This document shows, in pieces, positions 1 to 43,085 of a DNA stretch of 43,085 nucleotides. This DNA is from a virus. The position numbers were made by a program, and so were the translations under genes. Each line of letters starts with the position of its first letter. Within the stretch, counting starts at the first letter, position 1. The DNA is taken from IMG/VR virus record IMGVR_UViG_3300031673_000137, positions 1 to 43,085 of that record; one strand, given 5' to 3'. The notes beneath the pieces are model-generated. The model searched no databases. It worked only from the letters and a program-made list of their open reading frames with translations, and was not told the DNA's origin.

Positions 1-127
1 CCAGCATCCGCGCTACACCAGTGATGTTTGTGGCGGGTGACAACTTTGATGCCAGCATAGTTTATGGTATTCTTGGGCGAAACTGGACTGTACCTATGGC
101 TGTAACGGGTAATATCGCCCGACTTGA
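1..127. repeat. Terminal overlap: bases 1-127 are identical to 42959-43085 (circular-assembly overlap or terminal redundancy)
   Basis: Base-by-base comparison of both window ends. Unique length 43085-127 = 42958 bp. Confidence 0.95.
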
Positions 128-146
128 ACTGAGGGGTTTGGTGTGA
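1..146 (+). CDS. 3' end of the tail-tip protein gene that starts at 42034 (gene spans the circular junction)
   Basis: The frame open from 42034 to the window end continues through the duplicated 127 bp and stops at TGA 144-146. GTGA overlap with the next gene start at 143. Confidence 0.7.
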   Translation, partial: SIRATPVMFVAGDNFDASIVYGILGRNWTVPMAVTGNIARLELRGLV

Positions 147-2257
147 GCACAATAACACAGAACATAACGAGTATCGCCCCCGCCGCGAACCCCGCGACGA
201 TGGATCGGACTACCTTCTCCAACACTGCGGCGGCGAACGTGCTGGGTATCTCGGGGATGACTGCCGAGTTGAATACGTGGGCTGGGCAGGCGAACGCTAT
301 GGTTTCCGGGATGACGGCTATCGCCACCGGTGCCGCTTTGGCGATACCTCTGACGTTCAGCACGACCACGACGGATAGCGACCCCGGCAATGGCATTCTG
401 CGCCTCGACAACGCCACCCAAAATATCGCGACAACTATCCGCACTGATCTGATCGGAAACGACGGATCGACTTGGACGGATGTAATAAATCTGTTCGATG
501 ATTCAACCAGCACCATCAAGGGCTTTATCGTACTGGTAGACTTGACCGATGCGACAAAGTGGTTGGTGTTCAGTGTTAGCGCACTGGCCTCCCCTGCTGG
601 GTACAAGAACATATCCGTTGCGTGCGTTGCGTTCAGCGCGGCCAACCCGTTCGCAAATGGGGCATCGCTCGCGTTGAAATTCACCCGCAATGGCGACAAG
701 GGCGATACTGGCGCGACGGGAACGGGCATCACAACTCAGGCCGTCGGGTTCACTGCGACGGGCGGGACGACGCCCAAGACGCTGACAATTGATGTGGACT
801 TAACAGCCAGCAACGCGGTAACGCGCATCAGCGAATACGCGGGATCAACAGGAGGAACCACTACCGCGTATACGCTTACTCCTACGCCCGCATTGACGGC
901 ATACGCTGACGGGCAGAGATTCTTGTTCAAAGCCAACGCGACTAATACCGGGGCTGGCGCAACATTTGCCATCAGCGGATTGGCGGCGCTCCCATCGACG
1001 ATGGGTTATGTGGCGTTACCTGTCGGCGCATTGATTATCAATAATTTCTATTGGGGTTTGGTCGAAGCGGGCGGTACGAGCTTCCGCATATCCCCCTATG
1101 ATGCCAGATCCGTCAACGGTGATACGTCGAATGGGCTGGAAGTGTGGGCAGTTGGTGCGAACATTGCGTCCGCGACCACGCTGAACCTGTCAACTGCTAC
1201 TGGAAACTTGGTGCATATCACCGGAACTACGGCCACGTCCGCTGTAACAATGGCTCCTGGTGAGCAAATTGAGTGCATCGCTGATGGAGCTTGGCCGCTG
1301 ACTTATCACGCGACGAATAACAAGTTGAACACTGGCGGTGCTAACTATACTTGTGCTGCTGGCGATAGCGTGTTCTTCTTTTATGATGGCACGACGGTGT
1401 ATGGGCGGATTGTTAAGGCTGACGGAACGGCGGTAGCGGTAGCGGCGGTAGCGGCGGCGGTAGCGGTTCGTCAAACCGCGCTCGGCGGCCCCATTGACAC
1501 CAGCGGGCTGCCGACTTTCCTTCCGGCCACTTACGGAGGCCTTTCAATCGTCAGCCAGAATATTACGCCAGGCGCTCCGTTCATGGTGGCCTCGGCCAAC
1601 GGGTTCGGCGCAACTGGCGCGGTGGACCGTATCGGCTACAGTTCCGCAGATTTGACTTGGTCGGGGCTTACTGCAAATTCGACAAATTACCTGTATGTCG
1701 ACATTGCAGGCGGCGCCATGACGCCGGGGAGTACGACGCTCGCTCCCCTCTACCAATACAGCGGCGCGCCTGCGGTTACTGCCAATCAAGCGACTTTCAA
1801 CATCGCACAAATGCAAATGCTCGTCGGCAACGGTTCGACGGCGCTACAGACCTATCGGGTATTCCTTGGCGAGGCGGTGGCGGGGGCGTCTACGATTACT
1901 AGTACCGTTAGCTATGTGTATGGCGGGTATTACGACAGCGGGTTTACGCAGAATTTGCCGGCGGCAAGCACTTTAACAATCAAAAATCATAATATCGGAA
2001 CAGAAATCAGATCGGAATTTATCGCGGAATGTACCACCGCCGATGGAGGATATGATGTTGGGGATCAGATTTACCCAATGACGCGGCCAACGAATGAGTA
2101 TGCGCGGTTGAGCCTGGCCAGGACGAGAAATACCATCGGGGTATCGACAGGCGCGACGGCGGCATTTTCGACGTCGAATAAATCCACAGGGGGCGTTCTT
2201 GATCCGCTGACACAGAATAGTTGGAAATGGAAAATTATTGCTTGGAGAGGATGGTAA
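143..2257 (+). CDS. Tail fiber / receptor-binding protein (704 aa)
   Basis: Large ORF after the tape measure and tail-tip genes. GTG start overlaps the previous stop. Gly/Thr/Ala-rich with a short collagen-like GDKGDTGATGTG stretch. Followed by a small chaperone-like ORF. Confidence 0.65.
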   Translation: MSTITQNITSIAPAANPATMDRTTFSNTAAANVLGISGMTAELNTWAGQANAMVSGMTAIATGAALAIPLTFSTTTTDSDPGNGILRLDNATQNIATTIRTDLIGNDGSTWTDVINLFDDSTSTIKGFIVLVDLTDATKWLVFSVSALASPAGYKNISVACVAFSAANPFANGASLALKFTRNGDKGDTGATGTGITTQAVGFTATGGTTPKTLTIDVDLTASNAVTRISEYAGSTGGTTTAYTLTPTPALTAYADGQRFLFKANATNTGAGATFAISGLAALPSTMGYVALPVGALIINNFYWGLVEAGGTSFRISPYDARSVNGDTSNGLEVWAVGANIASATTLNLSTATGNLVHITGTTATSAVTMAPGEQIECIADGAWPLTYHATNNKLNTGGANYTCAAGDSVFFFYDGTTVYGRIVKADGTAVAVAAVAAAVAVRQTALGGPIDTSGLPTFLPATYGGLSIVSQNITPGAPFMVASANGFGATGAVDRIGYSSADLTWSGLTANSTNYLYVDIAGGAMTPGSTTLAPLYQYSGAPAVTANQATFNIAQMQMLVGNGSTALQTYRVFLGEAVAGASTITSTVSYVYGGYYDSGFTQNLPAASTLTIKNHNIGTEIRSEFIAECTTADGGYDVGDQIYPMTRPTNEYARLSLARTRNTIGVSTGATAAFSTSNKSTGGVLDPLTQNSWKWKIIAWRGW

Positions 2258-2259
2258 TC

Positions 2260-2538
2260 ATGGGCTACATCAATCAAAACGGAAATTACTACGAAGGCGA
2301 CCAGCAAGGCGAGGATGTGGAAGTGCCACAGCGCCCGACTCCTTACCACATATGGCAGGAGGGCGAATGGGTAGATAACAGCGCTGCCCATTACCGAGAA
2401 CTGAGAGCTGCTGAATATCCACCGGCATCTGATTATCTTGATGCCGTGGTAAAGGGCGACCAGGCAGCGATTGATGCCTATGTCGAGGCTTGCCGGGCGG
2501 TCAAGGCGAAATACCCAAAACCGGTGGCGACGCCATGA
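2260..2538 (+). CDS. Putative tail fiber assembly chaperone (92 aa)
   Basis: Lies directly after the fiber gene. GGAGAGG RBS about 9 nt upstream of ATG 2260. The C-terminal ...CRAVKAKYPKP motif resembles phage tail-fiber assembly proteins (from memory, unverified). Confidence 0.45.
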   Translation: MGYINQNGNYYEGDQQGEDVEVPQRPTPYHIWQEGEWVDNSAAHYRELRAAEYPPASDYLDAVVKGDQAAIDAYVEACRAVKAKYPKPVATP

Positions 2539-2864
2539 CGCTCGCCGCCTATTCCCTCGCATTGGCCTATTTACTCTGGGTATTCTATCTGGCTGTAATG
2601 AGTCTTAAACGCGCCAAAGATGCCGGAACGATCAGCAAGTTTGCACTTGTGATGGGTTATCCGGTGCTATTTTTCGGCCTGCTGATTGACCTGTTCGTCA
2701 ACGTCTTCGTGTTCACTGTTCTGCTGCTTGAGCTTCCACGGGAGTTGACTGTTACCGCACGGCTTAAAAGGCACGGTACACAAGGCGGCTGGCGCGGCGA
2801 TTTCGCTAGATGGTTTTGCGAGTCACTCCTTGATACATTTGATCCATCCGGGGATCACTGCTGA
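2535..2864 (+). CDS. Membrane protein with 2-3 hydrophobic helices (109 aa), function unknown
   Basis: ATGA start/stop overlap with the previous gene. Hydrophobic stretches LALAYLLWVFYLAVM and FALVMGYPVLFFGLLIDLFVNVFVFTVLLL. Confidence 0.6.
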   Translation: MTLAAYSLALAYLLWVFYLAVMSLKRAKDAGTISKFALVMGYPVLFFGLLIDLFVNVFVFTVLLLELPRELTVTARLKRHGTQGGWRGDFARWFCESLLDTFDPSGDHC

Positions 2865-2907
2865 GAAACGAACAAACACGCGGCACAAAATAAAAAGGTA
2901 AGGTGAA

Positions 2908-3150
2908 ATGATAGATGCGATGTGGATGCTCGGCCTGGCGGGAGCTTTGATCGCCGCCGTGTTTGGTGTGCTGGTGGCCGTGCTGGGTTGGCTTGGTAAC
3001 AAGCTCTACACAAAGGTCGATGAGATAGCCAAAACCATGCACCAGATAGCGGCGGGGCTGCACGACAAGATAAACGACCACGGCGAGCGGCTAACAAGGC
3101 TTGAGGCCGGGTGTAGCTCGAACCACAGGCGTAGGGGGGATCATGAGTGA
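2908..3150 (+). CDS. Small membrane-anchored protein (80 aa): N-terminal TM helix plus helical C-terminal part; i-spanin-like or holin-accessory candidate
   Basis: AAGGTAAGGTG RBS upstream. TM segment MWMLGLAGALIAAVFGVLVAVLGWLG. Lies just upstream of the endolysin. Confidence 0.55.
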   Translation: MIDAMWMLGLAGALIAAVFGVLVAVLGWLGNKLYTKVDEIAKTMHQIAAGLHDKINDHGERLTRLEAGCSSNHRRRGDHE

Positions 3151-3271
3151 ACTGTACCGGTGCCCCCAGTGTAAAGAGCAATTCGTCCCTGAGCGCGAGG
3201 GGGACATTTACTGCCCCATGTGTGACCCCCGCTTGGAAACCCCCGCAGATTTAATCTGGAGAGAAGAATGA
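3143..3271 (+). CDS. Small zinc-ribbon protein (42 aa; CPQC...CPMC)
   Basis: ATG 3143 overlaps the end of the previous ORF. Its stop overlaps the endolysin start (ATGA). Two CxxC pairs. Below the ORF-track length cutoff. Confidence 0.4.
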   Translation: MSELYRCPQCKEQFVPEREGDIYCPMCDPRLETPADLIWREE

Positions 3272-3669
3272 GCAGCCGGAATATTGACGATCTGAACGAA
3301 GCGATGCAGCGGTGCGCCACAGTTCACAAGCAACTCTGTGCCGCAAAGGGTGTGGAGTTGCTTATCTACTGCACGCTGCGGAGCAATGCCGAACAGGATG
3401 GGCTGTACGCCATCGGGCGCACGCTGCCGGGTGCTATAGTCACCAACGCCAGGGCGGGGGAGTCCGCGCACAACCCGGACGCATCTGGCGAGTCCTCGGC
3501 GTATGATTGCTGTCCCATGATTGCAGGCAAACCGATGTGGGACAGCAAGCACCCATCGTGGGCGATTGTCGGCGCTTGCGGTGAAGAAGCAGGGCTACTG
3601 TGGGCGGGGCGCTGGTCGGGAAAGCTGAAGGAATCCGCCCATTTTCAAGACCCTAATTGGAGGAAATAA
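3268..3669 (+). CDS. Endolysin, peptidase M15 (VanY / L-alanyl-D-glutamate peptidase-like)
   Basis: Zinc-ligand-like pattern ESAHNPD...AYD...ESAHFQ. About 130 aa. Adjacent to the holin. Confidence 0.75.
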   Translation: MSSRNIDDLNEAMQRCATVHKQLCAAKGVELLIYCTLRSNAEQDGLYAIGRTLPGAIVTNARAGESAHNPDASGESSAYDCCPMIAGKPMWDSKHPSWAIVGACGEEAGLLWAGRWSGKLKESAHFQDPNWRK

Positions 3670-3670
3670 C

Positions 3671-4057
3671 ATGGACATTACCGGACTCGGAGCGGTATCG
3701 GATTTGGCATCTACCGTCATCAACAAGATATGGCCGGATAAATCCGAGGCCGAGAAACAACAGATTGCTGCCGCCGTAATGGTTGTTCAAGGCCAACTCG
3801 ACATAAACAAAGCAGAAGCGGCTAACCCTAGCGTTTTCGTGTCCGGGTGGCGTCCGTTCATCGGCTGGGTGTGCGGCTCGGCTTGCGCTTGGAACTGGAT
3901 AGGGATACCCGTTGTGAAGGTCTTACTTGCCTTCTTCAGCGTGTCTCTTGTCGTAAGTCAGGCAGATCTTACCGAAATGCTACCAATCCTAATGGGTATG
4001 CTCGGGCTTGGCGGACTCCGCACTATCGAAAAAATGAATAATGTAGCTGCTAAATAA
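3671..4057 (+). CDS. Holin, 3-TM 'gene-transfer release' family (GTA_holin_3TM-like)
   Basis: INKAEAANPSVFVSGWRPFIGWVCG... and C-terminal LGMLGLGGLRTIEKM match my memory of the family signature. Lies next to the endolysin. Confidence 0.7.
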   Translation: MDITGLGAVSDLASTVINKIWPDKSEAEKQQIAAAVMVVQGQLDINKAEAANPSVFVSGWRPFIGWVCGSACAWNWIGIPVVKVLLAFFSVSLVVSQADLTEMLPILMGMLGLGGLRTIEKMNNVAAK

Positions 4058-4059
4058 CG

Positions 4060-4365
4060 TCACCACAAATCCCCGAGTAGAAAAGCGGGATTCTCGGGGC
4101 GTTTGCTGGACGTGCGTGCTCCGCGCCGGAGTACCCCCGTCTCTTTGTACGCTTGGCGTGCTGTTTTGCCTTCCAAGATGTCGTAGATGTGCGACTTGCC
4201 AGCCATACCCACGCGCCGGATAACACCGTGGTTGTATAGGTGGCACAGTAAGGAGGAAATGTTATTCCGCTTGGTGGCATCGCTCGACACAGCTATTTCT
4301 GTCGATACGAAAGGTCTGCCAAGGGTATCAATGGCCTCGATTAAATTGTCGATCGACGTACTCAT
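4060..4365 (-). CDS. Hypothetical protein, possible winged-helix DNA-binding fold (101 aa)
   Basis: ATGA overlap with the upstream gene at 4362-4365. The ISSLLCHLYNHGVIRRVG segment looks wHTH-like. The longer 121-aa version would overlap the upstream gene by 64 nt. Confidence 0.5.
   Translation of the reverse strand: MSTSIDNLIEAIDTLGRPFVSTEIAVSSDATKRNNISSLLCHLYNHGVIRRVGMAGKSHIYDILEGKTARQAYKETGVLRRGARTSSKRPENPAFLLGDLW
4068..4099. terminator. Hairpin between convergent late (+) and replication (-) operons; weak bidirectional terminator
   Basis: Alternative stems AATCCC(4068-73)/GGGATT(4087-92) and CCCCGAG(4071-77)/CTCGGGG(4093-99). Only weak T-runs on either side. Overlaps the 3' end of the minus-strand CDS. 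Confidence 0.35.
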
Positions 4366-4634
4366 CTCTCGCCCCAACCTGTACGTTCGTGTTTCGTACA
4401 TTCCAGTATCAAAACGTGCGGCCATTCAGGGGCGCGCACCAGACGAACCTGCACGGTGACAAATTCGGTCTGCGGCGCGGCGCAATCCGCTACCTCAGCA
4501 GGACGATGCAAGACCCCAAAACTGAACGAGATGGCGCATACGCACGCTACCGCCAGCCCCCCTGCGGCGTAACGCCACCCGGCGGGTATCTTCGGCTTCG
4601 GTGAGTACGAATCGCGATTCAGTTGCTTGTTCAT
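4362..4634 (-). CDS. Hypothetical single-pass membrane protein (90 aa)
   Basis: Basic N-terminus followed by the TM segment YAAGGLAVACVCAISFSFGVL. ATGA overlap with the upstream small ORF. Confidence 0.5.
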   Translation of the reverse strand: MNKQLNRDSYSPKPKIPAGWRYAAGGLAVACVCAISFSFGVLHRPAEVADCAAPQTEFVTVQVRLVRAPEWPHVLILECTKHERTGWGER

Positions 4635-4771
4635 TTGTAATCACTCCAATCCTCATCGGGGAAGAAGGCCAACGCGGCGGCGAGCGCGGCGGCGTACCTG
4701 TCATCGTCCTTGGGGTATTCGTCCAGTACAATCACGATCCGATGCAACAGTGCTTTATCTTTTTCGGTCAT
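4631..4771 (-). CDS. Hypothetical small acidic protein (46 aa)
   Basis: GGGAGAAG RBS upstream of ATG at 4771. First gene behind internal promoter P1. Stop overlaps the next start. Below the ORF-track cutoff. Confidence 0.4.
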   Translation of the reverse strand: MTEKDKALLHRIVIVLDEYPKDDDRYAAALAAALAFFPDEDWSDYK

Positions 4772-4810
4772 TTTTCTTCTCCCGTTTTTCTATTCGTTAA
4801 TCGTGCGGCC

Positions 4811-4839
4811 ATCCTACAGGTAAATTCTTCCTGTGTCAA
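4811..4839 (-). promoter_or_regulatory. Sigma70-type internal promoter P1 (TTGACA-17-TAGGAT) with palindrome ACAGG-N9-CCTGT in the spacer
   Basis: The -35 hexamer is the reverse complement of 4834-4839 and overlaps the SNF2 stop codon. The -10 is the reverse complement of 4811-4816. The palindrome is 4816-4834. A homologous copy lies at 7063-7090. Confidence 0.55.
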
Positions 4840-6350
4840 CTCTTTCGACGTTTCATCGCGTCTAGCAAAATGTCCTGTACTTCCCTCTTGCTCGCCCTGC
4901 GCTCCATAACCATCTCGTCCACCGTATCGCGAGCAATGATGTGGTGGATCGTGACCAGCCTATCGCCGTGCCCGCTTTGCTCTTGGCGCATCGGGCCGAC
5001 GCGCTCAATTATTTGCTGGTACTCTTCGAGGTTCCAGTCGTGCCCGAAGAATACAATGTTCCAACAGTGTTCCTGTAATCCGTCATAGCCATGCCCAATG
5101 CTTTTCGCGTGCCCGAATCCAATCGGGACACATCCGCTTTTAAACTCCCTAGCGCCTTGTTCATCTGATAGCAAAACGCCTTTGGGGAACGCTCCCCGTA
5201 GGCGCGCGAGATCGCTTTTAAAGTTGTAAGCAATGAGAAGCGGAACGCCATCCGTCTCCGATATAATACTCTCGACCGCTTGGATTTTCGCATCGTGTAT
5301 CTCCTTCCAGTTATGTTTGTCGTCGTAATACAGACTGCCCGAGGCAATTTGTAAAAGTTTACCCGTCAGCACCGCCGCGTTCGCTGCCTCGATGCCGTGT
5401 TCTTCCAACTTCACGAACATCTCTTTTTCCATCTCGCGGTACAGCGCCCGCGCTTTGGCGGGGAGCGTGACGTACACGTTATTGATGAACGGGGTTTTTA
5501 AATCAAACCAGTCCTTCGGGTCGACCGTGATGCACAAATCGCGCAGCGCGTCTTGTATCTGTTCTTGCGCGTGAGGCATCGCGGTTTGCCCGTAGCCGTC
5601 GTAGTCAGTCTTGAACCACCGCTGCATGAACGCGGTGTGCGTCCTGCCGAGTCGCGCTCCGGCGTCCAGGAACCAAACGCAGCCCCACAAATCCTTGAGG
5701 CCATTCGAGGCTGGAGTCCCGGTCAACTGGATGAACCGCTTGATCTTCGTGTGCGCGATCATACCAAGCGCGCGGGTGCGCTTCCCTCCCTGCCCTGCCA
5801 AGAACTGCTTGCCGGTCTTTGAGGTGCGGTAGGATAGGCGCAGACTCTTGAGCCGCGTGCTCTCATCGGCAACCACGATAGTGAAAGGCCAGCGATCCCC
5901 ATAAAAATCAATGAGCCAAGGGAGATTCTCGTAATTACAACTGCAAATCGGGTTGTCATACCGAAGCGCGGCCAGCCGCTCCGCTTCGCTACCCACAATC
6001 GGCATGATGTCGAGATGCTTGGTGTGATGCCACTTCTTCGTCTCTTCCGGCCATGTGTCTCGCGCTACGCGGAGCGGGGCGAGGATGAGCACGCGCCCGC
6101 CCTCAGCAAGCAGGATAGCGAGCAGCGCGGTGAGCGTGGCGACACTTTTCCCGACGCCCATCCCCGCCCACACAGCACATCGGGGCGTGTCGATGATGTG
6201 ATCCGTGATGAGCGGCTGGTACGGCTTCGGGACGTAATGGCGGGGCGGTTTCACTTCGATATTGCCGCAATAAGCGCCCACACAAGGAGAATGCCAAGCC
6301 ACCACCCGCCCGTTATCATTATCAGAAACAGATTCAATACTATCAGCCAA
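4836..6350 (-). CDS. SNF2/DEAD-like helicase (504 aa)
   Basis: Walker A GMGVGKS, DExx box VVADEST, LTGTPASNGLKDLW motif. Confidence 0.8.
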   Translation of the reverse strand: MADSIESVSDNDNGRVVAWHSPCVGAYCGNIEVKPPRHYVPKPYQPLITDHIIDTPRCAVWAGMGVGKSVATLTALLAILLAEGGRVLILAPLRVARDTWPEETKKWHHTKHLDIMPIVGSEAERLAALRYDNPICSCNYENLPWLIDFYGDRWPFTIVVADESTRLKSLRLSYRTSKTGKQFLAGQGGKRTRALGMIAHTKIKRFIQLTGTPASNGLKDLWGCVWFLDAGARLGRTHTAFMQRWFKTDYDGYGQTAMPHAQEQIQDALRDLCITVDPKDWFDLKTPFINNVYVTLPAKARALYREMEKEMFVKLEEHGIEAANAAVLTGKLLQIASGSLYYDDKHNWKEIHDAKIQAVESIISETDGVPLLIAYNFKSDLARLRGAFPKGVLLSDEQGAREFKSGCVPIGFGHAKSIGHGYDGLQEHCWNIVFFGHDWNLEEYQQIIERVGPMRQEQSGHGDRLVTIHHIIARDTVDEMVMERRASKREVQDILLDAMKRRKS

Positions 6351-6357
6351 AACATGT

Positions 6358-6651
6358 TCATTTCATCTCTCCTATCAATTTGTCCACCCCCTCAAACGAG
6401 TCGATAACCTCGACCCGCTCCCCCATGCTGCGCATCCGTTCGTGCTCGCGTAGCTGCCCGCTGGTCGGCTTCTTGCCGGGCGCTTTTAGCTCTATCCAGG
6501 CGGTGTTTACGCCCGAACACGGCGGGAACATAGCGATCCGATCCGGCGCGTTGGCTCTTGCTATCCAGCGTACCTTACGACATTCGCCGCCGAGTGCTTT
6601 GACTTGCGCGACTAGGTACTTCTCGATTTGCGATTCGCGGATCGGTTTCAT
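6358..6651 (-). CDS. VRR-NUC domain nuclease (97 aa)
   Basis: PDRI...WIELKAPGKKPTSGQ (D...ExK PD-(D/E)xK core). About 100 aa. Adjacent to the SNF2 helicase, as in many phages. Confidence 0.7.
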   Translation of the reverse strand: MKPIRESQIEKYLVAQVKALGGECRKVRWIARANAPDRIAMFPPCSGVNTAWIELKAPGKKPTSGQLREHERMRSMGERVEVIDSFEGVDKLIGEMK

Positions 6652-7031
6652 AGCGCGAACAAAGCCTTTGCGCTTGCGATAGTAGCTGCGCAGTCGCGCC
6701 GCATGTCGGCCAAATCGTACTCACAGCCTTCATCCCAAAGATGGGCGTAGTCGCAACCTGCTTTTACAGCGACAATGTTCTGCAAACTATCGCGCTCAAA
6801 AGAGGCGTAGGTTATCCCGTGATGCCAGTCGATTTCATTCAACCAAGAATCGGAATAGCGTAGGCTGTATTTTTCAGAAGCCATAGCCAACAGCTTTTTC
6901 CAAAACGCGGATGGGACGTTCTTCACAGTGAAATACACATAGTAATTCCACAATTTGAAATCTTCGCCCCAGTTTACATACTCCGCAGTGAAACCATCCA
7001 CCTCTTCGGTGAAAACTCTTTTTTCGCGCAT
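6648..7031 (-). CDS. Hypothetical protein (127 aa)
   Basis: Start moved to ATG 7031 (MREKRVF...) behind a GGAGAAGG RBS and promoter P2. The 193-aa track version would overlap the polymerase gene. Confidence 0.6.
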   Translation of the reverse strand: MREKRVFTEEVDGFTAEYVNWGEDFKLWNYYVYFTVKNVPSAFWKKLLAMASEKYSLRYSDSWLNEIDWHHGITYASFERDSLQNIVAVKAGCDYAHLWDEGCEYDLADMRRDCAATIASAKALFAL

Positions 7032-7062
7032 TTCCTTCTCCCTATTCGTTAATCGTGCAGCC

Positions 7063-7090
7063 AGTATAACAGGTAAATTATTCCTGTCAA
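7063..7090 (-). promoter_or_regulatory. Sigma70-type internal promoter P2 (TTGACA-16-TATACT) with palindrome ACAGG-N9-CCTGT in the spacer
   Basis: The -35 is the reverse complement of 7085-7090 and overlaps the polymerase stop codon. The -10 is the reverse complement of 7063-7068. The palindrome is 7069-7087. The roughly 50-bp block 7042-7091 is homologous to 4790-4840. Confidence 0.55.
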
Positions 7091-9192
7091 CCTTTCCGGT
7101 AGCGATAGCCTTGGAACCCCGCTGCGGCGAGGGGCATATCCAGCGCCCAAGGCGGATTCGCGGCGAGCAATTCGCTGAGTTGGGTTTCGTTGAACTCGTC
7201 GGTGTCGGGGGCTTCGCAGATAACCTCATCGTGGACTGTTAGCACAATTTCATACCCGACCGCTTCGATACCGGGCATCGCATCTTTCAGGACGTGGCAC
7301 GCGCAAGATTGGGTGATGTTTTCCGCGCATTTCCCCCCGTATATGCCGACGCGCTGCCATTGCCGAGTGTATTGGTTCACGCCCATATAGGACAGCTTGC
7401 GCTTGTTGGGTTCGTTCTCACCTTCGGCGCGGGGGGATGGGTAGCATAGCGATCTCCCGCCCGGCATGATGACGCGCAGCCAATTACCGGAGCGAACAAA
7501 CGTGCAGCGCCGTGCCGTGAACTTCTTGCCCGCGTTGTTGGTTGCCTTAAAGAAGGCGGATTCCAGTTCATCCCAGAACGCTTCGATATTCGGATGCGCT
7601 GCGCGCCACATCCTTTTGAGGGCATCGCAAACCACGAACCCTTTTTCGGATAGACCGAACGTGCTGCGTTTTTTCTTCACCGAATAATCATAGAACTTTT
7701 TTGCTTCGAGTTTTGCCCAATCAGGCAGCGTGCCGAAAGCGGCTTCGGCTAGTTCTTCGAGGTCAATGTTGTACACCAAAGCGAAGGTGAGGAACGCGCC
7801 CACACCTCCTTGAAATCCTAGCGCCAATTCTTGAACTTTTCCGACTTGTCTCTGGTCGCCATCATCAACATCTTCCGGCTCTATGCCAAAGCTCTTGGCG
7901 TAGGCCAGCTTGTAAAGATCGTGCCCTGTGCCCGCATCGAAGTCGCGGAACGCTTGCAGCTTCCACTCCTCCCCTGCCAGCCAAGCCAGTATACGCCCTT
8001 CGATGTTCGACAAGTCGGCGACCACGAACTTCTTACCGCGAGCCGGGATGAGCGCAGCGCGAGCCAGCCCCGCCGTTGCTTCCATCACGTTATCGAAGAA
8101 CAGGGGCGCTGCGCCCGCCTTTACAGCCTCTACGGAGAACTCCCAATCTTTCGACAGGTACTTGGGTGGCCTGAACATATTTTGCGGCTGCACGGTGCGC
8201 CCACCCCATCGCCCCGTGCGGCTCGCCCCGTCGAATTGCAGCAAGCCCCGCGCGCGCCCGTCATCGTTCACCGCTTTGAGCATCGCCTTGTACTTCGACG
8301 TTGAACCCATCGAGGCTTGCATCCGGTTGACGAGCAATTCCTTCATCGCGGGAGGCAAGTCGGGATCGTTGATACGGCGCTCAAGAGTCGAGGCTTGCAA
8401 ATCGGGCAAGTCGATGCCGTATTCGAGAAGCAGATGCGCGAGCAGCTTATCGCGCTTGGTGGCACTCTCTACTTCGCCGTTGGTCAAGGCGTGGCACTCG
8501 CTCGCGAGTCGCGCCTTGGCCTCTTCCGCAGCGGCTATGGCGGCGTGTGCGAGGTCGAGATCAATGAGGACACCTCGATCATTGATCTTCTGGTCGAGAT
8601 GCCAATGGCTGAGTTCCTGCGACGGGTAGTTCCAATCCGGTATCTTGCGATCCACGATTCGCATAGAGGTGATGTCGCCCTTCGCGTATTCGAGGAACCG
8701 CGCCCACTCCGCCGGATGGGTGGCGGCAGTTGCGCGGCGCAACTTGGTCTTTGCTGGGCGCGGTTTGCAGAATAGTTGGATGAGCGCCTTACCGTCCTTT
8801 TGTTTGGCTACATCTTCGGCTAGGTTGAATATCTCGCAGGTCTTGCCGAGCGCGCCAGGTAGCGAGTGCGCCAATGCCTTGACCATCGTGTCTCGCCAGC
8901 GGTGTATCGCTTCGCCCGCCTGAACGAGAATCGGATTCGTGTTGCGCGCCAAGCGAAACACGCTCCGGTCGAACATGCTGTTCTGGAAGTTGATGAGAAT
9001 GGAATCGTCTAGCAGGGCTTCGGCGAGGTCGTCAGGCATCGGCTCGCCAGCGGTCAAGTCCCACACGGATACCGGATCGTCGTCAAGCGCGTAGGTGAAC
9101 AGCATAATCTCCGCGTCTTGCGCGTAGCGGTACGTACCGTTCTTGATCGGCGTGTCGCTATAAGTTTCGAGGTCGCCCCAGAGTGTTTTCAT
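7087..9192 (-). CDS. DNA polymerase, family A, with N-terminal 3'-5' exonuclease domain (701 aa)
   Basis: Exo motif GDLETYS. Pol motifs ADLSNIEGRILAWLAGE, RQVGKVQELALGFQGGVGA and LTVHDEVICE. Confidence 0.9.
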   Translation of the reverse strand: MKTLWGDLETYSDTPIKNGTYRYAQDAEIMLFTYALDDDPVSVWDLTAGEPMPDDLAEALLDDSILINFQNSMFDRSVFRLARNTNPILVQAGEAIHRWRDTMVKALAHSLPGALGKTCEIFNLAEDVAKQKDGKALIQLFCKPRPAKTKLRRATAATHPAEWARFLEYAKGDITSMRIVDRKIPDWNYPSQELSHWHLDQKINDRGVLIDLDLAHAAIAAAEEAKARLASECHALTNGEVESATKRDKLLAHLLLEYGIDLPDLQASTLERRINDPDLPPAMKELLVNRMQASMGSTSKYKAMLKAVNDDGRARGLLQFDGASRTGRWGGRTVQPQNMFRPPKYLSKDWEFSVEAVKAGAAPLFFDNVMEATAGLARAALIPARGKKFVVADLSNIEGRILAWLAGEEWKLQAFRDFDAGTGHDLYKLAYAKSFGIEPEDVDDGDQRQVGKVQELALGFQGGVGAFLTFALVYNIDLEELAEAAFGTLPDWAKLEAKKFYDYSVKKKRSTFGLSEKGFVVCDALKRMWRAAHPNIEAFWDELESAFFKATNNAGKKFTARRCTFVRSGNWLRVIMPGGRSLCYPSPRAEGENEPNKRKLSYMGVNQYTRQWQRVGIYGGKCAENITQSCACHVLKDAMPGIEAVGYEIVLTVHDEVICEAPDTDEFNETQLSELLAANPPWALDMPLAAAGFQGYRYRKG

Positions 9193-9464
9193 CTACACGC
9201 GCGTTCGACGGCACCCGCCAGTTTTAAAATTTTCTCTATCTTCGTTTCGAGTGCTTCGATTTTCTCTTTGGCGGCGTTCAAATCGTCTTGTGCTTTTTCG
9301 ACTTCCTCTTCCATGTCTACGAAAGTGTCGTCATCTTTATCCAGCGCCTCTTTCAGCGCATCGGCGAGCCGCTGTTCCATCTCGCTGTTCGTCAGTTTGT
9401 TCCAAGTGCTGTCGTACCAGCGCAGCAGTTCTTCGGCGTTCAAATTGCTTGGTATTGTTTGCAT
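9189..9464 (-). CDS. Hypothetical acidic coiled-coil protein (91 aa)
   Basis: ORF with start/stop coupling to the polymerase gene. E/D/K-rich helical sequence. Confidence 0.55.
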   Translation of the reverse strand: MQTIPSNLNAEELLRWYDSTWNKLTNSEMEQRLADALKEALDKDDDTFVDMEEEVEKAQDDLNAAKEKIEALETKIEKILKLAGAVERACR

Positions 9465-9474
9465 TTTTGTTCTC

Positions 9475-9738
9475 CTAGTCTATTACGTCAAAATCATCCG
9501 CTGTTGCTTGCGAACACGAATGCAGCATCTTGCGATTACCCGGCTGAATGCGCTTTCCATCTTCGTAAAGCCGCCAGTCGCCATCTTCGTTTTGCGACCA
9601 GTAAACATCAGTGCTGCCGCAACGATTGCACTTCGGATTTACGCTCTTACCGTAGGGCGAGCAAACATCATCCGAATAAAAGCCATACTCGAACAGCGAA
9701 TCCCAAGCGTCTCCTTCATGGTCAAAACAATCGCTCAT
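9475..9738 (-). CDS. Zinc-knuckle protein, paralog A (87 aa; CxxC...HxC, acidic DDFDVID tail)
   Basis: CNRCGSTDVYWSQNEDGDWRLYED...LHSC...DDFDVI aligns with the 10007-10207 product. Confidence 0.65.
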   Translation of the reverse strand: MSDCFDHEGDAWDSLFEYGFYSDDVCSPYGKSVNPKCNRCGSTDVYWSQNEDGDWRLYEDGKRIQPGNRKMLHSCSQATADDFDVID

Positions 9739-10010
9739 GCCATCCCCGCTACGTTATTCGGCAAGCTGCCAGTCCACCCCGCGCTAGGCGCGGTTCGCCA
9801 CTCGGCGCACTGCGCCGCGAACTCGATCAGGCCACGGTACGAACCGATCCACAATTTGTCGAGACTCGCTACGCCGTGGCGGGATAGCAAGTCGCGGACT
9901 TCGGAATAACCGAATAGCGATTCGATCATGGCGCACGCGCGGCGCACATCCTGGATGGTCGGGTCGCCGGGTTGTTTGTAGATGTGCCCGAAGAGCGGAT
10001 CGTCTTTCAT
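9735..10010 (-). CDS. Hypothetical protein (91 aa)
   Basis: ORF coupled by 4-nt overlaps to both flanking zinc-knuckle genes. Confidence 0.55.
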   Translation of the reverse strand: MKDDPLFGHIYKQPGDPTIQDVRRACAMIESLFGYSEVRDLLSRHGVASLDKLWIGSYRGLIEFAAQCAEWRTAPSAGWTGSLPNNVAGMA

Positions 10011-10207
10011 TCTGGTATCTCGTCGAAATCATCTGGCGAAGCAGATTCGCAAGAATGCAACAAGTTGCCTGCGCCTTCATCTTCATAAAGTCGCCAATCG
10101 CCACCCGCGTTTTGCTTCCAGTAGACATTCGTGCTGCCACAGCGTTCGCACGCCAACTCTTCGTCGTCGTTGTAGGAATAGGGGTCAAAATAATCTTCCA
10201 TAGCCAT
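10007..10207 (-). CDS. Zinc-knuckle protein, paralog B (66 aa; CxxC...HxC, acidic DDFDEIPE tail)
   Basis: Start set at ATG 10207 behind a GGAGAAGAG RBS. CERCGSTNVYWKQNAGGDWRLYED...LHSC...DDFDEI. Confidence 0.6.
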   Translation of the reverse strand: MAMEDYFDPYSYNDDEELACERCGSTNVYWKQNAGGDWRLYEDEGAGNLLHSCESASPDDFDEIPE

Positions 10208-10292
10208 CTTCTCTTCTCCTTCTCGATTCGTGTAGAGCGCCCCGCGATGCGCTGCGGGACATCGTACTTTAGGCCAAGTCGTCCGCTGCGGT

Positions 10293-10862
10293 TCAGCACA
10301 ATGCTTCCGCAACTTCGCGCATAAATACTTCTGGGTGTTTCGCCGCCTTGCGGTGATTGCATGGCGGGCACAGCAGTTGCAAATTATCAGGGTTGTTCGA
10401 TCCACCAAGCGCAATCGGCATGATGTGATCTATGTGCCGTTTTGCGGATATGTCTTTCCTGCACACCGCGCATTTGTCGCCCTGCGTCTCGCGCAGCTTG
10501 AAAACATCATCCTTCGTAAAGGTTCCACCTTGCCCCATGATCCGGCAACGGCGGTTTTCTTTTATGGCTGCTGCCGCTTCGGGGTTGGCCTTCTTCCAGT
10601 TATCGGAAGCCGCTCTTGCGCGTTCGGGGTACTTAGCACGGTAAGCGCGATTATGCTTGTTGGCTTCTTCCATGTTCTTTTCGCGCCATCTTTTGTACGT
10701 CTCGGATATTCGTTCTTTGTTCTTCGCTGCCCACTTTTTGTAGGCCTCGGCAGCGCGCTCTTTATTGTCGAGCCGCCATTGCTTTGCGTTCGCTCTCGCG
10801 CAGGGCGCACAATCGCCTCGTTCATAAAATTCATTGCTACCGCATTTTATACAGGTTTTCAT
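10293..10862 (-). CDS. HNH endonuclease, free-standing (about 189 aa)
   Basis: C-terminal HIDHIMPIALGGSNNPDNLQLLCPPCNHRK. N-terminal CxxC...CxxC. Flanked by unusually long gaps containing hairpins. Confidence 0.85.
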   Translation of the reverse strand: MKTCIKCGSNEFYERGDCAPCARANAKQWRLDNKERAAEAYKKWAAKNKERISETYKRWREKNMEEANKHNRAYRAKYPERARAASDNWKKANPEAAAAIKENRRCRIMGQGGTFTKDDVFKLRETQGDKCAVCRKDISAKRHIDHIMPIALGGSNNPDNLQLLCPPCNHRKAAKHPEVFMREVAEALC

Positions 10863-10967
10863 TCGGTACTCCACTTAGTAATTGAGGGTTGTCGCTATCC
10901 GCCGAAGTGGCGGCGGAAGGGCTTGCAAACCTTTTCGCGACAAGAGGAATTATATACCGTAAAGCGA

Positions 10968-11531
10968 TTAAGCTAAAGCGGAATCTTCATCCTCGAAGCT
11001 CATATCTTCAAAGTCCGATTCGTCGGCCACCGAACCGGCTGAGAATGCGTCACCATCCGCCGCGAACTGAACCCCCAATAACTCGCAACGGAGCGTCTTT
11101 CCATAGCGATTATCTTGTGCCCAAATTTCTACGCTGGCGTTCACATAGCAACCCGCGTAAGGGCGACCGTCTGCTTCGGTGAGAGGGCTTTTGTCGCGGT
11201 CGATAACCAAGGGGCGACCCTTCGTTTCACCACGCTTCGCAGTAAGGGCTTGAACGCCATCGTAGCCGTCGTATTCCTTCGTGCTGCCATCCCAGTAACA
11301 GACCTTCTGGGAGTTGTTGGATGCCAGCGCCGCCTTGAGAATCGGTGCGTGCTTCACACCCCATTTTTCCTCAGAAGCCTTCTGCATCGCGACACGGATT
11401 GCTTTGTCGTTCGCGCTGCCTGGCTCGACCAACAGCGTACAGCCGTAAGTCTTTGTGCCGCCTTCTTCAAACGCTTTGGCGGTGAACAGATCAGGGAACG
11501 ACAAACGTACTTTTTTCAGGTTGATTTTCAT
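10968..11531 (-). CDS. ssDNA-binding protein, DUF2815 / T7 gp2.5-like (187 aa)
   Basis: N-terminal VRLSFPDLFTAKAF, typical for the family. Acidic C-terminal tail ESDFEDMSFEDEDSALA. Sits in a replication module. Confidence 0.7.
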   Translation of the reverse strand: MKINLKKVRLSFPDLFTAKAFEEGGTKTYGCTLLVEPGSANDKAIRVAMQKASEEKWGVKHAPILKAALASNNSQKVCYWDGSTKEYDGYDGVQALTAKRGETKGRPLVIDRDKSPLTEADGRPYAGCYVNASVEIWAQDNRYGKTLRCELLGVQFAADGDAFSAGSVADESDFEDMSFEDEDSALA

Positions 11532-11597
11532 TTTCTCTTCTTTCTCTATTTGTGCTTCGGTTATGCCACCTCTTGTGAAAGGGCGGATGGCGAACCC

Positions 11598-12269
11598 TTA
11601 TTCTTTAATTCGGTTCTTAGGCTTCACAAAAACCAAAAAGTACGAATGGTTTTTTCGAGCATGGACTTGCTTCTTCATCCGGCTAACTACAGGCCGGTTG
11701 TTGCGCACCACAACAAATATATCCTTTGCGTAGTACCCCCGCGCCACCATCGCGTTGATAATTTCTACATGCGTCAGCCATTGCTTGTTCGCGCTCACTT
11801 CATCTTGGCACTTTACTATCAGCACGCCGCTCGACTTCAAAACACGATCCGCTTCCGCGCATCCTTCTAAGTACAGATTTAGAATCGCTGCGTGGTATTT
11901 GCCCGCCCCGCTACAGCGTTGCAGCCCGTAGTAATCCCCAAAGGCTTGCTGCCCTTCGCTGTACGCCGTACCGCGCATCGCACCTTCCATGTAGGGAGGG
12001 TCTAGCACCAGAGCGTCCATGCTTGCGTCAGGGTAAGGCAACGCGCGAAGATCAACCCCATCTTGTATATCTGTCGCGTGCAGTTGGTACGCTCCTGCGG
12101 GAACCTTGCGCCAAAACACCCCTTTACCGTAAGTTACGTCGGCCACCGCTCCCCCTTGTTTAACGTGCAGCGCCAACAGCGAGGGGAACACATCCGCATT
12201 ACCTTTGATGTGCGCGCTGAGAATCAAATCGGTAGTCGCTTCACCTCCCTGTATGCGCTTTGCCTTCAA
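11598..12269 (-). CDS. DNA methyltransferase (DPPY motif; probably N6-adenine)
   Basis: [10 protein letters not shown] catalytic motif preceded by an ADVTYGKG AdoMet-like motif. Confidence 0.7.
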
Positions 12270-13540
12270 GCTAAATCCTCACCGCTAATATCGTCGAACG
12301 CATCCGCGACCGGCTCGATCACCAGTGCATCCCGCTTATCGCTCACCGGCGCGACACTCGGCTTGCCATCGGATCGCGTGATGAGCGCCTGTAGCTTGTT
12401 CCACCGCTTCGGCGTTTCCTTCAACACCTTCTCGGCGACTGTCGGGCTAATGAGCTTGAACGAATACATCTCGTCCTGCTTCAAGCGCATGGACTTCAAC
12501 ATCTTCTCGGCCTCAAGCTCGTCCAGCCAGCTACGCGAACCCTTGCGCCCTTGCACCAGCTTGAACCCCGGCACGTCATGCCCTTTGAGCAATTCGCTCT
12601 CCGCGCGGGCGCGCACCGCCGTGCACCAACTCTCGATCAGGTCAACCGCTTTGAGACAGTTCGAGACGTGGAGATTATCGGCATTTGCGATGCGCTCTTC
12701 CGCACTTGCGAGTTGCGGGGCGATGTCTTGCGAGATGTCTACGAAGTCATCGGACACGGTGGATAGGACGAAGCTGCGCAGCGCGGGGCAGAACGACTTG
12801 GCCTTGCACCAGCGGCACGCATCTTCGGATGGTTGCAGCACGTTGCTGCCGCCAGCGAACATCATTTGAACTTCTGCTCGGCCTGCTGTGTGGTAATTAA
12901 AGGCATCTTGCGCCTTCTCCGCATACTCAACCCGAAACGCCTCCAGTTGTTCGCGCGTGATTACCCATTCGCTTACCGCAAACAAGCGGGGCTGGTGGAT
13001 GCCAAGCCTGATCTGCTTGATGTCATCCGCCAAGTCCAGCATCTCGATCAGCGCGAGCGCACCGAGCGCGTAGAGTTGCATTTGCTCGTTGTCCTCCGCT
13101 TCGACCTTGTTGCCCATCCCGTATTTCAGATCGCGGATTTCAAGCGTGTCACCCTTGACGATAATCGCGTCCGACGTGCCGAACTGCCCTGGTACGCCGA
13201 TCGCGTTGGAGTAATCTACTCGCTGTTCGACGAGTAGCGTTCCGCCTTCGGCTGCGGCGTTGATCTGATCGACGTAGGTTTGGACGAAATTACACATGTC
13301 CTCATCAACAGGATGCAAGAGATCGCCGCCGATCTTGATTTCGCTGTGGGGAAATTCATGGGGTGAAGTAACGCCTAGATTTCGCGCATTCAAACACCAA
13401 GCCGCCAGTTCGTGCGCGGCGGTTCCCTCGTCGGCGTAGCCCGACGACTTATTTTCTTGCCCCGCTTCCATCGCGGGACTGCCAGGGCAGTTGCCCCAGC
13501 GGTGCGCGGCACTCGCGGATAATAGTGCGTGGTCAGCCAT
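12266..13540 (-). CDS. PD-(D/E)xK exonuclease, DUF2800 / Cas4-like family (424 aa)
   Basis: N-terminal [16 protein letters not shown] signature. Cys cluster C..CKAKSFC near the middle. Start set at MADH behind a GGGAGA RBS. Confidence 0.7.
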
Positions 13541-13880
13541 TGGTTTCTCCCTTCTCAAAATCGGAGCGTGGGTTAAACCAGTCCTCTTTTACGATGTTTC
13601 CGATCTCATAAACTTTTGAGTGATCCGCTTTAACACGAATCGTTTTCCCCGGTAGCTGATCCCAACTCGAAACACCAGCAATCTCCATTACGCGCCAGAT
13701 AAAGTGTCCCGCTAAACTCTTCATCTCGTGGTGGGTGAAACTCTTGGGCAGGTATAGCGCCCAGCCCCCGAAGCCTTGCCCTTCGCCGCCGTAGTCGAGG
13801 TGTAGCCACGCCCCGAGGCACCCGTGATCGTCGTTGGTAATCAACGCGCTTTTAATAATCGCGTTCCGCGTCTCCATCAC
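13533..13880 (-). CDS. Hypothetical protein (115 aa)
   Basis: ORF in the operon, coupled to its neighbours. Confidence 0.55.
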
Positions 13881-14263
13881 GCCATCCCTTCTTCGCTATT
13901 CGCGTTCAACTTTTCCAGAATCTCGGCGTACTGGTCGGGCTTCGCGTCCTTGAGGGTCTTGAACCCGAACTCGGCGATCAGGGCTTGCGCGGCGGCGAGG
14001 TCGCGCTTCGCGAGTTCCAAGAACGGGGTCTTGATGTCGTCGTAGCTAAGTGAAGTGCTGGTCGCGACAGGCTGGGCGGCTTCGGTAGAAGCGGGGGTTC
14101 CCACAACGGGGGCAGGCTTTTCCTTGGAAGGTTTTGCAGCCGGGTCGAGCTTTTTTGCTGCGGGTTGCTCTTTATGCTGCATTGCGGCAAGCAGCGCGAG
14201 GATAGTGTTGTCGAGAGATTGAACGGCTGCGGTATTTGCTTCGAGTGCTTTTTCGAGTGACAT
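13877..14263 (-). CDS. Hypothetical protein, first gene of the leftward operon (128 aa)
   Basis: AAGGAG RBS upstream of ATG 14263. Ala/Pro/Lys-rich central linker. Confidence 0.6.
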
Positions 14264-14299
14264 GGTGTTTCTCCTTAGTGGGTTGGTGGAACGGAACGA

Positions 14300-14329
14300 A
14301 CTATAGCATTAATAAATTTAGCTTGTCAA
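14300..14329 (-). promoter_or_regulatory. Leftward early promoter (TTGACA-18-TATAGT)
   Basis: The -35 is the reverse complement of 14324-14329. The -10 is the reverse complement of 14300-14305. Drives 14263 and the replication operon. Confidence 0.55.
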
Positions 14330-14350
14330 ATAAATTTATTATTGCTATAG
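14301..14350. repeat. 20-bp inverted repeat (CTATAGCATTAATAAATTTA / TAAATTTATTATTGCTATAG) separated by 10 bp
   Basis: The arms 14301-14320 and 14331-14350 differ at one position. Each arm contains one of the two -10 hexamers. Confidence 0.85.
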
Positions 14351-14351
14351 T
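14323..14351 (+). promoter_or_regulatory. Rightward early promoter (TTGTCA-17-TATAGT)
   Basis: The -35 is 14323-14328 and shares 5 bp with the leftward -35. The -10 is 14346-14351. Drives the Cro-like gene at 14383. Confidence 0.55.
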
Positions 14352-14382
14352 TCATCATCTTCAACGGAAAGGGAATAGCATT

Positions 14383-14574
14383 ATGAGAAGTGAACTGATC
14401 GCCAAAGTAGTTAAACATTTTGGATCGCAGCGCGCGTTGGCAAGGGCGATGTGTGTTACGGAGGGCGCGGTTAGCCATTGGGTGAAAGCAGGTGTGATAC
14501 CCACAGGGAGTGCCGTGAAGATCGAACGCGCGATGCGCGGACGGGTGAAGGCCATCCACCTATCGGCGGAGTAG
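14383..14574 (+). CDS. Cro/YdaS-like HTH transcriptional regulator (63 aa)
   Basis: FGSQRALARAMCVTEGAVSHWVKAGVIPTGSAVKIERAMRGRV matches the YdaS/Cro-type HTH pattern. First gene of the rightward operon. Confidence 0.75.
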   Translation: MRSELIAKVVKHFGSQRALARAMCVTEGAVSHWVKAGVIPTGSAVKIERAMRGRVKAIHLSAE

Positions 14575-14579
14575 CCGCT

Positions 14580-15005
14580 ATGCACTATCTGTATAAGCAA
14601 TTCGATAAGTGCGGGACGTTGCTTTATGTTGGTCGAACGTGTGATTGGCGCGTAAGAACATACGACCATCGCCAATTTTCAGAGTGGTGGAGGCGGGTTA
14701 CGAGAATTGAGATTGAGAGCTTTGAGGATATAACTTCGGCCATAAAAGCTGAAAAACTAGCAATTCAATCCGAAAAGCCCGTTTGCAACACCATTCATAA
14801 TCAGAAAAAAATACCACACATCCGAGCACCTAATTCAAAGAATGTACATACGCCAAAGTTTTTTCTGAAAAAATATCGCGCCGGAGAGTCGGTTGCGGAA
14901 CTTGCGCTCCGTTACGGCGTAACCCCTCGACGTATATCTCTTTTGATTCGGCAAGCGATGCGGGAGCAGGTGAAGGCGACTAACCTCGATTGTGTAGCTC
15001 ACTAA
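14580..15005 (+). CDS. GIY-YIG domain protein with C-terminal HTH-like segment (141 aa)
   Basis: HYLYKQFDKCGTLLYVGRT..R...H and E..AIQSEKPVCN resemble GIY-YIG motifs. The C-terminal ESVAELALRYGVTPRRISLLIRQ is HTH-like. Confidence 0.55.
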   Translation: MHYLYKQFDKCGTLLYVGRTCDWRVRTYDHRQFSEWWRRVTRIEIESFEDITSAIKAEKLAIQSEKPVCNTIHNQKKIPHIRAPNSKNVHTPKFFLKKYRAGESVAELALRYGVTPRRISLLIRQAMREQVKATNLDCVAH

Positions 15006-15099
15006 GGAGTAGTTATATGGGAAAAGAGAATGGTGCAATGAAGCGTAACGAGATGTGCGGCGCGTGTGCGCGGTGTGAACTTGCGAAGGGGAAATAGAG

Positions 15100-15486
15100 A
15101 TGGCCGAGTTTTACCTGCAAGATAGCCGTGGATACGTCGGCAATGACGTGCTCTGGTGGGCGAAAGATGGCAAGGGTTACACCACTGATTTGAGCAAGGC
15201 ACATGTGTATTCTCAAGAGGATGCGGTGCGCCAGCACGAATGCCGCGAGACAGATATTCCTTGGCCGAAAGAATACATTGACGCGCGCACCCGTCCTGCC
15301 GTTGACATGCAGTACGTCAAGCGTGATGAGGCGTTGGCTGGAACGGGGATCGTTTTGCGTAAGCCGCAGAAGCCGAAGAAGCCGAAGAGGGATGCCCTCA
15401 AGTGCTGTCAGTGCGGTAGGTTCTTGAGCGAAGAGCAACTTTGGGGTGGAGAATGCCCGAAATGCGGATGCGACAACCGCCCTTAA
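15100..15486 (+). CDS. Hypothetical protein with C-terminal zinc ribbon (128 aa)
   Basis: CCQCG...CPKCGC at the C-terminus after a basic KPQKPKKPKR linker. Confidence 0.55.
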   Translation: MAEFYLQDSRGYVGNDVLWWAKDGKGYTTDLSKAHVYSQEDAVRQHECRETDIPWPKEYIDARTRPAVDMQYVKRDEALAGTGIVLRKPQKPKKPKRDALKCCQCGRFLSEEQLWGGECPKCGCDNRP

Positions 15487-15513
15487 ACAAGTAGCCCACT
15501 AGGGAGTAATTCT

Positions 15514-17514
15514 GTGCAAAAAGAAAATAGCGGCGCGACAAGCGCCGACTGGGCGCACTTCGCCGTAATGCTCGGCCTCACTGCCGACTTGCTGCCCGTG
15601 GTGAGCAACCAGGATGCCGTGATTGATCCCGCGTCGAGCATGAAGGGGTTGGGTAAGACCCCCTCACGGTACAACGGTTCGCGCCGCGCTGTTGGCTTCT
15701 CGAAGTGGACGCAGTACCAAGCCACGGATGCCGACATCACGAAGTGGATGCGCGAACAGGACTACGGTATCTGTCTGCAAACCCGCGAAGTGCGGGCGCT
15801 GGATATTGACGATGAGGAACTTGCGGGAAAGATAAGCGAGTTCATTGTCGGGCAGCACGTACTGCCCGAGCGGTTCCGCGAGAATTCTCGCAAGTGTCTG
15901 TTCGCTTTTCGCCTTGAAGGCGACTTCACCAAACGCAAATTCAAAACAGCCAGCGGCATTGTCGAATTCCTTGCAAACGGACAGCAATTCGTGGCTTGCG
16001 GAACCCACACGAGCGGCTCACGTTATGAGTGGTTCAACGGATTGCCGGACGGCATCCCCGAACTCACCGCCGAACAGTTTGAAGCCCTCTGGGCAGAACT
16101 CGTAAAGCAATTTGCTGTTGAGGACTCCGCGACTACCGCAGCCGCTACGAGCAAGCACTCAAAGCTCTCCGAAGCCGCGAGTAACGATCCGGTCGCACAA
16201 CAACTCATCGACCTCGATGTGGTCGTCAAAAATGAGCGCGACGGACGGCTCCACATAACCTGTCCATGGGAGGCCGAGCATACCTCGGCGAGTTCCGAAT
16301 CGGCTACTACCTACTGGCCTGCCCATACTGGCGGGTTCATCCACGGGCACTTCGATTGTAAGCACGCCCATTGCGAAGCCCGTACCGACGGCGAGTTCAA
16401 AGCCGCCTTGGGTATTGTCGATGCCGACTTGATGTCCGACTTCGAGGTGCTGGCAGACGAGCGGCCCGCCGACACTGACGAACCCGCCAAGGCGATGCGC
16501 TTCCAGCCTATCCACGGCGACGAGTTCGCGCAGCTTGTTGCGACCGAGTGGATTATCAAAGGCGTGCTGCCCAAAGCCGAGTTGGGGGTCGTGTTCGGCG
16601 AGTCGGGTTCGGGCAAGACGTTCAAGGTGCTGGACATCGCCATGGCGGTCGCCACCGGTACGGAGTGGCGGCAGCGGGCGGTGACTCAGGGCGCGGTGGT
16701 GTACATCGCCGCAGAAGGCTCTGGCGGCTTCAAGAAGCGGCTGCGCTCCTATGCGCAACACCATGGCCTCGACTTGTCCGATGTGCCGCTATACGTCATC
16801 CCGGCGGCCCCCAACCTGTTGCAGAAAGCCGATGCGCTTGACGTGGCTAAGGCCGTGCTATCGCTGGGTGTTAAAACGTCCTTGGTCATCATCGACACCT
16901 TGGCGCAAACCACGGCGGGCGGGAACGAGAACAGCGGCGAGGACATGGGCCTCGCCTTGTCGCACTGCAAAGGCATCCACAAGGCCACAGGCGCGATGGT
17001 GCTGCTGGTACATCACTCAGGCAAGGATACCAGCAAGGGCGCGCGCGGGTGGTCGGGGCTGCGCGCGGCTTGCGATGTGGAGCTTGAGGTGACGCGGTTC
17101 GACCAAGAGCGCATCCTGGCACTCACCAAGCAGAAGGACGGCGACGACATGCTTGAGTTCGGGTTCAGGCTCACCACGGTATCGTTGGGCTTCGATTCGG
17201 ATGGCGACGAGATCACCTCATGCGTCACCGAGCCGGTAGATGGCACGCAGCGCAAAGCGCGAGGCACAGGCAAGAAGCTGGGGCACAACGAGAGGCTGGT
17301 GCTGCGCACGATGGGTGAGATGATGTCGGGCGAGGGGGAAGGCGCGCAAGTGGGCAGGCTGATCGAGCTTGTCTCGGCGCAGATGTTGCCTCCCGATGAA
17401 GGCAAGAAGGACAGGCGGCGCGAGATGGCGCACAGGGCGATTCAGGCTTTGCAGGATGCGGAAAAGGTGGCGGTCAATGATCGCGGTGAACTATTTGTGA
17501 TGGGGGATGAGTGA
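15514..17514 (+). CDS. Bifunctional primase-polymerase / RepA-like (RecA-fold) helicase (666 aa)
   Basis: The N-terminal half is Prim-Pol-like (ICLQTREVRALDIDD). The C-terminal half has Walker A GESGSGKT and Walker B SLVIIDTLAQ. GTG start behind a GGGAG RBS. Confidence 0.8.
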   Translation: MQKENSGATSADWAHFAVMLGLTADLLPVVSNQDAVIDPASSMKGLGKTPSRYNGSRRAVGFSKWTQYQATDADITKWMREQDYGICLQTREVRALDIDDEELAGKISEFIVGQHVLPERFRENSRKCLFAFRLEGDFTKRKFKTASGIVEFLANGQQFVACGTHTSGSRYEWFNGLPDGIPELTAEQFEALWAELVKQFAVEDSATTAAATSKHSKLSEAASNDPVAQQLIDLDVVVKNERDGRLHITCPWEAEHTSASSESATTYWPAHTGGFIHGHFDCKHAHCEARTDGEFKAALGIVDADLMSDFEVLADERPADTDEPAKAMRFQPIHGDEFAQLVATEWIIKGVLPKAELGVVFGESGSGKTFKVLDIAMAVATGTEWRQRAVTQGAVVYIAAEGSGGFKKRLRSYAQHHGLDLSDVPLYVIPAAPNLLQKADALDVAKAVLSLGVKTSLVIIDTLAQTTAGGNENSGEDMGLALSHCKGIHKATGAMVLLVHHSGKDTSKGARGWSGLRAACDVELEVTRFDQERILALTKQKDGDDMLEFGFRLTTVSLGFDSDGDEITSCVTEPVDGTQRKARGTGKKLGHNERLVLRTMGEMMSGEGEGAQVGRLIELVSAQMLPPDEGKKDRRREMAHRAIQALQDAEKVAVNDRGELFVMGDE

Positions 17515-17735
17515 TGGCGCTTAAAATTGCGGAAAGGCTGCAAGCGCGGCTGGCGTCCACAGGGTTAATCGTGGATGTTCCCAAACGTCAGTATACAGGG
17601 CATTGGCAACGCTCGGAAGGCGCGTGGTCTTGGTCTGCGCTAGTTACAGATCAATACTATGAGGTTGGCTCGCCGCACACAATGCGAGAATGCCTAAAGA
17701 TGTCAGATGAAGATTTTGCGCAGGCGGTTGAATAA
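17511..17735 (+). CDS. Hypothetical protein (74 aa)
   Basis: Coupled by overlaps to both neighbouring genes. Confidence 0.5.
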   Translation: MMALKIAERLQARLASTGLIVDVPKRQYTGHWQRSEGAWSWSALVTDQYYEVGSPHTMRECLKMSDEDFAQAVE

Positions 17736-18361
17736 TGGCGCTTGAAGCATATGAGATTCGCCGTATTGATTACCAGACCGCGATGCAGGTTGTGGTCGAA
17801 AATCACTACCTACATCGCCGTTGCCCTTGCACAAACGCCTTTGGTCTTTTTCTTGGGGATGAGTTGAAAGGCGTTGTGGTGTACGGTACGCCAGCGAGTT
17901 CGCCGTTGCGTACCGGGATCGCGGGCGCAGAAAATGCGAACAACGTGGCCGAGTTGACGCGGCTTTGGGTTTGCGATTCGGTTCCGCGTAACGGAGAGAG
18001 CTTTCTTATCGGGCGCACGGTGGCGCTCGCGGGTAAAGAGATCGTCGTGTCCTACGCGGAGATACAACAGGGGCACGTCGGCATAGTGTATCAGGCTACG
18101 AACTGGCTTTACACAGGGCTATCCGCGAAGCGGACGAACTGGACGGTAGAAGGGCTGGATAAGCACTGCCAGACGCTTGCGGACAAGTACACCGCGAAAG
18201 AGATTCGGGAGAAGTACGGCGACAAATTCAGCCTCCAAGAGCGCCCCCGGAAGCATCGCTACGTGTTCATCAACGCAAAGGGTCGGCACAGAAAAGAGTT
18301 GCTGGCAGCGTTGAAATACCCACTTCTACCCTACCCAAAAAGCGCAGAATCGCTCTGCTGA
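17735..18361 (+). CDS. GNAT-fold protein resembling the Mom family (adenine methylcarbamoylation DNA modification)
   Basis: NHYLHRRCP..AFGLF...LKGVVVYGTPAS...AELTRLWV...NGESFLI...VVSYAEIQQGHVGIVYQATNWLYTG matches my memory of Mom-family proteins. Not verified. Confidence 0.45.
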   Translation: MALEAYEIRRIDYQTAMQVVVENHYLHRRCPCTNAFGLFLGDELKGVVVYGTPASSPLRTGIAGAENANNVAELTRLWVCDSVPRNGESFLIGRTVALAGKEIVVSYAEIQQGHVGIVYQATNWLYTGLSAKRTNWTVEGLDKHCQTLADKYTAKEIREKYGDKFSLQERPRKHRYVFINAKGRHRKELLAALKYPLLPYPKSAESLC

Positions 18362-18556
18362 TGCGCCCCAAAACGCCTTCACGGCATTAAATTCGTCCCG
18401 CCACCGCGCGGGCGAGAGATGGCAATAGCTGTTCACATAAACGCTTGGGTATTCGATACCGACGTAGTAGAAGTATCCCTCCCCTTTCACTAGTTCAGCC
18501 GCGATCCCGTGGCGGCGCAATTCAGCATTGTATTTTGAAAGGCTGTTTAGGAGCAT
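18326..18556 (-). CDS. Hypothetical protein (76 aa), convergent with and overlapping the 3' end of the Mom-like gene
   Basis: GAGGTG RBS 7 nt upstream of ATG 18556. Own near-consensus promoter. 36-nt tail-to-tail overlap with 17735-18361. Confidence 0.6.
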   Translation of the reverse strand: MLLNSLSKYNAELRRHGIAAELVKGEGYFYYVGIEYPSVYVNSYCHLSPARWRDEFNAVKAFWGASAERFCAFWVG

Positions 18557-18581
18557 TTTGACACCTCAGTTTTGAAGCCGC

Positions 18582-18610
18582 AGTATAGGCAACGATTTCC
18601 GCTTTGTCAA
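18582..18610 (-). promoter_or_regulatory. Near-consensus sigma70 promoter (TTGACA-17-TATACT) for the 76-aa gene
   Basis: The -35 is the reverse complement of 18605-18610. The -10 is the reverse complement of 18582-18587. The spacer was counted as 17 nt. Confidence 0.65.
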
Positions 18611-18639
18611 GTAGCCAACCCACCTTTTCACAACCCGCG

Positions 18640-18669
18640 AGCCGCCGATTTATGGCGGCTTTTTCTTTT
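18640..18669 (+). terminator. Rho-independent terminator ending rightward early transcription
   Basis: Stem AGCCGCC / GGCGGCT with loop GATTTAT, followed by TTTTTCTTTT. Confidence 0.75.
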
Positions 18670-18673
18670 GCTA

Positions 18674-18709
18674 CTCGCAATTTATTACTTGTTGGTAATT
18701 ATTTGCGAG
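18674..18709. repeat. Imperfect 15-bp inverted repeat (CTCGCAATTTATTAC-N6-GTAATTATTTGCGAG)
   Basis: The arms are complementary at 13 of 15 positions. Lies immediately after the terminator. Confidence 0.7.
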
Positions 18710-18896
18710 TTCCCTATAGGTACACAAATAGGTTTTGAACCACAAAAGTGGGAGGAATAGTTTGCCTTATTTACGGTCAACCTATAGGTACATAAATTAC
18801 ACATAAATGGGCGATAAATGTACCGACAAGGCGAGTGACAGATACATTTTTACCACACACCAGCTCTGCTGGTGGGTTAAAAATGTACCAACGATG

Positions 18897-18926
18897 TGGA
18901 CTCAAAAGTGAAAAACCTGATATACT
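18897..18926 (+). promoter_or_regulatory. Extended -10 promoter (TGGACT-18-TGaTATACT) for the 18961 operon
   Basis: TG at 18918-18919, TATACT at 18921-18926. Lies 35 nt upstream of the AAGGAG RBS/ATG at 18961. Confidence 0.5.
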
Positions 18927-18960
18927 ATGCTTCTTACGGTAAAACTAAAGGAGCGCAAAA

Positions 18961-19263
18961 ATGGGCAAGCACACAAAAATTCGGTTACGTTCAGGTAACC
19001 ACGAACCAACAGGGCGATGGGCGCGCTTGTGCGACTTCAGCACGGCTGACGGAACCGGATGGGTGATTTACTCACGGCAGAACGGGGATCGCTATGTGGG
19101 TGTCAAGATCGCAGTGGTTGGCGAGATACCGGGCAAAGCGAATTACTGGATGACGTTCGACTTGAAACAGCAAAACCTGTTTCGGCAACATGCGGCGGAA
19201 CTACAACGCTATCGCCCTGAAGTTTTCAAGCTGGCGACGCAGTATCTCAAACTCTTCGCTTGA
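18961..19263 (+). CDS. Hypothetical protein (100 aa)
   Basis: AAGGAG RBS. First ORF after the control region. Confidence 0.6.
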   Translation: MGKHTKIRLRSGNHEPTGRWARLCDFSTADGTGWVIYSRQNGDRYVGVKIAVVGEIPGKANYWMTFDLKQQNLFRQHAAELQRYRPEVFKLATQYLKLFA

Positions 19264-19319
19264 CACACGGCAAAACATGCCTCACAATGCGCCAACTCAA
19301 CGAACCAAGGAACCAAACA

Positions 19320-19493
19320 ATGAAACCCGAAGAATTCAAAGCACTCCGCGAATCCCGCGAAGGTATGACGCAAGAACGACTAGCCGAACTGATGTCCTGT
19401 TCCGCCCGGACAATCCGCAACTACGAGAACGGCACCGGTAGCTTGCCGGATCGCGCCGTGAAGATGCTTGAACTGGTGCTCAAAGCGAAATGA
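19320..19493 (+). CDS. XRE-family HTH protein (57 aa)
   Basis: MTQERLAELMSCSARTIRNYENGTGSLP is a canonical XRE HTH. Start set at ATG 19320 behind AAGGAA. Confidence 0.7.
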   Translation: MKPEEFKALRESREGMTQERLAELMSCSARTIRNYENGTGSLPDRAVKMLELVLKAK

Positions 19494-19837
19494 GCGACAT
19501 AGCCCTCCAACTCCACAACGGTGTTAGCATATTCGTCGATAGCCAGACAGGTTGCTTTTCGACGAACGAATCGGAGACGCAGTGGACGCGCCTGCGCGAC
19601 TTGAAAGCGCACCTCGACAGCCGAATAACCGTGGATGAGCTGATCGCGATGACGGAGCGTAAAAGCTACTGGATAATTGGGGATAAAAAGCTGCACGCAA
19701 TCAGAAATTTAAAAGATTACACAGGCCGCTACATAATGTCTCGCGACGGGGCTGAACTACTCGGCTACCCGGTATTCCTCGACACGCAAGACGAAAACGC
19801 TCTTTCCTTTTTCACACCGGCGAGCACAATCCCATGA
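19490..19837 (+). CDS. Hypothetical protein (115 aa)
   Basis: ATGA overlap with the XRE gene. Confidence 0.55.
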   Translation: MSDIALQLHNGVSIFVDSQTGCFSTNESETQWTRLRDLKAHLDSRITVDELIAMTERKSYWIIGDKKLHAIRNLKDYTGRYIMSRDGAELLGYPVFLDTQDENALSFFTPASTIP

Positions 19838-20028
19838 GCGACGAGGTAGACGTGGCGAACGACTTGGCATACGCCTACGCCAACTCAGGAGTAGCCAAGG
19901 CTGCGTCGGAAGCCGCCAAGCCTATACCGACCTCACCCGTGTGCTTAGAATGCGGGGAAGGCACCGCAGGAGGCGCGAGATGGTGCTCCGCGAGTTGCCG
20001 CGACTACCACGAGATGCGCAACCGATAA
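19834..20028 (+). CDS. Small C4 zinc-finger protein (64 aa)
   Basis: CLEC-x11-C-x3-C. ATGA overlap with the previous gene. Followed by a strong terminator. Confidence 0.55.
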   Translation: MSDEVDVANDLAYAYANSGVAKAASEAAKPIPTSPVCLECGEGTAGGARWCSASCRDYHEMRNR

Positions 20029-20068
20029 TTTTTTTTGTGTTACTCCCTCCGCGCCTCACGGTGCGTTC

Positions 20069-20101
20069 ATCCCGCAGAAGTCTTGCGGGATTTTTTTTTT
20101 T
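20069..20101 (+). terminator. Strong rho-independent terminator
   Basis: Stem ATCCCGCA / TGCGGGAT with loop GAAGTCT, followed by T11. Confidence 0.85.
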
Positions 20102-20190
20102 GATGTTCAGCTTTTAAGGGCGAGTTGCAACCGCTCGAAAGGCGCAAAGAACCCGCTGGTGTTCGCCATATCCCGCGCTTTGATATTTTG

Positions 20191-20340
20191 AAAGTGTGAG
20201 TAGGATTTCGATTCGGCTTGATCAAAGTGTGAGTAGGATTTCGATTCGGCTTGATCAAAGTGTGAGTAGGATTTCGATTCGGCTTGATCATAGTGTGAGT
20301 AGGATTTCGATTCGGCTTGATCATAGTGTGAGTAGGTTTT
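20191..20340. repeat. Iteron array: 33-bp unit AAAGTGTGAGTAGGATTTCGATTCGGCTTGATC x 4 plus a partial fifth copy
   Basis: Copies start at 20191, 20224, 20257, 20290 and 20323 (partial). Units differ only at the A/T after GATCA. Each full unit carries a GATC. Confidence 0.9.
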
Positions 20341-20423
20341 CACATATAAGCCGCTTCCCGCTTCCTGGCGCGCCCTTCCCGCATAGGTTAGTAACCACTA
20401 TCAAAATAAATTGCAAAAGACTA

Positions 20424-20452
20424 TTGACAAGGCGGAAAATAATGCCGATTAT
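20424..20452 (+). promoter_or_regulatory. Sigma70 promoter (TTGACA-17-GATTAT)
   Basis: The -35 is 20424-20429 and the -10 is 20447-20452. Lies upstream of the gene at 20488. Confidence 0.55.
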
Positions 20453-20487
20453 GAACGCCTCAAAACCACAAAACGAAAGGGATTATC

Positions 20488-20772
20488 ATGGCTAAAATCA
20501 CTAAAATCGAAAAACGAGTAGCTTTTATCCTGTCGCATAAAGAGGCACTTAAGGCAGCGCGCTGTCCTGAGTCTGGCAGCCCGACAAATGCCGCGCGTCG
20601 CTCGGGCATGTCCGGCGGGGGTTGGGGATATTGGGCGCAGGCTTTTAAAAGGGCGGGGGTGCCGTGTAGCGCACAAAACTACTGGTCTGGCAGTCTGCCA
20701 ACACCGTCAACCGCAATAAATAAGGGTATTGCGGAATACATCGGGGTTAACGCGCCCGCCGATATAAAATAA
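20488..20772 (+). CDS. Hypothetical protein (94 aa)
   Basis: AAGGGA RBS. Own promoter. Confidence 0.55.
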   Translation: MAKITKIEKRVAFILSHKEALKAARCPESGSPTNAARRSGMSGGGWGYWAQAFKRAGVPCSAQNYWSGSLPTPSTAINKGIAEYIGVNAPADIK

Positions 20773-20775
20773 TTC

Positions 20776-20804
20776 TTTACAACAGGCAAAAATTGCCGTA
20801 TAAC
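20776..20804 (+). promoter_or_regulatory. Sigma70 promoter (TTTACA-17-TATAAC) with palindrome GGCAAAAATTGCC in the spacer
   Basis: The -35 is 20776-20781 and the -10 is 20799-20804. Confidence 0.5.
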
Positions 20805-20859
20805 GTAATCACTGGCCGCACAAATGACGCGCCAGGATAACCAAATAGGAGTAACAAAA

Positions 20860-21180
20860 ATGAAACAAACTATCGGATTATCAGACTTTCGCGACGCCTT
20901 TATCCATGCGGGGCGTAAAGAGAATTTTAGCTATGAAGCGCTTGAATTGCTTTTTAATATGTGCGAAGAGATAGACGAAAACATGGAGCTGGATGTTATC
21001 GCGCTTTGTTGTGAGTATTACGAAAATGACCTCGAAACAGTTATTAGCGAATATCGCTTAACTGATGATGTGGACGGCATGGATGAAGACGAAAAGATGG
21101 ATTTTGTTCGGGAATATCTGAACGAAAACACTTTTCTTGTTGGCGAAACATCGTCCGGCTTCGTTTATCAGGCGTTTTGA
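20860..21180 (+). CDS. Highly acidic hypothetical protein (106 aa; 27 D/E vs 7 K/R)
   Basis: AGGAG RBS 8 nt upstream of ATG 20860. Residue composition counted by hand. Confidence 0.6.
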   Translation: MKQTIGLSDFRDAFIHAGRKENFSYEALELLFNMCEEIDENMELDVIALCCEYYENDLETVISEYRLTDDVDGMDEDEKMDFVREYLNENTFLVGETSSGFVYQAF

Positions 21181-21208
21181 TATGACAATCCTCGCCCAAC
21201 TGACAGCG

Positions 21209-21293
21209 ATCCACAAACGCCGGCGCATATGGTGTGGCATCCTGGCAGCGGCATTCGCGAAACACGAAACTAAAATCACGAGGAGGTATTGAG
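21209..21293 (+). promoter_or_regulatory. Conserved leader, copy A (homologous to 22320-22405; 34-bp identical core 21236-21269)
   Basis: Aligned by eye. Shared core GGCATCCTGGCAGCGGCATTCGCGAAACACGAAA and shared RBS AGGAGGTATTGA. Contains a 14-codon uORF at 21229-21273. Confidence 0.7.
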
Positions 21294-21737
21294 ATGTCCA
21301 GTATAAACACTTTTAACGACGACACTAGCGAGGAATTGCGCAGCATCATTTGCCGATTGAACGATACCCGCGAACGTGTGCGCGTGTTTTATGGGGATAT
21401 AAAAACCGGCATAGCATGGCCCGAGGAAAACGATGTGGTAGGCCGTATAGGCTGCTCAACCGGGGGAAGCAAAATCCCGTTGCTGATACCCAATGCGCGC
21501 AGTCACGGCGGCGGCGGACTGCTCGATGGTTGCATCGTCGCGATATATGGCACATCAGGCCGCAAAATATACGCGCATCCTACGTTTTGCACGGGTATTT
21601 GGGGCGTAACCGGGCCTGTAAATAATGGCTATGTCGAAGCCGTATCCCACAATGGCAAATTACATGCGCAATTCAAAAAAGCCGGTCAAGCCGCGCGTTA
21701 TGTGGATTTTATGAATGGCGCGCGCTTTAGCAAATAG
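21294..21737 (+). CDS. Hypothetical protein (147 aa), cassette cargo A
   Basis: AGGAGG RBS 7 nt upstream. The last 4 codons (RFSK) and the stop lie inside a 60-bp repeat shared with the 22406-22609 cassette. Confidence 0.6.
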   Translation: MSSINTFNDDTSEELRSIICRLNDTRERVRVFYGDIKTGIAWPEENDVVGRIGCSTGGSKIPLLIPNARSHGGGGLLDGCIVAIYGTSGRKIYAHPTFCTGIWGVTGPVNNGYVEAVSHNGKLHAQFKKAGQAARYVDFMNGARFSK

Positions 21738-21745
21738 CAGGCCCT

Positions 21746-21769
21746 ATCCGCATTTCGGTGCGGGTTTTT
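21746..21769 (+). terminator. Rho-independent terminator, copy 1 of 3
   Basis: Stem ATCCGCA / TGCGGGT (one G-U pair) with loop TTTCGG, followed by T5. Confidence 0.75.
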
Positions 21770-21791
21770 ATGAAATTGAGAGGTGAAAATT

Positions 21792-22079
21792 ATGATATAC
21801 GATAATGCAACATCAACAGCCGGCAAAAGGATAAAGTTGCGCACGGATGGCACTTTCACTCTGGCGTTTTGCCCAAATTGTGTGGAAAGCACGCCGGTAA
21901 CCTTGCGCGCTTTTGTGTGTGAGAAATCGCTATCGCGCCTGGCGGAGAAATACGGGTTTGGCAGTAAAGCAGCAAAGGCATTGGCGCTTGATTTTCAAAA
22001 ATCGGCACACGGATTGAATAAATTTTCCGTGCAAATTTTTAACGCGGATGGCGTGCTGGTTGGTGATTTTAATCTTTGA
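21792..22079 (+). CDS. Hypothetical protein (95 aa)
   Basis: GAGAGGTG RBS 6 nt upstream of ATG 21792. Confidence 0.55.
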   Translation: MIYDNATSTAGKRIKLRTDGTFTLAFCPNCVESTPVTLRAFVCEKSLSRLAEKYGFGSKAAKALALDFQKSAHGLNKFSVQIFNADGVLVGDFNL

Positions 22080-22082
22080 GCT

Positions 22083-22106
22083 ATCCGCATTTCGGTGCGG
22101 GTTTTT
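22083..22106 (+). terminator. Rho-independent terminator, copy 2 of 3
   Basis: The 27-bp core at 22081-22107 is identical to 21744-21770. Confidence 0.75.
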
Positions 22107-22137
22107 AGTGAATAGATAATTGAGAGGTTAAAATAAA

Positions 22138-22320
22138 ATGGATACTCTAATTGCAAGAAAATGCAGCGATGGCAGCGTGGAGGTGTGGCGTAGTGCGGCG
22201 ACAGATCATCAACCCATTATGCGATTCGCGTCCTATCTGACAAACAAACTGGATTATAGGCATAAGTACGTGACGTATAACTGTGCACGCTATAACGTCA
22301 GGTGGGATAAAAGACAGTAA
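22138..22320 (+). CDS. Hypothetical protein (60 aa)
   Basis: GAGAGGT RBS upstream. Confidence 0.5.
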   Translation: MDTLIARKCSDGSVEVWRSAATDHQPIMRFASYLTNKLDYRHKYVTYNCARYNVRWDKRQ

Positions 22321-22405
22321 TCCACAAAAGGCGCGCGATATGGCGCGGCATCCTGGCAGCGGCATTCGCGAAACACGAAAAACAAATTATTAGGAGGTAT
22401 TGAAA
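22320..22405 (+). promoter_or_regulatory. Conserved leader, copy B (34-bp identical core 22347-22380)
   Basis: See copy A. Contains a 17-codon uORF at 22340-22393 whose TAG stop overlaps the downstream AGGAGG RBS. Confidence 0.7.
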
Positions 22406-22609
22406 ATGGCGTGCTTAACAAACTACACGGTGCAATGCACCGACGTTGTGTCAGGACTTGTTGGTTGCTTCCTTTTCGACACAATGCACTGGCAGAAAAC
22501 GGGGGAATTCAAGGCGATATCTCCGGTTTTTTCTGACCTTGCCGCGTTTTATAACGCCACTACGCATGATCAGCGTAAAGCCTGCTATCTGGAGCGCTTT
22601 AGCAAATAG
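22406..22609 (+). CDS. Hypothetical protein (67 aa), cassette cargo B
   Basis: AGGAGG RBS 8 nt upstream. C-terminal RFSK plus stop lie inside the shared 60-bp repeat. Confidence 0.55.
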   Translation: MACLTNYTVQCTDVVSGLVGCFLFDTMHWQKTGEFKAISPVFSDLAAFYNATTHDQRKACYLERFSK

Positions 22610-22617
22610 CAGGCCCT

Positions 22618-22641
22618 ATCCGCATTTCGGTGCGGGTTTTT
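22618..22641 (+). terminator. Rho-independent terminator, copy 3 of 3
   Basis: Lies within the 60-bp perfect repeat 22594-22653 = 21722-21781. Confidence 0.75.
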
Positions 22642-22670
22642 ATGAAATTGAGAATTGAAAGGAAATAATC

Positions 22671-22838
22671 ATGAGCGGATCGAGAAAGGCATTAGCAATG
22701 TGGGGCGCGCAACAATTGACGCGCAGGGGCAAAGCGATACCAGACAGCACGCGCAAGGTGGCGGGCAATGGGTATGCTACGGCGTTAGCGAGCGCGCAAA
22801 CACCGACAAAAAAGATAAAAAAATCATGCTCTATTTAA
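22671..22838 (+). CDS. Hypothetical basic protein (55 aa); the alternative frame 22655-22876 (73 aa) cannot be excluded
   Basis: ATG 22671 lies 6 nt after AAAGGAAA. The 73-aa alternative would need a TTG start without an RBS. Confidence 0.35.
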   Translation: MSGSRKALAMWGAQQLTRRGKAIPDSTRKVAGNGYATALASAQTPTKKIKKSCSI

Positions 22839-22901
22839 TCGCTGTAATTCTCTACATCCTGCGCACCCAGGATTAAACCCCTTCCCCTAATCGCAACATA
22901 C

Positions 22902-22930
22902 AGCCCGCCATTGTGCGGGCTTTTTGCTTT
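22902..22930 (+). terminator. Rho-independent terminator closing the accessory region
   Basis: Stem GCCCGC / GCGGGC with loop CATTGT, followed by TTTTTGCTTTT. Confidence 0.75.
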
Positions 22931-22970
22931 TGTAGCGTTTCACCAGGTAGCTGGATCGAGTGTTGATACC

Positions 22971-23240
22971 TGCCCATCAGCACTGCCCATCAGCACCGCC
23001 CATCAGCACCACCCATCAGCACCACCCATCAGCACCACCCATCAGCACCACCCATCAGCACTGCCCATCAGCACTGCCCATCAGCCCTCAGCCCTCAGCC
23101 CTCAGCCCTCAGCCCTCAGCCCTCAGCCCTCAGCCCTCAGCCCTCAGCCCTCAGCCCTCAGCCCTCAGCCCTCCGCCCTCAACCCTCAGCCCTGCCCTGC
23201 CCTGCCCTGCCCGCCGCCGCCGCCGCCGCCGCCGCCGCCG
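22971..23240. repeat. Compound C-rich satellite: 13-bp x 8.8, then 7-bp x 15, then 5-bp x 4, then 3-bp x 10
   Basis: Hand count. (Y)(G/A)CCCATCAGCAC units at 22971-23085. CCTCAGC units at 23086-23190 (13 perfect, 2 variant). CCTGC units at 23191-23210. CCG units at 23211-23240. Confidence 0.9.
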
Positions 23241-23322
23241 AGGAGGGCATAGGCAATCCCTGCCGCCCTCGCCGCTCTAGACCGCGCATGTGCCTTTACT
23301 TCATCGCTATTCGGGTATTCCG

Positions 23323-23352
23323 TTGCACCGTAACGAATCATTATGTTACAAT
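23323..23352 (+). promoter_or_regulatory. Candidate late promoter (TTGCAC-18-TGtTACAAT) placing the transcript start at or next to the terS ATG
   Basis: The -35 is 23323-23328 and the extended -10 is 23344-23352. The inverted repeat GTAACGAAT (23330-38) / ATTCGTTAC (23351-59) overlaps it. No SD is visible before ATG 23360. Confidence 0.35.
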
Positions 23353-23359
23353 TCGTTAC

Positions 23360-23968
23360 ATGGATACCCCTAAAAAGCCCGGCCCGAAGCCGAAGAACGG
23401 AATACCGATGACCGGAGCGGAACGTGCTCGCGCCTGCCGCGCCGCGAAGGCCGGAAAGGTAATCGCCGCAGCCCCGCCCCCCGAACCCAAACCGCTACCT
23501 GCGCCGAAAGTGCGCAAAGCCAGATCGGATTCGACGGATAGCGCAATCATCGCGATGGCGAACGCCAGCAAAGCGCCCCTGATGCCCCCGATGCACGTAT
23601 CGCTCACCGAGAAGGCGATGTACTTCTGGGGTGGCATCATCGAGTCCCGTGCGCGCGATGCGTGGACAACCGCCGAGCTAGTCACGGCGGCGGCACTGGC
23701 AAATTGCCAAGCGCGAATCGAGGAGGAAGAGTATCTGATCGAGGCCGAGGGGAGCATCACCACGGACATCATGGGCAAAGACCAGATCAACCCGAGGGCG
23801 AAGCTGGTAGAGATTTACCATAAGCGGGCGCTGGCGCTGATGCGAACGCTGCGGATGGGAGGCACGGCGGCGGGCGACCCCGCCGATCTGGTGAAGGGCC
23901 GCACACTGGAGGGTGCTGCGCGCAAAATGATGCAGGATGAAGATGACCCCCACGGGCTGCTGGCGTGA
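23360..23968 (+). CDS. terS: Terminase small subunit (P27-family-like, 202 aa)
   Basis: Lies upstream of HNH and terL. The N-terminal PKKPGPKPK and the later NP...KL..Y pattern resemble P27-type small terminases. Start set at MDTPKKPG. Confidence 0.6.
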   Translation: MDTPKKPGPKPKNGIPMTGAERARACRAAKAGKVIAAAPPPEPKPLPAPKVRKARSDSTDSAIIAMANASKAPLMPPMHVSLTEKAMYFWGGIIESRARDAWTTAELVTAAALANCQARIEEEEYLIEAEGSITTDIMGKDQINPRAKLVEIYHKRALALMRTLRMGGTAAGDPADLVKGRTLEGAARKMMQDEDDPHGLLA

Positions 23969-24143
23969 AAGGGGTTTGGCGGTTCAGAGTGCGGGTACGC
24001 CGCACCGCGACGCGGGAGGATGGCGCTCGAGCATTGCGCTTCGGAGTTTGCGTTGGCTATTGGCCGTGTATGCTCGCACCCTACATCCAGTTAGGACTCG
24101 GCACGTACCTACTGGATGTTTATTTTGGGCACGAGGGCAATAA

Positions 24144-24446
24144 ATGAGCTGGAGCAAAGAGTCGTCCACCAAGCGCGGGTACGGGTACAAGTGGCAACAG
24201 CTCCGACTCGCGGCACTTAAGCGCGACAAGGGCTTGTGCCAACCATGCCGGCGCGCGGGCCGCGTGACGCTCGCCACCGCCGTGGATCACATCATGCCTA
24301 AGGCGGAATGCAGGCGGCTACGCATCCCATCGGACTACCTGAACAACCTGCAAGGAATTTGCAAGGATTGCCACGATAAAAAGACGACGAAAGAGAATGG
24401 CGGTGAGCCGATAAAGGCTACGGGATTGGACGGCTGGCCTCTATGA
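24144..24446 (+). CDS. HNH endonuclease associated with the terminase (100 aa)
   Basis: CQPC...VDHIMP...NLQGICKDCHDKKT. ATGA overlap with terL. Confidence 0.85.
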   Translation: MSWSKESSTKRGYGYKWQQLRLAALKRDKGLCQPCRRAGRVTLATAVDHIMPKAECRRLRIPSDYLNNLQGICKDCHDKKTTKENGGEPIKATGLDGWPL

Positions 24447-25951
24447 CACGCGGCGAAAAGGTCTGCGCATTTATCGAGGGCTTCGTACTCGTTCCCGAGG
24501 GGGACTTGCTCGGGAAGCCGATGGTGCTTGACCCATTCCAGCGCGACTTTATCCTTGACGTATACGACAATCAGCACGGCACCCACACGGCGATTCTCAG
24601 CATCGCCCGCAAGAACGGCAAGACCGGTTTGATTGCCGCGCTGTTGCTCGCGCACCTCTGCGGCCCCGAAGCGGTGCAGAACAGCCAGATTGTCAGCGGT
24701 GCGATGAGCAAGGAGCAAGCCGCCGTGGTGTTTGAACTTGCGCGCAAGATGGTGGAGATGTCACCCAAACTCTCGGCGCTGGTTCGCGTGCAACCATCCG
24801 GCAAACGGCTCATCGGGCTGCGCAAGAACGTCCTCTACCGCGCGCTGTCCGCCGAAGGCAAGACCGCGCACGGGCTGTCGCCCATACTCGCCATATTGGA
24901 TGAGGTGGGCCAGATCGTCGGGCCGACTGACAAATTCGTCGAGGCGATCACCTCGGCGCAGGGCGCGTATACCAATCCGCTGCTGATTGCCATATCAACC
25001 CAAGCGCCGACAGCCAACGACCTTCTGAGTACGTGGATCGACGCGCAGCGCAACGCGCCCGACCCGCGAACTGTGTGCCACGTCTACGAAGCGCCCGACG
25101 ACTGTGCGCTGGACGACAAAGCGGCATGGGCGGCGGCCAACCCGGCGATGGGCGTGTTCCGCAGCATCGGCGACATCGAGAAGCAATGCAAACAAGCGAT
25201 GGAACTGCCGGCGAACGAACCCGCATTCCGCAACTTGGTGCTCAATATGCGCGTGGAGGCCGATTCACCGTTCGTCTCGCGCAGCGTTTGGGAAGCAAAC
25301 GGCGCATCGCCGGGCGACAAGCCAGTCGGCAAGGTATGGGCAGGGCTGGACTTGTCGGCGGTAGCCGACTTGACTGCTTTTGTGGCTGTTGACGAGACGG
25401 GCGGGGTGTTTCCGACGTTTTGGCTGCCGCATGAAGGGCTACGCGAGAAGGCGCGCAAGGAAAAAGTCCCGTATGACCTCTGGGAACGTGAGGGTTTATT
25501 GCTCACAACCCCCGGCAAAGCCATCGAGTACGCGCATGTAGCGGGGTTTTTACGCACGTTTTTCAATGAAAACGACGTGCAAGCCGTGGGGTTTGATAGG
25601 TATTTGTTCAATTTCCTGAAGCCGTGGCTGGAAAAAGAGGGTTTTTCCGAGGCAGAATTAGGGAAATTCATACCTTTTGGGCAGGGAACGGTGTCGCAAA
25701 CGCCAGCTTTGCGTGAATTAGAGGTGAAACTGAGTAATCACGCTCTAAAACACGGGAATCATCCAGTTATGAATATGTGTTGCGCGAATGCGAAGGTAGT
25801 AGGCACTACCGATTGTAGAAAGTTCGACAAAAAGAAGCAGCGCGGTAGAATTGACGGAATGAGCGCCTTGGCCAACGCAATCGGCGTAATGCCGACGATC
25901 CCCGAAGACACGACCTCAATTTACGACACACAAGGGGTGTACATTGGCTAA
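24443..25951 (+). CDS. terL: Terminase large subunit (502 aa)
   Basis: Walker A-like ARKNGKTG, Walker B ILAILDEVGQ. Size and position before the portal gene fit. Confidence 0.85.
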   Translation: MTRGEKVCAFIEGFVLVPEGDLLGKPMVLDPFQRDFILDVYDNQHGTHTAILSIARKNGKTGLIAALLLAHLCGPEAVQNSQIVSGAMSKEQAAVVFELARKMVEMSPKLSALVRVQPSGKRLIGLRKNVLYRALSAEGKTAHGLSPILAILDEVGQIVGPTDKFVEAITSAQGAYTNPLLIAISTQAPTANDLLSTWIDAQRNAPDPRTVCHVYEAPDDCALDDKAAWAAANPAMGVFRSIGDIEKQCKQAMELPANEPAFRNLVLNMRVEADSPFVSRSVWEANGASPGDKPVGKVWAGLDLSAVADLTAFVAVDETGGVFPTFWLPHEGLREKARKEKVPYDLWEREGLLLTTPGKAIEYAHVAGFLRTFFNENDVQAVGFDRYLFNFLKPWLEKEGFSEAELGKFIPFGQGTVSQTPALRELEVKLSNHALKHGNHPVMNMCCANAKVVGTTDCRKFDKKKQRGRIDGMSALANAIGVMPTIPEDTTSIYDTQGVYIG

Positions 25952-25996
25952 ATCTGTGTTATATTCGGCGGAATTGTAATTTAAGGGTGCCGCTAG

Positions 25997-27280
25997 ATGG
26001 GCTTTTTTGACAGGATATTCGGCTCAAGAGCCAGCGCGGGCAACATAGGCCCACCCCGCGATCCGGTGATTGCGCAGTGGTTTGGGCAAGGTAGCCAATC
26101 CGCCAGCGGCATGAATGTCACGCCAGATAACGCCATGCGCGTAACCGCCGTGTACCGCGCCGTGTCTCTCTTGGCGCAGACGTATGCCTCGCTACCCCTC
26201 GGAGTGTATAAGCTGATGCCGAACGGCGGAAGCGTTCTCGATATCGAGCACCCACTCCAATACACCCTCACAAAACGCCCGAACAAGTGGCAGACGAGCT
26301 TTGAATGGCGCGAGATGCAATATGCCCACTTCGCCCTGCGCGGTCGCTGCTACTCCGAGATCATATCCACGGGTGGCAAGTCCGTCGCGCAACTCATCCC
26401 CCTTCACCCAGACCATGTGAGGCCCTTTAAGGCACCGAATGGTAAGCTGGCCTTCGAGTACACACCGCCGATAGGCGAATCGCGCATCATTTTGCAAAGC
26501 GAGATGTGCTTCATGCACGGCTTGACGGTAGGCGAGGATGGAGTAACGCCACTCTCACCAATATCCGCCTATGGGCGTGAAGCGATTGGCAACGCGCTTG
26601 CCACGCAGGAACACGCGGGCAAACTTTTCGCAAACGGCACACGCCTCGGCGGATTGCTCAAGATGCCCGGTCACTTGGCGGACGATACGAAGCGCAAGGG
26701 CTTGCTTGACGGATGGAATAGAGCCTTCGGCGGCACGCGCAACACAGGCAAGACCGCGCTGCTTGAGGATGGCTTGGAATGGCAAGCACTTGGCATGACC
26801 AGCGAGGATGCTCAACTGATCGAGACGATGCGCTGGTCGGTAGCCGACATATCCCGCATTTTCGACGGCATCCCGCTGCATCTATTGTCGGAGCTTGAGC
26901 GTTCTACGAATAACAACATTGAGCATCAAGGAATTTCCTTTGTAACCAATACGATACGCCCCGGCGCGATACGGCGCGAAGAAGCCCTTGAACGCGACTT
27001 GCTCTACGGCAAGGACGCAATCACCCACTGCATTAAATTCGACCTCGACGGCCTGATGCGCGGCGACGCAGCCAGCCGAGCCGCGTATTACACCAGCGGA
27101 CTCGCGAATGGCTACCTGTCTCGCAATGAGGTGCGCATCGAAGAGGGCATGAACCCATCCACCGACGAGGGTATGGACTCGTTCACTTGCCAATTGAACA
27201 TGACCACTATCGACAAAGTAGGGTTGGTTCCGCCCAAGCCCGAAGCGCCAGTAAAAATTGACACGCCGCCGAATCCGTAG
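25997..27280 (+). CDS. Portal protein, HK97 family (427 aa)
   Basis: Order terL-portal-protease-capsid. N-terminal region AMRVTAVYRAVSLLAQTYASLPLGVY is typical of HK97-type portals. Confidence 0.85.
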   Translation: MGFFDRIFGSRASAGNIGPPRDPVIAQWFGQGSQSASGMNVTPDNAMRVTAVYRAVSLLAQTYASLPLGVYKLMPNGGSVLDIEHPLQYTLTKRPNKWQTSFEWREMQYAHFALRGRCYSEIISTGGKSVAQLIPLHPDHVRPFKAPNGKLAFEYTPPIGESRIILQSEMCFMHGLTVGEDGVTPLSPISAYGREAIGNALATQEHAGKLFANGTRLGGLLKMPGHLADDTKRKGLLDGWNRAFGGTRNTGKTALLEDGLEWQALGMTSEDAQLIETMRWSVADISRIFDGIPLHLLSELERSTNNNIEHQGISFVTNTIRPGAIRREEALERDLLYGKDAITHCIKFDLDGLMRGDAASRAAYYTSGLANGYLSRNEVRIEEGMNPSTDEGMDSFTCQLNMTTIDKVGLVPPKPEAPVKIDTPPNP

Positions 27281-27308
27281 TATTTTGTTGAAAAATGAAA
27301 GGTCGCCA

Positions 27309-27887
27309 ATGACAAAAGAACGCGAAGTACGCACAATCTGCACCGAATTGCGAGCAATGCCGCAAGACGGCAAGCCGTCTAAAATCTGCGGACACGCTGC
27401 GAACTTCAATTCCATGTCGCAAGACCTCGGAGGCTTCACTGAGCGCATCGCGCCAGGCGCGTTCGCCAAAACTATTCTCGATGCCGACGTGCGCGCCTTG
27501 TGGAACCACGACGCAAACATTGTCCTTGGCCGCAACAAGTCCGGCACGCTCACCCTCGCCGAAGATTCGCAAGGCTTGTATTTTGAGATCGACGCGCCCG
27601 ACACCCAGTTGGTGCGCGATATGGTAATCGGCCCGATCACACGCGGCGACGTGAGCCAGTGTTCGTTTGGCTTCTACACCATTGCTGACAAGTGGGAAAA
27701 CATCGAAGGCCGCGCTGTGCGCACCCTGTTGGAGTGCGAATTGCTCGACGTGTCGCCCGTGACCTATCCGGCGTACAACTCGACTGACGTAGCGATGCGC
27801 TCGGCGCAAACCGTGTCGAACGAAACGAAGCAGCATCTCGGTTGGGCGAACGAGATTTTGCGCATGAGATTGGAATTATCGGCTTAA
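27309..27887 (+). CDS. Prohead protease, HK97 family (S78; 192 aa)
   Basis: GHAANFNS...ERIAPGAF...VRALWNHD...LG and DVSPVTYPAY motifs. Start set at ATG 27309 behind GAAAGG. Confidence 0.85.
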   Translation: MTKEREVRTICTELRAMPQDGKPSKICGHAANFNSMSQDLGGFTERIAPGAFAKTILDADVRALWNHDANIVLGRNKSGTLTLAEDSQGLYFEIDAPDTQLVRDMVIGPITRGDVSQCSFGFYTIADKWENIEGRAVRTLLECELLDVSPVTYPAYNSTDVAMRSAQTVSNETKQHLGWANEILRMRLELSA

Positions 27888-27996
27888 AAGTTTCAAGCTG
27901 GCACTCCACTTGTCGCACGGGCGGTGGATGCTTCTAAAAAGGTGTTCAATGCCCGTGCAAAACTAACGCCGTGAGGCGCTGTAGAAGGGAAAGACC

Positions 27997-29247
27997 ATGA
28001 GCAAATTGCAAGAAATGCGCGACGCACGCGGCAAGGCTATTGCCGATGCGCGCTCCATCCTCGACAAAGCCGACACCGAAAAGCGCGGCCTGTCCGCCGA
28101 AGAAAACGCCACTTACGACACCATCTTCGCCAAATCCGAAGAACTCCGCGCGAGCATTGCCCGCGAAGAGTCTCTGGCAACTGCCGAACGCGATGCCGCC
28201 GAAGCTTCTTTGCGCAGCAAGGATGCCCGCAAGGACACCACTTCCGGCAAGTCGGTTGACGACGAAACCCGCGCGCTGGGCCAGACTGGCACTGACGAAT
28301 ACCGCGCCGCGTTCAGCAAGTTGCTGGCACAAGGCCACCGCAATCTGAGCGATGCCGAAACACGCGCGCTGCAAGCGGACATCGACACGTCAGGCGGCTT
28401 TACCGTTGCCCCGATCCAGTGGGTGAACCAACTCATCAAGAACATTGATGACCAAGTATTCATCCGTGGTCGCGCCACCAAATTCCGCCTGACCAATTCC
28501 GCCAGCATGGGCGCACCGACTCTGGTGAACAACCCGGCAGACAGCGATTGGACAACCGAACTCGCAACTGGCAACGAGGACAGCACCTTGTCCTTCGGCA
28601 AGCGCGAACTGAACCCGCACCCCCTGGCAAAACGCTTGAAGGTATCGAACAAGCTGATCGCGATGAGCGCAATGGGAATCGATGCTTTCGTGCGCGAACG
28701 CTTGGCTTACAAGTTCGGCATCACGCAAGAAAAAGCGTTCCTGACTGGCACTGGCGTAAATCAGCCTCTCGGCCTGTTTACCGCCTCGGCGAACGGCATC
28801 CCGACTTCCCGCGACGTATCCACCGGCAATACAACGACTGCGCCGACTTTCGATGGCCTGATCGAAGCCAAGTTCAGCCTGAAAGGCGCGTACTGGAATC
28901 AAGCGGATTGGATTTTCCATCGTGACGTGCTGAAAGGTTTGACCAAGCTGAAGGATGGCGAAGGCGAGTACATCTGGCGTCAAGCGATTACTGACGGCGA
29001 ACCCGACCGCTTGCTGGGTCGTCCGATCACCATGTCGGAATACGCACCGAACACGCTCACCACCGGCTTGTATGTCGGTATCCTGGGCGACTTCTCTCAA
29101 TACTGGATCGCTGACGCGCTGGACTTCCAAGTTCAGGTGCTCAAGGAACTGTATGCCGAGACGAACCAGACTGGATACATCGGTCGTTTGGAAACGGACG
29201 GTATGCCTGTTCTCGCCGAAGCGTTTGCTCGCGTAAAGCTGGCCTAA
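27997..29247 (+). CDS. Major capsid protein, HK97 family (416 aa)
   Basis: N-terminal coiled-coil delta-domain-like segment, then a typical HK97-fold length. Lies after the protease. Confidence 0.85.
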   Translation: MSKLQEMRDARGKAIADARSILDKADTEKRGLSAEENATYDTIFAKSEELRASIAREESLATAERDAAEASLRSKDARKDTTSGKSVDDETRALGQTGTDEYRAAFSKLLAQGHRNLSDAETRALQADIDTSGGFTVAPIQWVNQLIKNIDDQVFIRGRATKFRLTNSASMGAPTLVNNPADSDWTTELATGNEDSTLSFGKRELNPHPLAKRLKVSNKLIAMSAMGIDAFVRERLAYKFGITQEKAFLTGTGVNQPLGLFTASANGIPTSRDVSTGNTTTAPTFDGLIEAKFSLKGAYWNQADWIFHRDVLKGLTKLKDGEGEYIWRQAITDGEPDRLLGRPITMSEYAPNTLTTGLYVGILGDFSQYWIADALDFQVQVLKELYAETNQTGYIGRLETDGMPVLAEAFARVKLA

Positions 29248-29253
29248 TTTGAC

Positions 29254-29273
29254 GGGGCGGCTGCGGTCGCCCC
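29254..29273 (+). promoter_or_regulatory. GC hairpin just after the capsid gene (GGGGCG-N8-CGCCCC), no T-run
   Basis: Seen in sequence. Possible partial terminator or mRNA stabiliser. Confidence 0.3.
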
Positions 29274-29291
29274 ACCTCAAGGAGAATCACC

Positions 29292-29726
29292 ATGAATTTG
29301 AGTTCAAACACCAAAATCACCGTTGTCGCGCCGTTGGCGACAGCCGCGCAGACCGAAGTCGTAAGTTCGGTGCTGGACATGCAAGGCTACGAAGGCGTGA
29401 TGTTTATCGCGATGCTCGGAGCAGCTACGGCTACCGCCGTACTGACCTTGACCGTCAAAGGTAACACGGCGAACAGCACCAGCAGCCCCGCCCCTGTGAC
29501 GCAAAAAGCAACTGCGGCGTACACCGCAGCAGGCACGGCTTCCGACTCGATGGCGCTGATGGTTGATCTGTGGAAGCCGACTACCCGCTACGTGTTCGCG
29601 TCGTATACCCGCACTGTGGCAAACGCCGCTTTGGGGGGCATCATCGCGATCCAGTACAAGGCGGGCAACGCACCGACCACGCACGACGCAAGCGTAATCG
29701 CTTCGGCTCTCGGCTTGGGCCTGTAA
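29292..29726 (+). CDS. Hypothetical virion protein (144 aa)
   Basis: GGAGAA RBS. Lies between the capsid and connector genes. Ala/Thr-rich. Confidence 0.6.
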   Translation: MNLSSNTKITVVAPLATAAQTEVVSSVLDMQGYEGVMFIAMLGAATATAVLTLTVKGNTANSTSSPAPVTQKATAAYTAAGTASDSMALMVDLWKPTTRYVFASYTRTVANAALGGIIAIQYKAGNAPTTHDASVIASALGLGL

Positions 29727-29773
29727 CAACTCGGCGGCGGGGCAACCCGCTGCTCTAAATTTAGGAGAACAGC

Positions 29774-30223
29774 ATGACTGCTGACGCAACGTACAACACG
29801 AAAGTCCAACAGCGCAACGGCGGCGACTTGCTGGCGGTAGCGTCTGGCGGAACGCTGGATATTGAATCAGGCGGTACACTGAGCATCGCGGGCGTTGATA
29901 AGACCGCTGCCGTAGCCGGTTTGCCCGCCACAACTGACTACGCGGTAGGCGTAGCTGCGGGTTACAAGATTGCTCGCGGTGTGCATCTGCAAGTCGCAGC
30001 AGTTGATACCGTCGTGACTGGTCTGACAACGGTTGTCGCTGTGGTCGCATCACCCATTCAGGCAGTGACCGCCAAACAGTCCTTCGTTGCCGCCTCAATC
30101 GGCAACCAGGCGGGCGCACCGGCGGCGGGTTCTGTGTACCTCGAGACTTTTGCCTCGACTTACGGCGCGGCCATCGACTTCACCGATAATCTTTCTTTCG
30201 CGTGGATCGCGATCGGGACGTAA
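29774..30223 (+). CDS. Hypothetical virion protein (149 aa)
   Basis: AGGAGAA RBS. N-terminal GGDLLAVASGGTLDIESGGTLSIAG repeat-like segment. Confidence 0.6.
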   Translation: MTADATYNTKVQQRNGGDLLAVASGGTLDIESGGTLSIAGVDKTAAVAGLPATTDYAVGVAAGYKIARGVHLQVAAVDTVVTGLTTVVAVVASPIQAVTAKQSFVAASIGNQAGAPAAGSVYLETFASTYGAAIDFTDNLSFAWIAIGT

Positions 30224-30226
30224 ACC

Positions 30227-30598
30227 ATGAGCTATGCACAGCGTCTCGTAGTTCCCGTCACAACAGCGGCGGATGGTTCGGCCACCGCATACAGCGAAGT
30301 CCTCACCGGCAAGCTGTCGCAGATTCGCTACGTCAAGACGGACTTTGACAACGGTGTTGGTTTCACGATTACCGCAGAAGCCACTGGCGAAACGCTCTGG
30401 GCGGAAGCGGCGGTGAATGCCAGCGCCACCCGCGCCCCGCGCCAGGCAACGCACAGCACGGCGGGCGTGGCTGCGCTATACGCCGCTGCGGGAACGGCTG
30501 TAAATGACAAAATCGCACTGGCGAACGATCGCGTCAAAATCGTAATCGCGGCTGGCGGTAACGTCAAGAGCGGGGTTTTTCATTTTGTAATCGAATAA
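30227..30598 (+). CDS. Hypothetical virion protein (123 aa)
   Basis: Tightly packed in the head module. Confidence 0.55.
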   Translation: MSYAQRLVVPVTTAADGSATAYSEVLTGKLSQIRYVKTDFDNGVGFTITAEATGETLWAEAAVNASATRAPRQATHSTAGVAALYAAAGTAVNDKIALANDRVKIVIAAGGNVKSGVFHFVIE

Positions 30599-30608
30599 GG
30601 AGAATCAC

Positions 30609-30959
30609 ATGCCTGCAATCGTCGCAACAAGTATGCTCGGAGCCGGATCGCGCGTAATCACCGAAACCACTCTGAACGGCACGGACAGTTTCACGTTCAA
30701 CCCGACCAAGAATCCGATTATGATTCTGAAAAACACCACGGCGGGGCCGCTGACCGCTACGTTCGTAGGCTCTACCGCCACGACTATCTCGGTGGACGGT
30801 GTGCCGTCTGTGTCCGTCGCAGCGGGTTACGCCACAACCGCAATCGCGGCGACCACTGGCGTTGTCGCCGTGCCTCTGAACACGATCAAGGCATACCTGC
30901 AAGGCACGCTGACAATCACCGGCGGAACAGGCCTGACAGCTACGCTGCTGGAGTTCTAA
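30609..30959 (+). CDS. Hypothetical virion protein (116 aa)
   Basis: AAGGAGAA RBS. Sits in the head module. Confidence 0.55.
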
Positions 30960-30960
30960 A

Positions 30961-31323
30961 ATGGCTACCGTGCGCATGAAAACGCTCGAATGCGGCCCCG
31001 AAGGGAGTTTCGCGATAGATGAATTACGCGAAGTTTCCTTCAAGCAGGGCGAGATGCTTGTCGATACGAACCACGCGGTTTGGGTAGACAAAGGCGTTCC
31101 GCCCACTAAGGCTGAACTTAAACGCCTCGAAGCCGAGAAGCTGGAAGCCGAACGCATCGAAGCCGAGAAGCTCGAAGCCGAGAAGCTGGAAGCCGAGAAG
31201 CTGGAAGCCGAGAAGCTGGAAGCCGAGAAGCTGGAAGCCGAGAAGCTGGAAGCTGAACGCCTCGCAAGCGGCGATCCTGAATTTGCTACAGCCCCGAAGG
31301 CCGAGCAAACCGCGAAGCGATAA
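30961..31323 (+). CDS. Hypothetical protein with nine LEAEK/R pentapeptide repeats (120 aa)
   Basis: ORF in the head module. The repeat is encoded by 15-bp tandem units. Confidence 0.6.
31126..31260 (+). repeat. In-frame 15-bp tandem repeat x 9 (CTGGAAGCCGAGAAG type)
   Basis: Counted by hand. Six central copies are nearly identical. The outer copies carry R for K and I for L. Confidence 0.9.
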
Positions 31324-32277
31324 ATGTCCTCTCTCACGCTCGTCACCGCACCGGCAGTCGAACCGCTCACCGTTGCGGAAGTCTTGCAAAGGGCGCGGGT
31401 TGACTCCATGAACCAAGAAGTGCCGCCAAGTTCCTTCACGGCGGCGCTCGCGGCTACTCCAATCGCGGGCAACGTCAACATAGGCGTTCACCGCTACTTG
31501 GCGACGTTCGTTACAGCAGACGGCGAGACGCAAGCGGGCGGCATCTCCGCGCCCGTGACCGTAGCGGACATCGCGGTGAACGGTAAAGTTGAATTGTCAG
31601 CAATCCCGGTAGGAGGTTCCCTTGTTTCGTCTCGTAGACTGTATCGTACTGTTGCTGGCGGTAGTACTTTTCTACTACTCGCTACCCTAGCCAACAACAC
31701 CGCAACAACTTACACCGACAACATCTCGGATGCTTCGCTGGGCGCGCAAGCGCCAACAGTAAACACAACGGGCGACCCCGAACTTAACGCGCTCATCCGC
31801 GCTGCGCGAGTCGCTGCGGAAGGTTACACGCGCCGAGCGTTGGTGACGCAGACATGGGACTTGAAGCTGGATCGCTTCCCGTGCTGGACTATCCACGTAC
31901 CGAAGCCGACTCTGCAATCTGTGGTGAGCATCACCTATGTTGATACGAACGGTACGACGCAGACTCTCGACCCCGCGCGGTATCTGGTGGATGCTAGCAG
32001 CACACCCGCGAGAATCACGCCCGTATTCGGAGGCATCTGGCCGATTACCCTCTACCAGAATAACGCCGTGACGGTGCGGTTCGTGGCGGGCTACGGCCTC
32101 GCGGCGGACGTACCGGACGGCATCAAGACGTGGATGATTATTCGCATCAAGCACCTGTTCGACAACCCCGATGCGGTGGTGATACAGACGCGCAATCAAA
32201 TTGCTGAAATGCCCCGTGCTCTTGTGGACGGGATGCTGGACGAGTACACTGTGCCTGACTTTAACTGGGAGCATTGA
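31324..32277 (+). CDS. Head-tail connector (gp6-like, Phage_connect_1-type) with an inserted domain of about 110 aa (317 aa)
   Basis: EPLTVAEV... at the N-terminus, then LIRAARVAAEGYTRRALVTQTWDLKLDRFP...ITYVD..G....L....Y.VD matches the gp6-like pattern. Residues about 30-140 are extra. Confidence 0.55.
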   Translation: MSSLTLVTAPAVEPLTVAEVLQRARVDSMNQEVPPSSFTAALAATPIAGNVNIGVHRYLATFVTADGETQAGGISAPVTVADIAVNGKVELSAIPVGGSLVSSRRLYRTVAGGSTFLLLATLANNTATTYTDNISDASLGAQAPTVNTTGDPELNALIRAARVAAEGYTRRALVTQTWDLKLDRFPCWTIHVPKPTLQSVVSITYVDTNGTTQTLDPARYLVDASSTPARITPVFGGIWPITLYQNNAVTVRFVAGYGLAADVPDGIKTWMIIRIKHLFDNPDAVVIQTRNQIAEMPRALVDGMLDEYTVPDFNWEH

Positions 32278-32278
32278 A

Positions 32279-32452
32279 ATGAAAGCAGCCACCATCCCTT
32301 TTTCCGATGTCACAAAAATGCTGACCGTTGAGATAATCCTCACCGGGCTGACTGTCGGCAAATTGCGTTTCCGCCTTGCTGCGCTGATATTCCGCTTCGG
32401 CGCGTTCGTCGCGGGAACAGGATTAAATCTCATTGAGGTAAAGACAAAATGA
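32279..32452 (+). CDS. Small hydrophobic protein (57 aa)
   Basis: ATG 32279 lies 2 nt after the connector stop. Its stop overlaps the next start. Below the track cutoff in this form. Confidence 0.4.
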   Translation: MKAATIPFSDVTKMLTVEIILTGLTVGKLRFRLAALIFRFGAFVAGTGLNLIEVKTK

Positions 32453-33162
32453 CAACACCTTGGAACCCTGACGGCATCTGGCAAGGCGAGACGGTCGCCA
32501 TTCTCGGCGCTGGCCCCGACATGACTGCCGAACTGGCGATGACCGCCAAAGGCTTCAAAACCATCGCCGTGAACCGCGCTGTGAAATTCGCACCGTGGGC
32601 GGATATGTTCGTTGCTCTCGACCCGCATCACCCTTTCTGGGAAGAGAAGGACAATGTGGGCTTCACCGGCATTTGCGTCCTCGGCGCTGAGCACGCAGAC
32701 TACGACGCGATGTACGCCGGGATGTTCTACGAGCGCGTCAATATGGGCGAAGGGCACACGCTGGAAGTGCGCAACAACGCGCTGGCCGCTGTCCGAATCG
32801 CGGCTCGCGCAGGCGCGGCCAAGATCATCTTGCTCGGCTTCGACACCACGCGCTACGAAGAAGTCCATGCCGAGACAGGCTTCCGTGGACTCACCGAAGG
32901 ACTCGCGCAAATGACTGCCGAACTCACCGCAGCAGGGATCGTCGTTGAGCAGATCGACTCGCCCGTGCAGTTGCCAGGTACTCGCGCCCCGCGACGCGGG
33001 GAGCAGGTTGACGTTGCTACGTTCCCGCAAGTTGCGCCAGTCGCCGAAGAGCCATTTGTTGAACCAGTCGCCGAAGAACCATTTGTTGAACCAGTTGTTG
33101 AACCAGTTGTTGAGCCAGTTGTTGAGCCAGCCGCCGAAGAGGTTAAAAAAGGCTGGTTCTAA
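32449..33162 (+). CDS. Rossmann-like protein resembling MptE/DUF115 (Maf-type glycosyltransferase-like) with a Pro/Glu/Val repeat tail (237 aa)
   Basis: GETVAILGAGPDM...KTIAVNRAVKF..ADMFVALDP resembles the G.GPS...N...PD...D signature (from memory). The C-terminus is PVAEEPFVE x2 plus PVVE x3. Confidence 0.35.
   Translation: MTTPWNPDGIWQGETVAILGAGPDMTAELAMTAKGFKTIAVNRAVKFAPWADMFVALDPHHPFWEEKDNVGFTGICVLGAEHADYDAMYAGMFYERVNMGEGHTLEVRNNALAAVRIAARAGAAKIILLGFDTTRYEEVHAETGFRGLTEGLAQMTAELTAAGIVVEQIDSPVQLPGTRAPRRGEQVDVATFPQVAPVAEEPFVEPVAEEPFVEPVVEPVVEPVVEPAAEEVKKGWF
33037..33126 (+). repeat. In-frame tandem repeats: 27-bp x 2 (33037-33090) then 12-bp x 3 (33091-33126)
   Basis: Counted by hand in the 3' end of the 32449-33162 CDS. 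Confidence 0.85.
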
Positions 33163-33498
33163 ATGGTTATCAACCCCAACACCAGAGTAAGGATCGAGTA
33201 CCCCGTCGCGGGTGTCGATCCGGTGTACCAAACCCCGACCGTGGCTTGGACACTGTTGGGCATGGCTTGGGCTGAGATGGTGGACAAGTTACCGGCTCGC
33301 GATGAGGCGCTGCTGAATGCCATCTCGCTATCAAGCGTGCGCAGCCGCATCCGCATGAGATACAGGCAAGATATTGATGCTTCCATGCGCTTCGTGATTA
33401 TGCGGGGGCAAGAAACGGTGTGGAGCATAATCGGCGGCCCAGCCATGATCGGGAACAAAGAGCAAATCGAGTTCTTGTGCGAGAGGAAATCAACATGA
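33163..33498 (+). CDS. Head closure / head-tail joining protein (Phage_H_T_join-like, 111 aa)
   Basis: Size and the pattern RVRIEY...W..L...WAEM......E......S...SRIRMRYR.DI...MRFV...IIG...IGN...IEFLC. Confidence 0.65.
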   Translation: MVINPNTRVRIEYPVAGVDPVYQTPTVAWTLLGMAWAEMVDKLPARDEALLNAISLSSVRSRIRMRYRQDIDASMRFVIMRGQETVWSIIGGPAMIGNKEQIEFLCERKST

Positions 33499-33641
33499 GC
33501 TGGTTAAAAAGCGTGGTTAAATCCTTGCTCAGTAAAAAATCGGCATCGCCGTTCTCGCCTGCTACATTACAAGCGCTGGCGGAAAACAAAAGGCTATCCG
33601 CCGAATTTCAACGCGCCATAGACAAGTACAAACATGGCTGA
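33495..33641 (+). CDS. Small hypothetical protein (48 aa)
   Basis: GAGAGGAAA RBS. Overlaps both neighbours by a few nt. Confidence 0.4.
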   Translation: MSWLKSVVKSLLSKKSASPFSPATLQALAENKRLSAEFQRAIDKYKHG

Positions 33642-34140
33642 ACGCAATATCCATTTTAAGGGGATGAGTGACTTGTCAAAGTTTCTCGATACGCTCGCCC
33701 CCAAGCTGCAAGCGAACGTGCTCCGCGCCGCCCTCTCGCAAGGCGCGAAGATTGTGCGCGATGCGGCGGTAGCGAACTGCCCTGTCGGCCCACCTGGGCG
33801 CGAGAACGCGCGCATCTACGGCGGGTACGCGGGCGCGTTGCGTGACAGCATCCGCTACGGCTCGCAAGTACGGATGCGCAAGGGTAAGGTCGTGGCGTAC
33901 ATTCGCGCAGGCGGACACGCACGGGGGAAAGTCGCTGACACGTATTACGCAAAGTTTGTCGAGTACGGTACTATGCCGCACGGCAACCACCCCGGCACAA
34001 GCCCGCACCCTTACATGCGCCCAGCACTCGATGCCGAATCGGAACACGCCTTGGCGGTAATCGCCAATTTCATCAAAAATCGGCTTGAAACAAAACACGG
34101 GCTGGACACTTCCGCCGTGGTACTTGGAGAATCGATATGA
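33634..34140 (+). CDS. HK97 gp10-family tail-completion/neck protein (168 aa)
   Basis: N-terminal FKGMSDLSKFLDTLAPKLQANVLRAALSQGAKIVRDAAVANCPVG is typical for the family. Confidence 0.7.
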   Translation: MAERNIHFKGMSDLSKFLDTLAPKLQANVLRAALSQGAKIVRDAAVANCPVGPPGRENARIYGGYAGALRDSIRYGSQVRMRKGKVVAYIRAGGHARGKVADTYYAKFVEYGTMPHGNHPGTSPHPYMRPALDAESEHALAVIANFIKNRLETKHGLDTSAVVLGESI

Positions 34141-34382
34141 CAAAAGTAACAGTAAAAATATCAGACGAACAAATCCGCGATATGGTGGATCGTTTCTTGG
34201 GCTGGAAATTGCCAAGAGACTTTGCGCCCGACGCGGGAATCTCGTTTCAGCCAACTAAGCCGTATGAGGTTGACGAATTCGGTAATTCATGGTGGCCTAT
34301 TGGGACGAATTTGCTCCACGCGGGGCAGGCGGAAGAGATGATTCGCCACCTGCTCGACATCGAGGATAACACTACGCCATGA
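34137..34382 (+). CDS. Hypothetical protein (81 aa)
   Basis: Coupled by ATGA overlaps on both sides. Confidence 0.55.
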   Translation: MTKVTVKISDEQIRDMVDRFLGWKLPRDFAPDAGISFQPTKPYEVDEFGNSWWPIGTNLLHAGQAEEMIRHLLDIEDNTTP

Positions 34383-34774
34383 GCGGAACAGCAGTCGTCA
34401 GATCGCTACTCGCGGCCAACGCCGCGCTGACCGCGCAAGTTCCCGCCGCGCGTATCTTCGTCGGCGATGTACCGCTGAATACTACGCTGCCCGCCATCTC
34501 GGTGAAGATGGTAAGCGGCGTGCAGCGCAACACCGTGGCGATGACGGAGACTAAAAGCGTGTCCGAGCGCATCCAAGTGACGCTCTTAACCAAGACCGCA
34601 ACGCAAGGCCCGATATGGCCTTTGATTCGCGCCGCGCTGCCCGTGAGTCGCGGCGTGGTGAGCACATTTGACGTAGACAGCATCCTGCCCGACACGGCAG
34701 GGCCGGATATGTTTGACCAAATCTCGATAATTTACCAACAATCGCAAGACTTTATGGTAAGATTCGCGAGGTAA
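34379..34774 (+). CDS. Tail terminator / DUF3168-like protein (131 aa)
   Basis: Lies before the major tail gene. The N-terminal LLAANAALTAQVPAARIFVGDVP..TTLPAISV pattern fits. Confidence 0.6.
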   Translation: MSGTAVVRSLLAANAALTAQVPAARIFVGDVPLNTTLPAISVKMVSGVQRNTVAMTETKSVSERIQVTLLTKTATQGPIWPLIRAALPVSRGVVSTFDVDSILPDTAGPDMFDQISIIYQQSQDFMVRFAR

Positions 34775-34858
34775 GCAATACCCGATTTCTAACGCAGGGA
34801 TGCGCCGAGTCGGTTTTCAAATCATCATCGCATTGTTGCGACGTGAAAGGAGATTCAA

Positions 34859-35323
34859 ATGGTACAACGTACAATCATCAACTCCGCCGCTGGCGCAACT
34901 CTGGCTATCTCGGCATCCCTCCCCGCAACCTACGACGCATCTGGCTACGCGGCTACCACCATCACCTACACCGCAGTCGGGCAAGTCGAGAACTTCGGCA
35001 ACCACGGCGTAACCGCTACGGTGACGGAATTTACGCCCGTCGATACCTCGGTCGTGACGAAGGTGAAAGGCTCCAAGAACTACGGAACCATGTCCATGAC
35101 TCTTGGATCAATCCCAGGCGATGCGGGTCAAATAATCCTCAAAGCCGCATCGGAATCCAGCAACCGCTACAGCGTCAAGATCACCTACCCTGATACCTCT
35201 ATCCATTACATGGACATCCTGGTATCCAAGTATGAACAGACCGATGGGGCGGTGAACGACATCCAAAAGATAACTTGTGATTTAGCCGTTTGCCGCGCCC
35301 CGGTAATCGTCGCACAAGTTTAA
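34859..35323 (+). CDS. Major tail (tube) protein (154 aa)
   Basis: AAAGGAGA RBS. Lies directly upstream of the chaperone pair and tape measure. Followed by a hairpin. Confidence 0.65.
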   Translation: MVQRTIINSAAGATLAISASLPATYDASGYAATTITYTAVGQVENFGNHGVTATVTEFTPVDTSVVTKVKGSKNYGTMSMTLGSIPGDAGQIILKAASESSNRYSVKITYPDTSIHYMDILVSKYEQTDGAVNDIQKITCDLAVCRAPVIVAQV

Positions 35324-35387
35324 CCGAGCATAGGCGCGGTACGTGTCTCCTTAGTGGGAGCGCGTCCCGCGTACTAGCAGTAACCGA

Positions 35388-35408
35388 GTTGCGGCGGCTT
35401 CCCGCAAC
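35388..35408 (+). promoter_or_regulatory. Hairpin after the major tail gene (GTTGCGG-N7-CCGCAAC), weak T-run
   Basis: Seen in sequence. Possible attenuator that boosts the tube:chaperone ratio. Confidence 0.3.
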
Positions 35409-35437
35409 ACTCATTTCACCACTAAGGAGAATCAAAA

Positions 35438-35830
35438 ATGGATATTCGCACAAAAGCGGTACAACCGACGAGCACACTGGAATTGCGTGACGCGAACGAC
35501 GAATTGCTGCAAGGCGTGACCGTGACCGTTTACGGCCCCGGCTCCAAGCAATACGCCGCCGCACAGTCGCGCCAGCAGAACCGCATGATCGACGCGCTCA
35601 AGAAGAAGGGTAAGACCGATCAGACTCCCGAGAAGAAGGCGGCTGAAACCGCAGAGTTCTTGGCCGACGTGACGGTGGGCTTCGAGGGCTTGGAGTACGA
35701 CGGCCTCGAAGGCAAAGAACTGGCGATGGCGGTGTATTCCGACATTTCCATTGGTTTCATCGCGGATCAAGTTGCGAAGTACATCTCGGACTGGTCAAAT
35801 TTCTCGAAGGTGTCCGCGCCGAGCTTGTAA
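35438..35830 (+). CDS. Tail assembly chaperone G (130 aa)
   Basis: AAGGAGAA RBS. Canonical position between the tube protein and tape measure. Confidence 0.65.
   Translation: MDIRTKAVQPTSTLELRDANDELLQGVTVTVYGPGSKQYAAAQSRQQNRMIDALKKKGKTDQTPEKKAAETAEFLADVTVGFEGLEYDGLEGKELAMAVYSDISIGFIADQVAKYISDWSNFSKVSAPSL
35797..35803 (+). promoter_or_regulatory. Candidate -1 ribosomal frameshift heptamer A_AAT_TTC (G to GT fusion)
   Basis: The X_XXY_YYZ heptamer is in phase with the G frame 25 nt before its stop. The -1 frame is open from at least 35701 through 36258. Confidence 0.55.
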
Positions 35831-35862
35831 CCTACGTCCGGCACAGCGCATGGCTTCAAGCT

Positions 35863-36258
35863 GTGCCGGAGTATGAGGGCGACAAGGCGGAAACAAAGCG
35901 CCCCTCGCGGATTAAGCAGTATGAGAAGGACGGTGTTGAAGTAACGATGCCGGAATGCGAAGCAACATATCTGGTGTCGTATCTGTACGAAATCGGCCCG
36001 ACACTGCCGAACGGGATGGGCGAAGCGCCACTCACTCATGCCGAGATTTCATCATGGCAACAGAACACTGGCATCGAACTTTCGTCTTGGGAGGCGCGCG
36101 TGTTACACAGGGCTTCACTTGAATATCTCAGCGAATCGCAAAGAGCGAAAAGCCCAGACACGGAAGCGCCTTGGGCAGATGCGCCCTACGTCAAGCCTTT
36201 ACCGAATAATGTTGCGCTGCGTATGCAGCGGGCAATGCAAGAATTGGCGGCAATGTAA
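35863..36258 (+). CDS. Tail assembly chaperone T segment (DUF1799-like), probably made only as a G-T fusion of about 273 aa
   Basis: No ATG or convincing RBS at 35863 (GTG). The frame is -1 relative to G. The stop overlaps the tape measure ATG. Confidence 0.55.
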   Translation: MPEYEGDKAETKRPSRIKQYEKDGVEVTMPECEATYLVSYLYEIGPTLPNGMGEAPLTHAEISSWQQNTGIELSSWEARVLHRASLEYLSESQRAKSPDTEAPWADAPYVKPLPNNVALRMQRAMQELAAM

Positions 36259-39200
36259 TGGCACTCGCCGGTATCCTCGAAATACAGTTGATGGCTAACA
36301 TGGCGCGCTTGTCCACGGACATGCAGCGCGCTGAAAAGACCGTGCATGACTCGATGGACAAGATGGGGAACTCCGTCGCGGGGGTCGAAGCGGCGTTCGG
36401 TAAGCTTGGGCACACGCTTGCCCTCGGCGCGGTGTTCGACCAGGTGCGCCGCCTCACCGACGATTACACCAAGCTCACCGCCCAACTCCGAATCGCTACC
36501 AAGACACAGGCAGAGTACGCGCAAGGACTGGCGGACGTGCGCCGCATAGCGGCAGAGTCACAGGGCGATCTGAAAGCGACGGCATCGCTTTACACCCGCC
36601 TATCTAACTCGCTCGCGCAATTCGGTGCTACGCAAAAACAGGTATCCAGCATGACAGAAGCCGTCGCGCTGGGGCTGAAAGCTTACGGGGCGACGGCGAC
36701 AGAAGCCTCAAGCGCGATGCTTCAACTCACGCAAGCCATCGGCTCTAACCGCCTCGGAGGCGACGAGTTCCGCGCGCTGATGGAAGAGATGCCGAACATG
36801 ATGCGCATACTCGCCAAGAGTATGGGCGTGACGTTTGGTGCGCTCAAGACCCTCTCGGCGGAAGGAAAAATCACGAACGCCGAACTGCTCAAGGCATGGA
36901 GTGATCCGGCACTTATCGCAGCACTGATGAAACAAGCCACCATGACGCGCACCATTACGGGCGAGATGATGGTGTTCCGCAACAACCTCACAATGCTGGT
37001 GGGCGAGTTCATGGGGGCATCTAAAGGCACTGAGGGTATCACCGCGTCGCTGCACCTGATGAGCGATTCGGTACTGCTACTCGCGGAGAACTTGAAGATA
37101 CTGGTGCTTGCCGTGACGGTGTTGAGTTTGGCCTATGCGGGTAAGTTTGCGGTAGGGCTGGTTAGCGCAACGAACCTTACGCTGGCGCACAGCGAAGCCC
37201 TCGCCATTAACGCGGCGATGAACCTGCGCGCGGCAGAAGCTACAAACTTCGGGGCTAAAGCGGCTCTCGCACAAGGAGCGGCCAGTGCTCTCGCTACGGG
37301 CGAAACAGCAGCGGCGACCGCCGCTAACGTAGCGTATCGCAAATCGGCGGTAGAACTCGCAGCAGCGCAAACCGCAGCCAGCGCATCGGCAGTTACCGGC
37401 ATCACGGCGGTAGGCGTGGCGATGCGCACCGCTATCATGGCGAACCCGTTGCTCGCGGTCGCTACGGCTATCGGGCTGATTGTGGTGGCTATTGCGAATT
37501 GGGATGACATCATAAAAACCAGCAAGGCGTCGCTCAAGTGGTTCCGCGATGACTTTCTCGGCGGCATGGGGTTCCTCGCCGCGTCGGTAGGCATAGGCAT
37601 CGGCGAACTGGTGCAGAAATTGTCTCTGCTCGCAAATCTGACTGTGCCGCAACTCAAAAGCGGCGAGTTCAAAAAGCAATGGGACGAACTCGGCAAGCTG
37701 GCCGAACAATCGCGCATTGACGCCGCAGCGCGAATCGCGGGGGTTGGTGGCAAGCAGGATGCCGCCGCGACGATAGAAAAGAATGCGCCATTTTCGTACA
37801 GCGCGCGGTGGCTTGTGGACAGCGGTAAGTACATGACAACTGCCGCGAAGCGCGTACAGGAAATAGCCGCTGTGACGAAAGAATATCAGGTAAATATCGC
37901 GCAACTCAACAAGGAAGTATCCACTGGCTTGCGGGACTCCGCGAACGCCGCTCTGGTACGCGCAACGCTGGACAAGGGGTTAAAAGATCAGATAGCAGGT
38001 ATCAACCGCGAACACGCCTTGGCACCGAACGTATCCACCTTCGGCGGAATGGCGGCCAGCTTGAAAGAACTCATAGCGGAGAACAAGACGCACGAAACGC
38101 ACGTCGGCAAAGTAACCGTCGCTTACGAAAATATGCACGCCGAGATGCTGAAAGCGGGCAAGGACGCGCAGATGCTCGCCGCTGTTCGGCATAAGTACGG
38201 CACGGAAGCCGAGTACCAAGATGCTCTCGCCAAAGCACAAAAGATTGATGATCTGGTACTCGCGGAAAAGGCGGCGAAAGAAGCCAAAACCGCATCGGAA
38301 TACGCCAAAGAGCAAATAGCGAAGATCAACGTGCTGGAAGCGGCACGGACAAGCGAGATGGAATTTCAGCGTTCGCTGCAAGGCAAGTCGAAAGACGATC
38401 AGGAATTGCTGCTCGCGTATCACAAAGAGGAATTGCGCTACGCGAAAGAGATTTCAGATATTCGCAACAGTTCGCAATTCGCAGGAAGCAATCCCGCTGT
38501 GCTCGCTGAGATGCAAAAAGTGTTGGACAAGGCCAAGACCACGCACGAAACGATAAAGGTGTCTATCGAACCGACGCTCGACGAGGCGCGTGCAAACGCG
38601 GAGATGAACAAGATACGTGACAATTTCAAAGGCGTATTCGATGGGCTACTCGAACCTGGCGTGCATGTACCCAACAAGATTGCCAAATCGTTTGGTGCTG
38701 CCGTAAACAAGTCGATCAAGGACGCGCTGAACGCCGCACTGTTCGACGATATGCGCGACCGGATGGCGACCTCTGCGGCAAATGGCATGAAGCCGATAAC
38801 GGATATCATAAAGAAAGCGAAGGGCGAGCTGGATGTGTGGGCTACCGATACGTTCGGCAGTATAGGGGGCGCGGCCAAGGGTTCGGATCAGGCGAAGCAA
38901 ATAGGAATGGGCGTATCGGACGCGATGGTGCAGATGACCGTAGCCTTGTTCTCGCGCTTGAGCCGCAGCCCCTCACAAGCGCAACTCAATTCGGTGAACC
39001 AGCAGTACATCCAGCAATGGCAAGGAACAGGCACGGTGCTGGGCGATATGTCGGCCAAGTCCACCTCTATCGTCACGGCGATGGACACGCTGAATAAAAC
39101 CACGTTCGCGCACACCGATTACCTCGCGCAGATGAACACCAGTATGCGGAACATGGACAAGAATATGTCGTCCTTGCTCACCGAACTCGGCAAGACACTG

Positions 39201-41240
39201 GGCGTAACTGGCTTGTCGCAAACCCCGATAGGCGGCACGATCACCACCAAAGTTATCTCCGATGGTGTGGCGATTTTGGGGAACGTAATCGGCAGCTTCT
39301 TCGGCGCAAGCAACATTGGCAGCTTGTTGCAAGGACTGTTCGGTTCGTCGTCCACCTCGATCACTGGCACGGGTATCAACTTTGGCGGAACAGCAAAGCA
39401 ATTACAACAAGGGCAGGGCGGATCGCAATACACATCCGGGACTACTACCAGCGAATCGTTCTGGGGGCTGTTCTCCTCGACAAGTACATGGACGCGATAC
39501 GCTGCGCTGAATAGCAGCGTTACCAAAGCCCTCGGTGCTGTATTCGTAAATATCGGCGATACGATAAAAGCGGCGGCGGTATCTCTCGGCGGCGATGCGA
39601 CGACCCTGCAAAGGCAACTCGATGCGTTCGTCATCAGCACGGGTAACGTGAGCCTCGCGGGGATGAACGTGCAGCAGCAGCAGCAGGCGTTGACAAACAT
39701 CGTGTCGCAGCAATCCGATCTGATGGTCGCGGCCATCGTGCCCTCGATGAGAGCGTTCCAAGTGTCAGGGGAAGGCTTGCTGCAAACGCTGGTGCGCGTG
39801 GTGTCTGAGATCGCAACAATCACCGAGTTCTACAAGGTGTTGGGTGACACCACGACCGTCACCGCTGCTTCCGCTGACGCGCTGATAACCGCACTCGGCG
39901 GCGTGGACGCTGCGAACCAAGCGATGACAAAATTCGTCAGTAACTTCGCGCCAGATGCGGTGAAGTCTGCGCAGGCGCTTAACGCTTTGCAAGTCGCGCT
40001 GAACAACGCAGGGCTGAACGGCGTAGCGCCGATGATAAAAACGACACAGGATTACTTCGCGCTGATGCAAATAGCGACCACCGACCAGCGTGTAATTCTC
40101 CTACAACAGCAAGACACCGCGTTGACGTACATCAAGACCATCGGCAGCGCGATGAACCTGATGCTGGACAAAGCATCGAAAGCATCCAGCGCCGCGAAGA
40201 ACGACTTGGGTGCCGCGATAGCGAACGCCTCCGCACTCGCGCAGTCGGTGAAGGGGGCTGCGCAATCGCTCTACACGTCGTTCATGCAGCAGATGACACC
40301 GAACTACCAGCAGCAGATGTACAAGGCCGCGCTGGGGCAGCTACAGACCGCTTACGACCAATACAAAGCCACAGGCGTAGCGCCCAACGCGGCGAGCTTG
40401 CAGCAGGCTGTGAGTACGGTTAGCCAAGGCGGAACGCAGATGTTCGCCTCGGCACTGGACTGGAAGCGTTCCACGATGCAGACCATCGACTTGTTGAGCG
40501 GGATGGGAAACTTAGCCGATGCGCAAGTTACCGTACTCACCCAGATAAGCGGGAGCATGGATAAGCTCCTGGCGGCGACCCAAGAGCAGAACGCGGCTAT
40601 CAACGCGGGGAACATGATCGCCGCAGCGGATGCTGCCGGACGCGCCGCTGTGCAATCCGCGAATCTCGCTTGGCTACTCGGCGTGAACTCTATCCTGTCG
40701 GGTGCCGCGAAGAACAATACGCTGGTCGTTGATCTGGTCGCGCAGACCGTAGCGGCAACGGTGGGCGGCAACGCGGTGCTGGTGGACACCCTGCAAAAGT
40801 ACATCACCGCAGCCGGGCAGACGATGATCGGTTCGGGGGCAACAACTGGCGCGAACGGCTCGTTCTCGTCGGCGGGCAGCGCGATAGCCCTGTCCAGCGC
40901 GAGTGCGCTGAACCAAGTAGCGGGCATGACTTCCGTAGCGGCGTTCACCTCGTCGCTACCGTCCTTTGCGGTAGGCACAAGCTCTGTGCCGTTCGACATG
41001 ACGGCGAACATCCACGCGGGGGAGGAGATAACACCACGGCCTTTTGTCGATGCGCGTAAGGCAGCACAGCAAGAGACGAACGACCTGCTCGCCCGTCTTG
41101 CGAACCCCAATGCGGAAGTCGTCGCTGAACTGAAAGCGGTGCGGCGAGAATTGGCGGACATCCGCCGCACGAATCAGAATATGGACTGGACTACCGACAA
41201 GTGGGATAATGCAGGTATGCCCGAAGTGAGGACTGTCTAA
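36258..41240 (+). CDS. Tape measure protein (1660 aa)
   Basis: Largest gene. Ala/helix-rich with internal hydrophobic segments. Canonical position. Confidence 0.9.
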   Translation: MALAGILEIQLMANMARLSTDMQRAEKTVHDSMDKMGNSVAGVEAAFGKLGHTLALGAVFDQVRRLTDDYTKLTAQLRIATKTQAEYAQGLADVRRIAAESQGDLKATASLYTRLSNSLAQFGATQKQVSSMTEAVALGLKAYGATATEASSAMLQLTQAIGSNRLGGDEFRALMEEMPNMMRILAKSMGVTFGALKTLSAEGKITNAELLKAWSDPALIAALMKQATMTRTITGEMMVFRNNLTMLVGEFMGASKGTEGITASLHLMSDSVLLLAENLKILVLAVTVLSLAYAGKFAVGLVSATNLTLAHSEALAINAAMNLRAAEATNFGAKAALAQGAASALATGETAAATAANVAYRKSAVELAAAQTAASASAVTGITAVGVAMRTAIMANPLLAVATAIGLIVVAIANWDDIIKTSKASLKWFRDDFLGGMGFLAASVGIGIGELVQKLSLLANLTVPQLKSGEFKKQWDELGKLAEQSRIDAAARIAGVGGKQDAAATIEKNAPFSYSARWLVDSGKYMTTAAKRVQEIAAVTKEYQVNIAQLNKEVSTGLRDSANAALVRATLDKGLKDQIAGINREHALAPNVSTFGGMAASLKELIAENKTHETHVGKVTVAYENMHAEMLKAGKDAQMLAAVRHKYGTEAEYQDALAKAQKIDDLVLAEKAAKEAKTASEYAKEQIAKINVLEAARTSEMEFQRSLQGKSKDDQELLLAYHKEELRYAKEISDIRNSSQFAGSNPAVLAEMQKVLDKAKTTHETIKVSIEPTLDEARANAEMNKIRDNFKGVFDGLLEPGVHVPNKIAKSFGAAVNKSIKDALNAALFDDMRDRMATSAANGMKPITDIIKKAKGELDVWATDTFGSIGGAAKGSDQAKQIGMGVSDAMVQMTVALFSRLSRSPSQAQLNSVNQQYIQQWQGTGTVLGDMSAKSTSIVTAMDTLNKTTFAHTDYLAQMNTSMRNMDKNMSSLLTELGKTLGVTGLSQTPIGGTITTKVISDGVAILGNVIGSFFGASNIGSLLQGLFGSSSTSITGTGINFGGTAKQLQQGQGGSQYTSGTTTSESFWGLFSSTSTWTRYAALNSSVTKALGAVFVNIGDTIKAAAVSLGGDATTLQRQLDAFVISTGNVSLAGMNVQQQQQALTNIVSQQSDLMVAAIVPSMRAFQVSGEGLLQTLVRVVSEIATITEFYKVLGDTTTVTAASADALITALGGVDAANQAMTKFVSNFAPDAVKSAQALNALQVALNNAGLNGVAPMIKTTQDYFALMQIATTDQRVILLQQQDTALTYIKTIGSAMNLMLDKASKASSAAKNDLGAAIANASALAQSVKGAAQSLYTSFMQQMTPNYQQQMYKAALGQLQTAYDQYKATGVAPNAASLQQAVSTVSQGGTQMFASALDWKRSTMQTIDLLSGMGNLADAQVTVLTQISGSMDKLLAATQEQNAAINAGNMIAAADAAGRAAVQSANLAWLLGVNSILSGAAKNNTLVVDLVAQTVAATVGGNAVLVDTLQKYITAAGQTMIGSGATTGANGSFSSAGSAIALSSASALNQVAGMTSVAAFTSSLPSFAVGTSSVPFDMTANIHAGEEITPRPFVDARKAAQQETNDLLARLANPNAEVVAELKAVRRELADIRRTNQNMDWTTDKWDNAGMPEVRTV

Positions 41241-42037
41241 TGGCTGTAAAACGCACCGCCCTGAGATCGTTCTATGACGATACGACAATCGTATCGGATT
41301 ACAAAATGCTCATAGGGATGGGGTTAATGGCAGGGCATGACCCCTTCCGGGGTTTTGGTTATCGTTCTGGGCTATCGACTGCGGTAACTGGCGACGACAT
41401 CTGGCAAGGCGCGGCGACAACGCAACCCGTTCCGAATCAAACAACCGGCGAGCAGATGGTTATTGTTTCATCCGCTGCCGCCGATTCTTCCGCCGGTGCG
41501 AATGTCCGCAAAATACATATTCACTATCTCGATAGCGGCGGAAATGAACAAAAAGAAATCGTAACAATGAATGGGGTAACGCCGGTTAATACCGCCGCTA
41601 CGAATATCCGTTTTGTGCAACACATTCATACCTATGAGAACGGAACATTCGGCGCTGCTGCTGCGGGGAACATATCGGTTTATAAAGTTGGGGACGCGGC
41701 TACTGTTTACGCCTACATAAAAGCGGGTGAAAACAAATCGCTCGACTCCTCGAGAATGGTTCCTAACGGAAAAACATTTTATCTATCTTACATCAGTGTT
41801 TCCGGCGCAAGCGGAAAACCGTTGTCGATAAGATTAAGGGCCACCAGTGAGGAAAATGGGACATTGTTCCCCGGTATTTTTTTATTCAATGAACTATTTT
41901 CCGTGCAGGATTCTATCGGAACTATTATGTTTGATATCCCCAGAAAGTTCCCCTCGCTTGCAATAGTCAAAGGGACAGTATTCTCATCGCAAGCTGGCGG
42001 TGAATGCACGATTAACTATGGTGGGTGGATAGAATGA
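41240..42037 (+). CDS. Tail tip protein (distal-tail position), family not recognised (265 aa)
   Basis: Its ATG shares one base with the tape measure stop codon (TAATG). Lies immediately after the tape measure. Confidence 0.55.
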   Translation: MAVKRTALRSFYDDTTIVSDYKMLIGMGLMAGHDPFRGFGYRSGLSTAVTGDDIWQGAATTQPVPNQTTGEQMVIVSSAAADSSAGANVRKIHIHYLDSGGNEQKEIVTMNGVTPVNTAATNIRFVQHIHTYENGTFGAAAAGNISVYKVGDAATVYAYIKAGENKSLDSSRMVPNGKTFYLSYISVSGASGKPLSIRLRATSEENGTLFPGIFLFNELFSVQDSIGTIMFDIPRKFPSLAIVKGTVFSSQAGGECTINYGGWIE

Positions 42038-43085
42038 GTTCTCCCGATTTCAAATTCGTAGCGCCCACCGTTATCACCGATGCGATGCTCACGTCGAGCA
42101 ACGTACCCGAAGCGGTAGCCGCAACCTACGCTGGCGGAACGACCTACGCGCTCGCGGATCGCGTCGGACTTGCCCCTGTTGACGGCGCGGCACAACTTAT
42201 TTACGAATCGCTATCCGCAGGCAACATCGGCAACCCACTCCCTGTCCCCCCGGCTACCGCGACGGCATTTTGGCGTTATGTTGGGAGTGTCTACCCTGCG
42301 TACTCCGCCGCCGTTACCTACGGACTCGGCGCGACAGTATCGAGCACATCAACCAATGTGCATGAGCTGTACGAATCGCTAGTCGCGGGTAATGTCGGCA
42401 ATGCGCTCACTGATGCTACGAAATGGCTTGATCTTGGTTCGACGAACCGCTGGGCGATGTTCGATCAGATCATGGCCAGCCAAACCACAAATGCGGAAAG
42501 CATTACGCTGGTGCTCGCACCGGGCGTACTGATAAATTCTGTTGTACTCGCCAATCTTATCGGCGGCAGTGTTCGTATCCAGCAGTCGATCAGCGGATAC
42601 GACCGAACTATTTCGCTTAATTCTCACGTTGCTGCGGATTGGTACGGCTGGTTCTACGACCCGCTGCTTACCAAGAGCGCGGTGGCGTTCATGGACATCC
42701 CGCCCTATCCAGCGGGTGTACTTACGATCACCATATCAGGAACTAACGGTACTGCCGGGTGCGGGGTTATCGTGCTCGGGCAGGCAACCTACATAGGCAC
42801 AACGTTAGCCAACCCGACCAGGGGGATCAATGACTATTCACGGATTATAGAGGACGCTTGGGGCGGTTTGGTGCTTGTGCCGGGGGGTTACTCTGCTACT
42901 TTGAGTGTCGAGGTATTTGTCCCGGAAGGGTACGAATCGCAAGCCGTGGCTTTACTCGCCAGCATCCGCGCTACACCAGTGATGTTTGTGGCGGGTGACA
43001 ACTTTGATGCCAGCATAGTTTATGGTATTCTTGGGCGAAACTGGACTGTACCTATGGCTGTAACGGGTAATATCGCCCGACTTGA
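42034..43085 (+). CDS. Tail tip / host-recognition-associated protein, 5' part (full gene 42034 -> junction -> 146, 356 aa)
   Basis: ATGA overlap with the previous gene. The frame has no stop up to the window end, which is why the ORF track does not list it. It contains two copies of a Y..G..V....YESL.AGN.GN.L motif. Confidence 0.7.
   Translation, partial: MSSPDFKFVAPTVITDAMLTSSNVPEAVAATYAGGTTYALADRVGLAPVDGAAQLIYESLSAGNIGNPLPVPPATATAFWRYVGSVYPAYSAAVTYGLGATVSSTSTNVHELYESLVAGNVGNALTDATKWLDLGSTNRWAMFDQIMASQTTNAESITLVLAPGVLINSVVLANLIGGSVRIQQSISGYDRTISLNSHVAADWYGWFYDPLLTKSAVAFMDIPPYPAGVLTITISGTNGTAGCGVIVLGQATYIGTTLANPTRGINDYSRIIEDAWGGLVLVPGGYSATLSVEVFVPEGYESQAVALLASIRATPVMFVAGDNFDASIVYGILGRNWTVPMAVTGNIARL
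42959..43085. repeat. Second copy of the 127-bp terminal overlap
   Basis: Identical to 1-127. Confidence 0.95.

Follow-up and report, generated by a model that had tools for sequence, protein, structure and literature searches.

The question raised by this locus is whether the gene that closes a rightward phage operon encodes a Mom-type enzyme for DNA hypermodification, and whether that enzyme works alongside a separate DNA methyltransferase, so that the phage would protect its DNA by two different base modifications. Both had been proposed in a first-pass annotation of the window, by which we mean the 43,085 bp of the complete IMG/VR virus record IMGVR_UViG_3300031673_000137, and the phage had been described there as an HK97-like siphophage with its own replisome. 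That description is fair. The genome ends in an exact direct terminal repeat of 127 bp and carries head and packaging genes (small and large terminase, portal, and HK97-type major head protein), tail genes (a 154-aa major tail protein and a 1660-aa tape measure) and lysis genes (endolysin and holin). No sheath gene was found in the genome, and its leftward replication operon encodes a family-A DNA polymerase, a helicase, a Gp2.5-like SSB, a DUF2800/PD-(D/E)XK exonuclease and a methyltransferase. A search with ARAGORN found no tRNA genes in the phage. Megablast comparison of positions 15000-20000 with cultured phages returned zero matches, and no relatives of the primase-helicase were found among viral contigs. 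The family-A DNA polymerase is ~57% identical to the polymerases of Bordetella BPP-1-like, Yersinia and Escherichia phages, a similarity that hints at a proteobacterial host and does no more than that.

The reading frame proposed for the Mom-like protein, here designated P0001, is real: it is open over its full length, begins with ATG and encodes 208 aa (coordinates in Table 1). The motif blocks quoted in the first-pass annotation are all present in the protein, as HYLHRRCPCTNAFGLFLGDELKGVVVYGTP, ELTRLWVCDSVPRNGES and VSYAEIQQGHVGIVYQATNWLYTG, although their spacing had been misstated, with 8 residues and not 6 between HY.H and FG, and 7 and not 3 between ELTRLW and N.ES; the spacing errors are without consequence.

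To place P0001, the profile search against Mom that had been named as a check was run and gave a strong match, with Pfam PF25680 (Mom) at E 1.8e-40 and 139.3 bits (gathering score, 27.1) and residues 6-202 of the protein lying on positions 2-202 of the 202-position profile. The match to PHROG 1384, 'Mom-like DNA modification protein', was at E 5.4e-50, and NCBIfam yielded only a sub-threshold match to XF1762 (26.4 bits against 50). When the PDB was searched by sequence with phmmer, the sole real match was 8bv8, 'Methylcarbamoylase mom' (E 4.9e-10), the structure of phage Mu Mom carrying S124A. An AlphaFold2 model of P0001, built on an alignment of 117 diverse homologs, reached a pLDDT of 96.4 and a pTM of 0.90, and Foldseek placed both chains of 8bv8 (B and A) at the top of its matches to this model, at E 2.8e-13 and 6.3e-13. 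The predicted model superposed on 8bv8 with a TM score of 0.69-0.71 over 207 aligned columns. Two helices of the model (145-151 and 154-164) sit between strands 134-138 and 165-169 and align, as part of a full-length structural alignment, with the HTH-like insertion of Mu Mom (residues 175-209), the removal of which abolishes activity in Mu (PMC13219725). The original Mom/GNAT identification is thus upheld by PF25680, by PHROG 1384 and by 8bv8 as the top match in both sequence and predicted fold; P0001 almost certainly belongs to the Mom family and, judging from its sequence, is probably an active member of it.

The chemistry of the family has been worked out for phage Mu. Mu Mom acts on dsDNA after replication and acylates adenine N6 with glycine taken from Gly-tRNA(Gly); the glycyl adduct then rearranges on the base to N6-carbamoylmethyl-dA (6-NcmdA), which shields the DNA from restriction (Silva et al., Nat Commun 2026, PMC13219725). 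An acetyl-CoA/iron proposal and the 'methylcarbamoyl' wording come from PMC7261163 and have been superseded by PMC13219725. Hence, while the assignment of a Mom-type enzyme at this locus stands on the family match, the methylcarbamoyl mechanism first attached to it needs updating, Mu Mom having been found to use the glycine of Gly-tRNA(Gly) and not a group derived from acetyl-CoA (PMC13219725). On the strength of family membership, fold and a conserved catalytic set, we infer that P0001 catalyses a reaction of this type, and we regard it as likely that the protein performs a Mu-type tRNA-dependent adenine modification in DNA. P0001 would bind duplex phage DNA after replication, flip out an adenine and move an aminoacyl group to its N6, the likeliest donor being the glycine of the host's Gly-tRNA(Gly); as the phage has no tRNA gene, any donor tRNA must come from the host. 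Rearrangement of this adduct would yield N6-carbamoylmethyl-adenine, whose bulk would block many restriction endonucleases, and by homology the sequence context of the modification may be expected to resemble that of Mu. The Mu context is SAS, in which 24.7% of the adenines of the present genome are found.

The active site supports a Mu-type reaction at some positions and departs from Mu at others. The predicted catalytic residues of P0001 are H24, Y25, R76, S89, E109, Y119 and N123. In Mu, activity is lost on mutation of H58, Y59, R111, S124, D149 or Y159 (PMC7261163, PMC13219725), where the numbering refers to the 241-aa protein (PMC7261163 numbers the same residues 10 lower). These six residues align with H24, Y25, R76, S89, E109 and Y119 of P0001, such that, of the six catalytic residues shared across the family, five are identical to those of Mu and the sixth, E109, is a conservative change from D to E. 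Across 119 family sequences, the catalytic columns held H in 110, Y in 110, R in 118, S in 116 and Y in 118; in the column of Mu D149, D was found in 106 and E in 9, and the closest relatives of P0001 likewise have E at this position.

Three further residues of Mu Mom, R151, W48 (dimerisation) and W181, are required for activity, and the R151A protein is without detectable activity (PMC13219725). None of the three is kept in P0001, where the corresponding residues are Q111, Q14 and D142. Among 13 compared proteins from cultured or related phages, R151 was confined to Mu and the Mu-like Pseudomonas phage GEC_PNG14, and across the 119 sequences it fell outside the six commonest residues listed for its column. 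The columns of R151, W48 and W181 are variable in the family, and by this sequence comparison the three residues define the Mu clade and not the Mom family. P0001 also lacks the first ~30 residues of Mu Mom, including the basic segment 11-19, which has been implicated in tRNA binding and the loss of which lowers activity (PMC13219725). In the column of Mu R154, a histidine was present in 113 of the 119 sequences (H114 in P0001), and for this reason it is Mu that appears as the atypical member, with P0001 belonging to the majority 'G-H-x-G' type. We know of no assayed member of this His-containing majority clade.

Several observations count against the Mu-type reading: the identity between P0001 and Mu Mom is low (~25-29%), and R151, W48, W181 and the basic N-terminus of Mu are missing. 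Further points of this kind are His114 at the position of Mu R154 and the glutamate at the position of Asp149, the aspartate being common to most of the family. The same replacement of R151 by Q111, the same losses, the near-invariance of the histidine and the sharing of E with the nearest relatives would favour a Mom-family clade that differs from Mu in its aminoacyl-tRNA donor, sequence context or target base and so installs a hitherto undescribed DNA hypermodification; moreover, co-substrate and substrate are unpredictable from structure alone (Silva et al., PMC13219725). We nevertheless consider such a clade rather unlikely, because the six residues found important in two independent studies of Mu are conserved in P0001, the predicted fold, insertion included, is that of Mu Mom, and nothing positive points to another product. 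In addition, when >8,000 Mom homologs were mined by Silva et al., two metagenomic ones chosen at random, Mom Homolog A and B from IMG taxa 3300002484 and 2872672955, proved active in vivo in the same assay (PMC13219725).

Much less probable again is a GNAT with a substrate other than DNA, whether an acetyl-CoA-dependent acetyltransferase of proteins or small molecules or an enzyme that acetylates charged tRNA in the manner of TacT/AtaT. P0001 does have a GNAT core, and 144 PDB chains, mostly acetyltransferases, matched its model at E <= 0.001, but the match to Mom was far stronger, with E-values of 1e-13 against about 1e-5 for generic GNAT acetyltransferases and a TM score of 0.7 against 0.4-0.5. 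No other Pfam family, those of GNATs included, matched P0001 even at E <= 1. The helical insertion is specific to Mom, as is R76, whose equivalent arginine is not conserved across GNATs (PMC7261163). Acetyl-CoA binding by Mu Mom was described in the same earlier study (PMC7261163), and BarnCat gp63 and homologs from Arthrobacter phages are labelled 'acetyltransferase', but these labels are automated names and not assays. We therefore hold this reading to be very improbable and retain P0001 as a Mom-family enzyme with DNA as its likely substrate.

The distribution of homologs showed that P0001 represents an old and widespread gene. By tblastn, homologs were found in 293 cultured-phage records from many host genera, and many of these records were already annotated 'Mom-like DNA modification protein'. 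A word-indexed search of metagenomic proteins returned 2,504 matches at E <= 1e-5, the best 120 of which were 73-87% identical to P0001, and an exhaustive metagenomic search of 50%-identity cluster representatives returned 2,516 clusters at E <= 0.001. Close relatives in 185,579 representative prokaryotic genomes were confined to 3 contigs, all MAG (67-77% identity). The clade of P0001 carries the signature SYAEIQQGH or SYAEIEQGH in proteins of 203-210 aa, and its uncultured members stand in backbones and between flanking genes completely different from those of the window: one protein, 85% identical (P0005), is encoded in a 37.5-kb phage (contig L004) with ERF, SSB and lysozyme genes, and another, 76% identical (P0035), in a 186-kb contig with genes for a family-B DNA polymerase, a T4-like UvsX and DnaB. 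Some members of the wider family are fused to other domains (HNH_3 plus AP2; ParB_N). Between P0001 and its homologs in other phages, identity at third codon positions was 29-42% whereas protein identity was 67-85%, and dS was saturated; given the low third-position identity, the conserved protein and the saturated dS, mom is an old gene under strong purifying selection and not the product of recent DNA transfer. A decaying remnant or chance ORF, for which nothing speaks except the loss of the three Mu-important residues, is in light of the open frame, the profile matched end to end, the >2,500 homologs and the conservation of the protein across saturated synonymous positions a reading of negligible probability that the sequences have effectively already refuted. 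A Mom-type modification in a siphophage of this kind had been thought worth documenting; the gene architecture is already on record among the 293 cultured-phage entries, of which VSiP and BarnCat are taken up below, and the present gene is a matter of routine annotation.

Table 1. Positions in the 43,085-bp window of mom, its operon, the convergent gene and the DPPY methyltransferase gene, with the basis for each assignment
Feature	Position	Strand	Basis or remarks
DPPY DNA methyltransferase P0271, 223 aa	11598-12269	-	Leftward replication operon; LVLDPPYM at residues 87-94
Leftward sigma-70-like promoter	14329-14300	-	Back to back with rightward promoter
Sigma-70-like promoter of rightward operon ending in mom	14323-14351	+	TTGTCA-17-TATAGT, 10/12, TG present; consensus match only
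GIY-YIG-like endonuclease	14478-15005	+	First gene of rightward operon
PHROG 2457 protein	15100-15486	+	Second gene of rightward operon
PrimPol + AAA_25 primase-helicase	15514-17514	+	PF09250, PF13481; phrog_906, phrog_1156, phrog_2850
74-aa ORF, family none	17511-17735	+	ORF list, sequence; overlaps primase gene and mom
mom (P0001), Mom-family GNAT, predicted DNA adenine-modifying enzyme	17735-18361	+	Profiles, fold, catalytic residues
Convergent 76-aa gene	18326-18556	-	ORF; phrog_9154, E 3e-10
Promoter-like site of convergent 76-aa gene	18610-18582	-	TTGACA-17-TATACT, 11/12
Terminator-like hairpin and T-run downstream of mom	18639-18661	+	9-pair stem, 6 GC, then TTTCTTTT

The position of mom as the final gene of the rightward operon, as originally proposed, was confirmed by the gene order, by the promoter-like site upstream and by the terminator-like hairpin downstream (Table 1). 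Between that promoter-like site and mom, no further promoter-like site was found on the + strand, and none lies immediately upstream of mom. The stop and start codons of neighboring genes overlap, as TGATG at the junction of the primase gene and the 74-aa ORF and as TAATG at the junction of the 74-aa ORF and mom, which suggests that the three genes are translationally coupled. The 74-aa ORF had no match in Pfam or PHROG and was dissimilar to the small ORFs that precede mom in BarnCat and in contig L005. As a Com-type zinc finger it was rejected, because its sequence contains one Cys only. A comparison of Mu Com with the six frames of the genome gave no match at E <= 1, an empty answer that is weak evidence. 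Given that no Com homolog was found, that no promoter-like site adjoins mom and that mom appears coupled to replication genes, the sequence indicates that its regulation must differ from that in Mu. The coupling to replication genes makes expression together with the replisome likely, so that mom would be expressed early or mid infection with the replisome and free of the Com/Dam/OxyR/C circuit of Mu.

Downstream, the last 36 nt of a convergent 76-aa gene overlap the 3' end of mom, and transcriptional interference from this gene could keep mom expression down. Such a brake would matter, since an unregulated mom gene may kill the host (PMC7261163). A conserved mom operon or partner gene was considered and rejected because the neighbors are unrelated: in the window, BarnCat and L005 the small ORFs ahead of mom are unrelated to one another, and the convergent ORF that follows mom in the window is unrelated to its counterpart in L005.

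The second enzyme, the DPPY methyltransferase (P0271), proved to be as genuine as had been proposed, as evidenced by its LVLDPPYM motif and by its matches to PF01555 and phrog_24333. The match to PF01555 (N6_N4_Mtase) scored 30.3 bits against a cut-off of 26.7 and covered only positions 2-110 of the 221 in the profile; that to phrog_24333 (DNA methyltransferase) was full length, at E 8e-64. Among cultured phages, its nearest relatives are methyltransferases of mycobacteriophages, at 52% identity, among them Wheeler gp62, 'DNA methyltransferase'. Its homologs were found in 9 phage records only, and no solved structural relative of it was found. The DPPY motif favours N6-adenine as the target. 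P0271 would add simple methyl marks that complement the Mom-type adduct and give two layers of base modification, and the presence of two kinds of base modification on the phage DNA is plausible. A mom gene beside an unrelated methyltransferase gene also occurs in contig L004, where it directly follows the gene for a 533-aa N6_N4 methyltransferase unrelated to P0271, and in Polaribacter phage P12002L.

The composition of the genome bears on the role of these enzymes. Palindromic hexamers numbered 270 against ~700 expected, and 17 of the 64 palindromic hexamers were absent, compared with 20 of the 4032 non-palindromic ones. Depleted 4-bp palindromes were CTAG (0.47), GGCC (0.55), CCGG (0.60) and GATC (0.65). 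Palindrome avoidance is reportedly a classic sign of selection by type II restriction, and it is consistent here with an anti-restriction role of Mom and the methyltransferase. Avoidance of this strength also implies that protection by any modifications is incomplete, which suggests that modification alone does not give the phage DNA blanket protection. Taken with the extreme avoidance of palindromes, the genes for the Mom-like enzyme and the methyltransferase are in keeping with a phage that lives under heavy restriction pressure.

Taken by itself, the phage is one more uncultivated member of a very large Mom-carrying set, now with two genes correctly annotated. The wider interest lies in the fact that the published mechanism is that of Mu Mom only, yet Mu is an outlier at several active-site positions relative to the His-containing majority. 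That clade is abundant and strongly constrained by purifying selection, its genes travel among phages of unrelated backbone, and the product that it forms bears on whether momylation chemistry extends to the whole family. Were the chemistry of the clade, whose members occur in unrelated siphophages as well as in jumbo phages, distinct from that of Mu, its product would be an undescribed DNA hypermodification.

Compared with Mu Mom (8bv8), P0001 shares membership of PF25680, a predicted GNAT fold with an HTH-like insertion and the H/Y/R/S/(D/E)/Y active site, and both are encoded by stand-alone single genes that close an operon. The two proteins differ in overall sequence (~25-29% identity), in the 30-residue N-terminal extension and in R151, W48 and W181, all lacking from P0001, and in the histidine at R154. 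Their genes differ as well, since mom of Mu is a separately regulated late gene whereas that of P0001 appears to be coupled to replication genes, and unlike Mu this phage is a non-transposable siphophage in which no Com homolog was found. The closest cultured homolog is gp63 of the Microbacterium phage BarnCat, annotated 'acetyltransferase', which is 52% identical across 90% of the protein. In both phages, a DNA primase/polymerase gene, a small ORF overlapping the start of the next gene and the Mom-like gene follow one another within the replication module. BarnCat differs in its actinobacterial host, its 61.5-kb genome, the D at the position of Mu D149 and the unrelated small ORF upstream, and in that its Mom-like gene is followed directly by that for DNA polymerase I. 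Similar to the window in general design are the Guernseyvirinae, siphophages of ~43 kb with their own DNA polymerase and a Mom-family gene in the replication module, in which Salmonella virus VSiP gp41 is annotated 'Mom-like protein' and the counterpart in FSL SP-031 'Mom'. The Guernseyvirinae proteins are ~33% identical to P0001 and have a C-terminal half of another length; the H, Y, R, D, H, Y and N residues are present in them, the VSiP protein has Thr at the position of Mu S124, and the VSiP gene adjoins that for the DNA polymerase.

The window exhibited extreme avoidance of palindromic sequence: across positions 1-43085 we counted 270 occurrences of 6-bp palindromes against approximately 700 expected, and 17 of the 64 palindromic hexamers were missing altogether, including CCGCGG, ACGCGT, CGGCCG and TTCGAA (expected counts of 25.6, 12.9, 12.4 and 11.9, respectively). 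Depletion was much weaker for CGCGCG, GCGCGC, TCGCGA, TGCGCA and TTGCAA (observed/expected ratios of ~0.5 to 0.9) than for the remaining palindromes, and the 4-mers CTAG, GGCC, CCGG and GATC were depleted to 0.47-0.65 in the window.

Downstream of mom, the gene for the Mom-family protein P0001, the non-coding gap between the terminator of its operon and the next rightward genes held two copies of a 31-nt element at a spacing of 68 nt, both containing CCTATAGGTACA surrounding the palindrome CCTATAGG. Together with a second pair of 20-nt repeats, these elements past the terminator are candidate operator or promoter elements. Head-on to mom and sharing its last 36 nt was a 76-aa gene of phrog_9154, a PHROG without assigned function, for which a near-consensus promoter (TTGACA-17-TATACT) was predicted from sequence; conservation of this gene as a neighbor of mom was not found in other phages.

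Features of the window and of two comparison loci
Feature	Position	Strand
Direct terminal repeat, left copy	1-127	
Direct terminal repeat, right copy	42959-43085	
Family-A DNA polymerase	7087-9192	minus
76-aa gene and its predicted promoter	18326-18610	minus
31-nt element, first copy	18699-18729	
31-nt element, second copy	18767-18797	
20-nt repeat, first copy	18808-18827	
20-nt repeat, second copy	18873-18892	
Mom-methyltransferase locus, uncultured phage contig	L004:4319-6615	
Mom-methyltransferase locus, phage P12002L	L016:1-1069	

The direct terminal repeat measured exactly 127 bp, giving a unique genome length of 42,958 bp. The DNA polymerase shared ~57% identity with its counterparts in Bordetella phages BPP-1, BMP-1 and BIP-1 and in phages of Yersinia, Escherichia and Acinetobacter. 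The nearest relative of the major capsid protein was that of Streptomyces phage Chymera (48.5%); the genome is therefore mosaic. The host is uncertain and possibly proteobacterial.

Metagenomic Mom-family members of 400-520 aa included fusions of the Mom domain, to AP2 and HNH_3 domains in P0123 and to ParB_N in P0213, while several further long members carried 200-300-aa extensions matching no Pfam family. With regard to gene order in other phages, the uncultured 37.5-kb phage L004, whose Mom is 85% identical to P0001, carried a DNA methyltransferase gene directly upstream of its Mom gene, the enzyme showing no relationship to the window's DPPY-motif methyltransferase; the order in Polaribacter phage P12002L was likewise a DNA methyltransferase gene first, with Mom immediately 3' of it. 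Juxtaposition of these two kinds of gene may be a recurrent arrangement.

Follow-up and report, generated by a model that had tools for sequence, protein, structure and literature searches.

Classical morons, as conceived by Hendrix and colleagues, carry their own promoter and lack mutually homologous flanks, and the start-associated sequences and similar repeats of mycobacteriophages are motifs of 13-17 bp, scattered over the whole genome in many copies, for which a role in translation has been suggested. Morons and the mosaicism that arises by illegitimate recombination in lambdoid and HK97-like phages have been summarised (PMC2839356), start-associated sequences and conserved intergenic repeats are mentioned in other papers (PMC4351075, PMC7302621), and relaxed, short-homology recombination by phage single-strand-annealing recombinases has been linked to mosaicism (De Paepe et al., 2014, PMC3945230; Neamah et al., 2017, PMC5499656). 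The closest analogue of the locus reported here is the promoter-early stem-loop (PeSL) cassette of T4-type hyperplastic regions (Arbiol et al., 2010, PMC2839356; Comeau et al., 2014, PMC4122927); in both cases short blocks are repeated in the spacers between small, mostly uncharacterised ORFs of a hyperplastic region.

The window, by which we mean the whole stretch of 43,085 nucleotides analyzed, is the complete, circularly assembled ~43-kb genome of an uncultured phage (about 42,958 bp, with a 127-bp terminal overlap), a siphovirus with HK97-type packaging genes, whereas PeSLs belong to T4-like myoviruses. An operon of small accessory genes lies between the replication genes on one side and the packaging genes on the other, in agreement with an earlier note on this DNA, which had placed the region between early and packaging genes. 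Its G+C content is 41-57% over 20.4-22.9 kb, compared with 58-65% in the adjacent packaging genes and ~60% in the structural genes. The same seven small ORFs that the note had counted were called independently in four other assemblies of the phage:

20488-20772, + strand: w94, ORF of 94 aa (independent gene calls)
20860-21180, + strand: w106, acidic ORF of 106 aa (independent gene calls)
21294-21737, + strand: w147, ORF of 147 aa, member of phrog_17487
21792-22079, + strand: w95, ORF of 95 aa between blocks T1 and T2 (independent gene calls)
22138-22320, + strand: w60, ORF of 60 aa whose last codons and stop lie within leader 2 (independent gene calls)
22406-22609, + strand: w67, ORF of 67 aa, of the family NYTxQCxD..SG..GCFLFD...TG.F.A.SPVF
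22671-22838, + strand: w55, basic ORF of 55 aa (independent gene calls)

No Pfam or PHROG match was found for w94, nor any match in Pfam, PHROG or cultured phages for w95; w106 weakly matched phrog_9974, and its homologues in Psychrobacter, Nitrincola and Edwardsiella phages (36-39% identical) are all annotated as hypothetical. At w55, an alternative 73-aa frame was called in one assembly. For comparisons among strains we used five contigs of the phage (the window, L002, L003, L004 and L005; 98-99.8% identical). The arrangement, with the same order and junctions, was found in five contigs from four samples, assembled by the independent JGI and ENA k141 pipelines. Short-read assembly can go wrong at repeats of 60 bp, and the contigs of relatives often break near the region, but given this agreement it is highly improbable that the repeats merely joined contigs of different phages.

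The borders and putative control elements of the operon are as follows:

20069-20091, + strand: strong intrinsic terminator (9-bp stem, then T10) that closes the upstream DksA-like gene; left border
20158-20340, no strand assigned: tandem array (sequence repeat) in which a 33-bp unit, AAAGTGTGAGTAGGATTTCGATTCGGCTTGATC, recurs ~4.5 times ahead of the operon promoter
20424-20452, + strand: sigma-70-like promoter candidate for the operon, TTGACA-17-GATTAT (consensus match, 10/12)
20776-20804, + strand: second promoter-like site, TTTACA-17-TATAAC (read by eye)
22902-22921, + strand: strong intrinsic terminator (-13.7 kcal/mol, z = -2.8); right border

The left-border terminator has a comparable folding energy (-13.5 kcal/mol, z = -3.2), and between the terminators at 20069 and 22902 the operon is probably transcribed rightward from the sigma-70-like promoter at 20424. 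The site at 20776-20804, whose spacer holds a small inverted repeat (GGCAA-AAA-TTGCC), was passed over by the promoter scan because the last base of its -10 hexamer is C. Promoter-like sites were found upstream of w94 and w106 only, leaving five of the seven genes with none, and the flanking sequences recur; on these points the comparison with morons made in the note fails, a moron being a single gene that has its own promoter and terminator. What does recall moron mosaicism is the lower G+C content of small accessory genes between conserved modules, relative to the adjacent packaging genes, and the terminator-like hairpins that follow w147, w95 and w67. The tandem array is a candidate operator or iteron array; its core, GAAAGTGYRAG, recurs in arrays at the same place in L002/L003, in L019 and in L022, a more distant relative. 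In L002/L003 a different version replaces the entire control segment, 20069-20464, the module upstream of the operon being swapped between strains that are 98% identical.

All five spacers 3´ of w106 are of just two types, L and T, in the order L, T, T, L, T. Multiple copies are a PeSL trait, although here there are just three T and two L copies within one 1.5-kb stretch:

21182-21292, + strand: candidate small ORF w36 (36 codons; MTILAQLTAIHKRRRIWCGILAAAFAKHETKITRRY), which contains leader 1 (21202-21292)
21722-21790, + strand: block T1, consisting of the last 13 nt of w147, a hairpin at 21746-21765 (8 bp, UUCG loop), U5 and the w95 ribosome-binding region
22081-22134, + strand: block T2, with the same hairpin (22083-22102), U5 and the w60 ribosome-binding region, and a 6-nt insertion relative to T1
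22313-22403, + strand: leader 2, which duplicates the final 27-30 codons of w36 and keeps the AGGAGG ribosome-binding site, serving w67
22594-22662, + strand: block T3, consisting of a copy of the w147 3´ end, the hairpin (22618-22637), U5 and the w55 leader

The T blocks share a 27-bp core, CTATCCGCATTTCGGTGCGGGTTTTTA, present in exactly three copies (21744, 22081 and 22616, all on the + strand), as the note had counted; no further copy was found at ≤3 mismatches, and 0 were expected by chance (100 shuffles). The perfect 60-bp repeat (21722-21781 = 22594-22653) was likewise confirmed and extends to 67 nt at 97% identity; it begins 13 nt 5´ of both TAG stops, and w147 and w67 thus both end in RFSK, as the note had read. 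Past the hairpin, homology extends as far as the following gene's start codon (AATTGAGAGGTGAAAAT), as PeSL homology reaches the Shine-Dalgarno sequence and start codon. With a G+C-rich stem and, directly after it, a U-tract in the transcript orientation, the T hairpins have the sequence features of an intrinsic (Rho-independent) terminator, and the U-tract and G-U pairs fit the + strand only. Their predicted stability is moderate, at -10.1 kcal/mol no better than that of shuffles of the same 41 nt (z = -0.7), and the other terminators of this genome have sequences unrelated to T. The T blocks may be leaky intrinsic terminators or 3´-end stabilisers, each giving the next gene its ribosome-binding site; the stem-loop, present in the T blocks and not in L, where folding gave no significant structure, recalls that of PeSLs and may terminate or attenuate transcription. 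The consensus promoter scan found none in L1, L2 or T2, and the only matches overlapping T1 and T3 (21776 and 22642; 9/12) have a -10 hexamer that coincides with the following start codon or lies past it. In having no sigma-70-like promoter, the L and T blocks differ from PeSLs.

The two leaders (21202-21292 and 22313-22403) are 82% identical over 91 nt without gaps, and share an identical 34-bp core (21236-21269 = 22347-22380) plus AGGAGGTATTGA, with 0 such matches expected by chance. The homologous leaders with a common core and ribosome-binding context proposed in the note are thus real, with a length of 91 nt. Leader 1 falls within w36, which starts 1 nt past the w106 stop and stops 1 nt ahead of the w147 ATG. 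L103 and L104 encode w147 homologues (80% and 76% identical, respectively), and directly upstream of each is an open ORF homologous to leader 1, 40-41 codons long. The start codon of this ORF overlaps the preceding stop codon, and only 1-2 nt separate its end from the w147 ATG, suggestive of translational coupling. By this comparison of sequences, the leader natively belongs with the 147-aa gene, and the L blocks, unlike PeSL blocks, would derive from a small coding sequence and not from a regulatory motif. Although w36 was reported by no gene caller, we infer that it is translated: its copies have a pN/pS of 0.4-0.8 (three diverged copies; a weak signal), and the reading frame is kept in L103 and L104. 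Between the two window copies of the frame one Arg codon differs (CGC vs AGG); against coding, the conserved RRY* overlaps the Shine-Dalgarno sequence. Leader 2 has no start codon, is preceded by an in-frame stop (TAA, 22308-22310) and at some positions resembles L103 more than it does leader 1.

As for the shared C-terminus, w147 matches phrog_17487 over its full length (residues 6-147 on profile positions 3-147; E = 3.2e-38), and the C-terminus FMxGxRFSK is conserved across its 26 homologues, also in CR8 and BS46. The w67 family comprises 40 representative homologues and 16 IMG/VR loci, and the homologues compared (22 aligned plus the 16 loci) end in YLER followed by a variable tail, never in RFSK. 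Judged by these families, RFSK is the native C-terminus of the 147-aa family and is foreign to the 67-aa family, the last three codons of w67 (FSK) and its stop deriving from w147. The 3´ junction between the two lies at a shared Arg codon (GCGC microhomology), which fits the moron-type pattern of junctions at gene boundaries or microhomology with selection keeping viable products. Since leader and RFSK both natively belong to w147, the second unit is a derived chimera, and the flanks are not neutral cassette ends; the note had treated the flanks as equivalent cassette ends, and this symmetry is lost.

The shared flanks on both sides, together with a weak C-terminal BLASTP alignment (E = 9), could also be read as tandem duplication and divergence, with w147 and w67 as paralogues. 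Profile-profile comparison (hhalign) gave a 0.3% probability of relatedness, however, and each protein belongs to a family of its own, represented in many unrelated phages. Identity is 82-100% in the flanks, whereas nothing is shared between the bodies; the transplanted tail accounts for all common residues. The predicted folds also differ; the AlphaFold2 model of w147 (pLDDT 92.5) showed only weak likeness to WYL/Sm-like barrels in the PDB (E at least 0.07) and matched only uncharacterised phage proteins in a viral structure library, and the model of w67 (pLDDT 94.9) had no PDB match. Diverged paralogy is effectively refuted, and the two flanked proteins are unrelated, as originally claimed.

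Comparison of the five strains provided direct evidence for exchange between the repeats. Over 2710 bp, L005 differed from the window at only six positions, within 22381-22391 of leader 2, all of them leader-1 sequence; L002 carries the same tract, which makes leader 2 of L005 identical to leader 1. This converted state (L002, L005) cuts across the grouping of the strains by 18 SNPs at 20592-20929 (13 in w94, two in the w94/w106 spacer and three in w106), which sets the window, L004 and L005 against L002 and L003. The repeated blocks still recombine, leaving a conversion tract between the leaders that is polymorphic among strains, and to the extent of conversion the homologous recombination at repeats postulated in the note is upheld. 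Divergence is also patchy, which speaks for conversion as well: the 16 mismatches of the 91-nt leader pair leave the central 34 nt untouched (P = 0.004), and there are none in the 60-nt T block (P = 2e-4).

The exact identities of 27, 34 and 60 bp fall at functionally plausible positions (terminator and ribosome-binding site), and 20929-22250 is free of SNPs in the five strains, as might be expected if purifying selection on sites for a regulator, RNase or antiterminator, and not recombination, preserved the blocks. We regard this as rather unlikely. The leader in L103 and L104 is strongly divergent in the 34-bp core at the DNA level with the reading frame kept, so DNA identity there is unneeded for function; among the identical bases are 13 nt that code for the end of w147 and are functionless at the w67 end; six leader-1 changes within 11 nt of one block are a signature of conversion, not of point mutation; and the leaders showed no significant RNA structure on folding and no Rfam match.

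The reading we favor, and consider fairly probable, is that the operon expanded as genes were acquired one after another, with the repeats as both scars and substrates of the process. The original unit would have been w36, w147 and hairpin T. A second copy of its ends would then bracket a w67-family gene, which would have two-thirds of w36 (the 3´ part) on its upstream side and, on its downstream side, the final 13 nt of w147 followed by T. The w147 body would have been replaced from just before the start codon to the shared Arg codon, so that w67 lost its own tail and gained the FSK of w147. In like manner, w60 may have been joined into the truncated w36 copy, from which it takes its stop codon. 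The position of w95 between two T copies is the pattern expected if a circle or partner genome with one T recombined at a resident T, and ectopic homologous recombination (gene conversion) would hold the copies identical. The second unit could have arisen either by intragenomic duplication and body replacement or by import from a related phage, which would look alike. The exchange was probably carried out by two proteins that the phage itself encodes, a Gp2.5-like annealing protein (10968-11531) and PD-(D/E)XK exonuclease (12266-13558), for which tens of base pairs of homology would suffice. No block-bounded insertion, deletion or replacement was seen in the five strains, a small sample, so the sequence of acquisitions is a reconstruction.

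Turnover of the region is evident beyond the strains. One more distant relative, L022 (primase-helicase 74% identical), spans it; contigs of other relatives, assembled from short reads, break at the flanking tandem repeats. L022 retains both anchors, with the genes for w100, HTH and DksA as well as the array and the CCCTCAG repeats, and has none of the seven genes in common and neither an L nor a T block. The region is hyperplastic, its gene content turning over, in line with the comparison drawn in the note. Aligning relatives, the check it had suggested, gave a divided answer: content of the region varies in L022, but the cargo between the conserved blocks is constant, the five near-identical strains keeping the same seven genes in the same order with no exchange between blocks.

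These observations bear on a stronger version of the idea, in which L and T are dedicated, population-wide linkers between which cargo is routinely swapped, possibly via mini-circles as in PeSLs. Every spacer 3´ of w106 is an L or a T, direct T copies stand on both sides of w95, the blocks demonstrably recombine, the upstream control module was swapped between close strains and gene content is completely replaced at 74% primase-helicase identity. Elsewhere in the wider group, too, small ORFs are separated by repeated blocks, particular to each phage, with a promoter, hairpin or ribosome-binding site: L097 has four copies, L111 three plus five and L115 some more, and in CR8 the blocks are of promoter-hairpin type. 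Against this stand the invariant cargo of the five strains, the asymmetrical origin of the flanks and the lack of either block in L022 and around the w67 and w147 homologues elsewhere. The 27-mer and 34-mer were absent from IMG/VR outside this phage, the 20-mer hairpin core was found in JGI metagenome contigs of this phage only, bar unrelated single matches, and the leader 24-mer was absent from GTDB genomes. We consider true exchangeable cassettes possible but doubtful. Of the cassette shuffling first proposed, the recombining repeats, unrelated cargo and variable region stand, but no relative carries other cargo between the same blocks. Nor did any of the results point to anti-defence genes, which the note had associated with such positions.

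Integron-type gene cassettes were also rejected: no integrase or recombinase family was found among Pfam matches to the called genes of the 20-kb loci or the scanned large ORFs, and the block ends are direct repeats, the sole inverted repeat being the terminator stem, with no attC-like ends.

The operon can be set beside the systems introduced above. Like PeSLs, it has repeated blocks between the ORFs of a variable region, an ORF (w95) between direct copies, as circle insertion would give, and recombination between copies by patches of <60 bp, probably with general phage recombination machinery; the earlier comparison holds to this extent, but not for a promoter in the blocks nor for block-bounded changes in the five strains, since close relatives here differ by gene conversion only and not by block-bounded insertion or deletion. 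Short-homology recombination is similar in that an annealing protein and exonuclease are encoded and exchange occurs over 34-60 bp patches within diverged or unrelated DNA, but the recombinase is Gp2.5-like rather than Rad52-like, its role here being presumptive, and the events are intragenomic conversions and not acquisitions from prophages. As with start-associated sequences, a short conserved sequence lies directly upstream of several start codons in one genome, but the repeats here are 50-90 bp, local and contain coding remnants. The operon is a tidy example of a known route by which phages shuffle genes, and not of a new mechanism.

The window carries a 127-bp perfect direct repeat at its ends (1-127 = 42959-43085), and this terminal overlap identifies it as a circularly assembled, complete genome of ~42,958 bp. 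Megablast of the accessory region against phage and plasmid collections returned no close nucleotide match to any cultured phage or plasmid. The seven accessory ORFs, named by their length in amino acids, lie at ~20.4-22.9 kb in the order w94, w106, w147, w95, w60, w67 and w55, in the following setting.

Early genes, leftward and rightward: family-A DNA polymerase; helicase; PD-(D/E)XK exonuclease; Gp2.5-like single-strand-binding/annealing protein; primase-polymerase/helicase; Mom-like protein
20069-20091: strong terminator bounding the region
Head of the region: tandem array of 33-bp units; promoter-like site at 20424
21182-21292: candidate 36-codon ORF (w36)
21202-21292 and 22313-22403: leader blocks L1 and L2, 91 nt each
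21722-21781 and 22594-22653: perfect 60-bp repeat shared by T1 and T3, two of the three T blocks (hairpin plus ribosome-binding site); hairpin on the + strand
22902-22921: strong terminator bounding the region
Downstream: Hendrixvirinae-type small terminase, HNH endonuclease, HK97-like large terminase (55% identity), portal, protease and capsid genes

Tandem arrays were found upstream of the accessory-operon promoter in the window (20158-20340), in the relative L022 (13995-14330) and in the strain L002 (8930-9060). All contain a GAAAGTGYRAG-type core; the window array has 33-bp units, L022 has units of 23, 13 and 14 bp, and L002 and another strain, L003, have a 13-bp unit in nine copies. In these two strains, otherwise 98% identical, an entirely different terminator-array-promoter module stands where the window has 20069-20464. 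The arrays are candidates for an operator or for iterons recognised by a conserved phage DNA-binding protein. Over the upstream terminator (20038-20098), Rfam gave sub-threshold matches to Betaproteobacteria_toxic_sRNA (27 bits, threshold 50) and anti-hemB, which probably reflect the terminator hairpin only. At the other end, a 16-codon hydrophobic mini-ORF noted by eye (MLYLIAVILYILRTQD, 22826-22876) overlaps the end of w55 just 5´ of the final terminator. Immediately 5´ of the small terminase, a C-rich tract (22960-23260) consists of a 13-bp unit, CCCATCAGCACYR, repeated ~8 times, a 7-bp unit, CCCTCAG, repeated ~15 times, and runs of CCCTG and GCC, with G+C up to 75%, a GC skew of -0.6 and a minus strand, (GGGCTGA)n, that matches a G-quadruplex motif. 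Similar repeats occupy the corresponding place in L022 (CCCTCAG) and in the metagenomic contig L104 (14-bp unit), and the relatives' contigs begin or stop there; the tract could be a cos site or a region bound by terminase, or no more than an assembly break point.

Every sequence statement that the earlier note made on the repeats and ORFs proved correct. The homology associated with the hairpins runs on to the next start codon, so that the unrelated ORF bodies are separated by just two kinds of spacer (after w106: L1, T1, T2, L2, T3). The same arrangement was present in four other contigs from four samples, at 98-99.8% identity (L002, L003, L004 and L005; L006 and L012 are the same JGI contig as L002), which excludes an assembly artefact. 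The T hairpin has 8 bp, a UUCG loop, a U5 tract and a folding energy of -10 kcal/mol, on the + strand only. An exact scan of IMG/VR found neither the 27-mer T core nor the 34-mer leader core; in metagenome contigs, the 20-mer hairpin core matched this phage again and, beyond it, seven single terminators of no relation, and a leader 24-mer had no copy in GTDB genomes.

The nature of the leaders was clarified by homologues of w147 on two short metagenomic contigs, L103 (80% identity) and L104 (76%). In both, an open frame of 40-41 codons lies 5´ of the homologue, with an ATG that overlaps the stop of the upstream gene (ATGTCCGCTAA) and a stop 1-2 nt ahead of the w147 start. The window counterpart, at 21182-21292, has 36 codons, begins 1 nt past the w106 stop and ends 1 nt ahead of the w147 ATG. 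The three peptides align as ..L.Q.....R..IW.G..LAA.......RRY* with pN/pS of 0.4-0.8, and the leader DNA is strongly diverged in L103 and L104, even within what is the 34-bp core in the window. A structured RNA or known RNA family was rejected for the leader, with folding z-scores of +1.9 and -1.0 and nothing at the Rfam threshold. Given the frame kept despite diverged DNA, the pN/pS values and the lack of an RNA fold or Rfam match, we read leader 1 as a putative small ORF, w36, coupled in translation to w147 and forming a unit with it, for which the coding evidence is moderate, not strong. A sigma-54 promoter in the leader core (CTGGCA-N6-TTCGCG), picked out by eye, was rejected: its -12 element is TTCG, not TTGC, and the DNA is unconserved in L103 and L104.

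Leader 2 is a copy of the last 27-30 w36 codons only, lacking a start codon and having a stop just upstream in that frame. The w60 stop codon falls within it; a -1 frameshift that would fuse w60 with the shortened w36 frame was discarded for want of a canonical slippery heptamer. No w36-like ORF was present upstream of the distant w147 homologues (CR8, BS46 and nine IMG/VR loci), which confines w36 to the closer clade. A candidate 36-codon ORF had been hidden inside an apparent leader, giving one corrected annotation.

Comparison of the five strains bears on how the repeat copies stay alike. In their 2.7-kb alignment, L005 differs from the window at six positions only, all in 22381-22391, where AACAAATTATT becomes CTAAAATCACG, the exact leader-1 sequence. 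L002 has the same state, and in both strains the last 57 nt of leader 2 equal leader 1. This converted state cuts across the SNP grouping (window, L004 and L005 versus L002 and L003), implying recurrent conversion or exchange between strains. The two leader copies show 16 mismatches in 91 nt and none in the central 34 (P = 0.004), a significantly patchy divergence, and the T block has none in 60 nt (P = 2e-4). Selection on the sequence itself is a poorer explanation of the identity than conversion, because the leader core DNA is unconserved in L103 and L104 and the genome's other terminators differ in sequence from T. At the level of aligned strains, these data show active conversion between the leaders, which the genome-encoded annealing protein and exonuclease could carry out. 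Spacer repeats of 34-60 bp thus appear still to be undergoing homogenisation by gene conversion.

We also traced the RFSK tail common to w147 and w67. A FMxGxRFSK C-terminus is conserved across 26 w147 homologues, with RYAK in CR8 and RMSK in BS46. The w67 protein belongs to a real family (40 representatives at E ≤ 1e-3 in an exhaustive HMMER search; homologues in 16 IMG/VR loci), whose members end in ...(C)YLER plus 1-10 variable residues and never in FSK. The 60-bp repeat starts at an Arg codon common to both families (GA|GCGC vs GC|GCGC), so the w67 body was apparently joined to the last w147 codons at a 4-nt microhomology, with loss of its own tail. Diverged paralogy of the two genes, which the earlier note had set against its own proposal, was ruled out, since the families are unrelated (hhalign probability 0.3%; BLASTP E = 9). 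The two units are not equivalent cassettes: with RFSK native to the w147 family and foreign to the w67 family, the second derives from the first, its body having been replaced. As judged from the family alignments, the w67 unit is shown to be chimeric: its gene body was exchanged exactly between the start codon and the last codons, so that it ends in a transplanted tail. Three C-terminal residues of w67 are therefore non-native, which matters to anyone expressing it. Neither block was present at w67 and w147 homologues elsewhere, and no hairpin followed w147 in L103 or L104.

The cargo proteins gave few functional clues. The w147 protein is a member of phrog_17487 with a confidently predicted model (pLDDT 92.5), and its structure search gave WYL/Sm-like barrels at sub-threshold level only (E ≥ 0.07) and, in a viral structure library, only uncharacterised proteins; a function drawn from the WYL/Sm-like resemblance was dropped as below significance. 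One w147 homologue is annotated as coming from Fluviibacter, a betaproteobacterium, a faint hint of the host. The model of w67 (pLDDT 94.9) had no PDB match. The w106 protein has a few phage homologues, all hypothetical; w95 has no homologue in cultured phages, and w94, w60 and w55 match no Pfam or PHROG family. Upstream of w36-w147, L103 (48-491) and L104 (3-263) encode an acidic protein of ~147 aa (end ...DYDALKQDYTEVDFDGVTYYVR) without a Pfam or PDB sequence match and without detectable relatedness to w106. The idea that w106 and the L103 acidic protein are ArdA-like antirestriction proteins found no support in Pfam and PDB sequence searches. Homologues of the acidic protein lie directly beside w67-family genes in four unrelated IMG/VR phages (L110, L111, L115 and L117). 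Its presence in both neighbourhoods points to a shared accessory gene pool, and the acidic-protein, w67 and w147 families seem to travel together, sharing accessory neighbourhoods in many phages. With confident predicted folds and no significant solved-structure match, all three are reasonable targets for functional screens; none of the findings establishes an anti-defence role for the cargo.

No cargo exchange was observed among the five strains, all of which carry the same seven genes, and clustering at 90% identity groups every one of the seven proteins with this lineage only. Apart from L022, the more distant relatives have contigs that break at the tandem repeats bordering the region on both sides. 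When anchored on the small terminase, every such contig starts 50-250 bp upstream of that gene, leaving the region uncovered; when anchored on the primase-helicase, L019 and L021 stop short of the region, L020 differs in its structural module, and L022 alone (primase-helicase 74% identical) spans the region. L022 retains the 100-aa gene, the HTH gene, the DksA-like gene, the CCCTCAG repeats and a tandem array with the common GTAGGATTTCGAT / GAAAGTG motif. Between these anchors lie three other ORFs, each preceded by a promoter close to consensus, and neither L nor T blocks occur. Anchors kept around different ORFs indicate that the region is hyperplastic, and this gene-order comparison shows turnover of gene content. 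Anchoring on the 100-aa gene gave 80 IMG/VR loci of distant relatives, and neither block, nor any homologue of the seven ORFs, was present at any of them.

Repeated spacer blocks are common in the wider phage set. A promoter-hairpin block occurs four times in L097, hairpin blocks occur three times and ribosome-binding-site leader blocks five times in L111, and the w147 homologue of CR8 lies between promoter-hairpin blocks; in L115, a block beginning within the ORF end flanks the w67 homologue on both sides. One 50-kb viral contig in IMG/VR (3300045240_000072; L106 and L108) has two w67-family copies, one interrupted by a frameshift, each preceded by the same promoter-operator block (TTGACT-N17-TAAAGT with TTGAATTATTCAA).

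Variation was also noted elsewhere in the genome. A second hypervariable slot lies just past the primase-helicase (window 17519-18617 vs L002 6219-7439), where the window's Mom-like gene (17735-18361) is replaced in L002 by a 406-aa cytosine-type DNA methylase; other relatives have N6/N4 methylases, Dam, PAPS-reductase-like or HNH genes, and the slot is apparently devoted to DNA modification. In L002, a 250-aa GIY-YIG/NUMOD3 homing-endonuclease gene (19304-20056) separates two head-tail genes whose window counterparts are 30227-30598 and 30609-30959; the window has no such insertion.

The closest known system is the promoter/stem-loop (PeSL) cassette of T4-type phages (PMC2839356, PMC4122927). 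Both have repeated spacer blocks with stem-loops between ORFs of unknown function, crossovers in patches of <60 bp that reach the Shine-Dalgarno/start-codon region, and use, probable in the window, of general recombination functions. In contrast to PeSL, the window blocks have no promoter in a consensus scan, no block-bounded insertions or deletions separate the five strains, and one block type (L) is a coding remnant. The system is reminiscent, too, of Hendrix-type morons and illegitimate-recombination mosaicism, and of the short-homology recombination that phage annealing proteins carry out (PMC3945230, PMC5499656).

The operon would be transcribed from the promoter-like site at 20424, and perhaps from 20776 too, with the T hairpins attenuating transcription or stabilising 3´ ends and each giving a ribosome-binding site to the next gene. 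New ORFs may have entered by recombining with a T or L copy already in place; a Campbell-type event, for example, would leave w95 between two T copies. Entry could also have occurred through microhomology at ORF ends, with selection keeping expressible products. A bolder reading, which we regard as rather unlikely, is that the T and L blocks together form a siphoviral, promoter-less PeSL counterpart within a single operon. The blocks would then be linkers at which the phage's annealing recombinase inserts, deletes or replaces ORFs with codon-level precision, capturing even a neighbour's C-terminal codons. Circles or relatives present in the same infection would mediate the exchange, and the five strains would look uniform only through shallow sampling.

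The exchangeable-cassette interpretation of the earlier note holds in part: the families are unrelated, the leaders recombine and gene content turns over, but the units are not equivalent, the w67 unit being derived from the w147 unit. The case is a moderately interesting, well-documented example of regulatory-block-mediated mosaicism and not a new mechanism. It offers a clean population-level view of how a phage accessory operon is assembled, with short-homology and microhomology recombination acting within the same 1.5 kb, and places such regulatory blocks in an uncultured siphovirus, far from the T4 group in which they were first described.

Follow-up and report, generated by a model that had tools for sequence, protein, structure and literature searches.

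A copy-number-variable compound microsatellite beside the cos site of an HK97-type phage genome

The window analyzed here, a stretch of 43,085 nucleotides of viral DNA (IMG/VR record IMGVR_UViG_3300031673_000137), contains a 270-bp compound array of short tandem repeats at positions 22971–23240, which is real, variable in copy number, non-coding, and located beside the cos site. The explanation that we prefer, with moderate confidence, is that the array is slippage-prone filler DNA, a VNTR that is selectively tolerated in the non-coding interval between the last upstream terminator and a cos site of the HK97 type.

Direct counting and Tandem Repeats Finder (TRF) both resolve the region into four short tandem repeat arrays that directly adjoin one another, without spacers. 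This organization had been proposed in a first-pass annotation, together with 15 CCTCAGC-type heptamers (13 of them perfect), four pentamers, and ten CCG units, and the direct count returned the same numbers. The first array, at 22971–23085, comprises 8.8 copies of the 13-mer (T/C)(G/A)CCCATCAGCAC; TRF calls it as GCCCATCAGCACC at 22972–23085 (8.8 copies, 96% matches), and the direct count finds nine CCCATCAG units in this part, equivalent to eight full 13-mers. It is followed by 15 units of CCCTCAG at 23086–23190, 13 of which are perfect (TRF: GCCCTCA, 23076–23193, 16.7 copies, with transition units counted in), four units of CCCTG at 23191–23210 (TRF: GCCCT, 23189–23212, 4.8 copies), and ten units of CCG at 23211–23240 (TRF: 10.0 copies); none of the four arrays is assigned to a strand. 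Across the periods of 13, 7, 5, and 3, TRF matches were 95–100%, and the scores were 179, 213, 48, and 60, respectively. Among 100 windows simulated under a Markov-1 model, with dinucleotide composition preserved, the best score was 74; at 179–213, the 13-mer and 7-mer arrays clearly exceed it, and the compound array is far beyond chance.

The top strand of the array is 56% C, and the minus strand carries 29 GGG tracts; an earlier figure of about 20 fits the 7-mer and 5-mer part alone, which holds 20 of the 29. Five non-overlapping canonical G-quadruplex (G4) motifs (G3+N1-7G3+N1-7G3+N1-7G3+) were counted on the minus strand at 23085–23212, in agreement with the canonical pattern that had been noticed there, and when both strands of the window were searched only one further motif was found elsewhere, so that the array holds five of the six. 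Hairpin or cruciform potential was not found when the array was folded by Watson-Crick pairing and compared with shuffled sequences: the C-rich top strand folds worse than the shuffles (z = +3.4), and the G-rich bottom strand is similar to them (z = +0.7). A search of Rfam with the array returned zero family matches.

Tandem repeats of other kinds occur elsewhere in the window. A 33-bp unit repeated 4.6 times at 98% identity (AAAGTGTGAGTAGGATTTCGATTCGGCTTGATC; 20191–20341) is iteron-like and lies ~2.7 kb downstream of a Prim-Pol/AAA_25 replication gene (gene end near 17514), and in-frame coding tandem repeats are present at 31129–31253 (a 15-bp unit repeated 8.3 times that encodes (EAEKL)n) and, in a neighboring structural gene, at 33037–33130 (27- and 12-bp units).

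An identical copy of the 226-aa TerS ORF is present on other public assemblies, and the array was compared between the window and three independent assemblies, L007 (JGI) and L008 and L012 (ENA, k141). Copy number differs among the four in three of the four sub-arrays: the window, L012, L008, and L007 contain 9, 9, 7, and 8 CCCATCAG units and 10, 10, 8, and 8 CCG units, respectively, and the heptamer is present in 15 units (13 perfect) in the window and in 18 units (16 perfect) in each of the other three. The order of internal variants is common to all four assemblies, the 13-mers running TG, CG, CA..., TG, TG and the heptamer array ending on its 3′-side with CCCTCCG, CCCTCAA, and CCCTCAG; in L012, L008, and L007, the 13-mers are additionally preceded by a 9-nt leader that resembles CCCTG. 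The flanks of these three strains are 99.3, 98.6, and 98.4% identical to the window, and the two, three, and three indel events found over 6.5–7 kb in the three comparisons all lie inside the array, the length of which differs from that of the window by +30, −2, and +11 nt. The suggestion that the region is slippage-variable is thus supported to the extent that copy numbers differ between near-identical strains (98.4–99.3%). By its unit purity and its copy-number polymorphism, the array is a compound microsatellite or VNTR.

The possibility of an assembly artefact had also been raised, as something that long reads could show, and the recurrence of the array and its variant order in four assemblies made by different pipelines speaks against it. 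The longest runs of exact period (93–114 nt) are shorter than the assembler k, which is 127 as judged from the overlap of the window ends or 141 as given in the contig names, and assemblers can therefore resolve the copy numbers. A Logan contig assembled with k = 31 (L006), which is 100% identical downstream, begins inside the CCG run, and a break at this point is the behavior expected from a real satellite. The array is genuine.

The two ends of the window (1–127 and 42959–43085) overlap exactly over 127 bp; thus, the window represents a genome of ~42,958 bp that was assembled as a circle. Judged by its packaging genes, it is an ~43-kb HK97-type cos phage. The packaging module is of the HK97 type (Hendrixvirinae-like) and lies on the plus strand: terS encodes a Hendrixvirinae-type small terminase (23360–23968; phrog_5601, E = 4e-32; PF26841), terL an HK97-type large terminase (24443–25951; PF03354 and PF20441), and an HNH endonuclease gene (24144–24446; PF01844) stands between them; a portal gene follows downstream of terL. 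Gene callers choose ATG 23288 or 23408 as the start of terS. The TerL protein is 55% identical to that of HK97 and 56% identical to that of 16-3, and its nearest genome-derived relatives come from metagenome-assembled genomes (MAGs) of Comamonadaceae and Burkholderiaceae, so that the host is probably a betaproteobacterium.

Upstream of the array, the last moron-like gene ends in an intrinsic terminator at 22902–22930 on the plus strand, in which a stem (22902–22921; seven pairs, six of them G-C) is followed by TTTTTGCTTTT; the terminator proposed at this position was thus recovered. Farther upstream, at 21202–22660, cassettes of moron-like small genes are reiterated, with a 91-nt leader at 21202 and 22313 (82% identical) and nearly identical terminators at 21746, 22083, and 22618, which are separate from that at 22902–22930. 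Downstream, the array had been placed immediately before terS; it does precede the gene, but 120 nt separate its end from the terS start codon (ATG, 23360), and cos lies between the two. An inverted repeat (GTAACGAAT / ATTCGTTAC; 23330–23359, plus strand) surrounds an extended −10 element, TGtTACAAT (23344–23352), which is located between cos and terS, 7 nt before the terS ATG. The inverted repeat is kept in relatives, and the extended −10 element is conserved in L054–L057, L017, L028, and L009, where it reads TGcTACAAT or TGcTATAAT; a consensus promoter scan missed it because the −35 element is weak. The segment 23330–23359 offers a candidate promoter and operator for the packaging genes, which suggests that their operon is transcribed from a regulated, possibly leaderless promoter downstream of cos. 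The array would then lie outside the packaging-operon transcript and is probably untranscribed.

The position of cos can be predicted from the start points of assembled contigs. The contigs of six diverged relatives (L054, L055, L056, L057, L017, and L024, from at least five samples) start at positions that align to 23293 of the window, open with CCTT(T/C), and continue with GCTAA, GCTAT, or CGTAA at +14; L054 is identical to the window over 23293–23314. Contigs broken by repeats (L006 and L011) begin within the repeat, whereas these six begin in unique sequence at one homologous base, and their starts are therefore most likely physical ends. Position 23293 is also homologous to the starts of the GenBank records of HK97 and 16-3, which begin at the experimentally determined left end. 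The chromosome thus most likely has defined termini, which lie at a conserved position ahead of terS, with top-strand cleavage predicted after 23292. The cohesive ends of HK97 have a 10-nt 3′-overhang (PMC11331095), and the GenBank record of 16-3 is annotated with a 10-nt 3′-cohesive end; by analogy with both, an overhang of 10 nt, CGCGCATGTG (23283–23292, plus strand), is predicted for the window. In this way, the start points of contigs of relatives allow cos to be located to the base in an uncultured phage.

Several elements around the predicted cut are conserved. The left chromosome end, as placed by the relatives' contig starts and the HK97/16-3 alignment, reads CCTTTACTTCATC-GCTATTCGGGTATTCC (23293–23321, plus strand), and its GCTA(A) at +14 corresponds to GCTAAC at +14 in the TerS site of HK97, the TerS of which binds +15 to +29 (PMC11331095). 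When the sequences are aligned on the cut, AGACCG (23279–23284, plus strand; −14 to −9), which surrounds the point where the bottom strand is expected to be nicked, is matched by AGACCG, GGACCG, or TGACCG in relatives and HK97, and by GTACCG at −15 to −10 in 16-3. In the same alignment, a degenerate G-tract, AGGAGGGCATAGG (23241–23254, plus strand; −52 to −39), which reads GGGGAGGG in L007 and L008, is homologous to a tract at −56 to −40 of HK97, 16-3, and other relatives. Comparison with relatives that read through cos (L059, L064, L065, L025, and L026) and with the joined ends of HK97 and 16-3 yields a shared layout, namely, a G-tract at −56 to −40, (A/G/T)GACCG at −14 to −9, the cut, CCTTY, and GCTAA at +14. 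A top-strand, GGGGAGGGGG-like G-tract is found in HK97 (NC_002167, 39677–39690), 16-3 (NC_011103, 60140–60157), L059, L064, L065, L025, and L026, and is common to cos sites of HK97-type phages of E. coli, Sinorhizobium, Pseudomonas, and Burkholderiales. This tract is not mentioned in the HK97 terminase papers that were consulted; it may be a cos sub-site, and it is reminiscent of the G-rich sequences that flank herpesvirus pac1. Both by-products of the analysis, this tract and the mapping of cos from contig starts, are perhaps more useful than the array.

All of these conserved cos elements (the G-tract, AGACCG, CCTTY, and GCTAA) lie outside the array. Since (CCG)10 ends at 23240, it directly adjoins the G-tract at 23241, and with a cut after 23292 the array spans −322 to −53 at the right end of the chromosome, which is packaged last. 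The expectation that the array lies near a physical genome end thus agrees with the prediction, which places the cos cleavage 53 bp downstream.

According to the explanation that we prefer, whole units would have been gained and lost independently in three of the four sub-arrays, presumably by replication slippage or unequal exchange. Such changes would be tolerated for two reasons: this DNA is not translated and is probably not transcribed either, and the exact length of the genome is of no consequence to a cos phage. Length differences of +30, −2, and +11 nt between strains imply that no reading frame is kept, and a coding or phase-variable ORF was rejected on these grounds, the units of 13, 7, and 5 nt not being multiples of three and the strain differences breaking the frame. 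Packaging would not depend on the sequence of the array itself; the cos signals are located in unique DNA downstream. As regards its origin, the single-copy cos stretch 23259–23276 (CCCTGCCGCCCTCGCCGC) contains the short units of the array (CCCTG, CCG, and CCCTC), which, together with the CCCTG-like leader of the other strains, is compatible with growth of the array from a local C-rich seed. If the array is filler, it provides a natural strain marker for this phage and a predictable assembly break point, as illustrated by the Logan contigs L006 and L011, which begin in such arrays, and it cautions against inferring function from the density of G4 motifs alone. Two observations stand as counterpoints to neutral filler: the repeats are very pure and contain five of the six G4 motifs of the genome, which is compatible with a structural role, and unrelated repeats occupy the same slot in L011, L025, L026, and L027 (=L059).

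This slot is instructive when relatives are compared. The HNH gene is located between terS and terL in the window, L009, and L011, and directly upstream of cos in HK97, 16-3, and relatives of 70–73% TerL identity (L059, L064, and L026); the satellites occupy the slot left by HNH upstream of cos. In the Logan contig L011, the TerS of which is 70% identical to that of the window, the sequence begins inside a different compound satellite with a C-rich top strand, (CCAA)n followed by (CCCAA)5, which ends ~110 bp upstream of the predicted cut. In L025, L026, and L027 (=L059), three palindrome-bearing tandem repeats of 21–27 bp are located between the HNH stop codon and the G-tract, which they adjoin (L025, 2718–2776; L026, 313–397; L027, 1062–1136, equal to L059, 3374–3448); the phages that host them are TerL relatives of 70–71% identity, and the repeats, with cores such as TGTGTGGCAACACACA, look like protein-binding sites. 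On the other hand, L064, L065, HK97, and 16-3 have the cos G-tract and lack upstream repeats. Repeats thus recur in the slot, with unrelated sequences, and are dispensable in many relatives. This recurrence hints at selection for some property or at a local mutational bias, beyond a purely neutral reading. Wider searches were negative: megablast against phage GenBank records found no close relatives, IMG/VR was scanned with the 13-mer array and separately with the cos core, with zero matches in both cases, a TerS-based scan of genome contigs gave no matches, and a TerL scan of genome contigs returned relatives of at most 73% identity, none of which has the array. A search for right-end contigs via the upstream 147-aa protein found homologs only in differently organized phages.

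Arrays of the heptamer type were also surveyed beyond these relatives. CCCTCAG arrays were found in four IMG/VR contigs, two of which carry them just upstream of unrelated terminase genes and one 480 nt downstream of terL. IMG/VR was scanned for any GGGNNNN array of at least 10 units (loci L067–L185; e.g., L004, L096, L098, L133, L134, and L181). The 120 matches listed comprise 44 poly-G runs at contig ends, which are likely to be sequencing artefacts, 3 TTTAGGG arrays, and 73 true heptamer arrays; at least 73 IMG/VR contigs therefore have non-poly-G GGGNNNN arrays. Their units are diverse, several of the arrays are compound, and 29 of the 73 listed are at locus ends. Among the matches listed, TerL domains were encoded by ~10 of 86 large ORFs less than 2.5 kb from an array and, at distances above 4 kb, by ~5 of 81 ORFs (p = 0.28, Fisher test), and the orientation of the G-rich strand relative to neighboring genes showed no preference (26 vs. 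29). A general tie of GGG-heptamer arrays to terminase genes, which three of the four CCCTCAG matches had prompted, was rejected on account of this p-value (0.28) and the absence of strand bias. GGG-heptamer satellites thus appear to be fairly common in viral contigs and have no general tie to packaging.

The main rival to the filler explanation is that the array is an accessory element of cos, which we regard as possible rather than probable. As the last 270 bp to be translocated, the array would slow down either the motor or the ring of TerS moving ahead of it, so that TerS clamps and TerL/HNH cut; the role would be independent of sequence, depending either on C/G-rich, G4-prone DNA or on a platform of 13-mers for protein binding. 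The position of the array, −322 to −53 and adjoining the conserved G-tract, fits such a role, as does the occurrence of other kinds of repeats in the same slot of L011, L025, L026, and L059. In HK97, slow packaging makes stalling and termination at cos more efficient, and TerL pushes TerS ahead of it along the DNA (PMC11331095; PMC9410871), which also favors this model. However, termination proceeds in HK97, 16-3, L064, and L065, which lack an array, copy number is free to drift, the 13-mer has neither dyad symmetry nor any resemblance to the repeats of the relatives, and slowing of the terminase by DNA of this kind is a conjecture. It is also tempting to speculate that a "repeat slot" directly upstream of the G-tract is a feature of HK97-type cos sites, in which, in this lineage, a G4-prone satellite would act as a tunable brake and slippage would adjust termination, a functional counterpart of the GC-rich reiterations next to herpesvirus pac; we consider this extension doubtful. 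If the array did modulate termination, it would be the first sequence-independent, length-variable accessory element of a cos site and would link phage cos to herpesvirus pac.

A G4 or i-motif barrier or insulator is an unlikely alternative to tolerated filler. In this model, G4s on the minus strand, which is the template for rightward transcription, would block read-through RNA polymerase or stall replication forks and thereby keep cos free. Between the terminator and cos, only the minus strand carries the five tandem canonical motifs and 29 GGG tracts, and a separate promoter downstream of cos appears to serve the packaging operon. These are patterns in the sequence, however, and G4 formation would require prior unwinding of the duplex; moreover, GGG-heptamer arrays elsewhere show no preference for gene orientation (26 vs. 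29 among the matches listed), and a barrier of this kind is absent from relatives in which transcription of HNH runs directly into cos.

Protection of the DNA end is very improbable; in this model, clustered Chi-like octamers, or a buffer similar to a telomere, would attenuate RecBCD at the end that is injected first. The array is 53–322 bp from the end, and its minus strand contains nine copies of GCTGATGG, which is one base off the E. coli Chi sequence GCTGGTGG, as well as 13 copies of GCTGAGGG. However, RecBCD that enters at the right end reads the 3′-ended top strand, which is C-rich here, so that the octamers are in the wrong orientation, and the plus strand, not the G-rich strand of the array, carries all five exact copies of GCTGGTGG in the window. 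A cluster of Chi sites of the E. coli type was rejected because the octamers lie on the minus strand; the host's own Chi may differ. The exact GCTGGTGG copies (2970, 12991, 18868, 36995, and 40778; none on the minus strand, with ~1 expected per strand) are oriented so as to be active when RecBCD enters at the right cos end. Finally, it is extremely improbable that the array is an assembly artefact or encodes a low-complexity, proline-rich ORF: short-read assemblers can mis-build satellites, and ORFs at 22911–23252 and 22960–23280 span the array, but the array recurs with its variant order across four assemblies and different pipelines, none of its perfect runs is as long as k, the terminator contains the starts of the ORFs, and the 13-, 7-, and 5-nt units, together with strain differences of −2 and +11 nt, break the frame.

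Among known systems, compound microsatellites and VNTR loci, which evolve by replication slippage, resemble the array most directly in their head-to-tail units of 3–13 bp, high purity, independent gain and loss of units, and non-coding location. The array differs from this class in that its unit length steps from 13 through 7 and 5 to 3 toward cos, in that one strand is C-rich throughout, and in that it abuts a packaging site. To our knowledge, phages have not been described with such a graded compound array beside a packaging site, and literature searches on microsatellites or G4 motifs adjacent to phage cos sites yielded nothing specific. The cos regions of HK97 and 16-3 share with the window the PF26841 TerS, the HK97-type TerL, HNH, the G-tract, AGACCG near −10, and GCTAA at +14; by contrast, they have no array, which in the window lies outside the conserved cos elements, and the HNH gene of the window is between terS and terL.

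A parallel with T7 had been drawn in the first-pass annotation, and one half of it stands. T7 does carry short repeats beside its genome end (SRL/SRR), CCTAAAG-type repeats with a period of ~13 at 174–340, after the 160-bp terminal repeat (81–82% matches). The T7 genome, however, has direct terminal repeats and another packaging system, and its repeats are imperfect, A/T-rich, and not microsatellite-like, whereas the window, by its TerS and TerL families, belongs to an HK97-type phage with cos ends. A T7-type terminal array was rejected on the basis of the HK97-type terminase and because the sole end duplication (1–127 = 42959–43085) is the assembly overlap of a circular contig.

In lambda, cosQ is a short unique sequence upstream of cosN that is required for termination. 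The array similarly lies on the last-packaged side of the cut, where a termination element would be located; it differs from cosQ in being a variable satellite for which a requirement in termination is only conjectural. The "a" sequence of herpesviruses contains GC-rich DR2 reiterations near pac1, and HHV-6 has telomere-like repeats beside pac. Like the array, the reiterations of the "a" sequence are short, GC-rich, G4-capable, and variable in copy number, and they stand beside a cleavage and packaging signal in a virus of the HK97-fold lineage; the host domain, the repeat units, and the logic of terminase recognition differ, which makes the likeness an analogy only. The flanks of herpesvirus pac1 are G-rich and have G4 potential (PMC13595911), and the better phage counterpart of these G-tracts is the unique G-tract of cos rather than the array.
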